A stretch of DNA of 64,000 bases from Diplonema japonicum (taxonomy: Eukaryota; Protista; Euglenozoa: Diplonemea): positions 434,001 through 498,000 of the forward strand of contig OZ025697.1 of assembly GCA_964019335.1 (NCBI GenBank), given 5' to 3'. Each line of letters starts with the position of its first letter. Position 1 is the first letter of the stretch. The notes below the pieces were generated by a model. It saw only the letters and a list, made by a program, of their open reading frames with translations. It searched no databases and was not told the origin of the DNA. A program made the position numbers and the translations under genes. Shown here piece by piece: positions 1 through 64,000 of this stretch.

Positions 1-886
1 CGTCGATAGAAAGCACGCTGGCATGATGTCATGCCACGTTGTGGTGTAAAGGATGCTCGCGTGCTGGTGGAACTGGGTGTCCCCACGGGATGCGCGTCCT
101 TGGCATGCGGCCTCGCTTCTTTGGGGCATCCATGATCTCCGGGAGAGATTGCGATAAGTAGAAGTCAGCACGCTTGTTTGTTTCGCTGTGGAAACACAGA
201 TTTCCCAGAATAGTCAAAAAGCGGTCTCTTGACATGACGGTGGCGTACCCAGGGGTGTAGTTGAGAGACGTGGAGCCAGTGTGCCAGTAATCAGAATAAT
301 CTGGCTTGATATCCAAGTCCATCGACAAAAGGACACCTAGGAAGGTATGCAGAGAAGCAGCATTGAGATCCAGGGAGACACCTTTTTTAGCCGCATTTGC
401 CACATTGTTCGAAGTTATGACCCGAATAACGTTTGGGACGAGCATTTGGAGAATATATGGTATGGCATTGAGCCTTTGATGTCAAAACAGGGTCCACAAG
501 GATTTCGATCTTCACGAAACCGGATGCCTTCCAACTGCTCCGGCTTTGCCGTCCAATCACCCTGCTGTGACTCGGAATCGGTCGAATTCGTATCAGAATC
601 ACTGTTTGTATCAAAATTGCATAATAGGGATGAGCCATCAGTCCTCTTCCAGCCTCTTTCCGGGCGCCTTTTTTTGAAGTGATTTTTAAGGGTAAATTTG
701 GGCTGGCGTTTTTTTTCATTTTTTCATTTTCTTGTTAAGTTAGGGCAGCATTTAGTTTATTTTTTTTCATATTTTCCGCGCAGGACCCCGCCGGCAAGAA
801 AGGGCCGGGCCGTATTGCATTGAAAGCCCTTTGCGTAAAAGATTTTTTTTCAAATCGTCTATATATAGACGCTCGTTGATAGATGG
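1..886 (-). mobile_element. piggyBac-superfamily DNA transposon, one end (defective, runs off the window start)
   Basis: Minus strand reads TTAA (887-890) then CCATCTATC..., with a perfect subterminal palindrome CGTCTATATATAGACG (856-871). A transposase-like reading frame lies downstream. Confidence 0.7.
29..668 (-). pseudogene. piggyBac transposase remnant (frameshifted, catalytic core apparently deleted)
   Basis: Acidic N-terminus SDSDTNSTDSESQQGDW...GP...PYHIFS in one frame, a frameshift near 447, then FLGVLLSM..P.YSDYW...MSRDRFLTILGNLCF, typical of the piggyBac/PGBD N-terminal region. No DDD core follows. Confidence 0.75.
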
Positions 887-1108
887 TTAAATGATTCAGA
901 AGGTGCCGATTGAGAACTTTAAGAAGAAGAAAAAGACGTTCTTTGTGATTTTTTTTCTTTTTTTTTATAAAAGTCTTTTGTTGTTCGCACGAGCAAAAAA
1001 GATTTAAATATTTTTTTTAAAACAGCACATGCGAAAGTTAACAAAAGCAGATTTTTTTTTTTCCTTTCATTTTTAGAGAAATAATTTTGTAACAAGAAAA
1101 GAGAGAGG

Positions 1109-1169
<61 letters not shown>

Positions 1170-1443
1170 ATGTCTCTAAATATTGGGAGACCAACATAAA
1201 AATTTGAGATGTTTTTTTTTTTTTCTTTTTTTTTTTTTTCATTCTTCTAGAAATGCTGACGAAAGGGGGCTTAGGTCACTGTTGTAGGGGGGGGGAATAG
1301 GAAGAAAGAAATCAAGAACAGGAAAAGAAAAAGCGAAACATGTCTTGTCAACTACAATGTCTAACCTTTTCTTTTCTTTTTTTTTCCTTTTTTTTCAAAG
1401 CACTGCTCAAGACTTTTATAAAAGTAGTTATTTTTGTTGCGTT

Positions 1444-1475
<32 letters not shown>

Positions 1476-2281
1476 AAAAAAAAAAATAGCATTACGCTAG
1501 AAACGTAACCATTTTTCGTTTTTTTTTCTCTTTTTTTTTCCCCCCCTTTATCTCCGCGTTCCTTATATCCATGTACGAGTCTCGTTATTCACTCCACACA
1601 CTAAACTTGTTAGAAAAAAAATCACAATTAAATAGAATATTAAGGAATTGCGGAGAAAAAAAAAGGGGGGGGGGAAGGGGAAAAAAACTGGATATTGGGA
1701 GGCACAGACGGGACTTTCAGGGCGGCTTTTTTTTCTACCAACTTCATTATCGCAAGTCCTTGCGCTTTCTCTCACCTGGTGTTTCCGGCCGTTCCCCTCT
1801 CCAAGAAAAAAAAAAAAGTTGTCTGCAATTTAAAGCAGTATCGGGGTTTAAAGATAGAGAAAAAGAAAGAAAAAAACTAGTTTGGCGCTTCACTTGTTGT
1901 GCGCACGAGCGAGATTTTACCTAATAAAATAGCTCATCACGCTGCCAACAACTAGTTTTTAGTCTCGACAACAACATTGTTAAAAAAAATAAAAATAAGA
2001 ATAATAAAAAAAAAAAAACTGACTTTGGTTGTAATAGGTGGGATTGCATATGGTACACAACCGGCTCACCCTTTTTTAAGACATGCCCCCTAGCTGTAGA
2101 ACGTAGGAGTGGAGTGGAAAGAAAAAAAAAACGGGGGGAAAAAAAAAAAGAAGGGAAGAATGGAAAAGAGGGTATCTTTTCACAAGTTTGTTTTCTTCCT
2201 GTTCTTTCTTTTTTTACATTTTCTCCCCCTTCCCCCCCCCCCCCCCACTCCTTATAATTTTTCTTCTTTTTTTTATTTATT

Positions 2282-2319
<38 letters not shown>

Positions 2320-2401
2320 GTTTTTCGAATCGTAACACTGTGTGAGGGGGAAGAAAAAGCGAAAAAGGGAGGGCGGGGAATTTTTTTTTTTAATTAGAAT
2401 T

Positions 2402-5400
2402 CTAGATTTTTGCGAATGTCCTTCCGCCGAAGAATTGTGACGAAGAAGATCTCTTTGCTGGTGGGAGGGACAAGGTGCGCTTTGGGAAGTGCGCCGAGTG
2501 GGCCAGCGTGCTAACGTTCAAAGGTGAAATGTACGATGACTTTGACCCCACAGAGCTCATCGTGGCTGCTTCCTCTACTTCTATTGTCTTCAGCTCCCTT
2601 TCAAGCTCAGGAGGTGACCAGAAGCTATTCTGAAGCCTGACCCTCCTTCCCGTGAACAGAACATAGCCATCTGACGCCAGATCAAGAACACCCTTCATCA
2701 GGAGTACGTACAATGAAGCTGAAAACAGTTCTTTTGAAAGCTTGAACCCGTTGTGGTCCAAGTCTTCATTGAAGAACCCCACCGCTTGGCAAGTAACGGC
2801 GATCCCCGTGATGCCATTGAAAACAAGATAGAACACACCGTCCTTATTCTTGGCGTAAGGCTTTCTCACCAGCTCGCCAGCAAGAAGAAAGAAGAATACC
2901 AACCCCAGCAACAGCTTCACCACACCGCACTCCTTCATCGTCTCTGTCTCCGGCACATTCAGTGCTCCCACAACAAACAAGCTCGCGAAGCTGAACACGC
3001 AGTACCATGCCGTCTCCTCTCTAAAGGGCTTGACCACGCTTGTGTACCTGTTGTACCACAAGTCTTCCTTCTGTACAGAGATCCACTCCCCTTTCCCCAG
3101 CATGAATATCTTTGGGATGCTGTCCTCCGTCACCTCGTCATGCATATATGCTGCCTTGCTAGGGACAGACCTCTTGATCTCACGCCCCGTGTAAACAGGT
3201 ACCGCAACGACCAGCAACGTGATGGCGACGCCCGCCACGCATTGTAGGGGGTTGCCAGGGTACACCACTAGGTGCAGCGCTGCGAAGGAGGTGCCTTGGT
3301 ACAGCATCAAAAAGAAGAACAGAGCGACAGAAGGGAACCGTGTCAAGCCCTGCGCCGCAAGCAGCGTTCCAAAGGGAAGCAACTGTGGGGTGAAGCGTGC
3401 CAGAAACAGCACCACAAGGTAGGTTATGAGGGTAACCCCTGCGGTGATGCAGAGGTTCCCGAGGATTACCCCGAAGTAGATGTTCCCCGACACACGCCAC
3501 CCGGTGGGGTGGAGCACGAAGGGCAAGTTCTCTGTCTTCCGGCAGTCCGACGCAGACACCAGCGCTAGCATGCCCCCGCTGGCCACAGCCGCGTTTAGAG
3601 GCATCACAGCCATAGCCGCCATGTTCACTCCTTCGTCCACTTGTGCGAGCTGTGCCCCCAACACCGTCAGCGTGCAATTCGTAGTTGCAGCCGCCCCCAG
3701 CCCCTTCGCTGTCGCTGTGATTGTAACTGTCTCGTCCGCAACACCACCATACGCACCATGCCCCATCCACACATCTGTCGCGTTCAGCCCCGCTTGCCCT
3801 TCCCCACTTGTCACGAAGAAGTCCTTCTGCTGCACTGCCCAATGGAACCCCCGCTCCACACGCGAGGATGTCTCCACCTGGATCTCCACCTCGGGGCGCC
3901 GCCCCCCACTCACGAGAAAGCACGTCACCCGCAGCCGCTTGGCTCGAACAATAGTCCACTCCACCTTCCCAGGGCACTCCATCTCCAGCACTGGCACAAC
4001 CGGGGCAGCCGTCGCCGGGGGCACTGTCTTCGGGAACGGTGTCGAGGGCCCCACCGTGGGGACACCTGTCGGAGCAGCGGTAGTAGCAGGCGACAGAGTC
4101 GCAGGTGCTGAGGTATCTGGAGCAACCGTCGGTGCTTTGGTGGCAGGCACTGATGTGTCTGGAGAGTTGGTGGGAAGAGCCGTTGGACCAGCAGTGCTAC
4201 CAGGTGCTAAAGTAGCAGGTGCGAGGGTTGCAGGAGGATGAGTTGGAGAAGTGGTTGCAGGTGCGGCCGTAGCAGGAGTGTCGGTAGGAACAGATGTTGG
4301 AACGGCAGTTTTTCCTGGTGTCAAGGTGGCCGGGACTAGGGTGCTGGGTGCAACAGTCGGGGGCACCTGTGTTTCAGGAGCCTGGGTACTGGGCGATAGA
4401 GTGGCAGGAGAAGGTGTGCTGGGGGTCATTGTAGGAACAGCAGTCGGGGCGGAAGCCGACGGCGCAAATGTAACAGGTGCTTGGGTCGCGGGTTGCACTG
4501 TGTCGGGGGCTAGGGTATCTGGTGAGGGGGTAGCAGGAGCGGGTGTGTCTGGGGCATTGGTGGGAGCAGCTGTCGGAACAGCAGTCTTGCCTGGTGACAA
4601 AGTCGCTGGTGCTAAAGTATCAGGAGACGGAGTATCTGGTGAGGGGGTAGCAGGAGCAGGTGTGTCTGGGGCATTGGTGGGAACAGCTGTCGGAACAGCA
4701 GTCTTGCCTGGTGACAGAGTTGACGGAACCAAAGTATCAGGAGAAGAGGTAGCAGGAGAGGGGGTAGCAGGAGCGGGAGTATTTGGAGCATTGGTGGGAA
4801 CAGCTGTTGGGACAGCAGTCTTGCCTGGTGACAAAGTCGCTGGTGCTAAAGTATCAGGGGCTGGGGTTTGGGGTGATGAAGTGACAGGTGCCGGTGTGTC
4901 AGGAGATGGAGTATCTGGTGAGGGGGTAGCAGGAGCAGGTGTGTTGGGGGCGTTGGTGGGAACAGCTGTCGGAACGGCAGTCTTGCCTGGTGACAAAGTC
5001 GCTGGTGCTACGGTATCAGGAGACGGAGTATCTGGTGAGGGGGTAGCAGGAGCGGGTGTGTTTGGGGCATTGGTGGGCACAGCTGTTGGGACAGCAGTCT
5101 TGCCTGGTGACAAAGTCGCTGGTGCTAAAGTAGCAGGGGCTAGGGTTTGGGGTGATGGAGTGACAGGTGCCGGTGTGTCAGGAGATGGAGTATCAGGTGA
5201 GGAGGTAGCAGGAGCAGGTGTGTTGGGGGCGTTGGTGGGAACGGCTGTTGGAACAGCAGTCTTGCCGGGTGACAAGGTCAATGGTGCAGGGGTTACGGGT
5301 GCAGTTGTCGTGGGTGCTTGGGTGGCAGGTGCCAGCGTTTTAGGAACTGAGGTATCCGGAGAGGGGGTATCAGGTGAGGATGTGTCGGGGGCGTTAGTAG

Positions 5401-7414
5401 GAACAGCTGTTGGGACAGCAGTCTTGCCTGGTGACAAAGTCGCTGGTGCTAAGGTATCAGGGGCTGGGGTTTGGGGCGATGGGGTAGCAGGTGCCAGTGT
5501 GTCAGGCGACGGAGTATCTGGTGAGGGGGTAGCAGGAGCAGGTGTGTTGGGAGCGTCGGTAGGAGCAGCTGTCGGAACGGCAGTCTTGCCCGGTGATAAG
5601 GTCAGTGGTGCAGGGGTTACGGGTGCAGTAGTCGGAGGTGTTTGGGTGGCAGGTACTGATGTGTCAGGAGCTGCCGTAGGCTGTGCTGTTGGCACGACTG
5701 TACTTGGTGCAAGCGTGTTAGGAGCAGGTGTGGCTGGTGCCATAGTAGGGTTGGCAGTTGGAACCGCAGTGTCAGGTGAGGTTGTATCGGGGGCGGGCGT
5801 CAAGGGTGAGGATGTAACAGGTATAGTAGTACTTGGTGCAGTGGTATCAGGTGAAAGTGTGTTTGGTGCCGAGGTGTCCGGAGCGGGCGTGTCAGGCACA
5901 GGGGTATCAGGTGCTGAGGTGTCTGGAGCAGGGGTATCAGGTGAGGGTGTAACAGGTGAAGGTGTAATAGGTGCAGGTGTGTCCGGTGAGGGTGTCGCAG
6001 GCGATAGTGTGTCTGGAGCAGGGGTATCAGGTGAAGGCGAAATAGGTGCTGGGGTATCTGGAGAAGGCGTGTCAGGTGCAGGTGTGTCTGGTGCCGGGGT
6101 GTCTGGAGCGGTCGTAGGTGCAGGTGTAGCAGGTGCCGGGGTGTCCGGAGCAGTGGTGTCAGGTGCTGGGGTGTCTGGGGCGGTGGTATCAGGTGAAGGC
6201 GTGTCTGGAGCAGGGGTATCAGGTGCAGATGTGTCAGGTGCTGAGGTGTCTGGAGCGGTCGTAGGTGCAAGTGTATCAGGTGCCGGGGTATCCGGAGCAG
6301 TGGTGTCAGGTGCTGGGGTACTAGGTGCTGGGGTATCTGGAGCGGTGGTGTCAGGTGCTGGGGTGTCTGGGGCGGTAGTATCAGGTGCAGGTGTGTCAGG
6401 TGAGGGTGTATCTGGTGCTGGGGTATTAGGCGCTGGGGTATCTGGAGCAGCGGTATCAGGCACAGCTGTGTCAGGTGCTGGGGTGTCCGGAGCAGTGGTA
6501 TCAGGCGCAGATGTGTCAGGTGCTGAGGTGTCCGGAGTGGTCGTAGGTACTGCGGTATCAGGTGCTGGGGTGTCTGGAGCAGTGGTATCTGGAGCAGTGG
6601 TGTCAGGTGCTGGGGTGTCTGGGGCGGTGGTATCAGGTGATGGTGTGTCAGGTGAGGGTGTAGCAGGTGCTGCGGTATCAGGTGCTGGGGTATCTGGAGC
6701 GGTGGTATCAGGCGCGGGTGTGTCAGGTGCTGGGGTATCAGGTGCTGGGGTGTCAGGTGCTGGGGTATCAGGTGCTGGAGTGTCTGGAGCAGTGGTATCA
6801 GGCGCAGGTGTGTCAGGTGCCGGGGTGTCAGGCGCAGACGTAGGTACTGCAGTATCAGGAGAAGACGTAGGTACAGCAGAATCCGGAACGGGTGTAGGTA
6901 CCGCAGTCGTCTCCTGCAGGTCGTAGACAATTTCGAAAGTGAGGACACTCCACCGTATAGGGTCGCCGACGGTATTAGCATTGTTCTTTGTGGTAAGGAC
7001 AAGGTCTGTGGCAGAGTTGCAGGTGGTGGGAGAGTAAGATGCAGGGCAGAGCCCCGCGCAGGAGGTGCCTTGGCAAGCGTTGCTGTTGTCCTCACACAGG
7101 CAGGTGATTGGGTTGGGGTTGGGGGCGATAAATGCCTGGCCACTGGTGCAGGACTCGGTGGTGGGGCCGCAAAACTCGAGCGTCCACACCGCGTCAGATA
7201 TCTTATTACCGATGGGAAACCACATCCCAGTACTGTAGATATCCATTGTTACAGTTTTCACGGTGACAGAGATGAGCTGCACAGTGCCCTGAATGCTGCT
7301 TTTGATAGTGTTCGTGCACGTGGCATCTTTCTCTATATTTGTACAGGTTCCGGAATAGGTTATTTGAACCCCTTGCACACAGCAAGCACCAAGGAGAACA
7401 AGTAGCAGTCGCAT
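2402..7414 (-). CDS. Large surface membrane protein: signal peptide, Cys-rich N-domain, Thr/Pro mucin-like stalk, multi-TM C-terminal domain (1670 aa)
   Basis: Intact ORF. Hydrophobic N-terminus MRLLLVLLGACCVQG, (D/A)TPAP repeats, and a C-terminal LPF.LHPTGW.V.GN..FG motif followed by about 8-9 hydrophobic segments. Paralog of 10099-12585. Confidence 0.9.
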   Translation of the reverse strand: MRLLLVLLGACCVQGVQITYSGTCTNIEKDATCTNTIKSSIQGTVQLISVTVKTVTMDIYSTGMWFPIGNKISDAVWTLEFCGPTTESCTSGQAFIAPNPNPITCLCEDNSNACQGTSCAGLCPASYSPTTCNSATDLVLTTKNNANTVGDPIRWSVLTFEIVYDLQETTAVPTPVPDSAVPTSSPDTAVPTSAPDTPAPDTPAPDTTAPDTPAPDTPAPDTPAPDTPAPDTPAPDTTAPDTPAPDTAAPATPSPDTPSPDTTAPDTPAPDTTAPDTTAPDTPAPDTAVPTTTPDTSAPDTSAPDTTAPDTPAPDTAVPDTAAPDTPAPNTPAPDTPSPDTPAPDTTAPDTPAPDTTAPDTPAPSTPAPDTTAPDTPAPDTLAPTTAPDTSAPDTSAPDTPAPDTPSPDTTAPDTPAPDTTAPDTPAPATPAPTTAPDTPAPDTPAPDTPSPDTPAPISPSPDTPAPDTLSPATPSPDTPAPITPSPVTPSPDTPAPDTSAPDTPVPDTPAPDTSAPNTLSPDTTAPSTTIPVTSSPLTPAPDTTSPDTAVPTANPTMAPATPAPNTLAPSTVVPTAQPTAAPDTSVPATQTPPTTAPVTPAPLTLSPGKTAVPTAAPTDAPNTPAPATPSPDTPSPDTLAPATPSPQTPAPDTLAPATLSPGKTAVPTAVPTNAPDTSSPDTPSPDTSVPKTLAPATQAPTTTAPVTPAPLTLSPGKTAVPTAVPTNAPNTPAPATSSPDTPSPDTPAPVTPSPQTLAPATLAPATLSPGKTAVPTAVPTNAPNTPAPATPSPDTPSPDTVAPATLSPGKTAVPTAVPTNAPNTPAPATPSPDTPSPDTPAPVTSSPQTPAPDTLAPATLSPGKTAVPTAVPTNAPNTPAPATPSPATSSPDTLVPSTLSPGKTAVPTAVPTNAPDTPAPATPSPDTPSPDTLAPATLSPGKTAVPTAAPTNAPDTPAPATPSPDTLAPDTVQPATQAPVTFAPSASAPTAVPTMTPSTPSPATLSPSTQAPETQVPPTVAPSTLVPATLTPGKTAVPTSVPTDTPATAAPATTSPTHPPATLAPATLAPGSTAGPTALPTNSPDTSVPATKAPTVAPDTSAPATLSPATTAAPTGVPTVGPSTPFPKTVPPATAAPVVPVLEMECPGKVEWTIVRAKRLRVTCFLVSGGRRPEVEIQVETSSRVERGFHWAVQQKDFFVTSGEGQAGLNATDVWMGHGAYGGVADETVTITATAKGLGAAATTNCTLTVLGAQLAQVDEGVNMAAMAVMPLNAAVASGGMLALVSASDCRKTENLPFVLHPTGWRVSGNIYFGVILGNLCITAGVTLITYLVVLFLARFTPQLLPFGTLLAAQGLTRFPSVALFFFLMLYQGTSFAALHLVVYPGNPLQCVAGVAITLLVVAVPVYTGREIKRSVPSKAAYMHDEVTEDSIPKIFMLGKGEWISVQKEDLWYNRYTSVVKPFREETAWYCVFSFASLFVVGALNVPETETMKECGVVKLLLGLVFFFLLAGELVRKPYAKNKDGVFYLVFNGITGIAVTCQAVGFFNEDLDHNGFKLSKELFSASLYVLLMKGVLDLASDGYVLFTGRRVRLQNSFWSPPELERELKTIEVEEAATMSSVGSKSSYISPLNVSTLAHSAHFPKRTLSLPPAKRSSSSQFFGGRTFAKI
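4290..6905 (-). repeat. Coding tandem repeats: 15-nt DTPAP units plus 9 higher-order units containing TLSPGKTAVPT
   Basis: Visible directly in the DNA and protein. Confidence 0.95.
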
Positions 7415-7683
7415 CAGTCCTCTATTCTTTTTTTTTTTTTTTTCTTTTCTTTTTTTTTTCTTTTTTTGTTTCCCGGACTTTCTCTAGTTGCTCATTTTAT
7501 TTGCGCTTTCTTTTTGTGTTTCACCTGTTGTAGTTTTATTTAGGCTTTCTCAGGGGTAAAAGAAGTGGGCGGGGGGAGAGAAAGAAAGTTATCGTTCGCT
7601 AATTAGCGGGTTAAAGAAAAACTCAAATTAACATGCAAACCCCTAAAGCGCGAAGGCTGCATGCCCTAAAAAGGGAGGGGGTA

Positions 7684-7810
7684 TGGTCAGTACTAGGTAG
7701 CTCTCAGTTTCGATCTAATCTTGCGACTCCTCCAAGTGCTGATCTCTTCAGGCAAGTAGCACCCTTCATTGGCTCCCACTAGCGAGTATGGAGAGTACTA
7801 TTCCCGACCA
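7684..7810 (-). ncRNA. Putative type III hammerhead ribozyme (slightly degenerate), within a repeat spanning 7626-7810
   Basis: CUGAAGA (7751-7745), stem II GAUC/GAUC, GAAA (7711-7708), UC cleavage site (7785-7784), stem I GCUAGUGG/CUACUUGC, and a long stem III with an AGUA/GAA loop-E motif closed by UGGUCGG/CUGACCA. Confidence 0.65.
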
Positions 7811-8912
7811 AGAAAAATGAAAAAATAATAATAATGGAAAAAAAAAAAAAAAATACTGTGGCATCCGTTCACTTGTTCTCGGTGGTTCAAATTCTTTTTT
7901 GGTTTACAGTATTCTTCCACGATATGTTTGTTTTCTTCTTCTTCTTCTTCTTCTTCTTCTTCTTTTTTTTTTCTCGTTTCTTAATTCTTTCATTCTTGCG
8001 TGAAGGACCCTTTTAGAAATAAAGAAATTCGGTAGATTTTCAGGGGTGCGGGGGGGGGGTGTAAAAAGATTTAAGCTCTAGACTTCCCCCCCCCCCCCCC
8101 CCCGTGAATTGTTTCTTTTCTTCTTCTGCCCTGGTACGACAAAAGTTGGCGTTCGTTCTTTTTTTTTTTTGAGATATTTTTTCGGAATTTCTTCAGTTTC
8201 AGTAACAAAAAAAAAAAGAGGGGAAGGGGGCGACAGCCCTTCAAGAAAGAGCAAGGGATAAAAAACATAAGCTACCTTCCTTGACACCGAAGACACTATA
8301 CTCCAGCATTTTTTTTTTCTTTTTCCCCTTCTAGCTTTTGAAGTTTCACATTCAAACAGATTTATTTCTTTTTTTTTTAAACCCCTTCTTCAAAGTGGTG
8401 GGGGCTTAAAAGAACATACTTACTTACAAAAAAAAACACGAATTTTTTCAAAATACATGGCCGAAACTATTGGTTTAAAAAGGGAATATTTGTGGGATTG
8501 AATCCTGTTCAGTTTTTTTTGGGGGGGGGAAGGAAAAGTAGATTAAGAAAAGGGACACAAGGTGCTGCAACACGTGACACTGTGTCCGCGTGTAAAAAAA
8601 TTTCTTTTTCCCGTTTCTTTCCCGTTTTTTAAACTTTCTTTTTCTTTTTTTTTACTTATACCGATAAGATGGGACGAGGAAGGAGAAAAAAAGGGGGGGG
8701 TGGCGCAAAAAAAAGGCCAACGCCTTTGATTCCCGCCTCATCTCCGGTTTTTTTCTTCTTCTTCTTCTTCTCTTTTTTTTTTTTAAAATTCTTTTTTATT
8801 TCTTTCGTTCGTTTTTCTTTCTTGCTTCCCCTTTCGAAACACACGTAAAGGGAGGGAAAAAAAAATGAGCAAAAACAAGAAACCACTACAAAACACAGCA
8901 ATCCAATCAAGG

Positions 8913-8946
<34 letters not shown>

Positions 8947-8951
8947 AAAAA

Positions 8952-9670
8952 AAACTCGATAAAATTTCAGTGTGCATGGGGGTGCTCACTGTTCAGGTAG
9001 AAATTCACACTAATCGGTCACCGTTCTGCGGTTGCTGTCTGGTGCCTGCGGTGGCTGTTTGTCGCGATGAGATGGACGGCATCTGGGCGAGAAACATTGC
9101 TTGGAGTCGTGCTAGGTAGGGGGGGGTTTGGCTCGAGGAGAAGAGTGGTCTCCTGTCGTAGCCGTGTGCCGTCGGGCCCCCAAGATGTCGAAGGGTATGC
9201 ACCCTTGATTTGGCGTTGGCGGGGAAGGCTGACCTTCCACAGCGTGCTGAGCATTTCTGGATGCGACCCAAGATGTATCGCATCCTTGCGGCCTTCTCCG
9301 TGAGCAGGTCTTGATCGTCGAGGGGACCTATGAGTGACCGGCGGGTGGTCTGCTCATAGTCTATGGCGAGTTCCATTGTCGTGACGGAAGTTTTCTTCTT
9401 ACCATCGTACCATCGTAGGCCTCTTAGCCACTTGAGGACGTTCTTCAAATGAAAGGTCAGGACAGCGCCTGACGCCCCGTTCGCCTTCAGCAACGCTTCC
9501 GTCGGAACATCATGTTGCCTCCCTGTCGTTACCTCATCCCAAGGGTTGGAGGTGAGCACTCTCTTGCTTTTTTCCGCTGCTTTGGCGTCACGGACCGTCA
9601 CTACTTTCAGGAGGTATTGTTGCACCATCCTGGCACGTTCTTTCCCTGCTTTGTCGGCTCCTCTTGGGAC
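8952..9670 (-). mobile_element. Fragment of a probable non-LTR retrotransposon ORF C-terminus and 3' flank
   Basis: Open frame with WLRGLRW, ELAIDYE, TLRHLGG and GYDRRP motifs, reminiscent of C-terminal regions of protist LINE-like ORFs. No proper start. A degenerate second copy lies at 18821-19185 on the opposite strand. Confidence 0.55.
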
Positions 9671-9961
9671 TAAAAAAAAAAACAACACAAAAAAAAAAGG
9701 AAAAGAAAAGGGGGCCGTTGGCTATATGTGTCGGGTAGAAGAGAAACCTAGAGAAGTTTAATAGCCCACAAACACATTACCAACTTTCCCCCCTTTTGTT
9801 AAGACAAGCCAACAGACTCGTTCTTGCAAAGAGAGGTGGGGGAGATCCCCCCACCGGAGGTGGGGGGAGAGGAGAGGAGGGACGAGAGGGTAATATCTAT
9901 TTTCAAAAAAATGGCCAAAACGCCAACGACGGGCGTTGGCTAGAAAAAAAAAAAAAACTTT

Positions 9962-10083
9962 AATTAACACGCAAACTCCCTGAGACGAAAGCAGCATGCC
10001 CTAAAAAAGGGAGGGGGTATGGTCAGTACTAGGTAGCTCTCAGTTTCGGTCAAATCTCGCGATTCCTCCAGATGCCGACCTCA
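9962..10083 (-). repeat. Second, 5'-truncated copy of the hammerhead-containing repeat
   Basis: A 40-nt block at 10009-10048 is identical to 7673-7712. Stem II reads GGUC/GACC versus GAUC/GAUC in copy 1. Truncated inside the CUGANGA box by a poly-U tract. Confidence 0.85.
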
Positions 10084-10098
10084 AAAAAAAAAAAGTGT

Positions 10099-12585
10099 CT
10101 AAATGCTACCACGGTAAATATGCGGCACACGACCATGCTGCTTCACCCTCGGTTGGCTGACAAATGAAAGCTGCCTGCTCTGCGAGCGGGGGCTGAACGA
10201 CGTGTTACAAGACGCAGCCCCAAGCGACAGCGCAGGCTGCATCGCGTCCCTGTCACACACCATGGACCCCGTCCCTGTAAACGAGTTAAGAGAGAACGAG
10301 TTGGTCAGCAACGGAGTTGCCTTCAGTTCAATCTCTTGCTGCTGAACGATGTCCGCCCACTGCTCTTCTTGCAAGCGGTCTCGACGATGGGTGCAAATGA
10401 CGTAAACATCACAACATACATCCACCACCGTCTTTGCTACAACTGAGTACAGTGCAGCCGCGAAGAGGTTCTCCGCAGCACCAAATGCATCATGGCCCAT
10501 GTCCTCCGAGTAGAACCCATGCCCTTGCAAGAACAAGGCTGCTGCTGTAATTGCACTGAACACGAGGTAGAACACCCCATCTCGCTGTCTGGCATAGGGT
10601 TGGGTCCAACCTTCGAACATAATGACTACCACAAACACACACCCGATGGAGATTTTTACATTCCCACACTCCTTCATCGTCTCTGTCTCCGGCACGTTCA
10701 GCGCCCCCACAACAAACAGCAAGGCAAAGCTGAACACGCAGTACCACGACCTCATCTCCTTGTATGGCTTCACCATCGACGTGTACCTGTTGTACCAAAG
10801 GTCTTCCTTGCTCGTGGCCACCCATTCCCCCCTTCCTATCATAAAAGCCTTTGCTGGAGTAACATCCTCCTCCCTATAGTACCCTTTATTTGGGACCGCC
10901 TGTTTTATAACATAGGCGGTGTATGATGGAATGGCAAGGCAGATGAGCATTGACACAATACCCACTATGCACTGCAAGGCGTTGTGAGGGTAGAACGCTA
11001 GATGGACAGCGGAGAAAGAGGTGCCTTGGTACAGGAGGAGGAAGAAGAACAGGGCGACGGAAGGGAAGCGTGTCAGCCCTTGTGCTGCGAGGAGGGTTGA
11101 GAACATCAACTTGTTGGGGAAGAACCTCCTTGTGGCGAGCACCACGAAATAAGTCAAGGTCGTGATACCGACCGTGATGCAGAGGTTGCCCAGAAGCACC
11201 CCAAAGTAAATATTCCCTCCCACCTTCCACCCGGTGGGGTGCAGCATGAACGGCAGCTTGCTGGCCTCCGTGCACGACTGAGACGCAAGCAGTGATAGTG
11301 TCGTTGCCGCAGCCGCCGCGCCCGTGTTCACGCCCAATGTGCCTATGCCTCCAACTGCATCCACTACGCCTTCCTTCACAGCACCTTCCGCCTTCGCGTC
11401 TGCCTCTATCACCACCACATTACACGTTTCTTTTAGGTTGTACACGCTTTCCCACACATCCACTGCTACTGTCTCTCCTTTGTACCCCTGGTACTCATTC
11501 GACCCAAGCTTGACCACTACCGTCTCTCCCAGCATGTTCTGTTTCACTGTAAAACTCCTCCTCCCTTGCACCCACTGCATCCCCTTGTCCACCCCGCTGT
11601 CCCCTCGCACCGTGACAGAAAGATCAGGCACCTCTCCAGGACGGTTCGTGAAGGAGGCGTTGAACGACAAAGCGGAAGCCATGACGTCGGTGGCGGGGAC
11701 AGAAGAGGGACACCACAAGCGCACCTGGGCTGGGGGGGGTGCTGGCGTGGGGACGGGTGTTGGCACAGGGGTCGGGAGAGGTGTTGGCAAAGGGGTTGGA
11801 AGAGGTGTGGGTACAGGAGTCGGGAGAGGTGTGGGTACAGGAGTCGGGAGAGGTGTGGGTACAGGAGTCGGGAGAGGTGTGGGTACAGGAGTCGGGAGAG
11901 GTGTGGGTACAGGAGTCGGGAGAGGTGTGGGTACAGGAGTTGGGAGAGGTGTGGGTACAGGTGTAGGTACAGGGGTCGGGAGAGGTGTTGGAGCAGGTGT
12001 TGGCAGCGGTGTAAGGCTTGGCTTCGGGGGTGGTGTAGGCTGAGGTGTGGGAATTGGTGTCTTAGGTGGACCAGGAACTGGTGGTGTGGGTGGCGTGAGT
12101 GTGTCGGGTGCATCAGTGGCAGGGCCGTAGGTCACAGTCACACCAAGGGACTTCCATCTCGAAGTCAAGAGGAGAGGGTTGTCTTTGTTGTTAAGAGTCA
12201 CCACAAGGTCAGAAGTAGTCGAGCAGTCCATGCTGGGCCACCCCTTCCCTCCGCATGTCTTGGCACACCCGGTAGTGCACTGGTACTCCATGTCGTAGTT
12301 GTTCTCGCAGCCGCAGCAGTAGCTGCTATACGTCTTTCCACAGTATTCCACCACCACCTCTGTTTCAGGTGTCGGGTCGAAGAACGAAACCCATGCAAGC
12401 AGCAGCAGCTGTTCCCTGTCTACGTCGCCGATCCTCAAGCTGTAGATTCCTACAGGCCCTGTCATTGGCCCGATGTTGAGTGTGCAGCTGTCACCCATTT
12501 TTATCTTACTGCATGTCTTGGACTTGTCTGCGGCATACACTCCGGCGACTAGCAGCGTCAGGCAAATGTAGAACACACCCATCAT
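10099..12585 (-). CDS. Surface membrane protein, paralog of 2402-7414, with a PTPL/PTPV stalk (about 828 aa)
   Basis: Likely start [18 protein letters not shown] (signal peptide) at 12585, with a CACAG acceptor-like site upstream. Cys-rich domain; C-terminal TM domain highly similar to the upstream paralog (e.g. [17 protein letters not shown]). Confidence 0.9.
11740..12010 (-). repeat. 24-nt coding tandem repeat encoding (PTPLPTPV)n
   Basis: Near-perfect copies of ggagtcgggagaggtgtgggtaca on the + strand. Confidence 0.95.
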
Positions 12586-12728
12586 ATCCTCCTCGACGCT
12601 GAATATCAGCGCGACAACATTGCTTCTATTCTCACGGCTCTGTGTGATGGTGGCTATTGTCTCAGAAATCAAAAGAGATGGTGGGGGGTCAATAAAAAAT
12701 ATTTTCGTATTCGTTTCGAACAATCGCA

Positions 12729-15700
12729 TCACGTAAGTGACGAGATGCCTTTGTTGCGCATTTTCCTCTTTTTTCTGTTCTGCTGCACCCGTTGGATGAG
12801 CTCCTCGCTGGAGGCACCTATCGGTGTGGCTGTATCGCCCCACACTACATACCCATCGATGGAGGAGAAGCCTGCAAAGTTCATCTTGGTGCTGATGGTC
12901 TTCCCGTTCGTTGCTTTTTTCCGCTTCTTGTCCAACGTGCTCGCCAGCCTGTCCATCAACTCCCTCTTCCCGTCATCATGTTGCACGGGGCACACATCAG
13001 TGTCTTCCTTCCAATTCTTCAGCAGCGGGCTCTTCAAAAACCTATCTGTCACGCTGACCGTCTGGTGCATCGTCCACGGCTTCTCTAATTTCTCTCTCTC
13101 CACAACCGCCGGTGGCACTTTCTTCACAGGTACTTCTTGCTTCTCCTCTTCTTCTACCACAGGTGGTTGTTCGGGTTCTGTTTTATTCAGGACCCCCGCA
13201 AGGTTCGACACAGAAGGTTTTTTTAGATTCTTCTGTGATGCTCCTGTGGAGAACAGTGAGAATGTTGGCTTCTTTCTTCTGCTGCTTGCAAGCAACACGT
13301 GCGGTTGCATCTCTGACGATGCTGTGAAGTCGCCGGACATGTTGTCAGCGCTGGACAGGAGGCCCAGCTCAAACGTGCTGATCCCAACTGAGGGGTGTTC
13401 GTTGAAGTTGAAGTCAACACCTGCCTCTGTTGCGCCTGTGTTCTCAGGTGAGGTCATGCGTTCTGGTTGGATTTCGATGGCCGGACACGGTGACTGATCA
13501 TCGTCATCGACAGCCAAGTTAGCGCAAGCAGCTTCCTTGTTAGCCCTGTCAAGGAGCGATTGCAAAGCGGTCTGCTTGTTCTCTTCCTCGTCGCACCCCC
13601 ACAGCAATGCGTTGACTACTTTCTTCACCTTTAGGGCATCGGTTTTGATGTCTTGCCCTACAAGGTGGCCTGTATTCCTCCACTTGTCCATCAGCTTCAC
13701 TGGGCTTGTCAACTCATCCTGTGTGGCACGGTGTATGTCTTCATCGCCACACGCATCTTCCAACAGTGTGTCTGCTTCCTTGTCTGCTATCGTTTCATCG
13801 TTTTCGGTTGTGAGCAGTGTTATGGATTCCGGTTCATAGAGGTTCGACCGCCTTCGAGTCTCCTGCTTTTTGGCCGTTCTTGCCTTCTTGATGGCCTCCT
13901 CAGCAGCGGTTGCTCCGGTGATGTTGAAGCAATTCGAAACCGTCTTCGCCTTCACGTTTTTTGCAGATTTTGAGGACACCACGTTGGGAACCTTTGCCCG
14001 CATCTCCGTTTCGATCTTGTCGATGACTTCGAGCGCTTTGGGGTTCGACTGGTGCTGGATCCTGCCTTCCTTGCAGTACCACCATAACTCGTGTCTCTTC
14101 TGAATAGAATACCTTATGAGCATGGTACGGATGGAAGGCGTGACGGCCACAAGGCTGGCGTTGATGAGGCTGGACAGCTCATGTATGCTGATGATGAGTT
14201 CTAACGTGTTGCTGGAGTGGGTGTAACTATTGACCTTTTCCACAGCATGCGTCAGCTGTGCTATCGTCTCATTGTGTGCAGCATCCTTCACTTTCCGCAG
14301 CCGTGTGAGCACCCTCTCCGTCTCCGAGGTGATGAGAATGAGAGACTTTTGCATCTCCTGCTGCTCGTTGTTCACAGAAACGTCCACCTGACGCCACATT
14401 TGCTCCATCTCTTCTAACACTTTCTGTGACCTTTCACCAGCAGCTTTTCCTTTTTGTCCCCATACACCAACGCCTCCATCGTGCCTTGTGCTCTGCCACG
14501 ACACGCTGCTCCTGTTCCTTGGTATCTTGTTCGCCACCGCCTTTCTGTTTAACAGCGGTCTGGAATGGTACTTCACATCACGTTTCCTTTGCGTTGGGGC
14601 TGCTTGCTCTCTCTTCTCCGAAAGCAGTGGTGCGGGTGACATGGCGTCCAGCTGCTGTGCTTTGCTCGCATTGTGAAGCGTGGCATGCGCCGTTACGACC
14701 GATAGCTTTGACATGTGGCTGTACTGATTCTCGACAGGCACCCAGCACCGCGATGGGTCTGTGGGCATGTCCAGTGCCACAGAGTACGACGTGACCGGCC
14801 GTCCCGACAGTGGTGCAGTGGAGGGCCGCACGGTCGCGGCAGGCTTGCTGTCGGTCTTAGATGAAGCGGTGCTTTGGTTGTGTTGGTCGTCCAGGGCTGC
14901 CAGCAGCTTGTTGACGTCTTTCAACTCTTCGCGGTTCTCTGTGTCCCCCTCCGTGTCTCTCCTTGTCTCCGCCCCCTTCCCTGCTTGGTTACCTTGTTGC
15001 AGCAGCTTTTTCGTGAGCTGTGGAACAATCAAATTGTTCCAAACGGGACAATGTTCTGGCATCTCGGGCTCCGTTAGCTCTGCCGCACGCTCGACCTTGA
15101 GTTGTGCATGAGCTGCATGGCTGCCAATGACAGACTCAGCCACCCCAGGGGGGGGTGCCGTGCCATCTGCCTGGCGCAGTCCATGCTGCACCTGCGACTC
15201 GCTGTCAAGAACGGAGTCTGCGATGTACGAGTTGCGTGCGGCACTAGAGCCGTCCAGGTAGTAGCTCACAAGGGGGGACATGGCCTGCAGGGGGAACCGC
15301 CCGCAAGGGTGCCGCCCCATCCACCTTTTCCATGACTGATTGGCTTCGTCCGGCTCGTGTTTCACAGTAGGCTGCGCGCCATCCTCGTTATGGAAGAGCC
15401 GTTTGTCCTTTCCCTTCATCGAGACCACAGGTGACGAGGCACGCCCGTACTGCAGCTTGTGGCCCGCACCCTCGCCTTTGATGAAGTACAGGTCCTCTTC
15501 TATGGAGCGCAGCGTTTTGTGGTCGCTGTCCCTCCTTGTCTTTGGGATCCCGACATCGCAGAGGCCGGAGTGCTTGACTTTCTCCGCGTGCTGCTGTGTG
15601 GAGCTGCTGTATGTGAGGAGCAGCCATTTCTTTTGGGTTTCCTGCCGCTTGCTTACGAAAGGGCGTTTGGTTGTGGTGGGGGTGGTTTTGCTCTTGGGGA

Positions 15701-16229
15701 TGCTGGCGGTCCTGGTTTCGGGGGGTTTCCCTGAGTTGGAGGGGAGGAGGCCGGTGATCCAGAAGGTGACATTGAGAAGAAGCGAAGAGAGAAATGTGGA
15801 GGGGAGGTTCTTATCGTCAGGAAACGTGTGCTCGAAGCAGAGGTAGAGGGTCTTTGCAAGGAGGCAGGCATAGTCTTGCAGGGCCGTGTCCTTGCCCAGA
15901 CCTTCGAAGAGGGGGACGTAAGAGGAGGCCATCTTGCTGAAGAGTGCTTCCGTGTACGCCGTGTCGCTCACCTGCTTGAAATGCACGGCCATCACGTACC
16001 AGTACATCGCACCGAGAAGGGCTTCTGTGTAGCTGGATGAAAGCAACCTACGAACCACCACTGGCACAGCCTCTCCAAGCATCGCTTTCTGAACAAACAT
16101 TGCCACACCACCATCAAACACCTCCAAGTTCCTGCCCTCAGTTACCTTTGGTAATACTATGCTTTTTATTGGACCCTTTGCACCCTCTCCTATCCCCTTT
16201 ATCTGTTCTCTTAATTTGTTCCAAAACAT
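12729..16229 (-). CDS. FAM227/FWWh-domain-like protein with long low-complexity and coiled-coil C-terminus (1166 aa)
   Basis: Intact ORF. The N-terminal pattern [10 protein letters not shown]...[13 protein letters not shown]...[11 protein letters not shown]...FWITG resembles the FWWh domain. Confidence 0.65.
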
Positions 16230-16908
16230 AGAGCATTGGGGGGGGGGGGGGGTGTCTAGTTACTTTTGAGCACTACAATGGAGGGACTTTGTTTTCAAAA
16301 ATAAAATAAAATAAAATAAAAATAAATGTGGAAAGGTGGTGAGGGATGCGTGGGGCAAAAGATATATGAAAGAAAAGGAGGGGGAGGAGGGGGGTCAAAA
16401 AGTAAAAAAGAAAAAAAAAACACAGCACGGGAAACTGCCTCCTGAACGAGTCAGGGAAGAAGGAAAAAAAGTAAACCGGGGGGGGGGGGGGGGATCGCTT
16501 TTATTATCCCTCTATTCAGATTACTTTTTGAAGGGAGAGCGAAGAAGGTTTACAAATATTAAAAAAAAGAAACTTTCCCACCCTCTGCTCTTTTCTTTTT
16601 AAAGTTTAAAGTAACCCCCTGCCGATTATAATTTCCCTGTACCCCGAAAAAAAAAGTAAATGAATAAATCAAAGAAAGGATACTGAAGGCAATAGCAAAA
16701 TACCTTTTTCTTTTCTTTTTTTTCCCCCCCTTCTTCTTTTCCTTTCCCCTCCTTCTTTCTTTCTCCACTGTCCCTTTTTTTTTTTTCTTTTTCAAAAAAT
16801 TTCAACCAAAAATTACTCCGTTCACGTTTACCCACAAAGCCGTTGTTGTTTTTTTTTTCTTTTTTTCTTTTTTCTTTTTTTTTTTTGTTCTTGTTTTCTT
16901 CTTCTACT

Positions 16909-17087
16909 CCCGCTGCATGTTTCTAAAAAGGGGGTTTAAAAAGACCTTTTTCAAAAAAAAAAAAAAAAAAAAAAGATTTCTCGGGAAAGGACGCACAGTC
17001 GCTGCCTCAAGGACCTTTTGACAACCAGCAATTACTTTTCTGAGCATAACAGAAGGGGCTGACTGGGTTATGGAAACATGCAGCGGG
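16909..17087. repeat. 15-bp perfect inverted repeat (possible MITE-like remnant)
   Basis: cccgctgcatgtttc (16909-16923) and gaaacatgcagcggg (17073-17087). Confidence 0.6.
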
Positions 17088-17143
17088 CAAACTACTCTGT
17101 CTTGAACAGGGGAAAAGCAAGAAGAGAAAAAAGAGAGAAGAAG

Positions 17144-17191
<48 letters not shown>

Positions 17192-17996
17192 CTCTTGTTG
17201 TTATGAAACACAGGAAGGACCTATAATGTCCTTGCGTTGTTATGGTGGACTTGCAACCCCTTCCTCAATAAAATAATTGAGAGAGAAGAACAAAACGGGG
17301 GTAGGGGGATACCTTCTGAGCTGGAGCCTCTCAGAGAGGTGGGGGGAAAAAAAGAAGAAAAAAAAAACGAAACAAGAGAACAAAGGGGGAATAAGTCGCT
17401 GTTAATTAAGGAGGGGAGAGGATAAAAAAAAAAAAAAAAAAGAGTATATGGTGACAATTTGTCACAGCTTTCCTTCTTCTTTTTTTTTTTAAAGTGTATA
17501 CAAACATCATCTTCACCGTGCCAAGAAAAACAAAAAAATATAAGAAAAACTAAAAAAGGCAGGGGAAGGATAGAAGAGAAGAGTAACAGAGAAGCACAAA
17601 AGAGTGGGGTGGGGTGGTATTCTTTTTTTTTTAACCCTAGTGCTTAGCTGTCTCCTTTCGTTTTCATAAAGGGTCGGGGGGGGGGGAGGTAAAAGAAGTT
17701 TTTTCCCCTTCTTATTTGAAGTATCAAAAAGGTTTTTTTTTCTCTTTTTGTTTTCTTTTTGCATTGTTTGAGATACTGGCAGAGAAAAGTAAAAAAGCCA
17801 TACACTCCCCCCCCCCCCCCCCCCCCCCCGCTTGTCTGTTCTACGTGATTTCAAAGGGGGAGAGGGGGGGGGGTCAACATCTGCATTGTATAAGTATCAC
17901 TAGCAAGACACATAATTTCTTCTTTTTTTTTAATCCCAGTTTCTCTCGCACATCATCAATTCAAAAAAAAGAGAGAGAAAAAAACACTAGTGTTAA

Positions 17997-19411
17997 CCCT
18001 TAAACGCGTTCTGTAGAAGCAGTTAATAGGTGTAATTGTTCTGTGGTCATCTTGACCAAAACCTCGGATCGGTTTTCATAAAAAAAAGATGGAATGGAAA
18101 GATATTGAAAATCTGCGTTAGATGCGCTATTTGTATCCATCTGAAACCTCATAACTTCATCCCAGAACGGGTGCCGAGACACTGGGTGACACCAAAAATG
18201 GGCATTTTCCGGATTTTCATGATTTTTCCATGATTTTTTCCCTCTTTTTTTTTTTTTTCCCGAGTCACTAGGCCTTATCAAAATCAACATGCCAGCACAC
18301 AACGGGAGCAGTTCCCGTCGACCTGCAATGTTCATATGGGTTAAATCCACCTCTCTACCTCAATCCTCGTTTCTTTTTTATTTACCAGGACCGCAATGAC
18401 GATGTACTACAGTGGCCTCCTGCAGTCCGGCGGTTCAGGCCAGGAGGCTGGCAACGGTCCTGCGAGCAGACGCTGCTGCAGCGTTCCACGAGCAGCAATC
18501 GCAAGCCTTGCAGTCTGCCTGTGCCTCACTGCCGTCCCACTTGCACAGGAGGTTTGGGTCGCTCGTGCAGGCCCTCTGGTCGATCGTCCCCATGGTCGTC
18601 GGGTTCGGTCCTAGCCCGGGGTACTCGTGGTGTGCTTTGGTCACACGAGAAACGGATGGCCCTGGTGTGGAAACCAGCACTGGTGTGACGTTTGCAACCA
18701 CCGATCCCAGACGGTGACCAGCATAACGGAGCATGCATGGGTAAAGAATGTATTGAAAAGCAAGCAGTACACAGAGTGAAGTGAGAAGGCCTCCCGTCTG
18801 CACAGCCCACCACAGGATTATCCCAAGCGAAAGTAGTTCAAAGCAAAAGAATGTGCCGGGATGGTGCAACAATACCTCCTGAAATTGTGACCGTCGTGAC
18901 GCCAGAGCAGCTGGAAAAAGGAAGAGGGTGCTCACTCCAACCCCTGGGATGACCCCCCCGGGGTAAGCGGAAGTCCAGAAATGCAGAAGGTCAGTTCATA
19001 CCTCTGGCACCTTGGACACAGCTATAGCACGAGGTCTCTTCTCCTCAAACCAAATTGCTTCCTTGCCTTGCACAACTCCATGTAAATGTTTCTCGCCAGA
19101 TGCCGTCCATCTCATTGCGACAAACAGTCACCGCAGGCACCAGAACAGTGAACACCCCCATGCACACTGAGATTTTAGCGAGTTTCGCATGCATGATTTC
19201 CAGGAAAAGCAAATGAACTCATGCATCCACCTCCATGGGTCGAAAACACTAAATATTTAGTGGAATGAACACAAATCTTTCAAATCTTTCAAATACCTCG
19301 AATCAAAAAATAACCTCAAGACTCAGCATGTTTGACCCAATGCCAACAAAGACCCAAAATCGAAAAATTTCGAAAATCAATTACCCCCCCCCCCCCCCGG
19401 GCGTCTAAGGG
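17997..19411. mobile_element. Non-autonomous piggyBac-type (TTAA) element, 1415 bp
   Basis: TTAA (17993-17996) CCCTTAAACGC ... GCGTCTAAGGG TTAA (19412-19415): an 11-bp TIR with one mismatch, CCCT ends and a TTAA target-site duplication. Confidence 0.85.
18821..19185 (+). pseudogene. Degenerate copy of the 8952-9670 retroelement-like fragment inside the TTAA element (probably extends left to about 18400)
   Basis: Collinear shared blocks with the reverse complement of 8952-9670: gatggtgcaacaatacctcctgaaa, gtgctcac..caacc..tgggatga, ccagatgccgtccatctcat, cacccccatgcacactga. Multiple deletions. Confidence 0.85.
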
Positions 19412-19674
19412 TTAATCAGTTTTTTTTTTTTTTTTTTTTCCCCTTCTTCTCCCCTCCCAAACACGCGCTCACAGAAAAATTATCCTCCCCATCAGATGAT
19501 AAAGGAAAACCGGAACGGAGAAAATAAAAAAAAAGTTTTCTTTTTTGGCACACCCCTTGAATTCTGTGGGTAAGAAGATCAAAAAAAAAAAAAAAAAAAA
19601 AACAAAGGAGCGAATGGAAAAAAAAAAAAAAAAAAAAAAAATTGCACTTATAAAACGAATGAGCAGAGGGTTTT

Positions 19675-20658
19675 TCAAATAGGTGTCTGATGCAGCACCC
19701 CGGTCTGTGGACAGAACGGAGAAGCAGTCAAAAGCAAACTGCATAAAGAACAGGTAGAAGAAGGCTTGCCCAGCTTGGTCTCAAGTGTATTAATATGAGT
19801 AGACAAATCAAGGCGTTGCTGGGACAGGAGGCGGAACTCATTCCGTAGCGCGGTAAGACTGTGTAGATTAGATTTAATTATTTTTTCCCCCCCCCTCCCA
19901 TCCCATACTGGCTTTCAGGTGATCCGTCGGTGAGCAACTCCAGGTTTTTCTTATCCCCGTTGGCATTCTATTTGTTTTTTTTTTTTTCCCCCCTTTCATT
20001 ACCTTCTCCACAGCTTTCTTCCAAGTCTGAATGGGAACCCCTCGTAGCACTTCTGCACCAAACTCACTGTGACGTTCTGGAAGGGGTTTTTTCTTTTTGT
20101 GCACGTGGAGCTGGGTGCATTGAAGTTTTTCACAAAGACCCTCTTGAAGGAATTGAATGCAACGGGGAACACGGTTGGAGGCGAGCTTGAACTGTTTCTG
20201 GCAAACCCTGCATCTCAAGACCTTGGTACCATTACGAGTGCGGACGTCATCCCAGTCGTTGTGGGAACAAGGGCGTGTGGGGGTGTCGTTGGGCTTAGGT
20301 TGCTGTTTGCCCTGTGTAGGGGATCTGTCTGCGTCGTCTCTCTCAGCGTCCTCCATTCCTACTTCGTTCTCTTGATCATCGTCATCAAGCTGGGAGGGAA
20401 TTTTTTTTTTTTTTTTTTTGGATTTAGAAATACCAAGCTTGCAAAATAGGACATTGCGGCGTGGCCGTGGGACTTGCTTCCCAGTTGTACCTTAGGTATT
20501 TCCTTGAAGTTCTCCAGGCCCCGTTCACTCTTTGCCCTTGGGTCGATTTTCACCACGACAGGGACAGGGACGCAGTCCCCTCCCTCGCCGTCGTCGCTGT
20601 CTACAAAACTCATCATGTTCGACAGCATCTCGTCAGTGCGCTCAGGGTACGCACGCAT
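19675..20658 (-). CDS. Four-exon zinc-finger protein (CxHNxWDxVR...LRCRxC domain, coiled coil, C-terminal CxxC...FCPxTGxxH)
   Basis: Exons 20658-20434, 20389-20003, 19967-19909 and 19858-19675, joined by GT-AG introns of 44, 35 and 50 nt, give one open frame ending ...CSLCSLLLTASPFCPQTGVLHQTPI*. Confidence 0.75.
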
Positions 20659-20730
20659 TGTGGGTGAAATTGGTGGTTCTTCAATTTTTTCTTCTTTTCT
20701 ATTCGGTATTATTTCTTTGAGCACCAACCT

Positions 20731-20764
<34 letters not shown>

Positions 20765-20994
20765 AATCTCAGGAAAGTAAATACTGAAAGACCCAAGAAT
20801 CTTTTTAATAAAAGAAGTTACCCAAAGTAGACACCAAAAAAAAAAAAAGAAAAAAAAAAAAAAAAAAAAAAGGAAGAAGAAGAACAGGTGTATTCTTTTT
20901 TTTTTTTCTCGTGAGTAATAATTACAAACTTTTTACCTAATAAAGAAGCGGTTATTTTGTAAGGCATAACGCTGCTTCTGTGTGAAATTATAGC

Positions 20995-21130
20995 CTATTT
21001 TCCGTGAAGTAATAGTGGTTTCCGGAACTTGCGTTGTAACCTTTGTAACCCCTCTCTTGTTGTACCCGTTGTCACCGAGACGTGAAATAAAACCACTTAC
21101 CTATCGCCAAGGAATGGCTTTACCGCCTCC
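20995..21130 (+). mobile_element. Partial copy of the HINE-like repeat also found at 25097-25775 and 35941-36310
   Basis: Three collinear blocks (21001-21025, 21034-21076, 21081-21125) match 25190-25214, 25607-25647 and 25685-25728. Confidence 0.75.
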
Positions 21131-21629
21131 CCTCGACTGGAAAAAAAAACTTTTTTTCCGGACAGTGGGAACACATATATCCCAGTTATTCGCGTATTTT
21201 TGGTTGTTACAGTAATTGTGAAAAAAAAAACTTTTACTTTTTTTTTTTTTCTCGCTCGAGAAAAGGGAAGGTCTAAGGAAAATAAGAGGGGGTAAAAATG
21301 GTAAAAAAAAAGAGGGGGTAAAAAAATCGAAGTACTTCCTTTACTCAGCACATAAGTGTACAAGTTTCAAAAAAGAAAATCTTTTTCAACTACATTGCAT
21401 TTGAATAAAGGGGAAAAAAAAAGAAAAAGAAAAGAGAAGAATACCATCGCCGAAATCCCCCCCCCCCCCCCTCCCACCTGCTTAACCCTTCGGGAAGCAA
21501 TCCAGTATTTATCAAAACGAGAAACAAAAAAAAAAGAAAACAAGAGCAATTTCTTTTTCACTATGGGGAGGGGGACGAAGACTTTCACTATATATTCATG
21601 TCGCCTGTTGTTTCAACAACAAAGAGGGG

Positions 21630-21920
21630 GGGGGGGGGAAATAATTCTTTATAACAATATGTCTTTGTTGTTCGCACGAGCAAAAAAAAAAAATTGTTTT
21701 TTTTTGCTCGGCACAAGTTTGCATATCGTTGTAGGATCTTTTTTTTTTAAGAGATAAATATTCCCACGGTGCGCGGTTCATGACTGGAGTGTGAAACAAA
21801 TTATTGCACAGCAAAAAAAAATGCAGGGGGGGGGGGATAATTCTTTATAACTATATTATGTCTTTTTGTTGTTTCGCACGAGCAAAAAAAAAAAAAAAAT
21901 TTCACTCGGCACAAGTCGCA
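21630..21920. repeat. Two tandem copies of a dispersed hairpin repeat, TTGTTGTTCGCACGAGC(A)n..(T)nGCTCGGCACAA
   Basis: Cores at 21665-21716 and 21866-21914. Related copies at 978-1000, 1893-1910 and 33969-34022. Confidence 0.75.
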
Positions 21921-21927
21921 TAAAAAG

Positions 21928-21957
<30 letters not shown>

Positions 21958-21959
<2 letters not shown>

Positions 21960-22998
21960 ACTTTTCCTCTCTTTCTACCTCTATGTTTCCTGCAGGTCCT
22001 CCTCGCTCCCAACATTTCCAATGCGCACCAATCGTTTTCCATTGGTACCCCCCATCTGCTTCGTAACCTAGCTTAGCATATCTCCTTGCAAACATTCCTT
22101 GCAGATACTCATATTCAGGTGTGTCCGAGTACCGCAACCCACGGCAGTACGACAAGAATTTCGTGAACTCAAAGGGGAGCCCCTCGCAGAGAAGCTGAGG
22201 GTTGGTCGCTCGTTTCATTTCGTGTAAGCGGGTGTGCCAGGTTTTAAGGGGTCCTTGCGAACGAAGGCCTATCCATGGAAGAGTTCCTTTAGCAAGGTAT
22301 ATTAACATATATGCTAAAGATTCCAGATCATCTCGCCGGGCTTGTTCGCAGCCTTTATCCGCGTTAAGAGAGCTGAAGTAAGGGGTTCCGTAAACAGTTC
22401 GGCCTTCTCTGTATGGGGTGTGTTGTAGAGTAGTGCCATTGAAGTATTTTTCAGATAACCCGAAATCGACGAGGAACAAAGTGTCTCGACAATCTGCCAT
22501 TCCTAGACAGAAATTTTCTGGTTTTATGTCACGATGGAGTATTCGTTTCCTGTGCAGAGTTTCCACCCTTCTCAAGGCCTGATCGGCGATTAATAGTACC
22601 GTTTTGACATCAAATTTTTTTCCCGGCATTTTTTTCATGATGCTCTCGAGGGAAGGGCCCAGTAGTTGCATGCCTAGCATACCGGGTTGTGAGAATTTCA
22701 GGTCTGCAAAGCCTTCCATTCCCTTCATTCTTTTTAGAATGCTTGTGTCTTTTCCGACTCGATTTCCTATTTTCACCGCGATCATGTCCCGGCCCCACAA
22801 AAATTTTACGCCTCTTCTAACTTCCCCGTAGCCACCTCGTCCTAACACTTCCTTTGTTACTATGTAACCCTCTGCTTCTGTGTCGCCGTTTACCCACCAC
22901 CTCCTTCCTTGTACTGATAAATAGCTTATCACAATGCTGCATAACACACTCGACACTACCACTCCGCACCATTTTATGATTTCAAAATCATCTAGCAT
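21958..22998 (-). CDS. Casein kinase 1-family protein kinase with N-terminal hydrophobic anchor
   Basis: GRGGYG, AVK, LLGPSLE, HRDIKPENF, DFGLS, GTPYFSS.NA and RRDDLESL motifs are CK1-diagnostic. Confidence 0.9.
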
Positions 22999-23750
22999 TT
23001 CTGAAAAAAAAAGTTTTTTTTTTAATATTTCAGAACCAGAAAAAAAAAAAGAAAAAATGGAACAAAAAAAAAAAGATTTGTGGAATAGGGGGGAAAGGAA
23101 GGAGAAAGAAAAAAAAAAAAAAAGGCGCGGCTTTAAAAAAGAAAAAAAAAATTTTTTTTTGCCCTCGACATGAGTTTTTTTTTTTTTTTTTTCCCTTCCT
23201 CTTCTCTATGATCGATGGGAGGGGCAGTTTTTTTTTTTTTTTTTTCCTTTCTTTTTTTCTTTGTAAGAAGAAGAAAGAAAGTACAGGAGCGGACACAGGG
23301 CCAATAAAAAAAGGGGGGGGGGGGAGGTTTGGTTAACTAAAATCGTGCGAATTTCCACGTGCGTCATTTGAACTTGAAAACGGGTGTGTGAATTGTGAGG
23401 AATACACACAAAACTACAAAAAAGAAAGCTGTCAGAAGAACGGAAAGAAGAAAATAAAAAAAAAAAGAAGGGGAAAAAAAACCAAACTGGGCAAACCCTG
23501 TTTTCGGGAGGTACACAGAAACTGGGGCCCAGAAGTAGGTGAGGGGGAATAAAGCGGAGCAAAGCGTAGCCTCAACTTTTGTTTTCTTCCAAAGAAAAAA
23601 AAAAAAAAAAAAAAAAAAGGAATAGGGAATGAAGGGAGAAGAAGGAAAAAAGAAGAGAGAAAAAAAAAGAAAGAAAATGATAACTATGAAGAAGGAAAGA
23701 AGAAGAAAAAAAAAACGGATAACCATCAGATAGGTAGGAAGAAAGGACTC

Positions 23751-23782
<32 letters not shown>

Positions 23783-23950
23783 TTTTTATTTCTCTTTGTT
23801 GGTTTTTTTTTTTATATTTATTTTCTATTTGGGCCATCCCCACCCCCCCTCCAATAGGGAAACAGCATAAAAATATCTAAACCAAAAAAAAAAATTTTTT
23901 TTTATTCTCTTTTCTTTCTTCAGCAACGGAAAAGCTCGGATATAATTGGG

Positions 23951-23983
<33 letters not shown>

Positions 23984-24024
23984 GTTTTTTTTTTTTTTTT
24001 TTTCAGAATGGCCTGAAGCCCAAC

Positions 24025-25067
24025 CTACAAAGGAATCTGGCAGCCCTGCACCTTGTACTCCAACATAAGGTTGTTCTCAGGAGGGAGACCAACAAGCGCA
24101 CGCAGGAAGTTCTCGACACATGACTTCTGGCGGAACAAAGCGTTAACCAAAGGCGTCCCCTCAGGGACGATAGGAGCCTTGGTAAGGTACGAAAGCATAG
24201 TACACACATGATGAAACCTCTGGAACCCAGCATCATCCTCCTTCTTGTACTCAACCCGCTCCATAAGCTCACACAGGATGACCAAGTCCATGATAAGAGG
24301 CGCGGCTAGCAGCGAGTCCTCACATGTGTTGTGGATCACCAGTGTGTTGCTACCACCCATGAAGATAGAAGAGGTGTACTCGTCCATGGCCCTCTTCGAG
24401 TCACCCACGAAGGGCATGTACTTAATAACAATGCAGTGGTCAGGGTGTTCGTTCTCAGCGTACAGAACCTTGTTGGAGGCCACCATGTCGTCCACAACGT
24501 TGGACTTTGTGATCTCCTTCGACCTGAACTGTGCAGGGGACGACAGATTCCTCCCGTCGTTGTTGCCGAGATGGTTGTACGATGCAATGCACTCCGGTTT
24601 GATACCAGCGCCCACAAGGTATTCTACAAGTGCGGATTTCAACTTCGTCTGCCCGGATTTGAAATCGTCACCGCCGATGAAGGTTTGTTCCCTCTCTGAT
24701 AGTTCGACGAGGCCCGGGACGAATGTGTTCTGCGGCGACCCGTTGATGTACGCTGTCTTCTCCAACATGCACGCGGCGGCGAAGAGGGTGCTGGGCGACA
24801 CCTCCTCCTCGCCTCTTTCGATCGCAGCGAGCAGGTTGTCGGCCGTGTCGTTGAGTCCCTCCTCGATCCGGGAGAACCTCTCAGTGGTCGCCGTCCACAA
24901 GACCACAACCTTGTCCAGACTGTGCTTCTCCTTGAAGTCCCTGATGTCCTGACGGATCTGCTGCATCTGCTCCTGCTTTGTCCCCGGGATCAGATTGTCA
25001 GAGCGATCCTTCTGGTTCGCGGCGATGAAGTCCTGGTAGTACACAGACTTGAGGGGCACGATGTCCT

Positions 25068-25101
<34 letters not shown>

Positions 25102-26296
25102 TTCACTCTTCAGAAATTACTTCACGCACTGGGGGGCCCATTACTTCACGCTAAATCACATTACTTCACGGTGAAATAATGACCTGTTTTCCGTGAAGTA
25201 ATAGGGGTTTCCGGTAAATAATATGCCTTGGTAGGCCAATTTTTGCCTCGGTTCGGTTCCCAGTGGGGCTACTTTTTCCTCTCAGTTTGCTAATTTCCCC
25301 CCAGGTTCAGTTCAATTGGCCAACTTTTGCCTCGGTTCGGTTCCCAGTGGGCCTACTTTTTCCTCCCAATTTGCCCACTTTTGGCTAGGCCTTGTTCCCA
25401 GTTTATGTGGGTAACTCTTCTGTGGGTAAGGGTAACTTAGTCAGCTTACCCAAGCACCCCAAAAGACTTCAAAATACCGAAGCAGCAGAAAAAAAGGAGC
25501 CAGCGGCCGCGCCAGGTATGGGAAGGCCTGATTAGAGATGGTGACAGTGGCAATGCCAGCGACAGCGGCAGCTCTAAGTCAACAAAAGGAGGGAAAACAA
25601 CTTGTATTGTAACCTTTGTAACCCCTCTTGTTGTACCCCTTGTCACCCTGTTGTGCCCCTCGTGGTGAAGTAATTTCAGAGTGTCGTGAAATAAAACCAC
25701 TTACCTACCGCCAAGTAATGCTTTACCGACCTCGAGGTAACGGTAAAGTCATTACTTGTTGGCAGTAAATAGCTATTTTTTCAAAAAATATTTACCTTGA
25801 GGTAAGGAACAAGCTGGCGTTGCAGGTCGTACTCCAAGACGCCACTGCGTTCCATGGCATCAGCAAGGTTCATGGACGAGATGTCCCAACCGCCGAGGAC
25901 GATGTCGTTGGGGTGGACCATCGGGACCACCTTGTTCAGGGGGACCGTAACCTCTTCGTTGTCGTCGGTGAAGCCCAAGCGCATGGTCGAGGCTTGTGTG
26001 ATGGACCCGAAGTAGTTGGGGTTCTGCACACCCCTGCGGGTCCTCCACGAGATCCCCTCCTTGTTGGCGATGATACCTGCGGCCACGGTGGTGCCGTTGT
26101 TCCCGCCAAGCCCGACAAGCATCATCCCCATCTTGGGGACCCTTGCGTCCGTCTTCAGCTGGAACTCAGTTGCGTTAGGCGTCACAGTGACATTGTCCCC
26201 ACTGACCTTCACTTCGGTGTTCTCGTACTTGTAAGTCGATGTGATGGTGTCCTCCTGGTACACCACGTTCGGCGCGTTCACCTTCACTTGCGTCAT
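24025..26296 (-). CDS. INO1: Myo-inositol-1-phosphate synthase; exons 26296-25796 and 25065-24025
   Basis: Conserved motifs [37 protein letters not shown] and [10 protein letters not shown]. Removing the GT-AG intron 25066-25795 restores ...VPYLK|DIVPLKSVY. Confidence 0.97.
25097..25775 (+). mobile_element. Helentron/HINE-like non-autonomous element inside the INO1 intron
   Basis: TTTATTTCAC at the left end with its inverse GTGAAATAAA subterminal (about 25686-25695), then a hairpin (about 25705-25767). T-rich flanks, no TSD seen. Internal 57-nt direct repeat at 25234-25290 and 25318-25374. Confidence 0.6.
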
Positions 26297-26579
26297 CTTT
26301 CTTCTTCTATGGACCTGTGAGGACTGACATGGCGAAGGCATGAAGAGGAGCTTACTTGGTTCAGTCGGTAAATAACTTAAAAAAAAGAAAGAAAAAAAAG
26401 AGAGATGTACCCACTTAAACCCTTTTTTTTTCTTTTTTTCCTTTCTTGACACCCCCTCCCATATGCTGGGAATGGGACCAACCAATCACATAAAAAAAAA
26501 AACAAAAAAAACAAAAAGATATGAACAAGGGATCTTAAAGGGGGGAGACGGGGTAATTCTTTTTTTTTCCTTTCCCTTT

Positions 26580-28777
26580 CTACGGCCGGTCAAGGAGTTC
26601 TCTGTCCTTCCGAACAACTTCGATGATCCTGTTGAGCTTCTCCACCTCTTGCTCCAAGAGAGATGCTGCTGACTTCTCGGGCTCCTTGCCCTTCTTGCCT
26701 AGGACAGGCTCTTCCTTCTCAGGAAGCCCCCGTAGGTTGGGCGACAGTTTAAGAGAGGACACCATGCCACGATCGTCACCAACAAGAATGATGGGTTCTT
26801 TGGGGTTGAAGGAGATTCGAGTCAGCTTGGCCTTCTTCACCACAAGCTGGTCACACATAGGCTCGTGCTTGTTCTTAAACTGTTTTTTTTTCTTTTTTGA
26901 AATCTTCTAAACGTCATACCAAATCATATACATGCACATGGCCGTCTGCAGTCACTGCTGCGAACACAGTTGAGCTGAAAGGAGCCCATGATGCCTCGCC
27001 AACAGCACTGTATTTTTTTTTATTTTTTTTTTAAACTTTTCCATTTAGCATACCTCCCCAAGTCGAACGACATCAACGGTCTGTTGGAGGACTTCTCCCA
27101 CAGTTTAACCGTCCAGTCCGCTGATGCAGAGAGGAACACCCCGCTGTGGTACTTGTTCCACTGCACGCTGTACACGCACATATAGTGCCCCTCGAAGCCC
27201 TCTGCGTCGTGAGAGTTGTAAGCTGTCGAGCACTTCTTGATCCGCCCCTCCTCTGTACCTACAATGAACTCCGAGTCCTGTTGCGTTGCGTTGTGTGGTT
27301 GTTGTTGTCGTGTTGTACCTGGAAGTCGAAACACGTTCCCCCCGACAGCCCCGCCAGCGATGCGTCCAGATCCTCCCTCTCACCCCCGATCCCCTCTGTA
27401 ACCTTCAGCTCCGTCACATCGTTGTGCTGCAGCTCGTTCTTGGACAGGATCCACTGCGTGACCCTCCCGTCGCTGCTGACACTGTAGAAGCTGAGGTTCT
27501 TGCCTTCCTCCTTCGACCAGTACACCTTATTTTTATATATTTTTTTTTTTTATTTTATTTTTTTATATTTTATCCAACACACCTGCCACACAGGGTCCAT
27601 ATGTTTCCCAGACTTCACCGTCGACATGTAAATAGGTTTGTTGGACTGCTGTCTCACATCAAACACCTGCACCGTCCCGTCGTATAGACCGCACGCGAGG
27701 AGCTGTGTTGTGTTGTGTTGTGTTGTGTTGTGTTGTGTTGTTACCCATCATCATCATCTTCTTCTTCTTCTTCCATACCGATGCGTGCTGCGGGTGGAAA
27801 TCTATGCACATGACACCCGACTCGGTGGAAAAGGTGTACTCTGGAAAAGACCAGTTTTTAAGAGACCAGCAGTGGATCATGCCGGTGCCTTGTTTGAGGA
27901 ACTCGTAGGAACCATAACCAACGGCGAAGAGGTCGTTGTACTTGGGGTTCCAGCATATCGACGTCACGGTCTTCTTCTTCGCCGTCTCCGAGTGGAACTT
28001 CCACAACGGGAGTAGAGTGCCGGAGTCGGGTTTGTACGGGTCACCCATGTCGTCCCAGTACTTGTAATCGTCAGTGATGTCGTGGCAGGAGTTTTGATTG
28101 ACCATTCGCTCCATGATCTTCAGGGAGAGAAGCATCTGCTGGCTGTTAAGAATATCTTCGTTTGGCTCGCCACCGGCGGTGTCGTCGCGCTTCTTGTCGT
28201 CCTTGGTAGTCTTTGATTTTTTCATAACAGCTTTTTGCTGGATCTCTTCCTCCTTGTAAGCGTCGTAGATGTCCCACTGTGAGGCAGTGCTTGAAAATGT
28301 GATGATTGGTGGAGGCTCAGTCATGATGTGCCTGTGGCGAAGTGGGTTGTTGAACGTCTGGCTGGCACGGTCGGTGAAGTTAAATTGATTCTTCAAAATT
28401 TTTGTCGAGACGCCTTCTTGCTCGACAAGTTCCGGGTTCTTCTCGGCTTCCTCTGCTAGTTTTAACGCTTTCATCTTGGCTGCGTGCTCTGCTTGTTGTT
28501 TCACGGCCTCTGCATCGTTGATGCCTATTGCGTTCCCATTGACCACCAGGTGGAAGGCTGTTTGGTTGGTGGTCGGTACCGGTTTGAAGCATCTCTCGTC
28601 CTTTTTGTGGGAGAAATAGTGTTCCTTGTGCTCGCCCCTCGTGCCCCCCACGTTGGGGTTTGTTGCCTTCAGGATTCTGTCAATTTGTTTCGCGAGCTCC
28701 TCCGCGTCGAGCTGCACGGTCCCGGGAAGCGTCACAAACTCCTTTGCCGGCTCATGGTACTGCCCTTCCCCTGACAT
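26580..28777 (-). CDS. DNAI1: Axonemal outer-arm dynein intermediate chain (IC78/DNAI1-like WD40), 6 exons
   Basis: Motifs [48 protein letters not shown] and LKLSPNLR. Introns 27703-27778, 27526-27582, 27278-27318, 27008-27053 and 26880-26919 are all GT-AG and restore the frame. Confidence 0.92.
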
Positions 28778-29230
28778 TCTTTTTTTATTTGTCCTCCCCT
28801 TTCCCTCCCCTCCCTGCCCTCCTGATTTGATTTGTTTCACGGGGGGAACCAAAAAAAAGAAAAGACAATTTCTTTTAAAAACGAGTGGTGAGATTTTTTT
28901 TAATATATAAAAGGGAAAAAAAGAGGGGCGGGGGAGGGGGGGGGAATGAAAAATATTGGGGGGAATAGTCGCTAAATCCGAACACCTATGTGTTTTTTTT
29001 TGGGGGGGTTTTTTGATCTCACTCTTTTTTTTTTCCTTCTTTTTTTTTTCGTTCTTCAAATACAAGAAAGGAGAAGAAGAAGAAAGAAAGAAACAAAAAG
29101 ACATGGAGAAAAAAAAAAAGAAAAAGAAAAACACAAAGGTGGGTGGGACGGCAAATTTAAAAAAAAAAAAAGAAGAAAAAAAAAAAAACGTTTATAATGT
29201 GTAGGTGTTTTTCGAGTGTAATACGTTTTT

Positions 29231-29587
29231 TCAGTTCTTGGCTTCGAAAACATAGGCCTGAGCAGCAACGTTGGATACACCGGGTGTGGCCTTCAGCTGC
29301 TCAAGGAAGTCGGCCTCAGGAGCGAAGGCGGCGCCCTTCCACTCTCCAAAGGCAGCAAGAGGCACGGTGGTCTGCACCTTGTAGTCCCACTCCGCCTTGC
29401 ACACCAGCCTCTGGACAGATGCGTCTTTAGGCAGCTTGCTCCTCACATCTGCTACAAGACTCTCAACTTTCTCCGCAGTTTCTTCTCCGTCCACCTTGCA
29501 CCTCCACTCCCTGGTCACAGTCTCAACAGGGATGGCGTAAGCACGGGCACCCATTGGCCTCACGAACTTGCTGCATGCGCGCATCAT
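29231..29587 (-). CDS. Small conserved hypothetical protein with a mitochondrial-type presequence
   Basis: Start MMRACSKFVRPMGARAYA; GC3-rich codon usage; globular composition (VQRLVCKAEWDYKV). Confidence 0.75.
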   Translation of the reverse strand: MMRACSKFVRPMGARAYAIPVETVTREWRCKVDGEETAEKVESLVADVRSKLPKDASVQRLVCKAEWDYKVQTTVPLAAFGEWKGAAFAPEADFLEQLKATPGVSNVAAQAYVFEAKN

Positions 29588-29845
29588 TGTTTTGTCTTTT
29601 TCTCTCTTTTGCTGAGGGGATATTGTGATTTGCGAAAACACGGGGGGGGGGGGGGGAGAAACCAGAAATGGAATGAACTGAATGGAAGAAAAAAAAACTA
29701 TTTAAAAGTGAAAAATAAATATATAAAAAAAGTGTAAAGAAGAAAAAAAAAAAAAAAAACACATAGGCTTTATTGAACATTAGAATAGAGCGGGGAAGGG
29801 GGGAGAGGGGGATCGAGACAGCCTGATCCCCGGAAGGAGAAGGCA

Positions 29846-31984
29846 TCACAACCCAGGGTCGAATTCTTCTACGGCAGTGGTGTCACCAGGTTCATCAGTT
29901 TCGATGATAGTGATTCTGCCCGAGACGTAGGGGCAGATGATGCCTGTGGTGAGGGTGTGCATGTTGGTAGGGGCAGGGCGGTTTCGCAATATCCTTCTTA
30001 AAATGTCGTTCACCGAGTTCTGTATTGCCTCGCCCCACCTCTGGAGGTACAGGTAGTTACGAAGCAGCACTGGCAGGATGACTCCTTGCTCAGCATCTAT
30101 GATTTTCCTCTTTCCAGAGAAGGCAAGGTACCCGTCGTTGCCTGCCGCAAGGTACGCACTCGTCGCCACCCGGTACACCTTTCCACACTCCACAGGATCG
30201 TACTGGTCGCCCTCCAGCTTGTTCAGCACCCACACGTCTTGTATCCTCCTCCCAGGGGGCATGTCTGGTTTAAATGAAAACTTGACGCCGCTCACCTGCG
30301 GGAACCGCCCATCGTGCCGGGGGTACTTGCTGACTGATGAGTTCAGCGCTTCTATCAAATCGTTCCCCGTCAGGCTGATCACGATGATAGGGTCTTCTAT
30401 AGGTACGATCTTCAGAAGGTCCTCTAGTGTGAGAGGACCTTTCTCGAACACAGTGTCGGCTCTGAAGCACCCGCCTTGAAGGAGGGCCACGTCGCAGTCG
30501 ACGAAGTGGTAGTACCATCTGGCGATGTCAGTGGCCCAGTTGCCGAACGCAGACTCGTGGGTTCTGATGTGTGAGAACCGCAGGTCGAGCTGCACCTCGG
30601 TTGTGGCGACGACCTTCCCCAGCCGTTCTTCTATCCCCCGCTTGTTGCTCTCTACGATTTGCAGCATTTTCTTATCCTCGTTCACCTCCGACGTCACCTC
30701 TACTTTCCGCACCTTCACCTCAACCTTGTACAGTTCGCTGTGTCCCTTCACCAGTCGCATTCCAGGCACTGATATGGACACGTGTGATAGGTACCTAAAG
30801 TCTGAGCCTGACTTGAGGATGGTGGTCTCGTTGACCTCCTCGTGCATGAAGTCGTGGTCGTGGCCGCCGAGGATCAAGTCGATCTGCGGGCACTGTTCTG
30901 CCAGCAGGCGGTCGTTGTGCATCCGCATGTGTGTTAGAGCGATTATGATCTGGACCCCGCTGTCTATCAGCAACTGGCACGTCTTGTTGGCGGCGTGCAC
31001 CATGTCTATGTACTGCACAGTGTTCGACAGCTGCCCACAGGCGTCGATCCATTCTTGCTCGACGACACCGAGGATCCCTACCTTCACGCCTTTCCAGTGA
31101 AATATTTTGTATTCCTTTGCCTTGCCCAGGGGTTCGCCCAGGTCCATGAGGTTGGTCAGAAGCCAGGGGAAGGTACACTTCTCCGACAGGTCGACGAACC
31201 TATCGATCCCGAAGTCGAGGTCATGGTTGCCGATGCAGGCGGCCTCCACGTTGAGGGCGTTGAGGATGGGCACCATGTGTGCGCCTTGTGTCACAGTGGC
31301 GGTGATGGACGGGCTGAAAGCGTCGCCGCTGAAGAGCACGTGCGAGCCAGGGTGCAGGGTCTGCAGCATGCTGAGCGAGCTTGCAAACCTCGCCACCCCA
31401 CCCACAGGCTCCTTGCGGAACCCGTCACAGTGGTACACATCGTTGAAATGTATCACAGAAAGGTTCACCTTCGACGGGCAGTGACGGGGCGACGTGCCCA
31501 TCAGGTCGGCGTCAGCTCGGACCGGTTCATTCCGCCCCTCACGCGGCAGGACAGCATCCGACAGCCTTTTCTGCGCCACGTCCCCACTACCCCGCGACTG
31601 GCCTACCTGCATGGCCATCATGACGCTCTCCAGTCTGGATGAGTGTTCCTTTAACAACCGTATCTCACTCACCAGTTCTCTGTTGCACGCTGGTTTCTTG
31701 CAATATAAAAGCTCCTTCCGCAATCTTGCTACCTCCTCTTTCTGCTCTGCAAGGTCCTCCTCGACAGACGTTCGGCCCATCTTATTTGATATCAACTCAC
31801 TCAGGTACACCAAAGGGTCAGCCGGCTGCTCCTTCAGCACATCGTGCAGGATGTCATTAAAGAGGGCGTGCAAGCCGTGCTGCCTGATGTATTCGATCGT
31901 CTTCAGCCGTGTCTCCGCTCTGTGTATGGGGTGCTCTTCGTCCTCTGCCGGGTCCCGTCCCCGTTCATCATCCGACTCCCCCAT
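29846..31984 (-). CDS. 5'-nucleotidase/apyrase-family metallophosphoesterase with N-terminal Dpy-30/RIIa-like docking motif
   Basis: HFNDVY, GDAFSPS, GNHDLDFG, ALTH and GGHDH motifs plus a 5'-NT C-domain (GRFPQVSG, YLAAGNDGY). N-terminal YIRQHGLHALFNDILHDVLKEQPADPLVYL. Start placed at the ATG after CCACCACAG. Confidence 0.9.
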   Translation of the reverse strand: MGESDDERGRDPAEDEEHPIHRAETRLKTIEYIRQHGLHALFNDILHDVLKEQPADPLVYLSELISNKMGRTSVEEDLAEQKEEVARLRKELLYCKKPACNRELVSEIRLLKEHSSRLESVMMAMQVGQSRGSGDVAQKRLSDAVLPREGRNEPVRADADLMGTSPRHCPSKVNLSVIHFNDVYHCDGFRKEPVGGVARFASSLSMLQTLHPGSHVLFSGDAFSPSITATVTQGAHMVPILNALNVEAACIGNHDLDFGIDRFVDLSEKCTFPWLLTNLMDLGEPLGKAKEYKIFHWKGVKVGILGVVEQEWIDACGQLSNTVQYIDMVHAANKTCQLLIDSGVQIIIALTHMRMHNDRLLAEQCPQIDLILGGHDHDFMHEEVNETTILKSGSDFRYLSHVSISVPGMRLVKGHSELYKVEVKVRKVEVTSEVNEDKKMLQIVESNKRGIEERLGKVVATTEVQLDLRFSHIRTHESAFGNWATDIARWYYHFVDCDVALLQGGCFRADTVFEKGPLTLEDLLKIVPIEDPIIVISLTGNDLIEALNSSVSKYPRHDGRFPQVSGVKFSFKPDMPPGRRIQDVWVLNKLEGDQYDPVECGKVYRVATSAYLAAGNDGYLAFSGKRKIIDAEQGVILPVLLRNYLYLQRWGEAIQNSVNDILRRILRNRPAPTNMHTLTTGIICPYVSGRITIIETDEPGDTTAVEEFDPGL

Positions 31985-32097
31985 GCCTGTGGTGGTGGCA
32001 AAAGGACACAAGGTATTAGGAAGAAATAAATATAAGAGATAAAGGAGGCCAGCGTTGATGGCGCCCTAATAAAAAGAAAGTGTTATGTAAATGCAAA

Positions 32098-33627
32098 TCA
32101 TTTTCCCTTCTTCCCTTTCTTGGGGTTAGGCTTTGGAATAAGCGGCATTTCGGGCAGTGCGCCCCACCGCCTTCCTGTCGCCTGCTGTCGAGGTTGGAGG
32201 TTGCCCTTCAAGGAAACCCGTTGCACAGCAAGAGCATGCCGCACGCTAGGGATGTCACAGAAGGTAGGACGGGGCGGTGCAGGGAAGGCTGCGCTCTGTG
32301 CGTCCACAACGTGGAGGTAGCGCCCGTAGAAATCGGCAGAGGACAGCTGGAGCTCATAGGTGCCGAGGCAGTTAGGTCCTGTGAGAACTATCCGGAACTT
32401 GTTAAAGTAGGGCAGTGTCCAGTCAGGACACCGCTCGATGCACCACTCTGCTGTTCTGTCTGCCCCCTTCAGGGAAGTGTCGTTGGTGTGCCTTCTAAGT
32501 ACTTCCCACTTAGAGTCGTGCAGCCCCCCCAACAAGCACCAATTGCGCAGCAGATACCCGTTGTGCATGGGGTGCGACGTCCACAGGCGGTACCGTGCGG
32601 GCACAAGCACCAGGTCGTGAACGTGGAACTCGATAAATGGTGCCACTTCGTTCAGCGTCAGGAAGAAGCAGGGCGCGCGGGCCTCGCTGCTGTCCTCCTT
32701 CGTGAACGTGTCCAACAGGGCAGACACGGGTAACGAGGCACCTGACTGCGACGAAGCACGCACAGCAACCCCCTTGCCATGTGCCGCGCGCAGCACGCCC
32801 TCCTCACAGTCCATCATCGTGTACCTCAGTGCCGGTTGTCTGCCTTCTTGCTGAAAGGATTCTATTCTGCGAGCAATGCCCTGCAGGCCCACATCCTCGA
32901 AAGAGGCGTGCTGGCAACGCCAGTCAGCAGGCAGCACCACGAGGCTGGAGCAAGTGCCCTGAACCATGTTGGCGAACAAAAGCTGCGACAGCGTGTGCTT
33001 CACAGCCTGCAAGGTCGCAAGCAGCTTCTTGTCCCAAGAAGAGATACGAGCTGCCGGTGTTGGTGTGAGGGGACGTAAGTCGACCTTGCTTTCATTCTTG
33101 ATGTGTGTGGACGGGGACGGGGACGGGGACGGTCTTTTCAATTCTTTGCGTGCCACAGGCAACGGTGCATCATGCGGGGTGATGGGCAGGGCACGTGTGG
33201 GGGCTGTGCAGGGTCTTGCGGGGAGGGGTAACAACCCTACAGACTTCTTGTTGAGAATCATAAAGGTGGTGTCTGTGTTGATCTCACGTGTCCGTCTCGA
33301 GAGGTGTGCCTGCTCTGAGTGAAGGGCCTGCTTGTTGCAGAAGTAACTTGCTGCCAAGCTCTGCTGTTCTAGTGCTTTGCACCTCAAGCGTGCAGCGGTA
33401 AGCTCGCTTCGTGTGTCCTCCAAGACAGCCTTCTGGAGCTTCAACAGCGGGACCACGTTCCTGAAGCACCTCAGCATCACGACCACCTCCTTCTCGCCTA
33501 GTACTACTCCTTCTCCACAGCCCAGCACGCACTTCGCAAACAGGTTCTCAGCAACATCGACAACAAGTTCCACATCTTGTTCCGCAGCTTTCAGTTTTTC
33601 CTGCCATGTGCTATCCCCGCTCAGCAT
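32098..33627 (-). CDS. Hypothetical protein with N-terminal coiled coil (about 509 aa)
   Basis: Long ORF with coding-like composition; ATG preceded by CCACCACAG. Confidence 0.75.
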   Translation of the reverse strand: MLSGDSTWQEKLKAAEQDVELVVDVAENLFAKCVLGCGEGVVLGEKEVVVMLRCFRNVVPLLKLQKAVLEDTRSELTAARLRCKALEQQSLAASYFCNKQALHSEQAHLSRRTREINTDTTFMILNKKSVGLLPLPARPCTAPTRALPITPHDAPLPVARKELKRPSPSPSPSTHIKNESKVDLRPLTPTPAARISSWDKKLLATLQAVKHTLSQLLFANMVQGTCSSLVVLPADWRCQHASFEDVGLQGIARRIESFQQEGRQPALRYTMMDCEEGVLRAAHGKGVAVRASSQSGASLPVSALLDTFTKEDSSEARAPCFFLTLNEVAPFIEFHVHDLVLVPARYRLWTSHPMHNGYLLRNWCLLGGLHDSKWEVLRRHTNDTSLKGADRTAEWCIERCPDWTLPYFNKFRIVLTGPNCLGTYELQLSSADFYGRYLHVVDAQSAAFPAPPRPTFCDIPSVRHALAVQRVSLKGNLQPRQQATGRRWGALPEMPLIPKPNPKKGKKGK

Positions 33628-34309
33628 GGCCTGTGGTGGGGTCAATAGCGAAGAAAATACACAAGACAAACGTTCTCCTTAATCCACTCACATGGGTGGC
33701 ACCATGATGGGGTGCTAGACAACCACCAAAGGGAGAAAAAAACAAGGGGGGAGAAGAAATGAAAAAATAAAAAAAAACAATAAAGATCGTTTTTTTTTTC
33801 TTTTTTTCCTGCTGCTCGTCATTGAGACCAGCGCAAGAAAGGGGGGAAAATGAAGGGGAGATAAAAGAAAAATCTTTTTTTTTAAAGGGAAGGATAGGGA
33901 GAAGAGGAACAACAATGAACTGGGGTGTCATCCCCCCCCCCCCCCCCCCCCCCCCCGCTTTCTTTTTTTTGTTCTCCGCTCGAGCAAGAAGATAATAAAA
34001 ATATTTCTTTGCTCGGCACAAAAAAAAAAAAAAAAATGACAGTTCTAATTACTGTAAATCTCAACACAACGAAGATGGGGAAAACAAAGGGGAAGGGTGG
34101 GGCTCTCCTTATCCGCACTGCGTTCACGAGACCTATTCTTTTTCCTTGTCTGCCTCCCTTTCCCATCCTCCCCCTTCTGTTGCAAGAAGACAGGAAGTAA
34201 GGCATACATGCGTGACGCAGGGTAGAGAGGGAAAATATTCACTATGACAGGGACGACGTGGTTAGAAACGGCCCAGCAAACCCGCAAAAAAAAAAAAAAA
34301 AAGAAGAAG

Positions 34310-34345
<36 letters not shown>

Positions 34346-34381
34346 GGGATAAAGGAAGCCGGTGTTGGTGGCATCCTGCCT

Positions 34382-35569
34382 TGCGGTGCACCCAGCCGGA
34401 GCGCGATTCCGCACTCGTGCAGTTTACTGCCTATCGTCACCCTGAGCAATTTGCAATACGTTCTTCCACTATGGAAGGGCTCACGAACCCCTCCATTCTC
34501 TTTTTTTTTTTCTCTTTTGTTTGCTGGCAATAAAATATAGCTACATACTACTGGATTATGACACTGCAGAGAACTGCTGTGTGTGAGGAAACGAAGAGAG
34601 GGGGGGGGGGGGGGGGGGGGGATGGTTTTAAAAAAAAAAGTAAAAGGAGTGTGCAGGGCAGCTCTGGTGGCATTAGTGAGATGATCACCAGGCACCCTCC
34701 TAGCGAATAACCGCAGGCTCTCGGTTTGCACACTTGCGACAAAAATGAAATCACGTTAAGAAGAGAGCTATAATGATGGGAAGAAAAAGAAAAGGATATC
34801 CCCCTATTGATGGAGGTGAGCAGCGAGTCCATCACAAACGAGGTGCAGGGTTAACGTTTTCTGTATGGCTGCGGAGAACGAAGAAGGGCACACTTTGACC
34901 TCACTGCCTTTCTTTGAACACAAACAAACGAAAAAAGAAGAAAACCCTACCCCCTCTTTGAGGCTAATGTGCAAACAAAACAAAAAAAATCCTCTTCTTT
35001 TTTTTTTTTTTTTTTTTTTTTTTTGGCAGCCAGAAAATGAAGGGGAATTTAAAAAAAAAAAAAAAAAAAAGGAAAGAAAAAAAAAAAATTATCAGAGATT
35101 TTTTTTTTTCCCTGTCAAAACTCACCACACCTGGAGAATACACTCCTTCGTTCTTCTTCTTTTTTTTTCCTTTGCTTTCCCCTATTTTTTTTCTGTTCCC
35201 ATTGAGGTTCTTCCACGTCCTGGTATCTGCAGCGCCCGTGTACAGGGCCTTCTTGCGATGCCTGTGTAATTGACTTCTCAAGAGGGAAGAACCAAAGGAG
35301 GGAGGAAAAAAAAAAGAAGAAAGAAAAAAAAATGGGGCTTTGATTGCAACACTAGGTGGCGTTAAGCGTGCAATGAAGCACGAACTACCTACTTGATTAC
35401 AGGGGGCGCTCCTCGGCCGAGCAGTAGCTTCTTCTGCGTTCCGCGTCGTGTCCTTAATGCGTGCGGTGTGCTCAACCCTAGCCGGGGCGTCCCGGGTAAC
35501 CAAGATTCTGCGCTCGTGCAGTTTGCTGCCTGTTCGTCACCCTGAGCATCTGCGTTATGTTCTTCCACT
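34382..35569. repeat. Diverged ~90-100 nt direct repeat (34382-34470 and 35462-35569), probable decayed element
   Basis: Shared ctcgtgcagttt.ctgcct..tcgtcaccctgagca...gttcttccact. Confidence 0.7.
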
Positions 35570-35940
35570 CGGGCGCTACCGGTGATGACCGACGAGGAGG
35601 TCAACAGCGAACAACACATCTGAGGTACTTCTTATATTTTCATGTAATCCCCACCAAAAAAAAAGAAGATGAAGAAGGAAAAGGGGTGCTCCGTGAGGCG
35701 ATGAAGGAAATACCAGAGACAGAAAAGTAGAAGGAGAGGGGTTAAGAGATTGAAGGCATAACAGAGTACCCCGGAGAGTTATCAAAAAAAATCCACTTCT
35801 TTGACGTAGTGGGAGAGAGGCATGGGGAGAGAGGGCATGGGGAGAGATAGGAAGAAATCCAAAACGAAAAATTCAGAGTAATTCTGTGTGTGTGTGTTTT
35901 TTTTTTTTTTTTTTTTCTTTCTTCTTCTTTTTTTTTTTCC

Positions 35941-36310
35941 TTTATTTCACTCTTCGTCATTTTCTTTACTCACTTTAACGCGAATGGCCATAATTTAACT
36001 AGTTAAATAATGGCGCTTCAGAGTGAAAAAATGGGTCTCGCGGTGAAAAGAAAATGCACCCAACCCCTTGGAATTCTTTTTTGGGGGTGGAGGTATTTTG
36101 ACTATTTTTGGCCATCTGAGGCCATTCCGGCCCTTAAAAAGTGGGAATAAGTACTTTTACTTCCCCTTAAATTGCTACGGCGAAATAGCTATCCCATATT
36201 AGCCTGCCTGCGTGAAAAAGCAGTGAAGAGTGAGTGACTCAATGACGAAGAGTGAAATAAAACGACTTACTTGTCGCCAAATGAGCCATTATTTGTTGGC
36301 AATAATTAGC
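35941..36310 (+). mobile_element. Helentron/HINE-like element, third family member
   Basis: Perfect 21-bp inverted repeat at 35941-35961 and 36241-36261, followed by a hairpin (36271-36302) and a T-tract. The 3' tail resembles 25686-25775. Confidence 0.65.
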
Positions 36311-37514
36311 TTTTTTTTTTCTTCTTTTCTTTGTTCCAAATTCTTGCTATGTACTAAAAATCGACCTAACCTAAACTAAGGGAAGGGGGGGTGATGGGTT
36401 AATAAAGAGTGTTTTGCATTTTTTTTTTGTTTTTTTTTTTTTTTTTTTCCCCTCCAAAAAAAAAAAAAAAAAAAAACGCTTCTCAAGCATACTTTTTTTT
36501 TCACCTCCATGTAATTACAATAACAAGTGTTTCATCATAATTGTGTTAAAAAAAATAGGGGGGGAAAAGGCGAAAGCTATCGGGTTTGGCACCCAAACGC
36601 TAACATATTCATGCAGCCCCCCTTCAATAAAATGTAACTCTTAGAAGGGGGTGCAAAAGAAAGAGCACAGTGAACCATGTTCCTTAAGTGCATGAGCACA
36701 TGTTTGAACATATGCGTGCCGCATACCATTATCTCGTTTAAAAAAAAATGAGTGGGAAGAAAAGGGTTCCCCCCTGGGTTTTATATTATTTTTTTCAGTA
36801 GTCTAAAGGGGGGGGGGGGGGGGGGGACCACCTCTCTTTCTCTCCCCAAAAAAACAATTTTTCAATGCACCAACAGCTCACGACCAACCAAAGCGGTTTT
36901 TTTTTTCTTCTTTTTTTTTCCTGTTTTCATGAAATCCCTGCTGCACTTTCTTTGTCTTTCTTTTTTCTTTTTTTTCTTAAACTTGTTGAGGAAGAATAAG
37001 AGAGATGAGATGGGGGAGGGGGGGGAGAGACAAAAGGAGAACTCATCGCTTTTTCTTCTCCTTTTTTTTTTTTTTTTTTTTTTTTTTTTGCAGTACACGT
37101 AAAAAGAAACTTGGAAGAAAAAAAAAGGAAAAAAAAGGGGGGGTTATTCACTTAGTACAACTACGCCATGTTTGCACAAGGGGAAAAAAGAAAAAAGAAA
37201 AAAGAGACATTTAAGGGTACCTGCGGTATGTGGCAGGACGCCTGAAAAAGAAAATTGATAAATTTCGGTGTGCGGGTGGGTGCTCACCGTTCAAACACTT
37301 AGTACCAGAAATGTTCGCAAAAAAAAAAAAAAAAAAAAAAACCTTTTCTCCCCGTTTTTCTTTCTTTCTTCTGTTGGCGTTGCTTGTCCCTTTCTTTTTT
37401 TTTTTCCCTGCTTGTAGGTAAAAAAAAGGGGGGGGGGGAAGAGGAAAGAGAAAGTAACGAAGAAAATACATAAAAAAAATAAAAAAATAAAAAGAAGAAA
37501 AAACTGTATGTAAC

Positions 37515-37736
37515 TTAAAAGCAACCAACAGAGTACAAGGGCTCAACCTTACAAGGCTTCTTCTTCTTGCACCTCTTCTTGCTAATTTTCTTGCACTCAT
37601 CTCTCCCGCTGTCTGAGCCCTTGCTGGACTGCGACGAAGCGACCATCTCCCCCCTCGTATCGATGCTCTTCCCCACTACATTGGCGATTGTGAAGGCTGA
37701 AACCCCGATGGCAAGGATTTGGCTGTTGCACACCAT
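37515..37736 (-). CDS. Small hypothetical protein (73 aa), hydrophobic N-terminus and Lys/Cys-rich C-terminus
   Basis: ATG-started ORF forming a complex-sequence island between homopolymer tracts, on the cluster strand. Confidence 0.5.
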   Translation of the reverse strand: MVCNSQILAIGVSAFTIANVVGKSIDTRGEMVASSQSSKGSDSGRDECKKISKKRCKKKKPCKVEPLYSVGCF

Positions 37737-37838
37737 TTTTTTTTTTTTTTTTTTTTTTGTTTTGCTGTGTTAATACGAGTACTTCGAAGAAAAGAAGGGG
37801 AAAAAAAAGGGGGAAAAAAAAAAAAAAAAAAAGCCCCA

Positions 37839-38492
37839 TTACACATCGATTAAAGAACCAGCATGGTTTTTCTTACTTATGTTCTCACACCTTTTCAGCC
37901 AAGAGTCCTGCACCCAGTATTGTACCATGTTCATCCCGAAGGGTCCCAGCAACATGACACAAGCAAGGAAGAGCTGCGGGTGGCCTTTGAACACGGAGCA
38001 GAGCTTCACCACTCCAGGAAGTGTGAGAGAAGACGTAGCGGCAAGGACAGCCGCGCAGCACAGCCTAGCAAGGATGACGGAGATACAGAAAACAAGGGTT
38101 TGCACCGCCCAAGCCAGGGCTGTGGGATACACACCCGTTACCGTAACTAAATGGCAGATTTTCAGCACATGGTTCAGAAGAGCCAACACTTTGAAGGTCA
38201 AGTAGGTGCCCACCGTAGTGTCAATGGTGAAGACGAGTAAGTACCACCCACACTGATAGCGTGATTCCGTGAGGGAGCCCATGACAGAAGCCACCACCAA
38301 GCCTGTGCAATGACCGCATCCTGCACCAAAAGCTTGCTTTCCAATGTCTTTGTAAAAGACCTCATCTGACCTGTCCTTTTCTTTCAGGTGTTTGGCAGCC
38401 AGCATGCACCCTGCCGCCACCACCAGGGCCAGCTGTACGGCCCACCCCTCTCTGCCCCCCAGCAGTCGGCACGTCCCATGAGCACTTGTCAT
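37839..38492 (-). CDS. STIMATE/TMEM110-family membrane protein
   Basis: Pattern C.LLG...VQL.L...KH.KE...D.GKQ.FGA...H...C.WY....IDTTVG...N.VQYWVQDSWLK. Confidence 0.8.
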   Translation of the reverse strand: MTSAHGTCRLLGGREGWAVQLALVVAAGCMLAAKHLKEKDRSDEVFYKDIGKQAFGAGCGHCTGLVVASVMGSLTESRYQCGWYLLVFTIDTTVGTYLTFKVLALLNHVLKICHLVTVTGVYPTALAWAVQTLVFCISVILARLCCAAVLAATSSLTLPGVVKLCSVFKGHPQLFLACVMLLGPFGMNMVQYWVQDSWLKRCENISKKNHAGSLIDV

Positions 38493-38719
38493 GAGAACCT
38501 TTCTTTTTTTTGGGGGGGGTGGAGGGAGATCCACGCCAGCCACAAAAACAATGGTATGAGGGGGGGGGGGGGGGGGGGGGAAGGATCGTGACTATACAGC
38601 AACAGCTGGTGCTTTGAAGAAAAGAAAAAGAAAAAAAAAGAGGGGTGTTTCATGGCTGCTATTTCTTCAATATTTAAAAAAAAAAAAAGAAAATGGTGTA
38701 AATGGTGTGTTTTTTTTTT

Positions 38720-38975
38720 TTACAAGTTTTTATGGGCGTAGGCTGCGGCAACTTCTTTTGACTTTTTTTTTTTTTTTTTTTCCCCTACTCTTTTTCTTTT
38801 TCCATACGGAATGCCCGTCACCTATTCTTTGAAACACGCTCGACGCCTCCATAGATCCTGCCACAGAGGGTCTTGCATAGTTTGGCGTCATGTCGTTGTG
38901 GTCTAGAGGATTCTGCCCCAGTGTAGGAACATCAAGCGTTCCCCAATCCCCTGCAAGAGTGTAGGCATGTACCAT
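38720..38975 (-). CDS. Small hypothetical protein, two exons (38975-38808, 38761-38720)
   Basis: ATG preceded by CACACAG. A GTATGG...(A)nAG 46-nt intron gives a clean stop ...GHS|SKEVAAAYAHKNL*. Confidence 0.5.
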
Positions 38976-39217
38976 GAGGGCTGTGTGAGGGAAGGGGGAA
39001 TAGGGTTTTTTTCTTCTTTTTTTCCCCCCCCATGAATGTTGCCAACATAAAAAAAAAACGAAATAAAGTGAAAAAAAGAGGGGTTCGTCTAAAGGGGGGG
39101 GGGGGGGGGGACACTAAACAAAAGGGAAGAGAAAAAAAAATGTGATCAAAAGACAAAAAAAAAAAAGAAAAATCATTCGGGCTAAGGGAGAAAAGAAAAA
39201 ATAGGGGGGGGTATACT

Positions 39218-39312
39218 CTACTCTGCTTGATCGGTTTCGAGATAAATAGCTTTTCCGAACTTTGCGTACAAATCAGCCTTTAGGCTTTTCATTACATCGG
39301 CTATTGCGTCCT

Positions 39313-39345
<33 letters not shown>

Positions 39346-39706
39346 TAAACCACACACCAATTCTCCATTCAGAACACCTAATTGTTTTTCGGTTTCATCT
39401 TTCGTTTGGTTCAGCAGGGTGTCCACCTCGTCCGTGTCCATGGCGACGAAGGACTCCCCGAGTGTGAATTTTATGTCATCCGCAATGTAGATTTCCGTCT
39501 CAGCATCATCAATGTGCTCCTTTTGTTTTTTTGTTTTTTTTTTTTTTTTTCCCCTCCCTTCAGTAATATACCAATCGCTGGTTCAACAAGGCGACCTCCT
39601 CTTTCACTTCCAGCTCCCTCTTGTGCAGCCTCCCAAAGTTGCAAATTTTCTTCTGATCATCCCATGTCACGCTCACTACTGCTGGCTCGTTGTCCTTTGA
39701 CGCCAT
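39218..39706 (-). CDS. PFDN4: Prefoldin subunit 4, three exons (absent from the ORF track)
   Basis: Exons 39706-39572, 39519-39358 and 39310-39218 translate to ...VTWDDQKKICNFGRLH...IDDAETEI...LGESFV...MKSLKADLYAKFGKAIYLE. Confidence 0.92.
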
Positions 39707-39803
39707 TTTTTTTTTTCCTTTGGTTTTTTTTTTATATTTCCTTCTTCGAAAATAAGGGGGGGGGGGGAATGGGGCTATTTTTTTTCCTCCCTTCTCTACG
39801 CCT

Positions 39804-42800
39804 TCACTCCAACCCCATGAAGTAGCCCCCGCTCCCTTCGGGTATTGCGCTCGTTATTGTGCTGTGGTGTGTTATGCTTTTCAGGGGGGGGGGGATGTAC
39901 CTAGTCAGGACTTGCCAGTGTGGTCCTGCAAGCCTCTTTCCTACTGTCGCAAATCTAGGACAAATAGCCTTCACAAGCCCTTGGAGGTAAGGTGGTGCTG
40001 TTGTGGAAGATGCCATGTGCGGGTAACCTGTATGTGTATGTGTATGTATGTGTTGTGTGCATACATTGTACCAGCTCTGACAGCAGTGCCGGGGCGTATG
40101 GGTCGCTGGAGGCGTGGCACACCGCTGCGAAGATAACTGCCAAGGACCATACAAGCAGCACTCCTTCTTTCTTCGTGCAACCGTCGACGAGTGCCTGCAC
40201 CCACACCCACGAAGTCTCGTCTTCCACGTCACCTACCACTGCCTCTTCGAAGCATCCACACAGAACACGCGGCAGAACCACAGGCAGAAGTGAATGGTGC
40301 GAGCTAGTCAGCAGCAGTTCCTGCAGTGCCAAAGGCATGCCATGTTGCCAGTGAAGCCCCCGTAGAATGATGCACCCCACAGCAGCTACCACTGTCTCTG
40401 ACGTCTTCTGCACGGACCGCACCCTCAGCAAATGCAGCAGGTTCACCACCTGCCTGTGCGAGGCATCATTGTCCTCGCTCTTGTCCCGGCGCCCCCTTGT
40501 TGGGTACACCGCGCACAGCATCACTCCTAGCATCAGCAGCGGCCGTGCTCCCCGAAACAAGACGTTGCTGTCGTCTCTTGCTATGGAGCCCCGCCTGTTG
40601 GACTCGGGCAGCTCCGGTGCGGGCGACGACACGCTACTCAAGGCTGCTATGATCTGGCGCTGCGCGTGAGAGAGTGAGTAGTGTAACAGCATGCAGTAGG
40701 CTTGCGTGAAGACAGCTGTCACCTGACGTGAGGTGATCTTGCCCTCCTTCTCGTTGGATAGCATGTCCCACAGCGCCTCCCACGACTTCCTTGTAAACAT
40801 GGTAGACTCGCACAACGACGGCGAGACCTCGATGCAGCAACTTACCATCTGCACCACAGCCATGAAGAAGCAAGACAGCCCGGCAGGCAGCGCGATGAGC
40901 AGCGAAATGTCGCCACAGACCCTGCTAGCCACGTATGGAATCACTTTCTCGAGAGAGGAGCACTTAGGGTCGATCTTCTTGCCCTGCGCGAGCAGGGTCA
41001 CGCACAGCGGGAAGGACGGTGCAGCAAACAGGTGTGCATCGGACAGGTTGATGAGCATGGTAGGGAGGTCCCTCGCCGTCCCCATCACAGTGAACAGCAC
41101 AGCCACACTCTCGCAAACAATGGGTTCCACGCATGTGAGTTGCGCTGGTGTCACACAGTCCACTGCAGCAAAGCACTCCGTGAATCCGTCCCGTAACACA
41201 TCTTGAGCATCCTTGTTCAAACGTGATGTCTCGCGAAGGGGCATCACGTCCTTCGGCATCTTGTCCATGAGCAGCACAAGGTGGTGCGAGATAGTCGGCA
41301 CGGCAGGCATGCTGCCGATCTTGAAGAACTGAGTCGAGATGGACAACATCACGCACAGTTCTTGCAGCAACGTGAAGACCACTTCTGAACTCATCCTGTC
41401 GCATTTGGAAAGGGCAGGCACAGCCTTCAGCAGGGAATTCAGTAAACACCCGCCACCTGTGCTCAGCATCAGTGTGTGGTGCCCCGGCCTTGGGAGTTGT
41501 GTCGGCCAGTGCATATTCCTTCGAGAGTAAGCATCGTCGTGCCACCACCCACCGTAGCCACGGCACTCCGCTGGAGTCATCATGTTCGTTGCGCACACCA
41601 TCTGCGTCAAGATTAAAGGGTGCTCGGAGATGTTTCTATACTTCTCTGGCGCTATGTGCTGGTGGGGCCCGTCCTTCGTGGACACCAGGCACACCATCGA
41701 GGTCGCGAGCCGCACCCCAATAGCGAAGGATTCCATCTCTTTCTCCGTGTTGGGTATTTCATCCAGCAGCGGCTGCAGAATATTCTGAGTCACGGTCGCC
41801 CCCCACGGTTTGGGGCATCCCACACCCGCGATAATTAGCTGCAGTTTCTTCGCCGCCTTCTTCAACCCTACGCCGTCTTGGATGGCCATCTCCAACTCCA
41901 TCACTGTCTCTTCAAACACAAGCGTCGGTGCTGCTTTCGCGATCTCCCACCCAAGGAGGACTGCGAAGCTAGAGGTATTCGTGTCAGCTGCTTGCATTAA
42001 GATGTCGCCCGTAACCTGCAGCAGCTTGGTAAAGACTGGTGTAGAGGGCAGGGCTGCGTGTTTGTCGTACTCAAAACCTATCCCATGCGACGAGAGGAAG
42101 TAGTGGGCAGCACGCGTGACGAAGGCACGCCAAGCCACTTCCAAAGGGATGACAGCCGTCACGACCTCCGTCACAGACGAACCAGGAGTGTTGGTTGCTT
42201 GCCGTGCTAGTGCAGTCCATTCGAAGGCTGCTTCGTTGCTGCCCATAGGGGTGGCGAGGAGGTCCACGCTCAGGTCCGGTGATTCAGACGAGTAAATAGC
42301 AGCAAATAAGGATAGCAACAGTGTGCTGACTTCCCACCGGTGCAAGTACGACTCTTCCGGGAAGCTGTCGTCGTATGCCAAGCAGAAGGATATGAGGAAC
42401 AAGTGCGCATGGCGTGTCATCCCTTGATAAGAGCTCAGCTCGTTCAGGTGGTCACGTAGGAAGTAGCCAACTGCAACAAGACTCTCACGCAGCTGCGGCA
42501 TGCAAGCAGCAGCCTCCTTGGTGAAGCTCTCTGTCATGCGATACACTACTATGTTCGATAGCGCCTCGAAGATGGTGTGCATATCGGTGGCAATGCTTGC
42601 CCCGCCGTTCCCCGACACGGCAGAGGCTGCGTGTGCAAGCACCATCGGCGAGGCGCTGGTCCCCACACAGTGCAGGATGTCGGCAAGAATGGCACTCTTC
42701 TCATCATCACGACAGATGAGCGACGCCAGCGCATTGTGCACGTTGAACCTGTTAGTCGGGTCGCAGATCTCCTTTCGCAAATCGTATGCCTCAGAGCTTT

Positions 42801-45800
42801 TATCTTTCATCGTTTCAAAGAAAGCTTGTTTCTCGGTTCTGAAGTACTCCAGCACGTTAGGTCCAAAAGCGCCGTCTTGGCTGATTGAGAAGGCGAATAT
42901 GACCGCTCTGTCAGAAGGGTGGATTACTTTGAGAACTGCACTGAGTGCATTGTCTACTTTTGGATGCCTACAGCCGCCCCTGACACTGTTGATGGTGTCG
43001 ATGAAGGCAGTGTAGATGACATGATTCCTGTGGCATCCGAGGAACAGGCACAGCAGCATGGTAGGGGATGTGATGGCAGCCGCCCAGTGCTTAGTCGTAC
43101 ACGACAGCAAGTACGCCACAGCGTCGAACAGCAGCACGACTGAGAACAGCACAGTAGAAGGTACGGGTGGTGGCTCTCGCTTTGAGATCCAGTCCTTCAG
43201 CAGCTCTTCCAGGCATGCCTCCAATGTCTTGTACACGATCGCTGATCTTGCCAACTTCGTCTCGAGCTTCTTCTTTACTAACCTTCCCATTAAGATGGCA
43301 ACTCTGCTGTCTGTCGATGGCGTGATCTTCTTCAACAGCTTGCACATAGCTTCTGCTGACACCTTGGCAACGTCCAGCAACAGTAAAACCTTTAAGACCC
43401 CCGATCTATGCGGCCACCAGGCAGAGGGAGTCTCAAGGAACAAGAGAAGCTTTTCAAAAACTATGCCGTGATCGATACCTAAGCAAAGAGAGGCTGCCAA
43501 GCTGATGGGGTCGTGCGCAGCTTCAAGGGTGTCCTTCAAGGAGCAAGCGTCTGCATCTGACAGTAAAGAGCACACTTCGCACAGCACATCTACAGTGTCC
43601 TTTGTGCACTCGGCGCCTTTCCAGTTGCGTTGCGACCACTTCGCTAAGTAAACAACCACGTGAGCGGTACTCAATTCGGGGAAGTTTCGTAACAGCCTCG
43701 CGCACACTCCCAGGCTATGGCTGCCACAGTACAAGTCGTCACCTGCAAGGCACGTCACAATGGTCTCAGCAGCAACGGCAGACTTCCCAGACCCCGATAG
43801 CAAAGGGACAAGTGCGTCCAGCAGCTTATACGTCTTGGACTCCACAGCCCTGTCAACGATCCCGCGGACGGCTTCTGAAATCTCACTGTTACGGTCCACC
43901 TCCTTCGCAATCACAGGCAACACCTGGTACAGCAGCCTCAACAGTGGCACTGGCGCATATAACACTCGCTGCAGCTCCTCTTGGTCATCCCGTGACCCTG
44001 ACCATCCTACAAGCTGCGTTTCTGCAGCAGAAACTAGTCTCTTGGCTAATTCTTTCTGAGGGTCGAGCCTGCTGAAGTCAACTCCACGGCAGTACAGAGT
44101 GTAAAGTAGCCGCAAGGCCGCACATGGGACCGCAGGGTCCATCGATCGGAAATAAAGTTGCAACGCTTCTAAGATTGGATTCAAGAAAAAATGCAGAGGG
44201 GCTGCCTTTTCACTACCCTTCAAAGTACGTGTTCTCCTGATGGCACCCACAGGACTGAACTCACTGGGGAGGGGTGTGTGGCGGGACATGTCGGGGTGCC
44301 CGTAAGACGTGCGGAACATGGACCGCAGCAAGTCCAACACTAATTTAGATTGCGAGTTCCGGAAGAGTGCTACAACGCGCAGCATGGGGTCCGTCAGCGC
44401 GCACACCAACTTTTGGTCAGCACCCTCCTCGACGAGCGAGACGAGAAGAGACAGTGACACTTGGCAAAGACCACTGAAGCCCTCCGGCAGTTCATCAGTT
44501 GCTTTCTTAGAGATCGCCTTGTGTGCCACAGCCTTCGACCCCACAATGCAGTTAACCACAGCTTCGTTCAAGTACATTTGTGACGTGTCTGTAGTCGAGT
44601 CTAAGTTGCACGACGCAAGCTGCGAGGCTACAGCCCTCAGTATCTCCTGCGGCGACACCTGAGAGTCCGTGATGGCCGCACGTTGCGCGATGGCTGCCGT
44701 GACAAGGCACCACTGAAGTGCCACCTGCACCAACAACGAGTGGTACGTAGATGTACTCATATGCTGAGCGGATCCTGCGAGAAAGCCTTGCAACGTCATC
44801 AACAGCACAATGATGTGCTTCAGCTGCGGATAAGGTTGGTTTATCAGCAGTTTCATGGCCTGAAGGAGGATAGAAACAACGGAATTGCTGTGGATGGCGT
44901 GCAGGCTAGCGTATTCGCAGCCGCTGTAACCAAACGTCTTCGAAAGAGTGTGCAACACGCGCAAGTAACCAGACAGCTTGGAGGAGAGTCTGTTCCGCCC
45001 GGCTCTTGTGCCCCCAACGATGAATGCCAACTTCGACAATGTGAACCGCATGGCCTCCGCCACATTAGCGTGGGTGGCGTCCTCACTCATAATGGTGCTT
45101 GCGTTACTGTGCCATTCCTCAGGTCTAGTTTGCGCAAAGAGGCAGGCGTCAGTAATTGTGTATCCCGACTTGGGACAGGGCACGTTCGTAGAGGCAGCTG
45201 TCCCCCAGTTGGGGGGTGCGATGGCATCGATAGACAAGATTGTCGGCACTCGCGACAGCATCGTGCACAACGAGACACCCGCCTTAGACCGCACCCTGTC
45301 ATCGTTGTCGAGACACAGCACCAAGCACCACCACAGCCCTGCGTTGGCCAGCCTGGAGTCAATAGTCAGTTTCCATGGTATAACTGCACAGAGGGAGAGT
45401 AGCTCGTTCGGCACTGTCCACACACCGCCCCACCTACCGAGTTCTTTCGCCGCTGCATGGTCGCAGAGAGTGATCCCCAGCAAGTTGTGTGCTGCCACGA
45501 AGCACTCACGCGACTTGTCCTTCAGCATAACAGGGAGCGCTATTGACAGCGCATGAAGGCAGCTCTTTTGTGTATAAGTGCATGGCCGCTCATCGAGCTG
45601 CAGTGTCGACGCTTGCTTGCTTCTGATAAGCTTGAGCAGCAGCAGAGCTTCCCCGTGAACTCCACAACTCATAAGACCACTTATAGTTCTGCCTGTGGCC
45701 ACGATGGCAGCGCTGCTCACAGCAGTGTCGTGGTGTTTCGATAGCGTAAAAAGAAGCTTGCTGCATTTGCGAAGTAATTCAGGTGTCTGGTTGATAGAGC

Positions 45801-46887
45801 ACGTAAAGCCCATTTGTTGGATGCAGTACCCTACTGCTGATTCCTGTCCCTTGCCCGGCCACTCCTGCAGCCATTCAATGAGAGATGTGAGTTGCCCTGC
45901 AGAAGAGTCCACCCATCCTGCGGTGTTCAGGATTGCGAGCATATTGTTGCTGTCCTCTACGAGAGTCAGAGCGTGTCCGTAGGCATCCAGCGCTGCAGTG
46001 AGCAAAGAAGCGTCGCCCTCTTGCGACGTGAAGCTTTCCACAGCGTGTGCGGTGATGGCATTGATGCCAGCCAGCATAGGGATGAGCGCCTCTTTTTCAA
46101 CGTACGGCTGCAACGAGACTATCTTCGTCAACTCGGACAGAGTCGTGATGATGCCTTTAGCTTCTGCTGCTTCGCACCCGCTTAAGTAACGTGCCTGCAA
46201 CTCAGCGGCGAATGGAGCCACCGCGCAGGGCCTGCTGTACGCCAGTATAGTTGCAGCGGCCGTGGAGCATGATCTTCGAAGTGCGTCCTCAGGGTGCGCA
46301 AGCAATGACTTCGTTGGTGTCCACAGTCTGTTGAAGAGCGCGTCGGGGACACCGGGCAGGATGTGCGGTGCGAAGTCCTTGGCACAGCTACCTATGACAG
46401 TAAGCACCTGTGCGTGCTTTTCTTCTAACAACTCGGACAGGGGCATGACAAAGCCTTTCACTAACACGGGTTTCAGTGTGCCATCAACGAATTTGCACAT
46501 TGCCGACGCGACCTCCAAAGCTGTTCTCTGCACGTGTGGGGTACCGGGCCTTAGACCTTCAAGCAGCTTCTGGAACACCGCCTTTTCACCCTGCCCTCTG
46601 TGCACCATCTGCCACGATACCAGATGCAAAGCATCCCGCACTGTGTCATACAGGGTCAGGTCACCTTCAGCGGACGCGTTCCCGCACAGCTTGAGCAGCA
46701 CTTGAATCGATCTGTGGAGGCAACGCTGTGCATCGGGTGCATCGTTCAACCCTGGTGTCGACAGGAGCTGTGCCACTCCTGTTGACAAAGATGCGACGCT
46801 GCTGGGCACAGACCCATTGCCCCCTTCAAGGCATTGATCTAGGTTGTCAAGTATCTTGTCACATGAGCTTATCTTAGAAGACCACAT
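39804..46887 (-). CDS. HTT: Huntingtin-like HEAT-repeat protein (about 2330 aa), with two small 3' introns (40028-40064, 39862-39900)
   Basis: All-helical composition. Ordered blocks resemble huntingtin: LLAHPEDALRRSCSTAAATILAYSR, WTVPNELLSLCAVIPW, DNDDRVRSKAGVSL and PILEALQLYF...GVDFSRLDPQ. Confidence 0.7.
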
Positions 46888-46961
46888 GCCTCGCCCTGTG
46901 TGGCTGGTTGCGGTACAGAATAGAGAATAGAGGACTGTACTAATCTTGTAAAAGATTCATG

Positions 46962-47375
46962 TCACGGCTCTACTGTTATTTTTGTTTTATCGGCCTGTTC
47001 ACTCTGCTGAAGTCGAGTGTGCAGTCTCTCTAAATCGTTCTTCCACCAAGTCGCGTACTCCTGCGACCACCACTGGTCGTACTCTTGCACCCATGTCATG
47101 GTGCCCACGTAGCGTGTTCTGTATTCGAAAATAGGCTTGAAACGCTCGCCGTATTGCTGCTTCCACGTCAGTAGGACTTCTGTATGCCACCGTAGCCATG
47201 CTTCTTTTGTCTTCCTGTTCAAGTCTCTCGCCTGTATACTGGGCAGCGAAGGGGGCGGCTCTTCCGTCTCGACAACCACAGTTGCTTTGCAGGCTTTGCT
47301 ACTGACAGTGCCTCTCCCGTCACCGTTCACACCGCACCACGGCACCTCGTCCACCTGTGAACAAGACTGTCCCAT
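46962..47375 (-). CDS. Small Trp-rich protein with N-terminal dual-acylation motif
   Basis: ATG-started ORF beginning MGQSCS (G2 myristoylation and nearby Cys palmitoylation pattern). Confidence 0.7.
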   Translation of the reverse strand: MGQSCSQVDEVPWCGVNGDGRGTVSSKACKATVVVETEEPPPSLPSIQARDLNRKTKEAWLRWHTEVLLTWKQQYGERFKPIFEYRTRYVGTMTWVQEYDQWWSQEYATWWKNDLERLHTRLQQSEQADKTKITVEP

Positions 47376-47498
47376 TACCTAAGTGCGATAAAAGATACAT
47401 GAAACGACTAATAACTGACAATAACACTGCAGCTTGAGCTGGAGTACCAGATGTTTCAAGTAAATAAAATAACGTTTTGGATTCTGTTTGTCTTCTGC

Positions 47499-48746
47499 TC
47501 ACACTACGACACGTCCGTCTCTAATAACCGAGCTCGTAGTGTGCCCTGAGATGTGCTGCAAGAGTGACTGCATGATGGGGGGTTCACCCGGAGGCGGTGT
47601 TTGCAGTGACATGTCCGCGATGGAACCCTCCCCGATCCACCCAAGGTCAGCACGCCCAAGTGCCCGTCCTGCATTTCTCGTAATACCGACAAGTGCTTCC
47701 TCCATGGTGAGGCCCTGCACGATGCAGGACAGGGTGGCGCACAACCACAGGTCATGCACGGGAGAAGAACCAGGATTGAGATCGGTAGCCACCGCAATGG
47801 GGATGCCGTTCTCGCGAAGCTGAGTCACGGGCGGGGAGGTATCCCTTAAGTAAACCTGTGCACCGGGTAAGATCACGGCAACCGTGTTGTTTTCCTTCAT
47901 TGCTGCGATGCCGTCGTCGTCGAGCCTCTCGAGATGGTCCACTGAAATGGCACCCATCCTGGACGCAGCCGCGGCGATGCCTGTGTGCGCCACCTGCTCA
48001 GAGTGCGCCTTGATCGCAAGACCAAGGTCCTTGCCTGCCTGGAGGATCCTGATGCCCTCTTCCAACGTAAAGGCGCCCTTGTCGCAGTACACATCTATAG
48101 CGTCGCTGTAGGGTGCCACGAGTGGCAACTGCTCATTGACCACCTGGTCTACATAAGCCGCTTTGTTGTCGCGCCACTCCTGCGGTGTAGTGTGCGCACC
48201 GAGGAAGGTAGTGATCACACGTACTGTGTCGTCGCAGGCCTTCGCGGCTTTGAGCATTTTGAGTTCGTCCTGGGGTGTGAGACCGTATCCTGACTTTATC
48301 TCCACTGTGGTAACACCCCTGCGGAGCATGCGGGCAACCCTTTGTTTGGCCGTCGCTGTAAGCTGTTCGACAGTTGCCTCGCGTGTGGCGTTCACAGTGC
48401 AGAGAATGCCACCACCGGCTTCGAGAATCTCGGTGTAGGTTGCACCAGCAAGCCTCTTGCCGAACTCTTCACTGCGCGTGCCTGCGTGTACTGTGTGTGT
48501 GTGGCAGTCTACCAACCCCGGGACACCGACCATCCCAGTGCCGTCGATCATCTTCTCGCCCTCTGGAGCAGCATCACTCGCACCCACGTACACAACCTGC
48601 CCGTCCTTGAACGACACAGCTGCATTCTCAATCAATCCCAGGTTGCCCGCTCCTATCTTCTCGTTCATCGTGTATAAAGACGAAATAGAATGCACTGTCA
48701 CATCGGACATCATCCGTCTGCCCATCTTCGTGACCGCACCGAGCAT
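47499..48746 (-). CDS. hutI: Imidazolonepropionase (bacterial-type), with N-terminal presequence
   Basis: PGLVDCHTH, GGGI, GVTTVEIKSGYGL, TFLGAH, HSEQ, SVDHLE and ATDLNPGSS motifs. Confidence 0.95.
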   Translation of the reverse strand: MLGAVTKMGRRMMSDVTVHSISSLYTMNEKIGAGNLGLIENAAVSFKDGQVVYVGASDAAPEGEKMIDGTGMVGVPGLVDCHTHTVHAGTRSEEFGKRLAGATYTEILEAGGGILCTVNATREATVEQLTATAKQRVARMLRRGVTTVEIKSGYGLTPQDELKMLKAAKACDDTVRVITTFLGAHTTPQEWRDNKAAYVDQVVNEQLPLVAPYSDAIDVYCDKGAFTLEEGIRILQAGKDLGLAIKAHSEQVAHTGIAAAASRMGAISVDHLERLDDDGIAAMKENNTVAVILPGAQVYLRDTSPPVTQLRENGIPIAVATDLNPGSSPVHDLWLCATLSCIVQGLTMEEALVGITRNAGRALGRADLGWIGEGSIADMSLQTPPPGEPPIMQSLLQHISGHTTSSVIRDGRVVV

Positions 48747-48915
48747 TTTGCTTGCTGTTATGTAAAGTGATGTTGTTGGATATGCTTGATAATAATGTTT
48801 TGAATACGCAGTTTCTGGGAGCCAGTTAAGATGTGGTGCGTTCTTTCAACAGGCTAGAAACGCACCGTAGTAGGCACCTTGTTGTTCTCCCAGAAATGCA
48901 AAACAAACGGGAATA

Positions 48916-50733
48916 CTAAAATACTATCTGGTCGTCTGCCAGAGGGATGTATTCCTTAAGCATCTTCCTGAGGTCGATGTCCCCGTCGTGATTGAAGTAG
49001 CAGCTGAGCTTGTCGTAGGCGCCATCGTGGCCTGGGCCCAGCCTCTTGTTGATAATGTCAATGGCCTGCTCTCTGGGGAGGACATCTGTGTCTTCCGATG
49101 TCACAAGAGGGATGAAAAAAGTGAGGAACTCGCTGGGTGTGATCCACCCGTTGTTGTCGGCGTCCATGATGTTCCACACGTTCTGCAGCACGATCTTGCA
49201 GAAGTCGCCCTGTTCCTCTGCAGTCTGCAGGAATTCCTCGAAGGTGATGAGGCCGTCCTTGTCACTGTCGATCATGTTGAAGGTGAGGTGCAGCTCCTTC
49301 ATCGTGTAGTTCCACGCCGTACGCGAGAACCTCGACACCAGCGTGTCCTTCACGTCTCTGGAAGCCTCGATATTGAGCGGCACCTCAAACCGTGCCACAG
49401 CCTCGTGCAGGGGCTTGATGTCATCCATCTTCTCTGCCGCCGCATGGTACAGCACCACCACATGGTACTGTCTATCAAGATCTAGAGGCACTCCCTTCAA
49501 ATGCGTCACCACGTTGTCTTTGATGGTGAGAGCATCGCAGGTCTGGAGGTACGCACCAGTTTCAACAGGCGGGTCCCTCATGCTGGGCTCTCTCGCGTGT
49601 GCTATGGCATCACGGATCACCTTCCCAGATAGAGAAACGCATACCAGCCTTGAATCAAAGGGGATCTCTTTGCGTAGGTCCCTGTACGTAAAATCGTGGC
49701 CTTTTGTGTATGTTGTGGACCCTCTAATGGAACCAGAGTTTATCATGCCACAGTCTGCACGGTAGGCGTCACGCATGCACGAGACGAGCACAGCGGCCAG
49801 AGAAGTGGGCCCCCTGCGCATTCCCACGCTCGTGAGCTCCTTTTGTGCCCTGAAGAGCGTGGCATGCTCGAACTTCTCTAGCACTTTCATGTGCTGGCGT
49901 GCCACCATCTCCACTTCAGGATCCTTCCCGAAGGTATGTGACTTCACTGTCATGATATCCACCTCCGGTGCTTCACCCTCTTGCAGCGTCAAGTCAATCA
50001 CGCCTATCATCTCAGCGTCCTTGCCCACTTTCAGAATAGTACTGCCATTCACCACCTCGCGGTACGCAGTGTGGTCATGCCCTCCTATTATGAGGGGGAA
50101 CTTGTCCCCGAAATGCTCTGCGAACGCCCTGTCATCCTCGATGCCCTGGTGCGTCATTGGAACGATCATGTCGACCTTGCCCTTCAGCAGCTCGTACATC
50201 TCCTCTGCCTTCTGGATGGTGGGTGTCATTGTTGCACCGTTAAAGCGGCTGCTCGGGTACAAGCTGATGTCTGGTGTCAGGAGGCCAAGCAGGGCAATCT
50301 TAAAGGCTCCGACATTGATGATCTCGAAGAGAGGCAACTTGCCGTCCACCATCCAGGGGAGATCACGCACCTTCTGCGGCAGCGGTGGGTCCATGTTGCT
50401 GCTGATCCATGTGAACTTGCTCTCACAGATTCTCTTCATCAGCTCAGCGTATGGGACATCATTCTCGTGGTTCCCAAGACACACGTAGTCAAGTGCGCAA
50501 TGGTTCAGCACGTCTACCATTCCTATACCGTTGTCAAGCTTCGACAGCACGGAAGGTGCTAAGAAGTCTCCAGCCAGCACCTTGATCGTCTGTCTGTCGC
50601 GGCTCAGCTCTCTTGCGCCCGTGGCGTACGGGGCCATGTTGTCAAACTCGTAAACATCGTTCTGTTCGCGTGTCGTTGCTCATGTCCATACCAGCTGCAG
50701 GATCCTCAGCCGCGCTGCTGCTCTCTTCGTCAT
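48916..50733 (-). CDS. 5'-nucleotidase-family metallophosphoesterase with C-terminal EF-hands; exons 50733-50692 and 50661-48916
   Basis: Splicing the 30-nt intron 50662-50691 restores LRILQL|NDVY. GDFLAPS, GNHE, MTH and GGHDH motifs; EF loops DSDKDGLITFEE and DADNNGWITPSE. Confidence 0.9.
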
Positions 50734-50818
50734 CTTCTGTCCTGTGTGGTTGCGGTGTCAATATGGCTACAAAGTAGACTACAACTAAACAACTAAAAAG
50801 TACTCTAGGTCGTATCGT

Positions 50819-53800
50819 CTAGTCTTCCAGCTCCAGTGCTTCTGATAGCTCTGCCACCAGCAGCTGAGACTCTTTCAGTTCATGTTCTAGCCTAATCTTT
50901 TCCGCAGCTGCAGTCTCTAATGCTTCTGCTGCTTCGTTTTCGAGTCTTCCGTGCTCCTGTTGAGCTTTTGTTCGCTCTGCTGACACTTTTGCCAGTTCTT
51001 TCTGCAACTCTGCCATCGCGTTCCCCGGTGCCGTCGATATGGCAACCATCTCCAGCTCTGTGCGAAGGGATGCGATTGTCTGCCTGCTTGTCTCTTCGGT
51101 CGTCTGCAGCTCTTTCCTTGATTCTTCTGTTTCCATCTGAAGTGCCGTTGCTTCTTCTAATTTCTTGCCCACTTCTTCGAGTTTTGAAACGTTTGACTTC
51201 AGCTCATATTTGTTCTGCTTCAGCTCTTCTTCTAATTCTTGTATTTTTGTCTTTGCAGTCGCTATTTTTGTGTTCAGCTCACTGCACAGCTCTTTGTGCT
51301 TCTCGACTTCGCTCCTGAGGCCTGTTTCTATCCCTTCCCTCATGCTATCCGCTGTATCATTCTCTGCAAGTGCGGACTCCAGCTCTTCTATCTCGCTGTT
51401 TTGTTGACTAATGCGTAGCTCCAGGTTCTGCACTTCGTTCTCATGCATCACCCGCTCAGCTTGGATCTCTTGTTCCACAAGGCCCATCTCGTAGCGCAGT
51501 CTTTCCTTGTCCTGTTCTATCCTAGTCACCGCGCCTTCTAGAGCGCTGCAGGCCTTGCTTGCTTCTTCGAGCTGTGAACACAACCGTGCCTCCTCTACTG
51601 ACCACGATTCGTTTCTGTTTGCGAAGGCATCGCCCGCGCCCCGCCAGTTCTCCAACGACCGCTCATTCATGACTGCCAGCATTCTTGCCATGTGTGCTTC
51701 TGTAGCAACTTCCATCTCGAGTCTCTCGATGGTCTCGTCGTCCTCTACCTTCATCTTCGCTGCGCTGTCCAAGGCGTCAGCATGCAGCAAGATCGCAGCG
51801 TCTTTGTCGGCAATGATGGCCTCAACACCCTCCATTGCGTCCCTCTGCATGAGGGACACTTCCTTCTCCAGATCGTCCACTCTGCGGTTTGCAACTTCCA
51901 GTTCCACATCAGTCTCCGCCAGCTGCTCTGCCATCGCACCTAGCTCTGCAGCCAGCTCCTCACGTACGGTCTCGCTCTCCGTGAGCTTCTTCTTCCATCT
52001 GTTATTGAGCTTTGTCATCTCTTCCTGCATTTGTTTCCCAAGCGTGGCCCTCAGTTTCTGTACGGATTCTTCGTCAGAAAGGAAACCCTCGGCATCAGGC
52101 CATTGCATGCTCGCGTCCTGCTTAGGCGGCCCTGCGAAGGATTCTTCGAGTCTCTTGCAGCGATCGTAGCTTGCTCCAAGTGCCAAGTCGCTATCGTTGG
52201 CATGTGCCTTAGTTGCCGCATCATGGAGCTCCTCCGCTAGCTGTGTGAGACTAGGTGCTGCGTCCGGGTGTCGTGTTGCTGCTGCTTTGGCCTCTTCCGA
52301 AAGGCGTGTGAGTTCTGCGCTGTCGACGGTCCCTCCTGCGGTCACTCTGGTAGAAAGCGCGAGTGTTCTTGAAGCAAGGTCTGCAACAGCACCAGCAGCA
52401 CCGCGCACTGGAAGCCCTGCGGCCATGGCCGCAGTGTCGCGCAGCCTTCCCAACACAGGGACATCAACGTTGAGGGTCTCTGCGATCTCTTGCAGACTGT
52501 TTGCCACGTCACGCAACTCCTGAGTAGCATGAGGGTCCTCCAATCTGTTCGAGCCTTCGAAAGCCTCCTCAGATAAGGTCACCAGGTCCTTGCGGGAAGG
52601 TTGGATACCATATGCAGCACAAGATTCCAGTCCCCACAACGACCTCGCCACACGGCGGGCGCTGCATGAAGCACTTGCTGCACCTTCACACAGCTCCCTT
52701 GCACCTTGGAGAGAGGCAAGAATGGCATCGGGGACTTGCTTCTCCATTGCATCGTAAATAAGAGACTCCACCGTCTGCATAGCTTTAGCGACAATACTGG
52801 TGCCCGATTGTCCCTTGAGGGCATCTCTAGTTGCTGATCGCATTTCCTCAGCGTTGTCCTGCAGCGTGGCACCATTTGCTAATGACTTTTCAAGGTCGCG
52901 TAACTTAGCCGCTAGAGCAGAAGCAGCAGCTTCACCAGCTGAAGGACCTACTTCGGTGATCTCTTTCTCTGCTGCCACCACGTCAACAGGGGAAGGGAAA
53001 CTGTGCAGAGTTTCAGATGCCTCAGCAGGTAGGTGTCCCTTCTTCTGCAGTGCATCCAGCATGCCCCTCAGTCGCTCGGCGATAAGTCGTGAGGCAGCCT
53101 CGTCGCCACCTATCTTCCCGCCAATTTTCGAAAGCTGAGAGTTTAGAACAAGAATGTCAGCGGACGACGGTGTGCGTTGACTGCTGTCTGCAACCGAAGC
53201 TTTGCACCTGGCTGCTACACCCCTCAGTGCATCTGCTGTTTCTCCTAAGGTTCTTGAAACGCCGGTCAGCGACGTCCTGTCGCACGCACCACTCGCTGCT
53301 CCTGCGGCATCTCCTGCTAGATTCAGTGCTATCACTGCTTCTTGCAAGGCAGGTGGGTCAGCAGCACCTCCACCTACACCACCGCAACTATCTAGCAACT
53401 TTGCTGCATGTGTTATTTTTTCGAGGCACCTCTCGACATTCTCTTGAGCGTCAGCAACATCTGTCAGAAGGATCGCCACTTCATCAAGGCTCTTAGTGTG
53501 GCTACTGTTCTCCATCAACAGAGCAGCGGCGTCACCCAGCGCCATGGCTATAATCGATCTCGCGGGGACGGCCTGGGCTGCCCCCTGCAGCTCGGCGACA
53601 AGCGTGTCGACACTCATAGCAGTGCAGGAACTGTCGATGGTGTTTGATTGGATTTTATTTGATAAGTCTTTGCAGAAGGTTACGCTCCTCCTTGCCACGA
53701 CTATAGCAGATCGGAGACCACACCCTGTGGCGGCCTCTGCTTGCTGTGCACCCCGCCACATGTCACCAGCACTTGGCATCCCTGAAGAAAGCTTATCAAC

Positions 53801-56800
53801 AGCCCCACGTATACTGGAAGAGGCTGCCTGCAAGGTGTCAGAAGAGTGGCGCATGTTGTCCAAAACAGCGCTCACAGTGCCTGCTGCATAAGACGCTGCT
53901 GCTTGGACTTCGGAGCCCGTCTCTCCTAGTTGAAGCCTTCGAGCCGTCTCGCCGGTCTGTACAGCAATCAGCCTGATCTCTTCATAAACATCTGCAGCCT
54001 CGGACAAGAGGGCACCCGCAACTAACGGGGAATCAACCACTGTTTGACTGAACTCTGAAAGCAGCTCTGTTAACTCCGGATGGCGCTGTATACACTGCTG
54101 CGATATTTCCGAGAGAAGAAGAAGCTCTGTCCCCGTGCTTTTTGATGCCATCTTAGCTAAGTGTCGTACACAGGACTCGGCGGCACTGCTACCCAAAGCA
54201 GCTGCTTCCAATGCACGTCCTCTCAGCCTTGAAATCTCTACCTTAGTCACTTTTTCTCCAGACGACAACCTGTGGTGCAGCTCGGCGAGGTCCGCGAGGA
54301 GGCCCGCGAGCTTGGGGTGCATCGGAACTCCATGCGCAGATGTTGCGGCGGTGTTTTCGGCAGCAGCTTGCAAAACAAGAGCAGCACCAACTGAATCGCC
54401 TGCCTGCAGCCTTCTTGTGGCCTCATCGACCAGCGCTGCTGCTGAGGCTGCACCATCAACGCGTAATTTCTCAGAAACCTCCCGCACCGAGTCGACTCTG
54501 ATGTTGGATCCCCTTCGTATTCTATCGGCCAGTGTGGCCATGCTGGAGCACACAGCACCAAGCCCGTTGCCGCGAATGTCGGCGCTCTGCTTGACGTCTA
54601 TCATGTTGGTGACTGCGGGGCTAAGGCTGACGCCACTGCCCTGCAATGCAGTGAGGGTTTCACATTGGCTGACAGGATCGCCACCATGTGTCAGAACTTG
54701 TTGCACAGCTTCCTGCAGATGCGCTGGGAGCGCGTGGTTCTCCTTTATCTCCAACAAGGTCTTCTTCGCCAAGGCACTTATGCCTTCATCAACAGCGCCC
54801 TGCAGTGTTTGGCGCACATCAGATGCCGTGGAGGGGTTGTCCGCTGCTTCTTGCATAGCGTTCCGATCGACTTCAAGTCTCTCCTCGAATTCCTGCTTCA
54901 TCGTAGCTATGTTCCGCTGCAATGTTTGCATTTCATCTGCTTTATCCTTCACATTCTTTTCCGACTGATGTAATTCTTCTCTGAGCTTCTGCAGCTGCGC
55001 ATTGCTAGTTGTGCCTTGTTGTTCTACTTCCTGCAATTGACCTTCGAGCAGACTGCAGGCGTCCTCCAAACTCACGATTTTGCCCTCACGCTCGTCACCG
55101 TATTCTTCTGCCTTCTGGAGTTGCTGCTCGATGACCCCAAGGTGGTTCTTTGCGACAGATAACTCGCTTTGCAGTTGCTGCATATCGCTCTGTGTCGTCT
55201 CTTGTTTGGAAAGTCTTTCTTGCAGTTCTGCTTGCAGTGTGCTAAGGGCTGTCTCTAAACCTGCAATGGTACGCTCAGCATCACGCAGGGCGGGTACATC
55301 GCTAACTTCGCAGCCCTGTAAAAGCTGAAGAAGATCGTCACTGTCAGATAACGCATTGGTGGCCGCCTTAGTTTTCAGGACACAGCACATTTCAGCACCC
55401 GTCAGTTTCAAGGTCGCATCATCAACGTCAACCTTGTCAGTGCATACAAGTGCTGCCAGGGCCGTGTCGTACAGGGCATAGCGGGCCTCCGATGGGATGT
55501 CGACTGCCTTAGCACCTTGTGCTGCTACTTGCGCTAAAGATACATAAGAGTCTTTCAAGTCTTGCAGGGCACTAGCTACATATGGTATGTTACTCTCCTT
55601 CAACGCCTCTTCTGCGGCTCGCATGACCGTCTCTACACTGCCCTGCCCATCGACTGTGCTCAGCACCAACCTTAACGCGTCCTTTGCCCCGTCGTTGCCC
55701 TCTGCTTGCAGCACTGCAGCACACGCATCTGAGAACCTTGTTGTAAGCTGTGACACCTTCTCACTTCCTTGTTGCAGCTCTTCCCGGAGTCTATCTGTCA
55801 TTTCTGGATGTGCCGTGATATGGTTCAAGCTCTCAAGCAGCGACACCTTCCCTGAACACAAGGACTTCAAGTGTTCCCTACAGCTGCTAAGGAGCCCCCG
55901 TAGCTTCGGACTCTCGGTAGCTTGGGTACTTACATCATCCAACAACGAGGCTATAGCAATGAAGTTAAATGGTTCTGTTGCTGCATCTATCCTTGAGGAC
56001 AGGTCCTCCAGAACGGCATGGGAGCTGAGCGACGCAACCTTCGCTACAGCCGCTAACGTCTTTCCAGTCACGCTGCCTCCCGTCGCAGCGTCTTCTAAAG
56101 TGGCCACAGCATCCAACAAATCTACACCACCAGAGAGCATCAGTTGCTTTGCTTGCTCTGTAAGGGTATTCAACTCAGCAGTCTGCATGTCTGCTAACGG
56201 TTTCGCGGTTTTCAGGCCTGCAGCTTCAGCAGCAGCATCACGCAGGGACTCAAGGTTTACAGGTAGACCACGGCCCTTGCGGCCAGCTGCATCGCCAAGT
56301 CGTTCTGCCAACTCTACTCCATACTTACCCGAACTTCCAGGGGCGTAACCAACAGCAGCCAAGGCACACCCCGCCAACAGGCTGAGCTGGTCGGCACTTA
56401 TATCACCAATAGCCGCGGCGACGGATAGGCTGTTGGCAAGGTCTCGCAGTTTCGAGGTACAGGTGACTACACCGTCAGCCACTACCTTAGCGTCGGGGTG
56501 GTTGACATCAAGCATGCTGACCACTTCGTGCATGGCATCCCCCACAACACCGGGACAGCTCGTGAGAGTCTTTGCCGTGTCCCTCGCTACTGCTCCGGCC
56601 TCTGCAGAACGAAGTGGGTCTGTTTCACGTTCCAGATTCCATAGCCCTTCACTTAGAGCTGCAACACCCGCCTCGCCCTCCGAAGGAGGGGCGCCACTTA
56701 TAAGCAACATGTCATCCAGCAGCTTCTCTAGCTGGGGTGCCTTCGATTCCTCGGGCATGTCATCAAGCTCGGAAAGGCGGGCTACCGCTACGCACGCGCT

Positions 56801-59800
56801 GTACTCTACTTTACTGCGGTTGCCACCCAAGTTGGAAAGCTGCTTTGCAATGCCATCGACTGTTGCCGCAAGAATCATGGCAGGTGTTTCTGACGAAGCA
56901 GAAGCCACTTCGTTGAGATCTTCGTACAGATCCTCGGAGTAAGTCTTCAAGCATTCGCACAACATGGCTGTTTGGGCGATAGACGCAATGCCCTCTTCTG
57001 TTCGTCCACCGAGAAACATCCCCACGGTCTCAGTTAAGAGCTCAGCGCCCTTTGCCACCGCGTTCTGTGCGTCAACACTATTCCTGAGCCGCGAGGCTAT
57101 CTTGACACACTGGGAGGGTGCCTCTTCTGATGAGAGCTTCAACTGTGACAGATCGCCAATAACACGTGCCATGCTTTTCGATATGATGCAGTCACTAGAA
57201 GAACTTTCTTGGATCACCTGCGCTTCACGCCTCAGGAAGGTGAGCTGCTCGGAAATGACAACTCTGTCGGCGTACTCAGAGGACATGGCTTTTGAGAGCT
57301 CTGTGAGCGCTTTGCTGATTGCGATGGCTGTGCTGAGCTTTTTCTTTGTTGCACAGTGTGAATGCTGGCCAAGGACATCAATTGCATTTTGTACAAGACT
57401 AGCTGCCTCCTGCGGGTTTGTTTCGGCTGCCTCAGCAGCGCTGTTGAGAGCAGACACGGCTGCAGGCATGTCATTCACATCAACGCCACACACAGCTAAC
57501 TTGGAGCAAGCAGCTTCCACGGAATGCACGGCAGTGTTGATGCCCTCGGCACACCCTCGCGATGCGCTCCACAGAGCGTTTAAGCAATTCGCGAGCGCCT
57601 GCCTGCTAAGAGAGAAAGCATCTGTCAGATCTTCGCATGATGAGACTGCGTCTTCCATATTGCTATCCTCAAGAAGCCCCGCTGCTGTCATGAACTCCTC
57701 TGTGGCATGCCTCTTCGAGGCCGCTTTCATTGCAAATACCCCACCTGCGTTAAGCGGCACCTGTCGCATCGCTAGGCAGATACTCTCAACAGGGGCAGGG
57801 CCGATGCTTCCGATAAGGCATGCCTTTTCCTGAATGTCAGCTATGCACCCTTCAGGTACCGGGATACCCTTAGAGTACTTCTTCTTCAACTCTTGTATTG
57901 CCGCACAAAGCGAGGTGTACGTGGGCTGCACAGTGGGTACGAACAAATCTTCTGCCGAGAATGACTGCACGGAAGCTGCCTGTTCGAGAACGTTGGCGAG
58001 GCCTTGCAGATCTTCTGATAAAATGCACTTCTCAGCTTCATCAGCTAAACCCATCATTTTCAGGCTTGACGAGCGCAACCTGCCTGCAGCTTCACGCGCC
58101 TCCTCAACCAGCTCCTCACCGTTGCGTAGCCGTTCAACTAAACTGGCTACAGCAGCCGGGTTGCTGAAGTCAAGCTCTGACAGCGGATCAACACGAGAGG
58201 GGCTCAAGCCCGGGTCTAAAGAACGATGCACATGTTCCCTTACAGCAGCAAGCAAGCCCTGGAGTTCAGGTCTATGGTTAAGTATTTCAGACAACAGCTC
58301 CAAGATTGCATCATTGTCGTCAGTGCCAATGAGTACGGACAATTTCTCAAGGTCGCTTTCGTCATTCCCATCGTCTTCATCGTTCACAACTTTAGCCAAC
58401 GCCAGGAGTTCTTCAGTGCTAACTATATCGCCGCGTTCTGCCCTCTCCACATACTCATCCAGCTTTGCAGCAACATTTTTGAGGTTTTTGTTCTTTGCAG
58501 CAGCCGCCCTGGCCTGCAATGCAGCTTTCTTGATGGCGCTGATGTCAAGAGTGTCGTCCTGCTTGCACGAGGCTAGATTCTTCAACGTGTTGGCCAATCG
58601 TGTCGTGCTGTCACTAGGTGTGCTGAACCCGGCAGCTTGCACTATTTCATCCTTCAACCTAGTGATGGTTGCTGCGGTCAGCTCTTCGTTCTCAGAAGCC
58701 TGTGTCAGCATATCTGCTAGTTCCTTGTTGCTAGGCGACGCACGTTGCAAGTCCTCAGCTAGCAGCACAAGCTCGTCACCGCTTATTTCTTGGAGTTGGG
58801 CCTTGTTCTCTAAGGACTCAAGCTGGGCAATAACAGCATGAAGTTGCGCACCTTCCCGCAAAAGGCCACCATCAGAGTGCACAGTCATGCTTTCGGGAAC
58901 TACGTCACCAGAGGCCTGCAGGAGCTCTTCTTGAACCATCATATCTGCCATGCTATGTGGTGCCCTGTTTTCATCTCCTTGCATAGGTTCCTGACCGTTC
59001 ATAGCGAAAGTGTCAATAGCTGTGAACAGTTGCTCACACCCTGGGCTGAGGTTTTTCATGTGTTCGAGTTTTTTAAAAACCTCCTCCCTCTCCCTATCGC
59101 AATGTGCACTCGCCAGTAGCTGCAATGTCTCCGAGAGGGCAAGAAGGCCGGGTGCCTCCTCCGGGGGCGGTCCTTGTACGGCCGTACTGACGTCGTTCAG
59201 CACAGCTTCGAGGGCCATATCTGGTTCTCTTGATGCGTGTACAAGCTTTTCGCTTAAATCTAGGAGTTGCTGCTTTGCTTCACCTTGCAGGGGGGCGGCT
59301 GTCAATGCAAGCTCACCACTCATGATGATTAACTGGCTGGGTGTCACGCCACCAGCAGGGGGGTGTTGCAGTGTGTTGTAGACTGATTTCAGGGACTGGT
59401 TTGCTGTCAGTGTGTTAGCGCACAACTCTAACGCTTGTTGTGTGGGGGCTCCCTGGGCAAGTTCGGTGGCAATAAGGTCCATGCTCTTGCCGAACACGCC
59501 ACCTTGTGTCTCTGCCAGGTGTTTTGCCGTAGCGATAAGCTTATCAGCATTGCTGCCGTCTGTTGACAGGGCGTGTTCCAGTTTCATCTTCAATGACTCC
59601 GCCACTGACTCCTCCAAGGTAGGCAACTCGGCACTCTCTGTCGCTTGCACTATCGTCGATGAAATAACGTTGGCAAGCTCCATGTTGGTGCTATCCCCCT
59701 GAAGCCCTCTGAGAACTTCGTTGAGCCGCTCCGCGATGAACCTGGCTGTCGTCTCATCCGCCCCCGGTTCACCAGCCATGGTCAGCAGTGTTTTGTGGAT

Positions 59801-62800
59801 TCTGAATGCTTCAGCTGCTGACGTGTTACCGCACGGCTCCCTATGCAGGGCATTGATCTGTTTCACAAGATCACGCAAGCGTGCTGCTGTTAAGTCACAT
59901 GTCACAGCGCTTTCAGCTGTCTGAGTAGCCTGACCAGCCTCCGACAGTGCTTGATGCGCTTGATCCACGTCTTCAGATGCGAGGTGGTCCGAAGCTTCTC
60001 TCATAGCCTTAAATGCCTTGCAAACGTTGCTGTGTCCTTCAGCTGCCCCCCATGCTGCTGCACCTGCTTTTCCTGCTGCTTCGCAAGCGTCACGGCATAC
60101 TTTCCCCAAAGACAAATGCTCAGCTGCTTCAACCAACTTCTGAGTACACTGCTCTAACCCTTCTGTGACGATGGCTGATGGTTGCGACGCGCCTGCTGCA
60201 TACGCCGCTTCCTGCGAGAGGATAAGTGCGTCATGAGCAAGCTGTTGAGTAGCTTCTGCTGTGATCGTGGCTGTCGCTTTCCCTCTCAGCTCAGCACATG
60301 CCGCAGCAAACTTTCGCGCCAGTTGCACAGCAGAAGCTACGCCTGTAATAGCAGCTTTGGTCACTGCAGCAGATGCGTGCCTTGCTGTCTCAACAGCCTT
60401 GGCGGTCTCACCGTTCCGCATGTGTGCGGCTGTTGTCTGCAGTCCTGAGTGCGCTGTTGCGACGAGGGTGCCTGCTGGCGAGCCCCCGAGCAGAGTAACT
60501 GCATCGCTCGTGGCCTCTGCAGCCCTCTCAATGTCCCCAAAAACGTGTGGGCGGGTTTTGACGTTGAGCGTCTTGATCATTGCATCAATCTCGACAGCAG
60601 CAAGCCTCGTCTTGTGCAACGCAGCACGAGCCTTCTCTGCCTCCTCAGATGCTTGCACAGGCTCATCTTCCTGCAAACACGCAACGATACCGCGCAAAAA
60701 GTTTCCAATACCAGGGTGGCGGCGGGCAGCTCCTGCAGCACTACCAGAAACAAGTACCGCATCTTGTTTAGTGCACGTGGTTCTTAGCCTGCTGGCGGTG
60801 CACTCCGCGGCTCCAGGTCCAAGACCTGACAACGTACAGGCTTGGTCACGCAGGTCCGCTACCGCGGCCTGGCTGATGAGATCACCACGCGTGAGGGCTT
60901 TTTGTAACTCGGACAAACCGTTCAGCAAGGCTGATAGCCTGCTTGGTTTTGTGGGTGCGCTGTAGATAGTCATGTCAGCAGCAGCAGCTGCTGCTGCGGC
61001 ATGCAAAGCTGCGGCAGCCCCAACCGTGTCACCTAGCACGAGCCTCCTTCTCGATTCATCCGTTAGTGACGCTGCCTCGGGTGCACTGCACGCCAGGAAC
61101 ATACTATGCACCTCACGTACCTTGTCTTCTGCATGGTCGTCGCGCCTAATCGCGGCAGCAACCTCGGTAGCTTTAACAGTGGCTGCTGCAAGGTCTGGGG
61201 ATATCTCTTTCGTGAGCGTCTGCGACCTTCCAAGGGGACGATTCGTCTCATGTGGCACTAGAGATATGGTACTGTCGCACATCGTGGCTGCGTCCTTCCT
61301 CTGAACGATGACTTCGCTCCTCAACACTGCCAACTGCCCGTCGAAGTTGTTGCTTGTTATGTCGACCCTTTCAATTAAAGACTGCAACGTGGTCAGCTGA
61401 GACCTTGCTGAAGGTGTCAGAAGGGTCAGCGCTGTGTCGGCAACGAGTACCGAGTTCATCGCAGACTTAAACGCTAACACACGCGTTATGTTGTCGCAAT
61501 ACTCATCAGGCTCAAGCAAGGATCGTACCGCCACAGTCACACCAAGGCTTGGATCCGCCTGCGCTGCACTGAAGGCGCTGTAATCAACCTCAGCCAGGCC
61601 CACAGCAAGCGATGCAGCTGCAGCAGGGTGCAGCTCGTGTTTGCGCGCTTCTCTAATGGAAGAGACAAGTTTGTTACAGTTGTTGTTTAGCTCCTCTACT
61701 CTGCTTTCCAGCATGCTGATGTACCGAAGGTGCTTGGCCGCGCTTGCCTCTGACAATGCTAGCTCCCCAACAAGCTCGCTTACCCTCACAGCGGCTGTAT
61801 TCATTTCCATAGTGCCATCGAATGCATCTGCACCTGTCTCTCTGCCTCCGCTGACTAGGACGGTGCTTCCCACTTCCCTATTCCCTGTTGAACTGCAGAT
61901 GCTTTCAAGTCGGTCACCCACAGCACGCATGATGCCTTTGAACTTAGGGTACGCAGCGCCCATCTCACGAACACTGGCAGCGAGGTCTTTCGCCTTGAAG
62001 ATGTCATTGCTGTCAACAACCTGTCCCACCTGGTTGGACAGCGCTTCGAGCGTGTTCAGCCACACTGACGACATGGCCATGCGTTTCTCGTAAAAGTCAG
62101 GTTCGATCTCCATGTCCACCCCGTCGGCTCTGCTGTCGTCCGACACATGTTCCTCTGGATCATCGAATGTCACGGTGTGACGCTCGACAGTTGCCAGGGC
62201 ATCCAGATTATCAAGCAGCATATCTCCAGGCACTTCGGGGTCTGCTGCAGGGCTATAGACGCCTGCTTCCTGTTGCACTGCTTCGAAGGTGAGGTTGTCT
62301 AGCTTCCTGAGAAGACGTGCCTTCAGGTTGTTCAGCATCAGCTTCTCGCTTGTTGCTTTTTGTAGCTGCTCGCGAAGCAACTGTTTTTCGTTCTCTAATT
62401 GTGCCGAGTATCTGCCACGTGGTCTGCTCTCCAGTGCCGCCAGCCTGTCCATCAGACGCTTCATTACATTCTGCGCTTCCTGAAGCTCGGCATCTGCAGT
62501 GGTGGCCTCCTGGCCTGCTTTGGTGGTGATGGCGTTGTACTTGTTGACAACCTGCTGTTGCACGCGCCGTGCGGAAATCAAGGCCCTCCTACGATCTGCA
62601 ACCTCCTGCAGCCATGAGTCGTATTGAGCAACCTCATCAAGCTCATCAGCTAGCAATACCTCAAGGGCGGCTTTCTGTGCGGGGTCAAGCCAGGGGTCGC
62701 TTAGAACCTTCCTAATCTCGTGCACTCTGTCATCACAAGGAGGGCTCGGTGTCGCGAAGGTCACATGGCTCAGCACATTTTTAACTGTGTCGGCGAAACG

Positions 62801-63961
62801 CAGCGTGTTGTAGCTCTCCTGGTAGCAAGCAGCGTGCGGGCTCACATGCGTAATGACGAGGGTTCGACTGTTCCCTCCGAGACTGTTTACAAGGACTTTC
62901 GTAAGAACGGATTCCCTTACAGGAGGTGCGAGGTCTTCACCCTGGGCCAACCTCTCGAAGGCAATGCGCAGGACGGAAAGAGATTTGTTAGCCGCAACCG
63001 CGTCGGTAGATTCTGCTCTGGGGTTGTGCTTGCGTAGGTCCTCAGTGCCAGCAAGGTCCACCATCGTCAGAAGGGAGTGCGATGTCCTTTCAGGTGCGTC
63101 TTCCAGCGTGCGGTCGATTGACTCTACCACGTCATAGGGCGACGCCCCGAAGGTCTTAACTACTTTAAACAGCACGATGCAGTGCGAGGTGGGCTTCCGT
63201 CTTGTACATGCCATGTGCAGGAAGTGATCGATGTCATCTGAGGAGTACAATGTGTGCCACTGCAGCTCCGGGAGGTGCACTTGCTTCTCTTCTGTACCCG
63301 TCATCATCGAGATGTGCGATGTCACATGAACCGGCAGCACGTTGCCCGGCTTCCTGCCAGGCGATGCAGGGACTTCCTCTTTAAGCAGGTCGAAAGCCTC
63401 GTTGCGATACACAGAGATAACCCCTACTTGCAGCTTGTAGTAGCGCACTTTGTGCTTCCCGTTGTAGGCCACCATCGCCTGGAGGAGCGAGGCTGCAGCA
63501 CGGGGGATGATGCCTTCCTCGCTTTTACCCTTCCTACCGAACATGGTGTATGTCTTGCCTGTATTGGCCTGACCATATGCAAAGACAGAGAGGTTGAACC
63601 CGTTTAACACCTGCCGTACGGGGCCCTCAAGGGGTGCATAAAAGGCCTCCTGGTCAGTGTAGGTTGCACCTGTGCGGGAAGGGGTCGTGGAGCTCCAACT
63701 GCATCTGTCAAAACAGTACGATCTGTACGAGTCAGCAGGGTTCCTAGCTAAAGGGTTCATGATGGTGACGCACCCTACGTGCACGTCGGAGTACATTCGC
63801 ACGCAGTCAGACCGCTCCCTCCCTCTGTGCCGTGTCACGGCCTGCTCCCCCTTTGTGGGTGGCCTAGCCCGTGCCCACACCTCCACTTCGATGTCTACGC
63901 ACCTTGTTCTGCGTCCCCATCTAGGAGAGCGCTCGAATGGCAGCTCCTGCATAGAACTCAT
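50819..63961 (-). CDS. Giant kinesin-like protein (4380 aa): divergent N-terminal motor, Ala-rich helical repeats, coiled-coil tail
   Basis: FAYGQANTGKTYTM, VDLAGTE, NKSLSVL, P.RESVLT..L.NSLGGNSRT and NTLRFA motifs; intronless 13.1-kb ORF. Confidence 0.92.
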   Translation of the reverse strand: MSSMQELPFERSPRWGRRTRCVDIEVEVWARARPPTKGEQAVTRHRGRERSDCVRMYSDVHVGCVTIMNPLARNPADSYRSYCFDRCSWSSTTPSRTGATYTDQEAFYAPLEGPVRQVLNGFNLSVFAYGQANTGKTYTMFGRKGKSEEGIIPRAAASLLQAMVAYNGKHKVRYYKLQVGVISVYRNEAFDLLKEEVPASPGRKPGNVLPVHVTSHISMMTGTEEKQVHLPELQWHTLYSSDDIDHFLHMACTRRKPTSHCIVLFKVVKTFGASPYDVVESIDRTLEDAPERTSHSLLTMVDLAGTEDLRKHNPRAESTDAVAANKSLSVLRIAFERLAQGEDLAPPVRESVLTKVLVNSLGGNSRTLVITHVSPHAACYQESYNTLRFADTVKNVLSHVTFATPSPPCDDRVHEIRKVLSDPWLDPAQKAALEVLLADELDEVAQYDSWLQEVADRRRALISARRVQQQVVNKYNAITTKAGQEATTADAELQEAQNVMKRLMDRLAALESRPRGRYSAQLENEKQLLREQLQKATSEKLMLNNLKARLLRKLDNLTFEAVQQEAGVYSPAADPEVPGDMLLDNLDALATVERHTVTFDDPEEHVSDDSRADGVDMEIEPDFYEKRMAMSSVWLNTLEALSNQVGQVVDSNDIFKAKDLAASVREMGAAYPKFKGIMRAVGDRLESICSSTGNREVGSTVLVSGGRETGADAFDGTMEMNTAAVRVSELVGELALSEASAAKHLRYISMLESRVEELNNNCNKLVSSIREARKHELHPAAAASLAVGLAEVDYSAFSAAQADPSLGVTVAVRSLLEPDEYCDNITRVLAFKSAMNSVLVADTALTLLTPSARSQLTTLQSLIERVDITSNNFDGQLAVLRSEVIVQRKDAATMCDSTISLVPHETNRPLGRSQTLTKEISPDLAAATVKATEVAAAIRRDDHAEDKVREVHSMFLACSAPEAASLTDESRRRLVLGDTVGAAAALHAAAAAAAADMTIYSAPTKPSRLSALLNGLSELQKALTRGDLISQAAVADLRDQACTLSGLGPGAAECTASRLRTTCTKQDAVLVSGSAAGAARRHPGIGNFLRGIVACLQEDEPVQASEEAEKARAALHKTRLAAVEIDAMIKTLNVKTRPHVFGDIERAAEATSDAVTLLGGSPAGTLVATAHSGLQTTAAHMRNGETAKAVETARHASAAVTKAAITGVASAVQLARKFAAACAELRGKATATITAEATQQLAHDALILSQEAAYAAGASQPSAIVTEGLEQCTQKLVEAAEHLSLGKVCRDACEAAGKAGAAAWGAAEGHSNVCKAFKAMREASDHLASEDVDQAHQALSEAGQATQTAESAVTCDLTAARLRDLVKQINALHREPCGNTSAAEAFRIHKTLLTMAGEPGADETTARFIAERLNEVLRGLQGDSTNMELANVISSTIVQATESAELPTLEESVAESLKMKLEHALSTDGSNADKLIATAKHLAETQGGVFGKSMDLIATELAQGAPTQQALELCANTLTANQSLKSVYNTLQHPPAGGVTPSQLIIMSGELALTAAPLQGEAKQQLLDLSEKLVHASREPDMALEAVLNDVSTAVQGPPPEEAPGLLALSETLQLLASAHCDREREEVFKKLEHMKNLSPGCEQLFTAIDTFAMNGQEPMQGDENRAPHSMADMMVQEELLQASGDVVPESMTVHSDGGLLREGAQLHAVIAQLESLENKAQLQEISGDELVLLAEDLQRASPSNKELADMLTQASENEELTAATITRLKDEIVQAAGFSTPSDSTTRLANTLKNLASCKQDDTLDISAIKKAALQARAAAAKNKNLKNVAAKLDEYVERAERGDIVSTEELLALAKVVNDEDDGNDESDLEKLSVLIGTDDNDAILELLSEILNHRPELQGLLAAVREHVHRSLDPGLSPSRVDPLSELDFSNPAAVASLVERLRNGEELVEEAREAAGRLRSSSLKMMGLADEAEKCILSEDLQGLANVLEQAASVQSFSAEDLFVPTVQPTYTSLCAAIQELKKKYSKGIPVPEGCIADIQEKACLIGSIGPAPVESICLAMRQVPLNAGGVFAMKAASKRHATEEFMTAAGLLEDSNMEDAVSSCEDLTDAFSLSRQALANCLNALWSASRGCAEGINTAVHSVEAACSKLAVCGVDVNDMPAAVSALNSAAEAAETNPQEAASLVQNAIDVLGQHSHCATKKKLSTAIAISKALTELSKAMSSEYADRVVISEQLTFLRREAQVIQESSSSDCIISKSMARVIGDLSQLKLSSEEAPSQCVKIASRLRNSVDAQNAVAKGAELLTETVGMFLGGRTEEGIASIAQTAMLCECLKTYSEDLYEDLNEVASASSETPAMILAATVDGIAKQLSNLGGNRSKVEYSACVAVARLSELDDMPEESKAPQLEKLLDDMLLISGAPPSEGEAGVAALSEGLWNLERETDPLRSAEAGAVARDTAKTLTSCPGVVGDAMHEVVSMLDVNHPDAKVVADGVVTCTSKLRDLANSLSVAAAIGDISADQLSLLAGCALAAVGYAPGSSGKYGVELAERLGDAAGRKGRGLPVNLESLRDAAAEAAGLKTAKPLADMQTAELNTLTEQAKQLMLSGGVDLLDAVATLEDAATGGSVTGKTLAAVAKVASLSSHAVLEDLSSRIDAATEPFNFIAIASLLDDVSTQATESPKLRGLLSSCREHLKSLCSGKVSLLESLNHITAHPEMTDRLREELQQGSEKVSQLTTRFSDACAAVLQAEGNDGAKDALRLVLSTVDGQGSVETVMRAAEEALKESNIPYVASALQDLKDSYVSLAQVAAQGAKAVDIPSEARYALYDTALAALVCTDKVDVDDATLKLTGAEMCCVLKTKAATNALSDSDDLLQLLQGCEVSDVPALRDAERTIAGLETALSTLQAELQERLSKQETTQSDMQQLQSELSVAKNHLGVIEQQLQKAEEYGDEREGKIVSLEDACSLLEGQLQEVEQQGTTSNAQLQKLREELHQSEKNVKDKADEMQTLQRNIATMKQEFEERLEVDRNAMQEAADNPSTASDVRQTLQGAVDEGISALAKKTLLEIKENHALPAHLQEAVQQVLTHGGDPVSQCETLTALQGSGVSLSPAVTNMIDVKQSADIRGNGLGAVCSSMATLADRIRRGSNIRVDSVREVSEKLRVDGAASAAALVDEATRRLQAGDSVGAALVLQAAAENTAATSAHGVPMHPKLAGLLADLAELHHRLSSGEKVTKVEISRLRGRALEAAALGSSAAESCVRHLAKMASKSTGTELLLLSEISQQCIQRHPELTELLSEFSQTVVDSPLVAGALLSEAADVYEEIRLIAVQTGETARRLQLGETGSEVQAAASYAAGTVSAVLDNMRHSSDTLQAASSSIRGAVDKLSSGMPSAGDMWRGAQQAEAATGCGLRSAIVVARRSVTFCKDLSNKIQSNTIDSSCTAMSVDTLVAELQGAAQAVPARSIIAMALGDAAALLMENSSHTKSLDEVAILLTDVADAQENVERCLEKITHAAKLLDSCGGVGGGAADPPALQEAVIALNLAGDAAGAASGACDRTSLTGVSRTLGETADALRGVAARCKASVADSSQRTPSSADILVLNSQLSKIGGKIGGDEAASRLIAERLRGMLDALQKKGHLPAEASETLHSFPSPVDVVAAEKEITEVGPSAGEAAASALAAKLRDLEKSLANGATLQDNAEEMRSATRDALKGQSGTSIVAKAMQTVESLIYDAMEKQVPDAILASLQGARELCEGAASASCSARRVARSLWGLESCAAYGIQPSRKDLVTLSEEAFEGSNRLEDPHATQELRDVANSLQEIAETLNVDVPVLGRLRDTAAMAAGLPVRGAAGAVADLASRTLALSTRVTAGGTVDSAELTRLSEEAKAAATRHPDAAPSLTQLAEELHDAATKAHANDSDLALGASYDRCKRLEESFAGPPKQDASMQWPDAEGFLSDEESVQKLRATLGKQMQEEMTKLNNRWKKKLTESETVREELAAELGAMAEQLAETDVELEVANRRVDDLEKEVSLMQRDAMEGVEAIIADKDAAILLHADALDSAAKMKVEDDETIERLEMEVATEAHMARMLAVMNERSLENWRGAGDAFANRNESWSVEEARLCSQLEEASKACSALEGAVTRIEQDKERLRYEMGLVEQEIQAERVMHENEVQNLELRISQQNSEIEELESALAENDTADSMREGIETGLRSEVEKHKELCSELNTKIATAKTKIQELEEELKQNKYELKSNVSKLEEVGKKLEEATALQMETEESRKELQTTEETSRQTIASLRTELEMVAISTAPGNAMAELQKELAKVSAERTKAQQEHGRLENEAAEALETAAAEKIRLEHELKESQLLVAELSEALELED

Positions 63962-64000
63962 TAGACAGGCATCTGTGGTGTGGTAAGGTGTGCACTGACA

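What the first reader, a model, noticed from the sequence alone, without database searches (positions are those of the whole stretch)
7626..7810. Hammerhead-ribozyme-like structured RNA repeat on the transcribed strand
Seen: the minus strand 7810->7684 reads UGGUCGG GAA UA GUA CUCUC CAUAC UC^GCUAGUGG GAGCCAAUGAAGGGUG CUACUUGC CUGAAGA GAUC AGCACUUGGAGG AGUC GCAA GAUU A GAUC GAAA CUGAGAG C UAC CU AGUA CUGACCA. This has the hammerhead core (CUGANGA, GAAA, UH) in type III order, with predicted cleavage between 7784 and 7783. It also has an 8-bp stem I with one U.U mismatch and a GNRA-capped hairpin within stem II. A loop I-loop II pairing (GGGUG/CACUU) is possible, and the long stem III contains an AGUA/GAA loop-E motif. 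The second copy (9962-10083) keeps the structure: stem II GGUC/GACC (double compensatory change), AAUC-GCGA-GAUU (GNRA kept), CAUCU still able to pair GGGUG, and a covarying downstream hairpin. Established: hammerheads occur in retrozymes, Penelope-like elements and viroid-like RNAs. Inference: this is a ribozyme-bearing mobile or circRNA-forming family in a euglenozoan, and in a polycistronic unit cleavage could also affect pre-mRNA processing. Caveat: this copy has a C.C mismatch next to the core (CUC rather than GUC) and may be inactive.
Basis: partly seen in the sequence, partly recalled or inferred. Interest (0 to 1): 0.88.

Follow-up and report, generated by a model that had tools for sequence, protein, structure and literature searches.

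The report
Rewired hammerhead core inside a SINE

Summary
The sequence is as quoted. It is one short-form copy (7810-7622, minus strand) of a tail-less SINE. At least 150 copies carry the core, and they sit in T-rich tracts, mostly in the sense of the flanking genes.

- Its "UC^G" site and free stem I strand exist only because this copy, and one sibling, lost 8 nt; this copy also has a C>T change.
- The A15.1-U16.1 pair is kept in 2 of 39 copies.
- In intact copies the stem I strand is locked in a different hairpin.
- The second copy (10082-9958) is 5'-truncated and has no CUGANGA.

A different wiring fits almost every intact copy: YCUYGC-CUGAWGA-GRWC-12 nt-AGU-H^GCRAGA-UWW-GWYC-GAAA-CU. The substrate strand lies inside the stem II loop, and the predicted cut is at 7725/7724. 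About 92-95% of pair cells are paired. Compensatory changes occur in stems I and II, and the only subfamily-level core variation is at N7 and H17.

Rfam finds nothing, which is expected for this strand order. No usable RNA data exist, so cutting is untested. Other agents of this scan reached the same rewired reading on other copies (s1-869276). I took that as a lead and re-tested it here.

The parts
7622..7810 (-). Short-form SINE copy (subfamily A). It starts at UGGUCGGG and ends at ...GUUAAUUUGAG, and carries an 8-nt internal deletion.
   Evidence: Family boundaries come from 30-100 aligned copies.
7811..7817 (-). Upstream copy of the putative target-site duplication, TTTTTCT. The downstream copy is at 7615-7621.
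   Evidence: The 7-nt match directly flanks the element. Clearer duplications occur in other copies, for example 22 nt in L017.
7615..7621 (-). Downstream copy of the putative target-site duplication, TTTTTCT.
7784..7785 (-). Junction of the copy-specific 8-nt deletion (TGCTGGGA missing). U at 7785 is a further C>T change.
   Evidence: Only L001 (the window) and L002a lack these columns. A contig from intact copies diverges exactly here, reading ACCTGCTGGGA.
7752..7757 (-). Strand 2.6-2.1 of stem I in the rewired hammerhead (ACUUGC; 5 bp in this copy, 6 bp in most).
7745..7751 (-). Hammerhead core C3-A9 (CUGAAGA).
7741..7744 (-). Stem II strand 10.1-10.4 (GAUC).
7726..7728 (-). Stem III strand 16.3-16.1 (AGU).
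7724..7725 (-). Predicted cleavage site in the rewired model: C17 (7725) ^ G1.1 (7724).
   Evidence: GUH is kept in 72 of 79 distinct copies. This is an inference; cutting has not been shown.
7719..7724 (-). Stem I strand 1.1-1.6 (GCAAGA).
   Evidence: Pair 2.3/1.3 is U-A in 19 and C-G in 36 distinct copies.
7712..7715 (-). Stem II strand 11.4-11.1 (GAUC).
7706..7711 (-). G12 A13 A14 A15.1, followed by C15.2 U15.3 (stem III).
7759..7764 (-). Helix X 5' strand, GGGUGC.
   Evidence: 97-100% paired, with G.U>G-C one-sided changes.
7734..7739 (-). Helix X 3' strand, GCACUU.
7791..7810 (-). 5' strand of the long closing helix (UGGUCGG...GUAC-UCUC). It pairs with 7705-7684.
   Evidence: 94-96% paired, with one-sided changes only.
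7684..7705 (-). 3' strand of the closing helix (GAGAG...CUGACCA). It continues stem III.
7632..7664 (-). 3'-terminal hairpin (GCAUGC...GCAUG). Together with the UUAAUUUGAG end it is the only part kept in the many ~42-nt copies.
9958..10082 (-). Second copy, subfamily B. It is 5'-truncated at GAGGUC, so it lacks CUGANGA and strand 2.x and has no hammerhead in any wiring.

Best explanation
Window 7810-7622 (minus strand) is a short-form copy of a non-coding, tail-less retroposon (SINE) of about 190-197 nt. A 259-nt long form also exists. The host genome is diplonemid-type, probably Diplonema japonicum or a close relative. Copies insert into T-rich tracts with target-site duplications, are often 5'-truncated, and nearly always lie in the sense of neighbouring genes, so they are co-transcribed with them.

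The body of the element carries a complete hammerhead core. The three strands follow each other in the order A-C-B instead of the natural A-B-C:
[stem I 2.x YCUYGC]-CUGAWGA-[stem II GRWC]-AGCACYUGGAGG-[stem III AGU]-H17^[stem I 1.x GCRAGA]-UWW-[stem II GWYC]-GAA-[stem III ACU]-GAGAG...
Stem III runs on into the long closing helix formed with the 5' end of the element. A further helix (GGGUGC/GCACYU) ties together the distal ends of stems I and II.

Shown: the pairings, their covariation, and the conservation of the core. Inferred: that this fold cuts after GUC (7725^7724). It could do so in cis as a pseudoknot. It could equally do so in trans or as a domain-swapped dimer between copies, which needs no new topology. 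Also inferred: that uncut or religated RNA is the template for retroposition.

For: Family and mobility:
- Copy numbers.
- The 3' end is fixed, and 5' ends peak at three places.
- Target-site duplications reach 22 nt.
- In 53 of 60 loci the longest flanking open frame is on the element's strand.

Type III wiring rejected:
- A15.1-U16.1 is kept in 2 of 39 copies and stem I is 75% paired.
- Its 5' strand forms hairpin H1 in intact copies, 97% paired.
- The deletion is present only in the window copy and L002a.

Rewired wiring:
- 95.3% of cells are paired on 39 copies and 92.5% on 79 distinct copies. Slid controls give 26-52%.
- Compensatory pairs: 2.3/1.3 is C-G in 36 and U-A in 19 copies; 10.2/11.2 is G-C in 52 and A-U in 14; 10.3/11.3 is U-A in 36 and A-U in 23.
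- All four combinations of the stem I and stem II states occur. That means extra compensatory events or recombination.
- The core positions are intact in most copies, with scattered single-copy losses. The only variants shared by many copies are at N7 (A 48, U 26) and H17 (C 65, U 7).
- The canonical G10.1-C11.1 and C15.2-G16.2 pairs are present.
- A descriptor for this wiring hits only this copy in the window and nothing in 60 dinucleotide shuffles. My analytic estimate is about 0.2 chance hits per genome.
- 40 of 95 copies keep the whole motif.
Against: - No cleavage data exist. The public runs are contigs only and show no RNA ends.
- The A-C-B strand order is unreported for natural hammerheads (my own knowledge; two searches found none), and I could not model it in 3D.
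- Stem III is only 3 bp before a junction.
- The compensatory changes may trace to few independent events. A tree built from the other columns gives only 1-2 contrasts on supported branches.
- Nested MFE folds are no more stable than shuffles (z = -0.2, -0.8 and +0.1), and they prefer an alternative hairpin that buries part of CUGAWGA.
- 5'-truncated copies do not pile up at the predicted 3' cleavage product (reference position 159).
- Rfam hammerhead models do not match, although they cannot represent this strand order.
Confidence: 0.6

Rival explanations
1. The element is a structured SINE whose pseudoknotted body serves something other than catalysis, such as recognition by the reverse transcriptase, RNA stability or packaging. 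On this view the hammerhead core is a coincidence, or a dead relic of an ancestral ribozyme.
For: - The helices are real, but nothing shows cutting.
- There is no excess of copies starting at the predicted cleavage product.
- An internal cut would destroy the retroposition template.
- A competing nested fold exists: GGGUGC/GCACYU plus CUY/GAG.
- The 12-nt 'linker' is as conserved as the core, which points to constraints beyond a hammerhead.
- Independent covariation events are few.
Against: - Given two helices in exactly these positions, the junction strands reading CUGANGA, GAAA and UH by chance is about 2e-7 (my estimate).
- Variants shared by many copies fall exactly on the two degenerate core positions.
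- The canonical 10.1-11.1 and 15.2-16.2 pairs are present.
- The 2.3/1.3 correlation is not explained by the nested alternative.
Confidence: 0.3
2. One reading: a type III hammerhead that cleaves at 7784/7783, with stem I GCUAGUGG/CUACUUGC and the long 5'/3' helix as stem III.
For: In this one copy the boxes are in type III order, stem I has 7 of 8 pairs, and the MFE fold of this copy draws it.
Against: - U16.1 arises from an 8-nt deletion plus a C>T change and is found in 2 of 39 copies.
- Stem I is mismatched at 3 positions in most copies.
- Its 5' strand forms hairpin H1 in intact copies.
- Even here 15.2/16.2 is C.C, and five bases separate CUCUC from the site.
- Rfam's type III model is silent at E<=10.
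Confidence: 0.03
3. The conserved boxes are internal RNA polymerase III promoter elements of a tRNA-like SINE head: GCUAGUGG as the A box and GWYCGAAAC as the B box.
For: There is a loose resemblance to the TRGCNNAGTGG and GGTTCGANNCC consensus boxes (my own knowledge), spaced about 60 nt apart.
Against: - ARAGORN finds no tRNA-like fold, and Rfam finds no tRNA, 5S or 7SL match.
- The 'TT' of the B box is exactly what varies here, and it varies together with a distant partner.
- The A box would lie about 36 nt from the 5' end.
Confidence: 0.05

Closest known systems
Hammerhead ribozyme (types I, II and III; Rfam RF00163, RF00008, RF02276)
   Same: All invariant core bases are present: CUGANGA, GAA, the A15.1-U16.1 pair and H17. 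Three helices abut the core with no spare bases. G10.1-C11.1 and C15.2-G16.2 are present, and the triplet is GUC or GUU.
   Different: The strand order is A-C-B, with the substrate strand inside the stem II loop. This is not a circular permutation of the natural order. Stem III is 3 bp and runs on into a junction. No Rfam model matches. Activity is untested.
Hammerheads of Penelope-like elements, retrozymes and satellite or SINE-like repeats (Schistosoma Sm-alpha, newt satellite 2), some of which act as dimers
   Same: A hammerhead core carried by a short non-autonomous repeat. Stem III is short, and action in trans or as a dimer is possible.
   Different: Those are ordinary type I or III motifs in tandem or LTR-like repeats and give circular or monomeric RNAs. 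Here the copies are solitary, dispersed and tail-less, each with one internal motif. No circles are shown. The one PLE-like family I looked at has an unrelated 3' end.
Ribozyme-headed retroposons (HDV-like ribozymes of R2, RTE and L1Tc/NARTc), and the HDV-headed ~320-nt SINE that other agents reported in this same genome
   Same: A self-cleaving motif inside a retroposon that rides in host transcripts, with insertion into T-rich tracts of the same genome.
   Different: There the ribozyme sits at the exact 5' end and frees the element. Here the predicted cut is internal, at about nt 86 of 190, so it cannot trim the element out.
Stringent-type SINEs with a 3' stem-loop recognised by the partner LINE (for example UnaSINE1/UnaL2)
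   Same: A fixed 3' hairpin plus a short tail, 5' truncations, and target-site duplications. The hairpin plus tail alone is enough to be copied (~42-nt copies).
   Different: No partner element with the same tail was found. The 5' ends are discrete rather than random. No tRNA, 5S or 7SL head is present.

Membership tests
Hammerhead ribozyme | Invariant core C3 U4 G5 A6 N7 G8 A9 and G12 A13 A14 | tested here: met
   Present in the window copy. Among the 79 distinct copies, 67-73 keep each core base. N7 is A in 48 and U in 26.
Hammerhead ribozyme | Cleavage triplet N-U-H with an A15.1-U16.1 pair adjoining the core | tested here: met
Met only in the rewired wiring. U16.1 is present in 70 of 79 copies; H17 is C in 65, U in 7, A in 1 and G in 1; the A15.1-U16.1 pair is kept in 62 copies plus 3 wobble.
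Hammerhead ribozyme | Three helices I, II and III abutting the core, supported by covariation | tested here: met
   In the rewired wiring 92.5-95.3% of cells are paired, with compensatory changes in stem I (one pair) and stem II (two pairs). Stem III shows no compensatory change. The number of independent events is small or uncertain.
Hammerhead ribozyme | Strand connectivity of type I, II or III (circular permutations of A-B-C) | tested here: not met
   The order along the sequence is 2.x-core-10.x / 16.x-17-1.x / 11.x-GAA-15.x, which is A-C-B. Type I and type III registers fail in intact copies (and by inspection).
Hammerhead ribozyme | Match to the curated Rfam hammerhead covariance models | tested here: not met
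   No hit at the gathering score in the window, nor at E<=10 around the window copy and an intact copy. These models cannot represent the A-C-B order.
Hammerhead ribozyme | Site-specific self-cleavage giving 2',3'-cyclic phosphate and 5'-OH ends | not testable with these tools
   Only assembled contigs of public runs were available.
SINE (non-autonomous non-LTR retroposon) | Short, non-coding, dispersed and multi-copy, with a fixed 3' end, 5' truncations and target-site duplications | tested here: met
SINE (non-autonomous non-LTR retroposon) | Head derived from tRNA, 7SL or 5S with an internal Pol III promoter | tested here: not met
   No tRNA was found and there is no Rfam match.
SINE (non-autonomous non-LTR retroposon) | 3' end shared with an autonomous partner element | tested here: inconclusive
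   None of 40 tail-bearing loci continues into a longer element. The PLE-like family has a different end. The ~750-nt repeat in the window ends similarly (...AUCGAG before a T-run), but it is not shown to be autonomous.
Retrozyme / viroid-like circular RNA | Two hammerheads in direct repeats flanking a unit that is excised and circularised | tested here: not met
   There is one motif per element and copies are solitary. The two window copies belong to different subfamilies, differ in truncation, have separate T-rich flanks, and enclose an unrelated repeat. No circular junctions could be sought.

The most novel reading that the evidence does not exclude
This SINE carries the first natural hammerhead with a non-circularly permuted (A-C-B) strand order. 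It would be catalytically active in cis as a compact pseudoknot, or between copies as a domain-swapped dimer. It would cut SINE-bearing polycistronic transcripts at GUC^G and so influence the fate of the element and of neighbouring mRNAs in a diplonemid.
Probability: 0.5. Interest if true: 0.85.

Novelty: new variant of a known kind. Interest (0 to 1): 0.72.

Why it matters
Hammerheads are the best-studied small ribozymes, and every natural example falls into three circular permutations of one strand order. A family in which the substrate strand sits inside the stem II loop, backed by covariation in two stems, would matter in three ways. It would show that the fold tolerates, or that evolution found, the mirror order. 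It would explain why motif searches and Rfam models miss such ribozymes. It would add a ribozyme-bearing retroposon to diplonemids, an abundant marine group with almost no described mobile elements. There is also a practical warning: reads from intact copies break at 7785/7784 when mapped to this copy, which could be mistaken for a cleavage site.

Tried and rejected
- Rfam at the gathering score and at E<=10, on the window copy and an intact long copy: no hammerhead, HDV, hatchet, twister, tRNA, 5S or 7SL match.
- Type I wiring, with stem III as ACUG/UAGU and a cut after GUA: stem I strands are not complementary (by inspection).
- HDV-like fold at the short-form or long-form 5' end: no convincing P1 or P1.1 by inspection, and no Rfam hit. 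Not pursued with a formal descriptor.
- A hammerhead using the 64-nt long-form extension as the stem I strand (GCAGGAGCCA/UGCUUCUUGC, 9 of 10 pairs): there is no UH before it, so I dropped it.
- tRNA-like head or RNase P/Z processing: ARAGORN was negative.
- Pol III A and B boxes: a weak match, and the 'B box' covaries as an RNA helix.
- Partner element: a PLE-like family with an N-terminal GIY-YIG domain was found, but its 3' end is unrelated.
- Cross-species copies: a 22-base pattern found nothing in the metagenome contigs. I did not use the second scan.
- RNA evidence: only contigs, of uncertain RNA status. No ends, strands or levels can be read from them.
- Tree-based test for independent compensatory events: too little signal in short, young sequences.
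- Target-site duplication statistics across all copies: blurred by T-runs (mean longest match 7.9 against 7.3 in the control). Only individual non-homopolymer cases are convincing.

Full report
WHAT IS THERE. It is not a two-copy repeat. A genome search with 7815-7620 returned 42 scored matches at 80-100% identity out of 165 candidates. A 33-nt core pattern gave 50 and 32 hits for two variants, with none for the reversed controls. The 16-nt tail TTGCATGTTAATTTGA occurs 152 times against 1 for the control.

Aligning copies with their flanks fixes the element. It starts at (G)UGGUCGGGAAAAGUAC and ends at ...GCAUGUUAAUUUGAR, with no A-tail. The T-run that follows is target sequence. Several copies show non-homopolymer target-site duplications directly abutting both ends, for example 22 nt in L017, 9 nt in L015 and TTTTTCT around the window copy.

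5' ends cluster at three places:
- A long form with 64 extra bases (about 11 copies found).
- The short form starting at UGGUCGGG. The window copy is one of these.
- A very short form of about 42 nt, holding only the 3' hairpin and tail. This accounts for 14 of 38 copies in an unbiased tail-based sample.

In 53 of 60 loci the longest flanking open frame is on the element's strand. Two of the seven exceptions were strand mis-calls of mutated copies.

The host is a euglenozoan with tiny introns and A-rich intron 3' ends. This matches what PMC12621601 reports for Diplonema japonicum, the species an earlier scan note also named. I treat that identification as probable, not shown.

- Rfam finds no hammerhead, or any other family, on this stretch, either at the gathering score or at E<=10. 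The same is true of an intact long copy.
- The cause is visible in the alignment. Every other copy reads CCAWACC-UGCUGGGA-CGCUAGURGG. The window copy and its sibling L002a have lost UGCUGGGA, and the window copy alone has a C>U change that supplies 'U16.1'.
- In intact copies CCUGCUGG pairs with CUAGURGG to form an 8-bp hairpin, 97% paired.
A contig from other copies breaks exactly there when laid on the window. An apparent RNA end at that place would be a mapping artefact.
- The second copy (10082-9958) belongs to another subfamily. It is 5'-truncated at GAGGUC after a T-run, and lacks CUGANGA, stem I and the 5' strand of stem III.

CUGAWGA and GAAA are kept. Stem II covaries: GAUC/GAUC, GGUC/GACC and GGAC/GUCC. 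GGGUGC/GCACYU pairs in nearly every copy. The long 5'/3' helix is 94-96% paired.

A DIFFERENT WIRING. While testing alternatives I noticed that the strand just 5' of C3 (YCUYGC) is complementary to GCRAGA inside the stem II loop, and that GCRAGA is preceded by GUC. A look-up then showed that other readers, and one follow-up agent of this scan (s1-869276), had proposed the same 'substrate strand in loop II' reading on other copies. I treated that as a lead and tested it myself.

Written out, the motif is 2.x-CUGAWGA-10.x-(12 nt)-16.3-16.1-H17^1.x-(3 nt)-11.x-GAA-15.x. That is strand order A-C-B rather than the natural A-B-C.

- On alignment A2, 95.3% of cells pair, and the A15.1-U16.1 pair is kept in 38 of 39 copies.
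- On 79 distinct sequences aligned by a model that knew only stem II, 92.5% of cells pair, against 26-52% for slid controls.
- Three pairs show compensatory double changes: 2.3/1.3 is C-G in 36 and U-A in 19; 10.2/11.2 is G-C in 52 and A-U in 14; 10.3/11.3 is U-A in 36 and A-U in 23.
- All four combinations of the stem I state and the 10.3/11.3 state occur, in subfamilies A, B, C and D. This requires at least one extra compensatory event, or recombination.
- The core positions are intact in most copies, with scattered single-copy losses. Variants shared by many copies occur only at N7 (A or U) and H17 (C, or U in subfamily D, giving GUU). These are the two positions a hammerhead leaves free.
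- G10.1-C11.1 and C15.2-G16.2, the usual closing pairs, are present.
- A descriptor for this wiring finds exactly one hit in the 64-kb window, which is this copy, and none in 60 dinucleotide shuffles. My analytic estimate is about 0.2 chance hits per genome. Given the two helices, the junctions reading as the full core by chance is of order 1e-7.
- 40 of 95 copies, including the window copy, keep the whole motif.

GEOMETRY (inference only). Stem III (3 bp) continues on its 15.x strand into GAGAG, which pairs with CUCUC of the 5' end, so it can stack on the long closing helix. Helix X (GGGUGC/GCACYU) joins strand 2.x and strand 10.x through one base each, and UWW joins 1.6 to 11.4. The distal ends of stems I and II therefore meet in a three-way junction, at the place where natural hammerheads make their loop-loop contact. 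The same pairs could also form between two molecules, as a trans or domain-swapped dimer. That would need no new topology and would resemble the dimeric hammerheads of Penelope-like elements (my own knowledge).

CAVEATS.
- Nothing shows cutting. The only public runs are assembled contigs of uncertain RNA status.
- Nested MFE folds are no better than shuffles.
- A tree built from the remaining columns is too weak to count independent events, giving 1-2 contrasts on supported branches.
- Truncated copies do not pile up at the predicted 3' product.
- An internal cut does not obviously help a retroposon.
- My literature searches found no report of such a strand order, but the library is partial.

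VERDICT. This is a SINE copy. The type III drawing and its cleavage site are artefacts of a private deletion. A hammerhead core in an unreported strand order is the best-supported reading of the family (about 0.6). A non-catalytic structured domain is the main rival (about 0.3).

Noticed in passing
window 8912-9672 (minus strand): A second, unrelated repeat of about 750 nt that is very young: 98-99% identity and at least 633 first-look candidates. It starts at GUCCCAAGAGG after a T-run and ends ...AAAUUUUAUCGAG before a T-run. The GAG-before-T-tract ending resembles the SINE's end. It holds a 227-aa open frame (9005-9688) with no Pfam match. Public runs show very high contig depth here.
   Followed up: partly
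L010:1437-1500 (and L009, L011, L016, L018, L021, L024, L026, L075; diverged in L057): A long form of the SINE carries 64 extra 5' bases (CGCGCAGGAGCC...GCGGAGACCG). Its first 12 bases are complementary (9 of 10 pairs) to GGGUGCUUCUUGC just upstream of CUGAAGA, so they could mask stem I. The origin of the two discrete 5' ends is unexplained.
   Followed up: partly
L061-L100 (for example L064, L068, L077, L098): The commonest class in a tail-based sample is a ~42-nt mini-copy, consisting of the 3' hairpin GCAUGC...GCAUG plus UUAAUUUGAG, inserted in T-runs. Both this 5' end and the short-form 5' end coincide with the 5' base of a stable helix.
   Followed up: partly
G000:C52:199000-208400 (L127, L131) and C106:62690-72000 (L128, L132): A Penelope-like candidate: about 10 copies with a GIY-YIG domain near the start of an open frame of up to 2175 aa. 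Two copies are 99.3% identical over 4.6 kb and end at ...AAAACCAUUUCAGU, which is unrelated to the SINE tail.
   Followed up: partly
window 2402-7414 (minus strand): A 1670-aa open frame built largely of 15-nt (5-residue) periodic repeats, with strong GC skew and no Pfam match. The SINE lies about 200 nt upstream of its start codon.
   Followed up: no
window 7683-7784: Contigs from runs guessed to be RNA cover the SINE body at depth 37-98, while the unique flanks are at 0-4. This is compatible with SINE RNA being present, but repeats collapse in contigs and the runs may be DNA.
   Followed up: no
L002:1508-1967, L013:1025-1697, L067 (3' flank): Some copies sit head to tail, 17-290 nt apart. 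This is expected if new copies land in the T-rich duplications left by older ones. It is not evidence for tandem, retrozyme-like units.
   Followed up: no
window 12729-16229 (minus strand): A 1166-aa open frame with an FWWh domain (PF14922, E = 1.9e-15). It is an ordinary neighbouring gene on the same strand.
   Followed up: no
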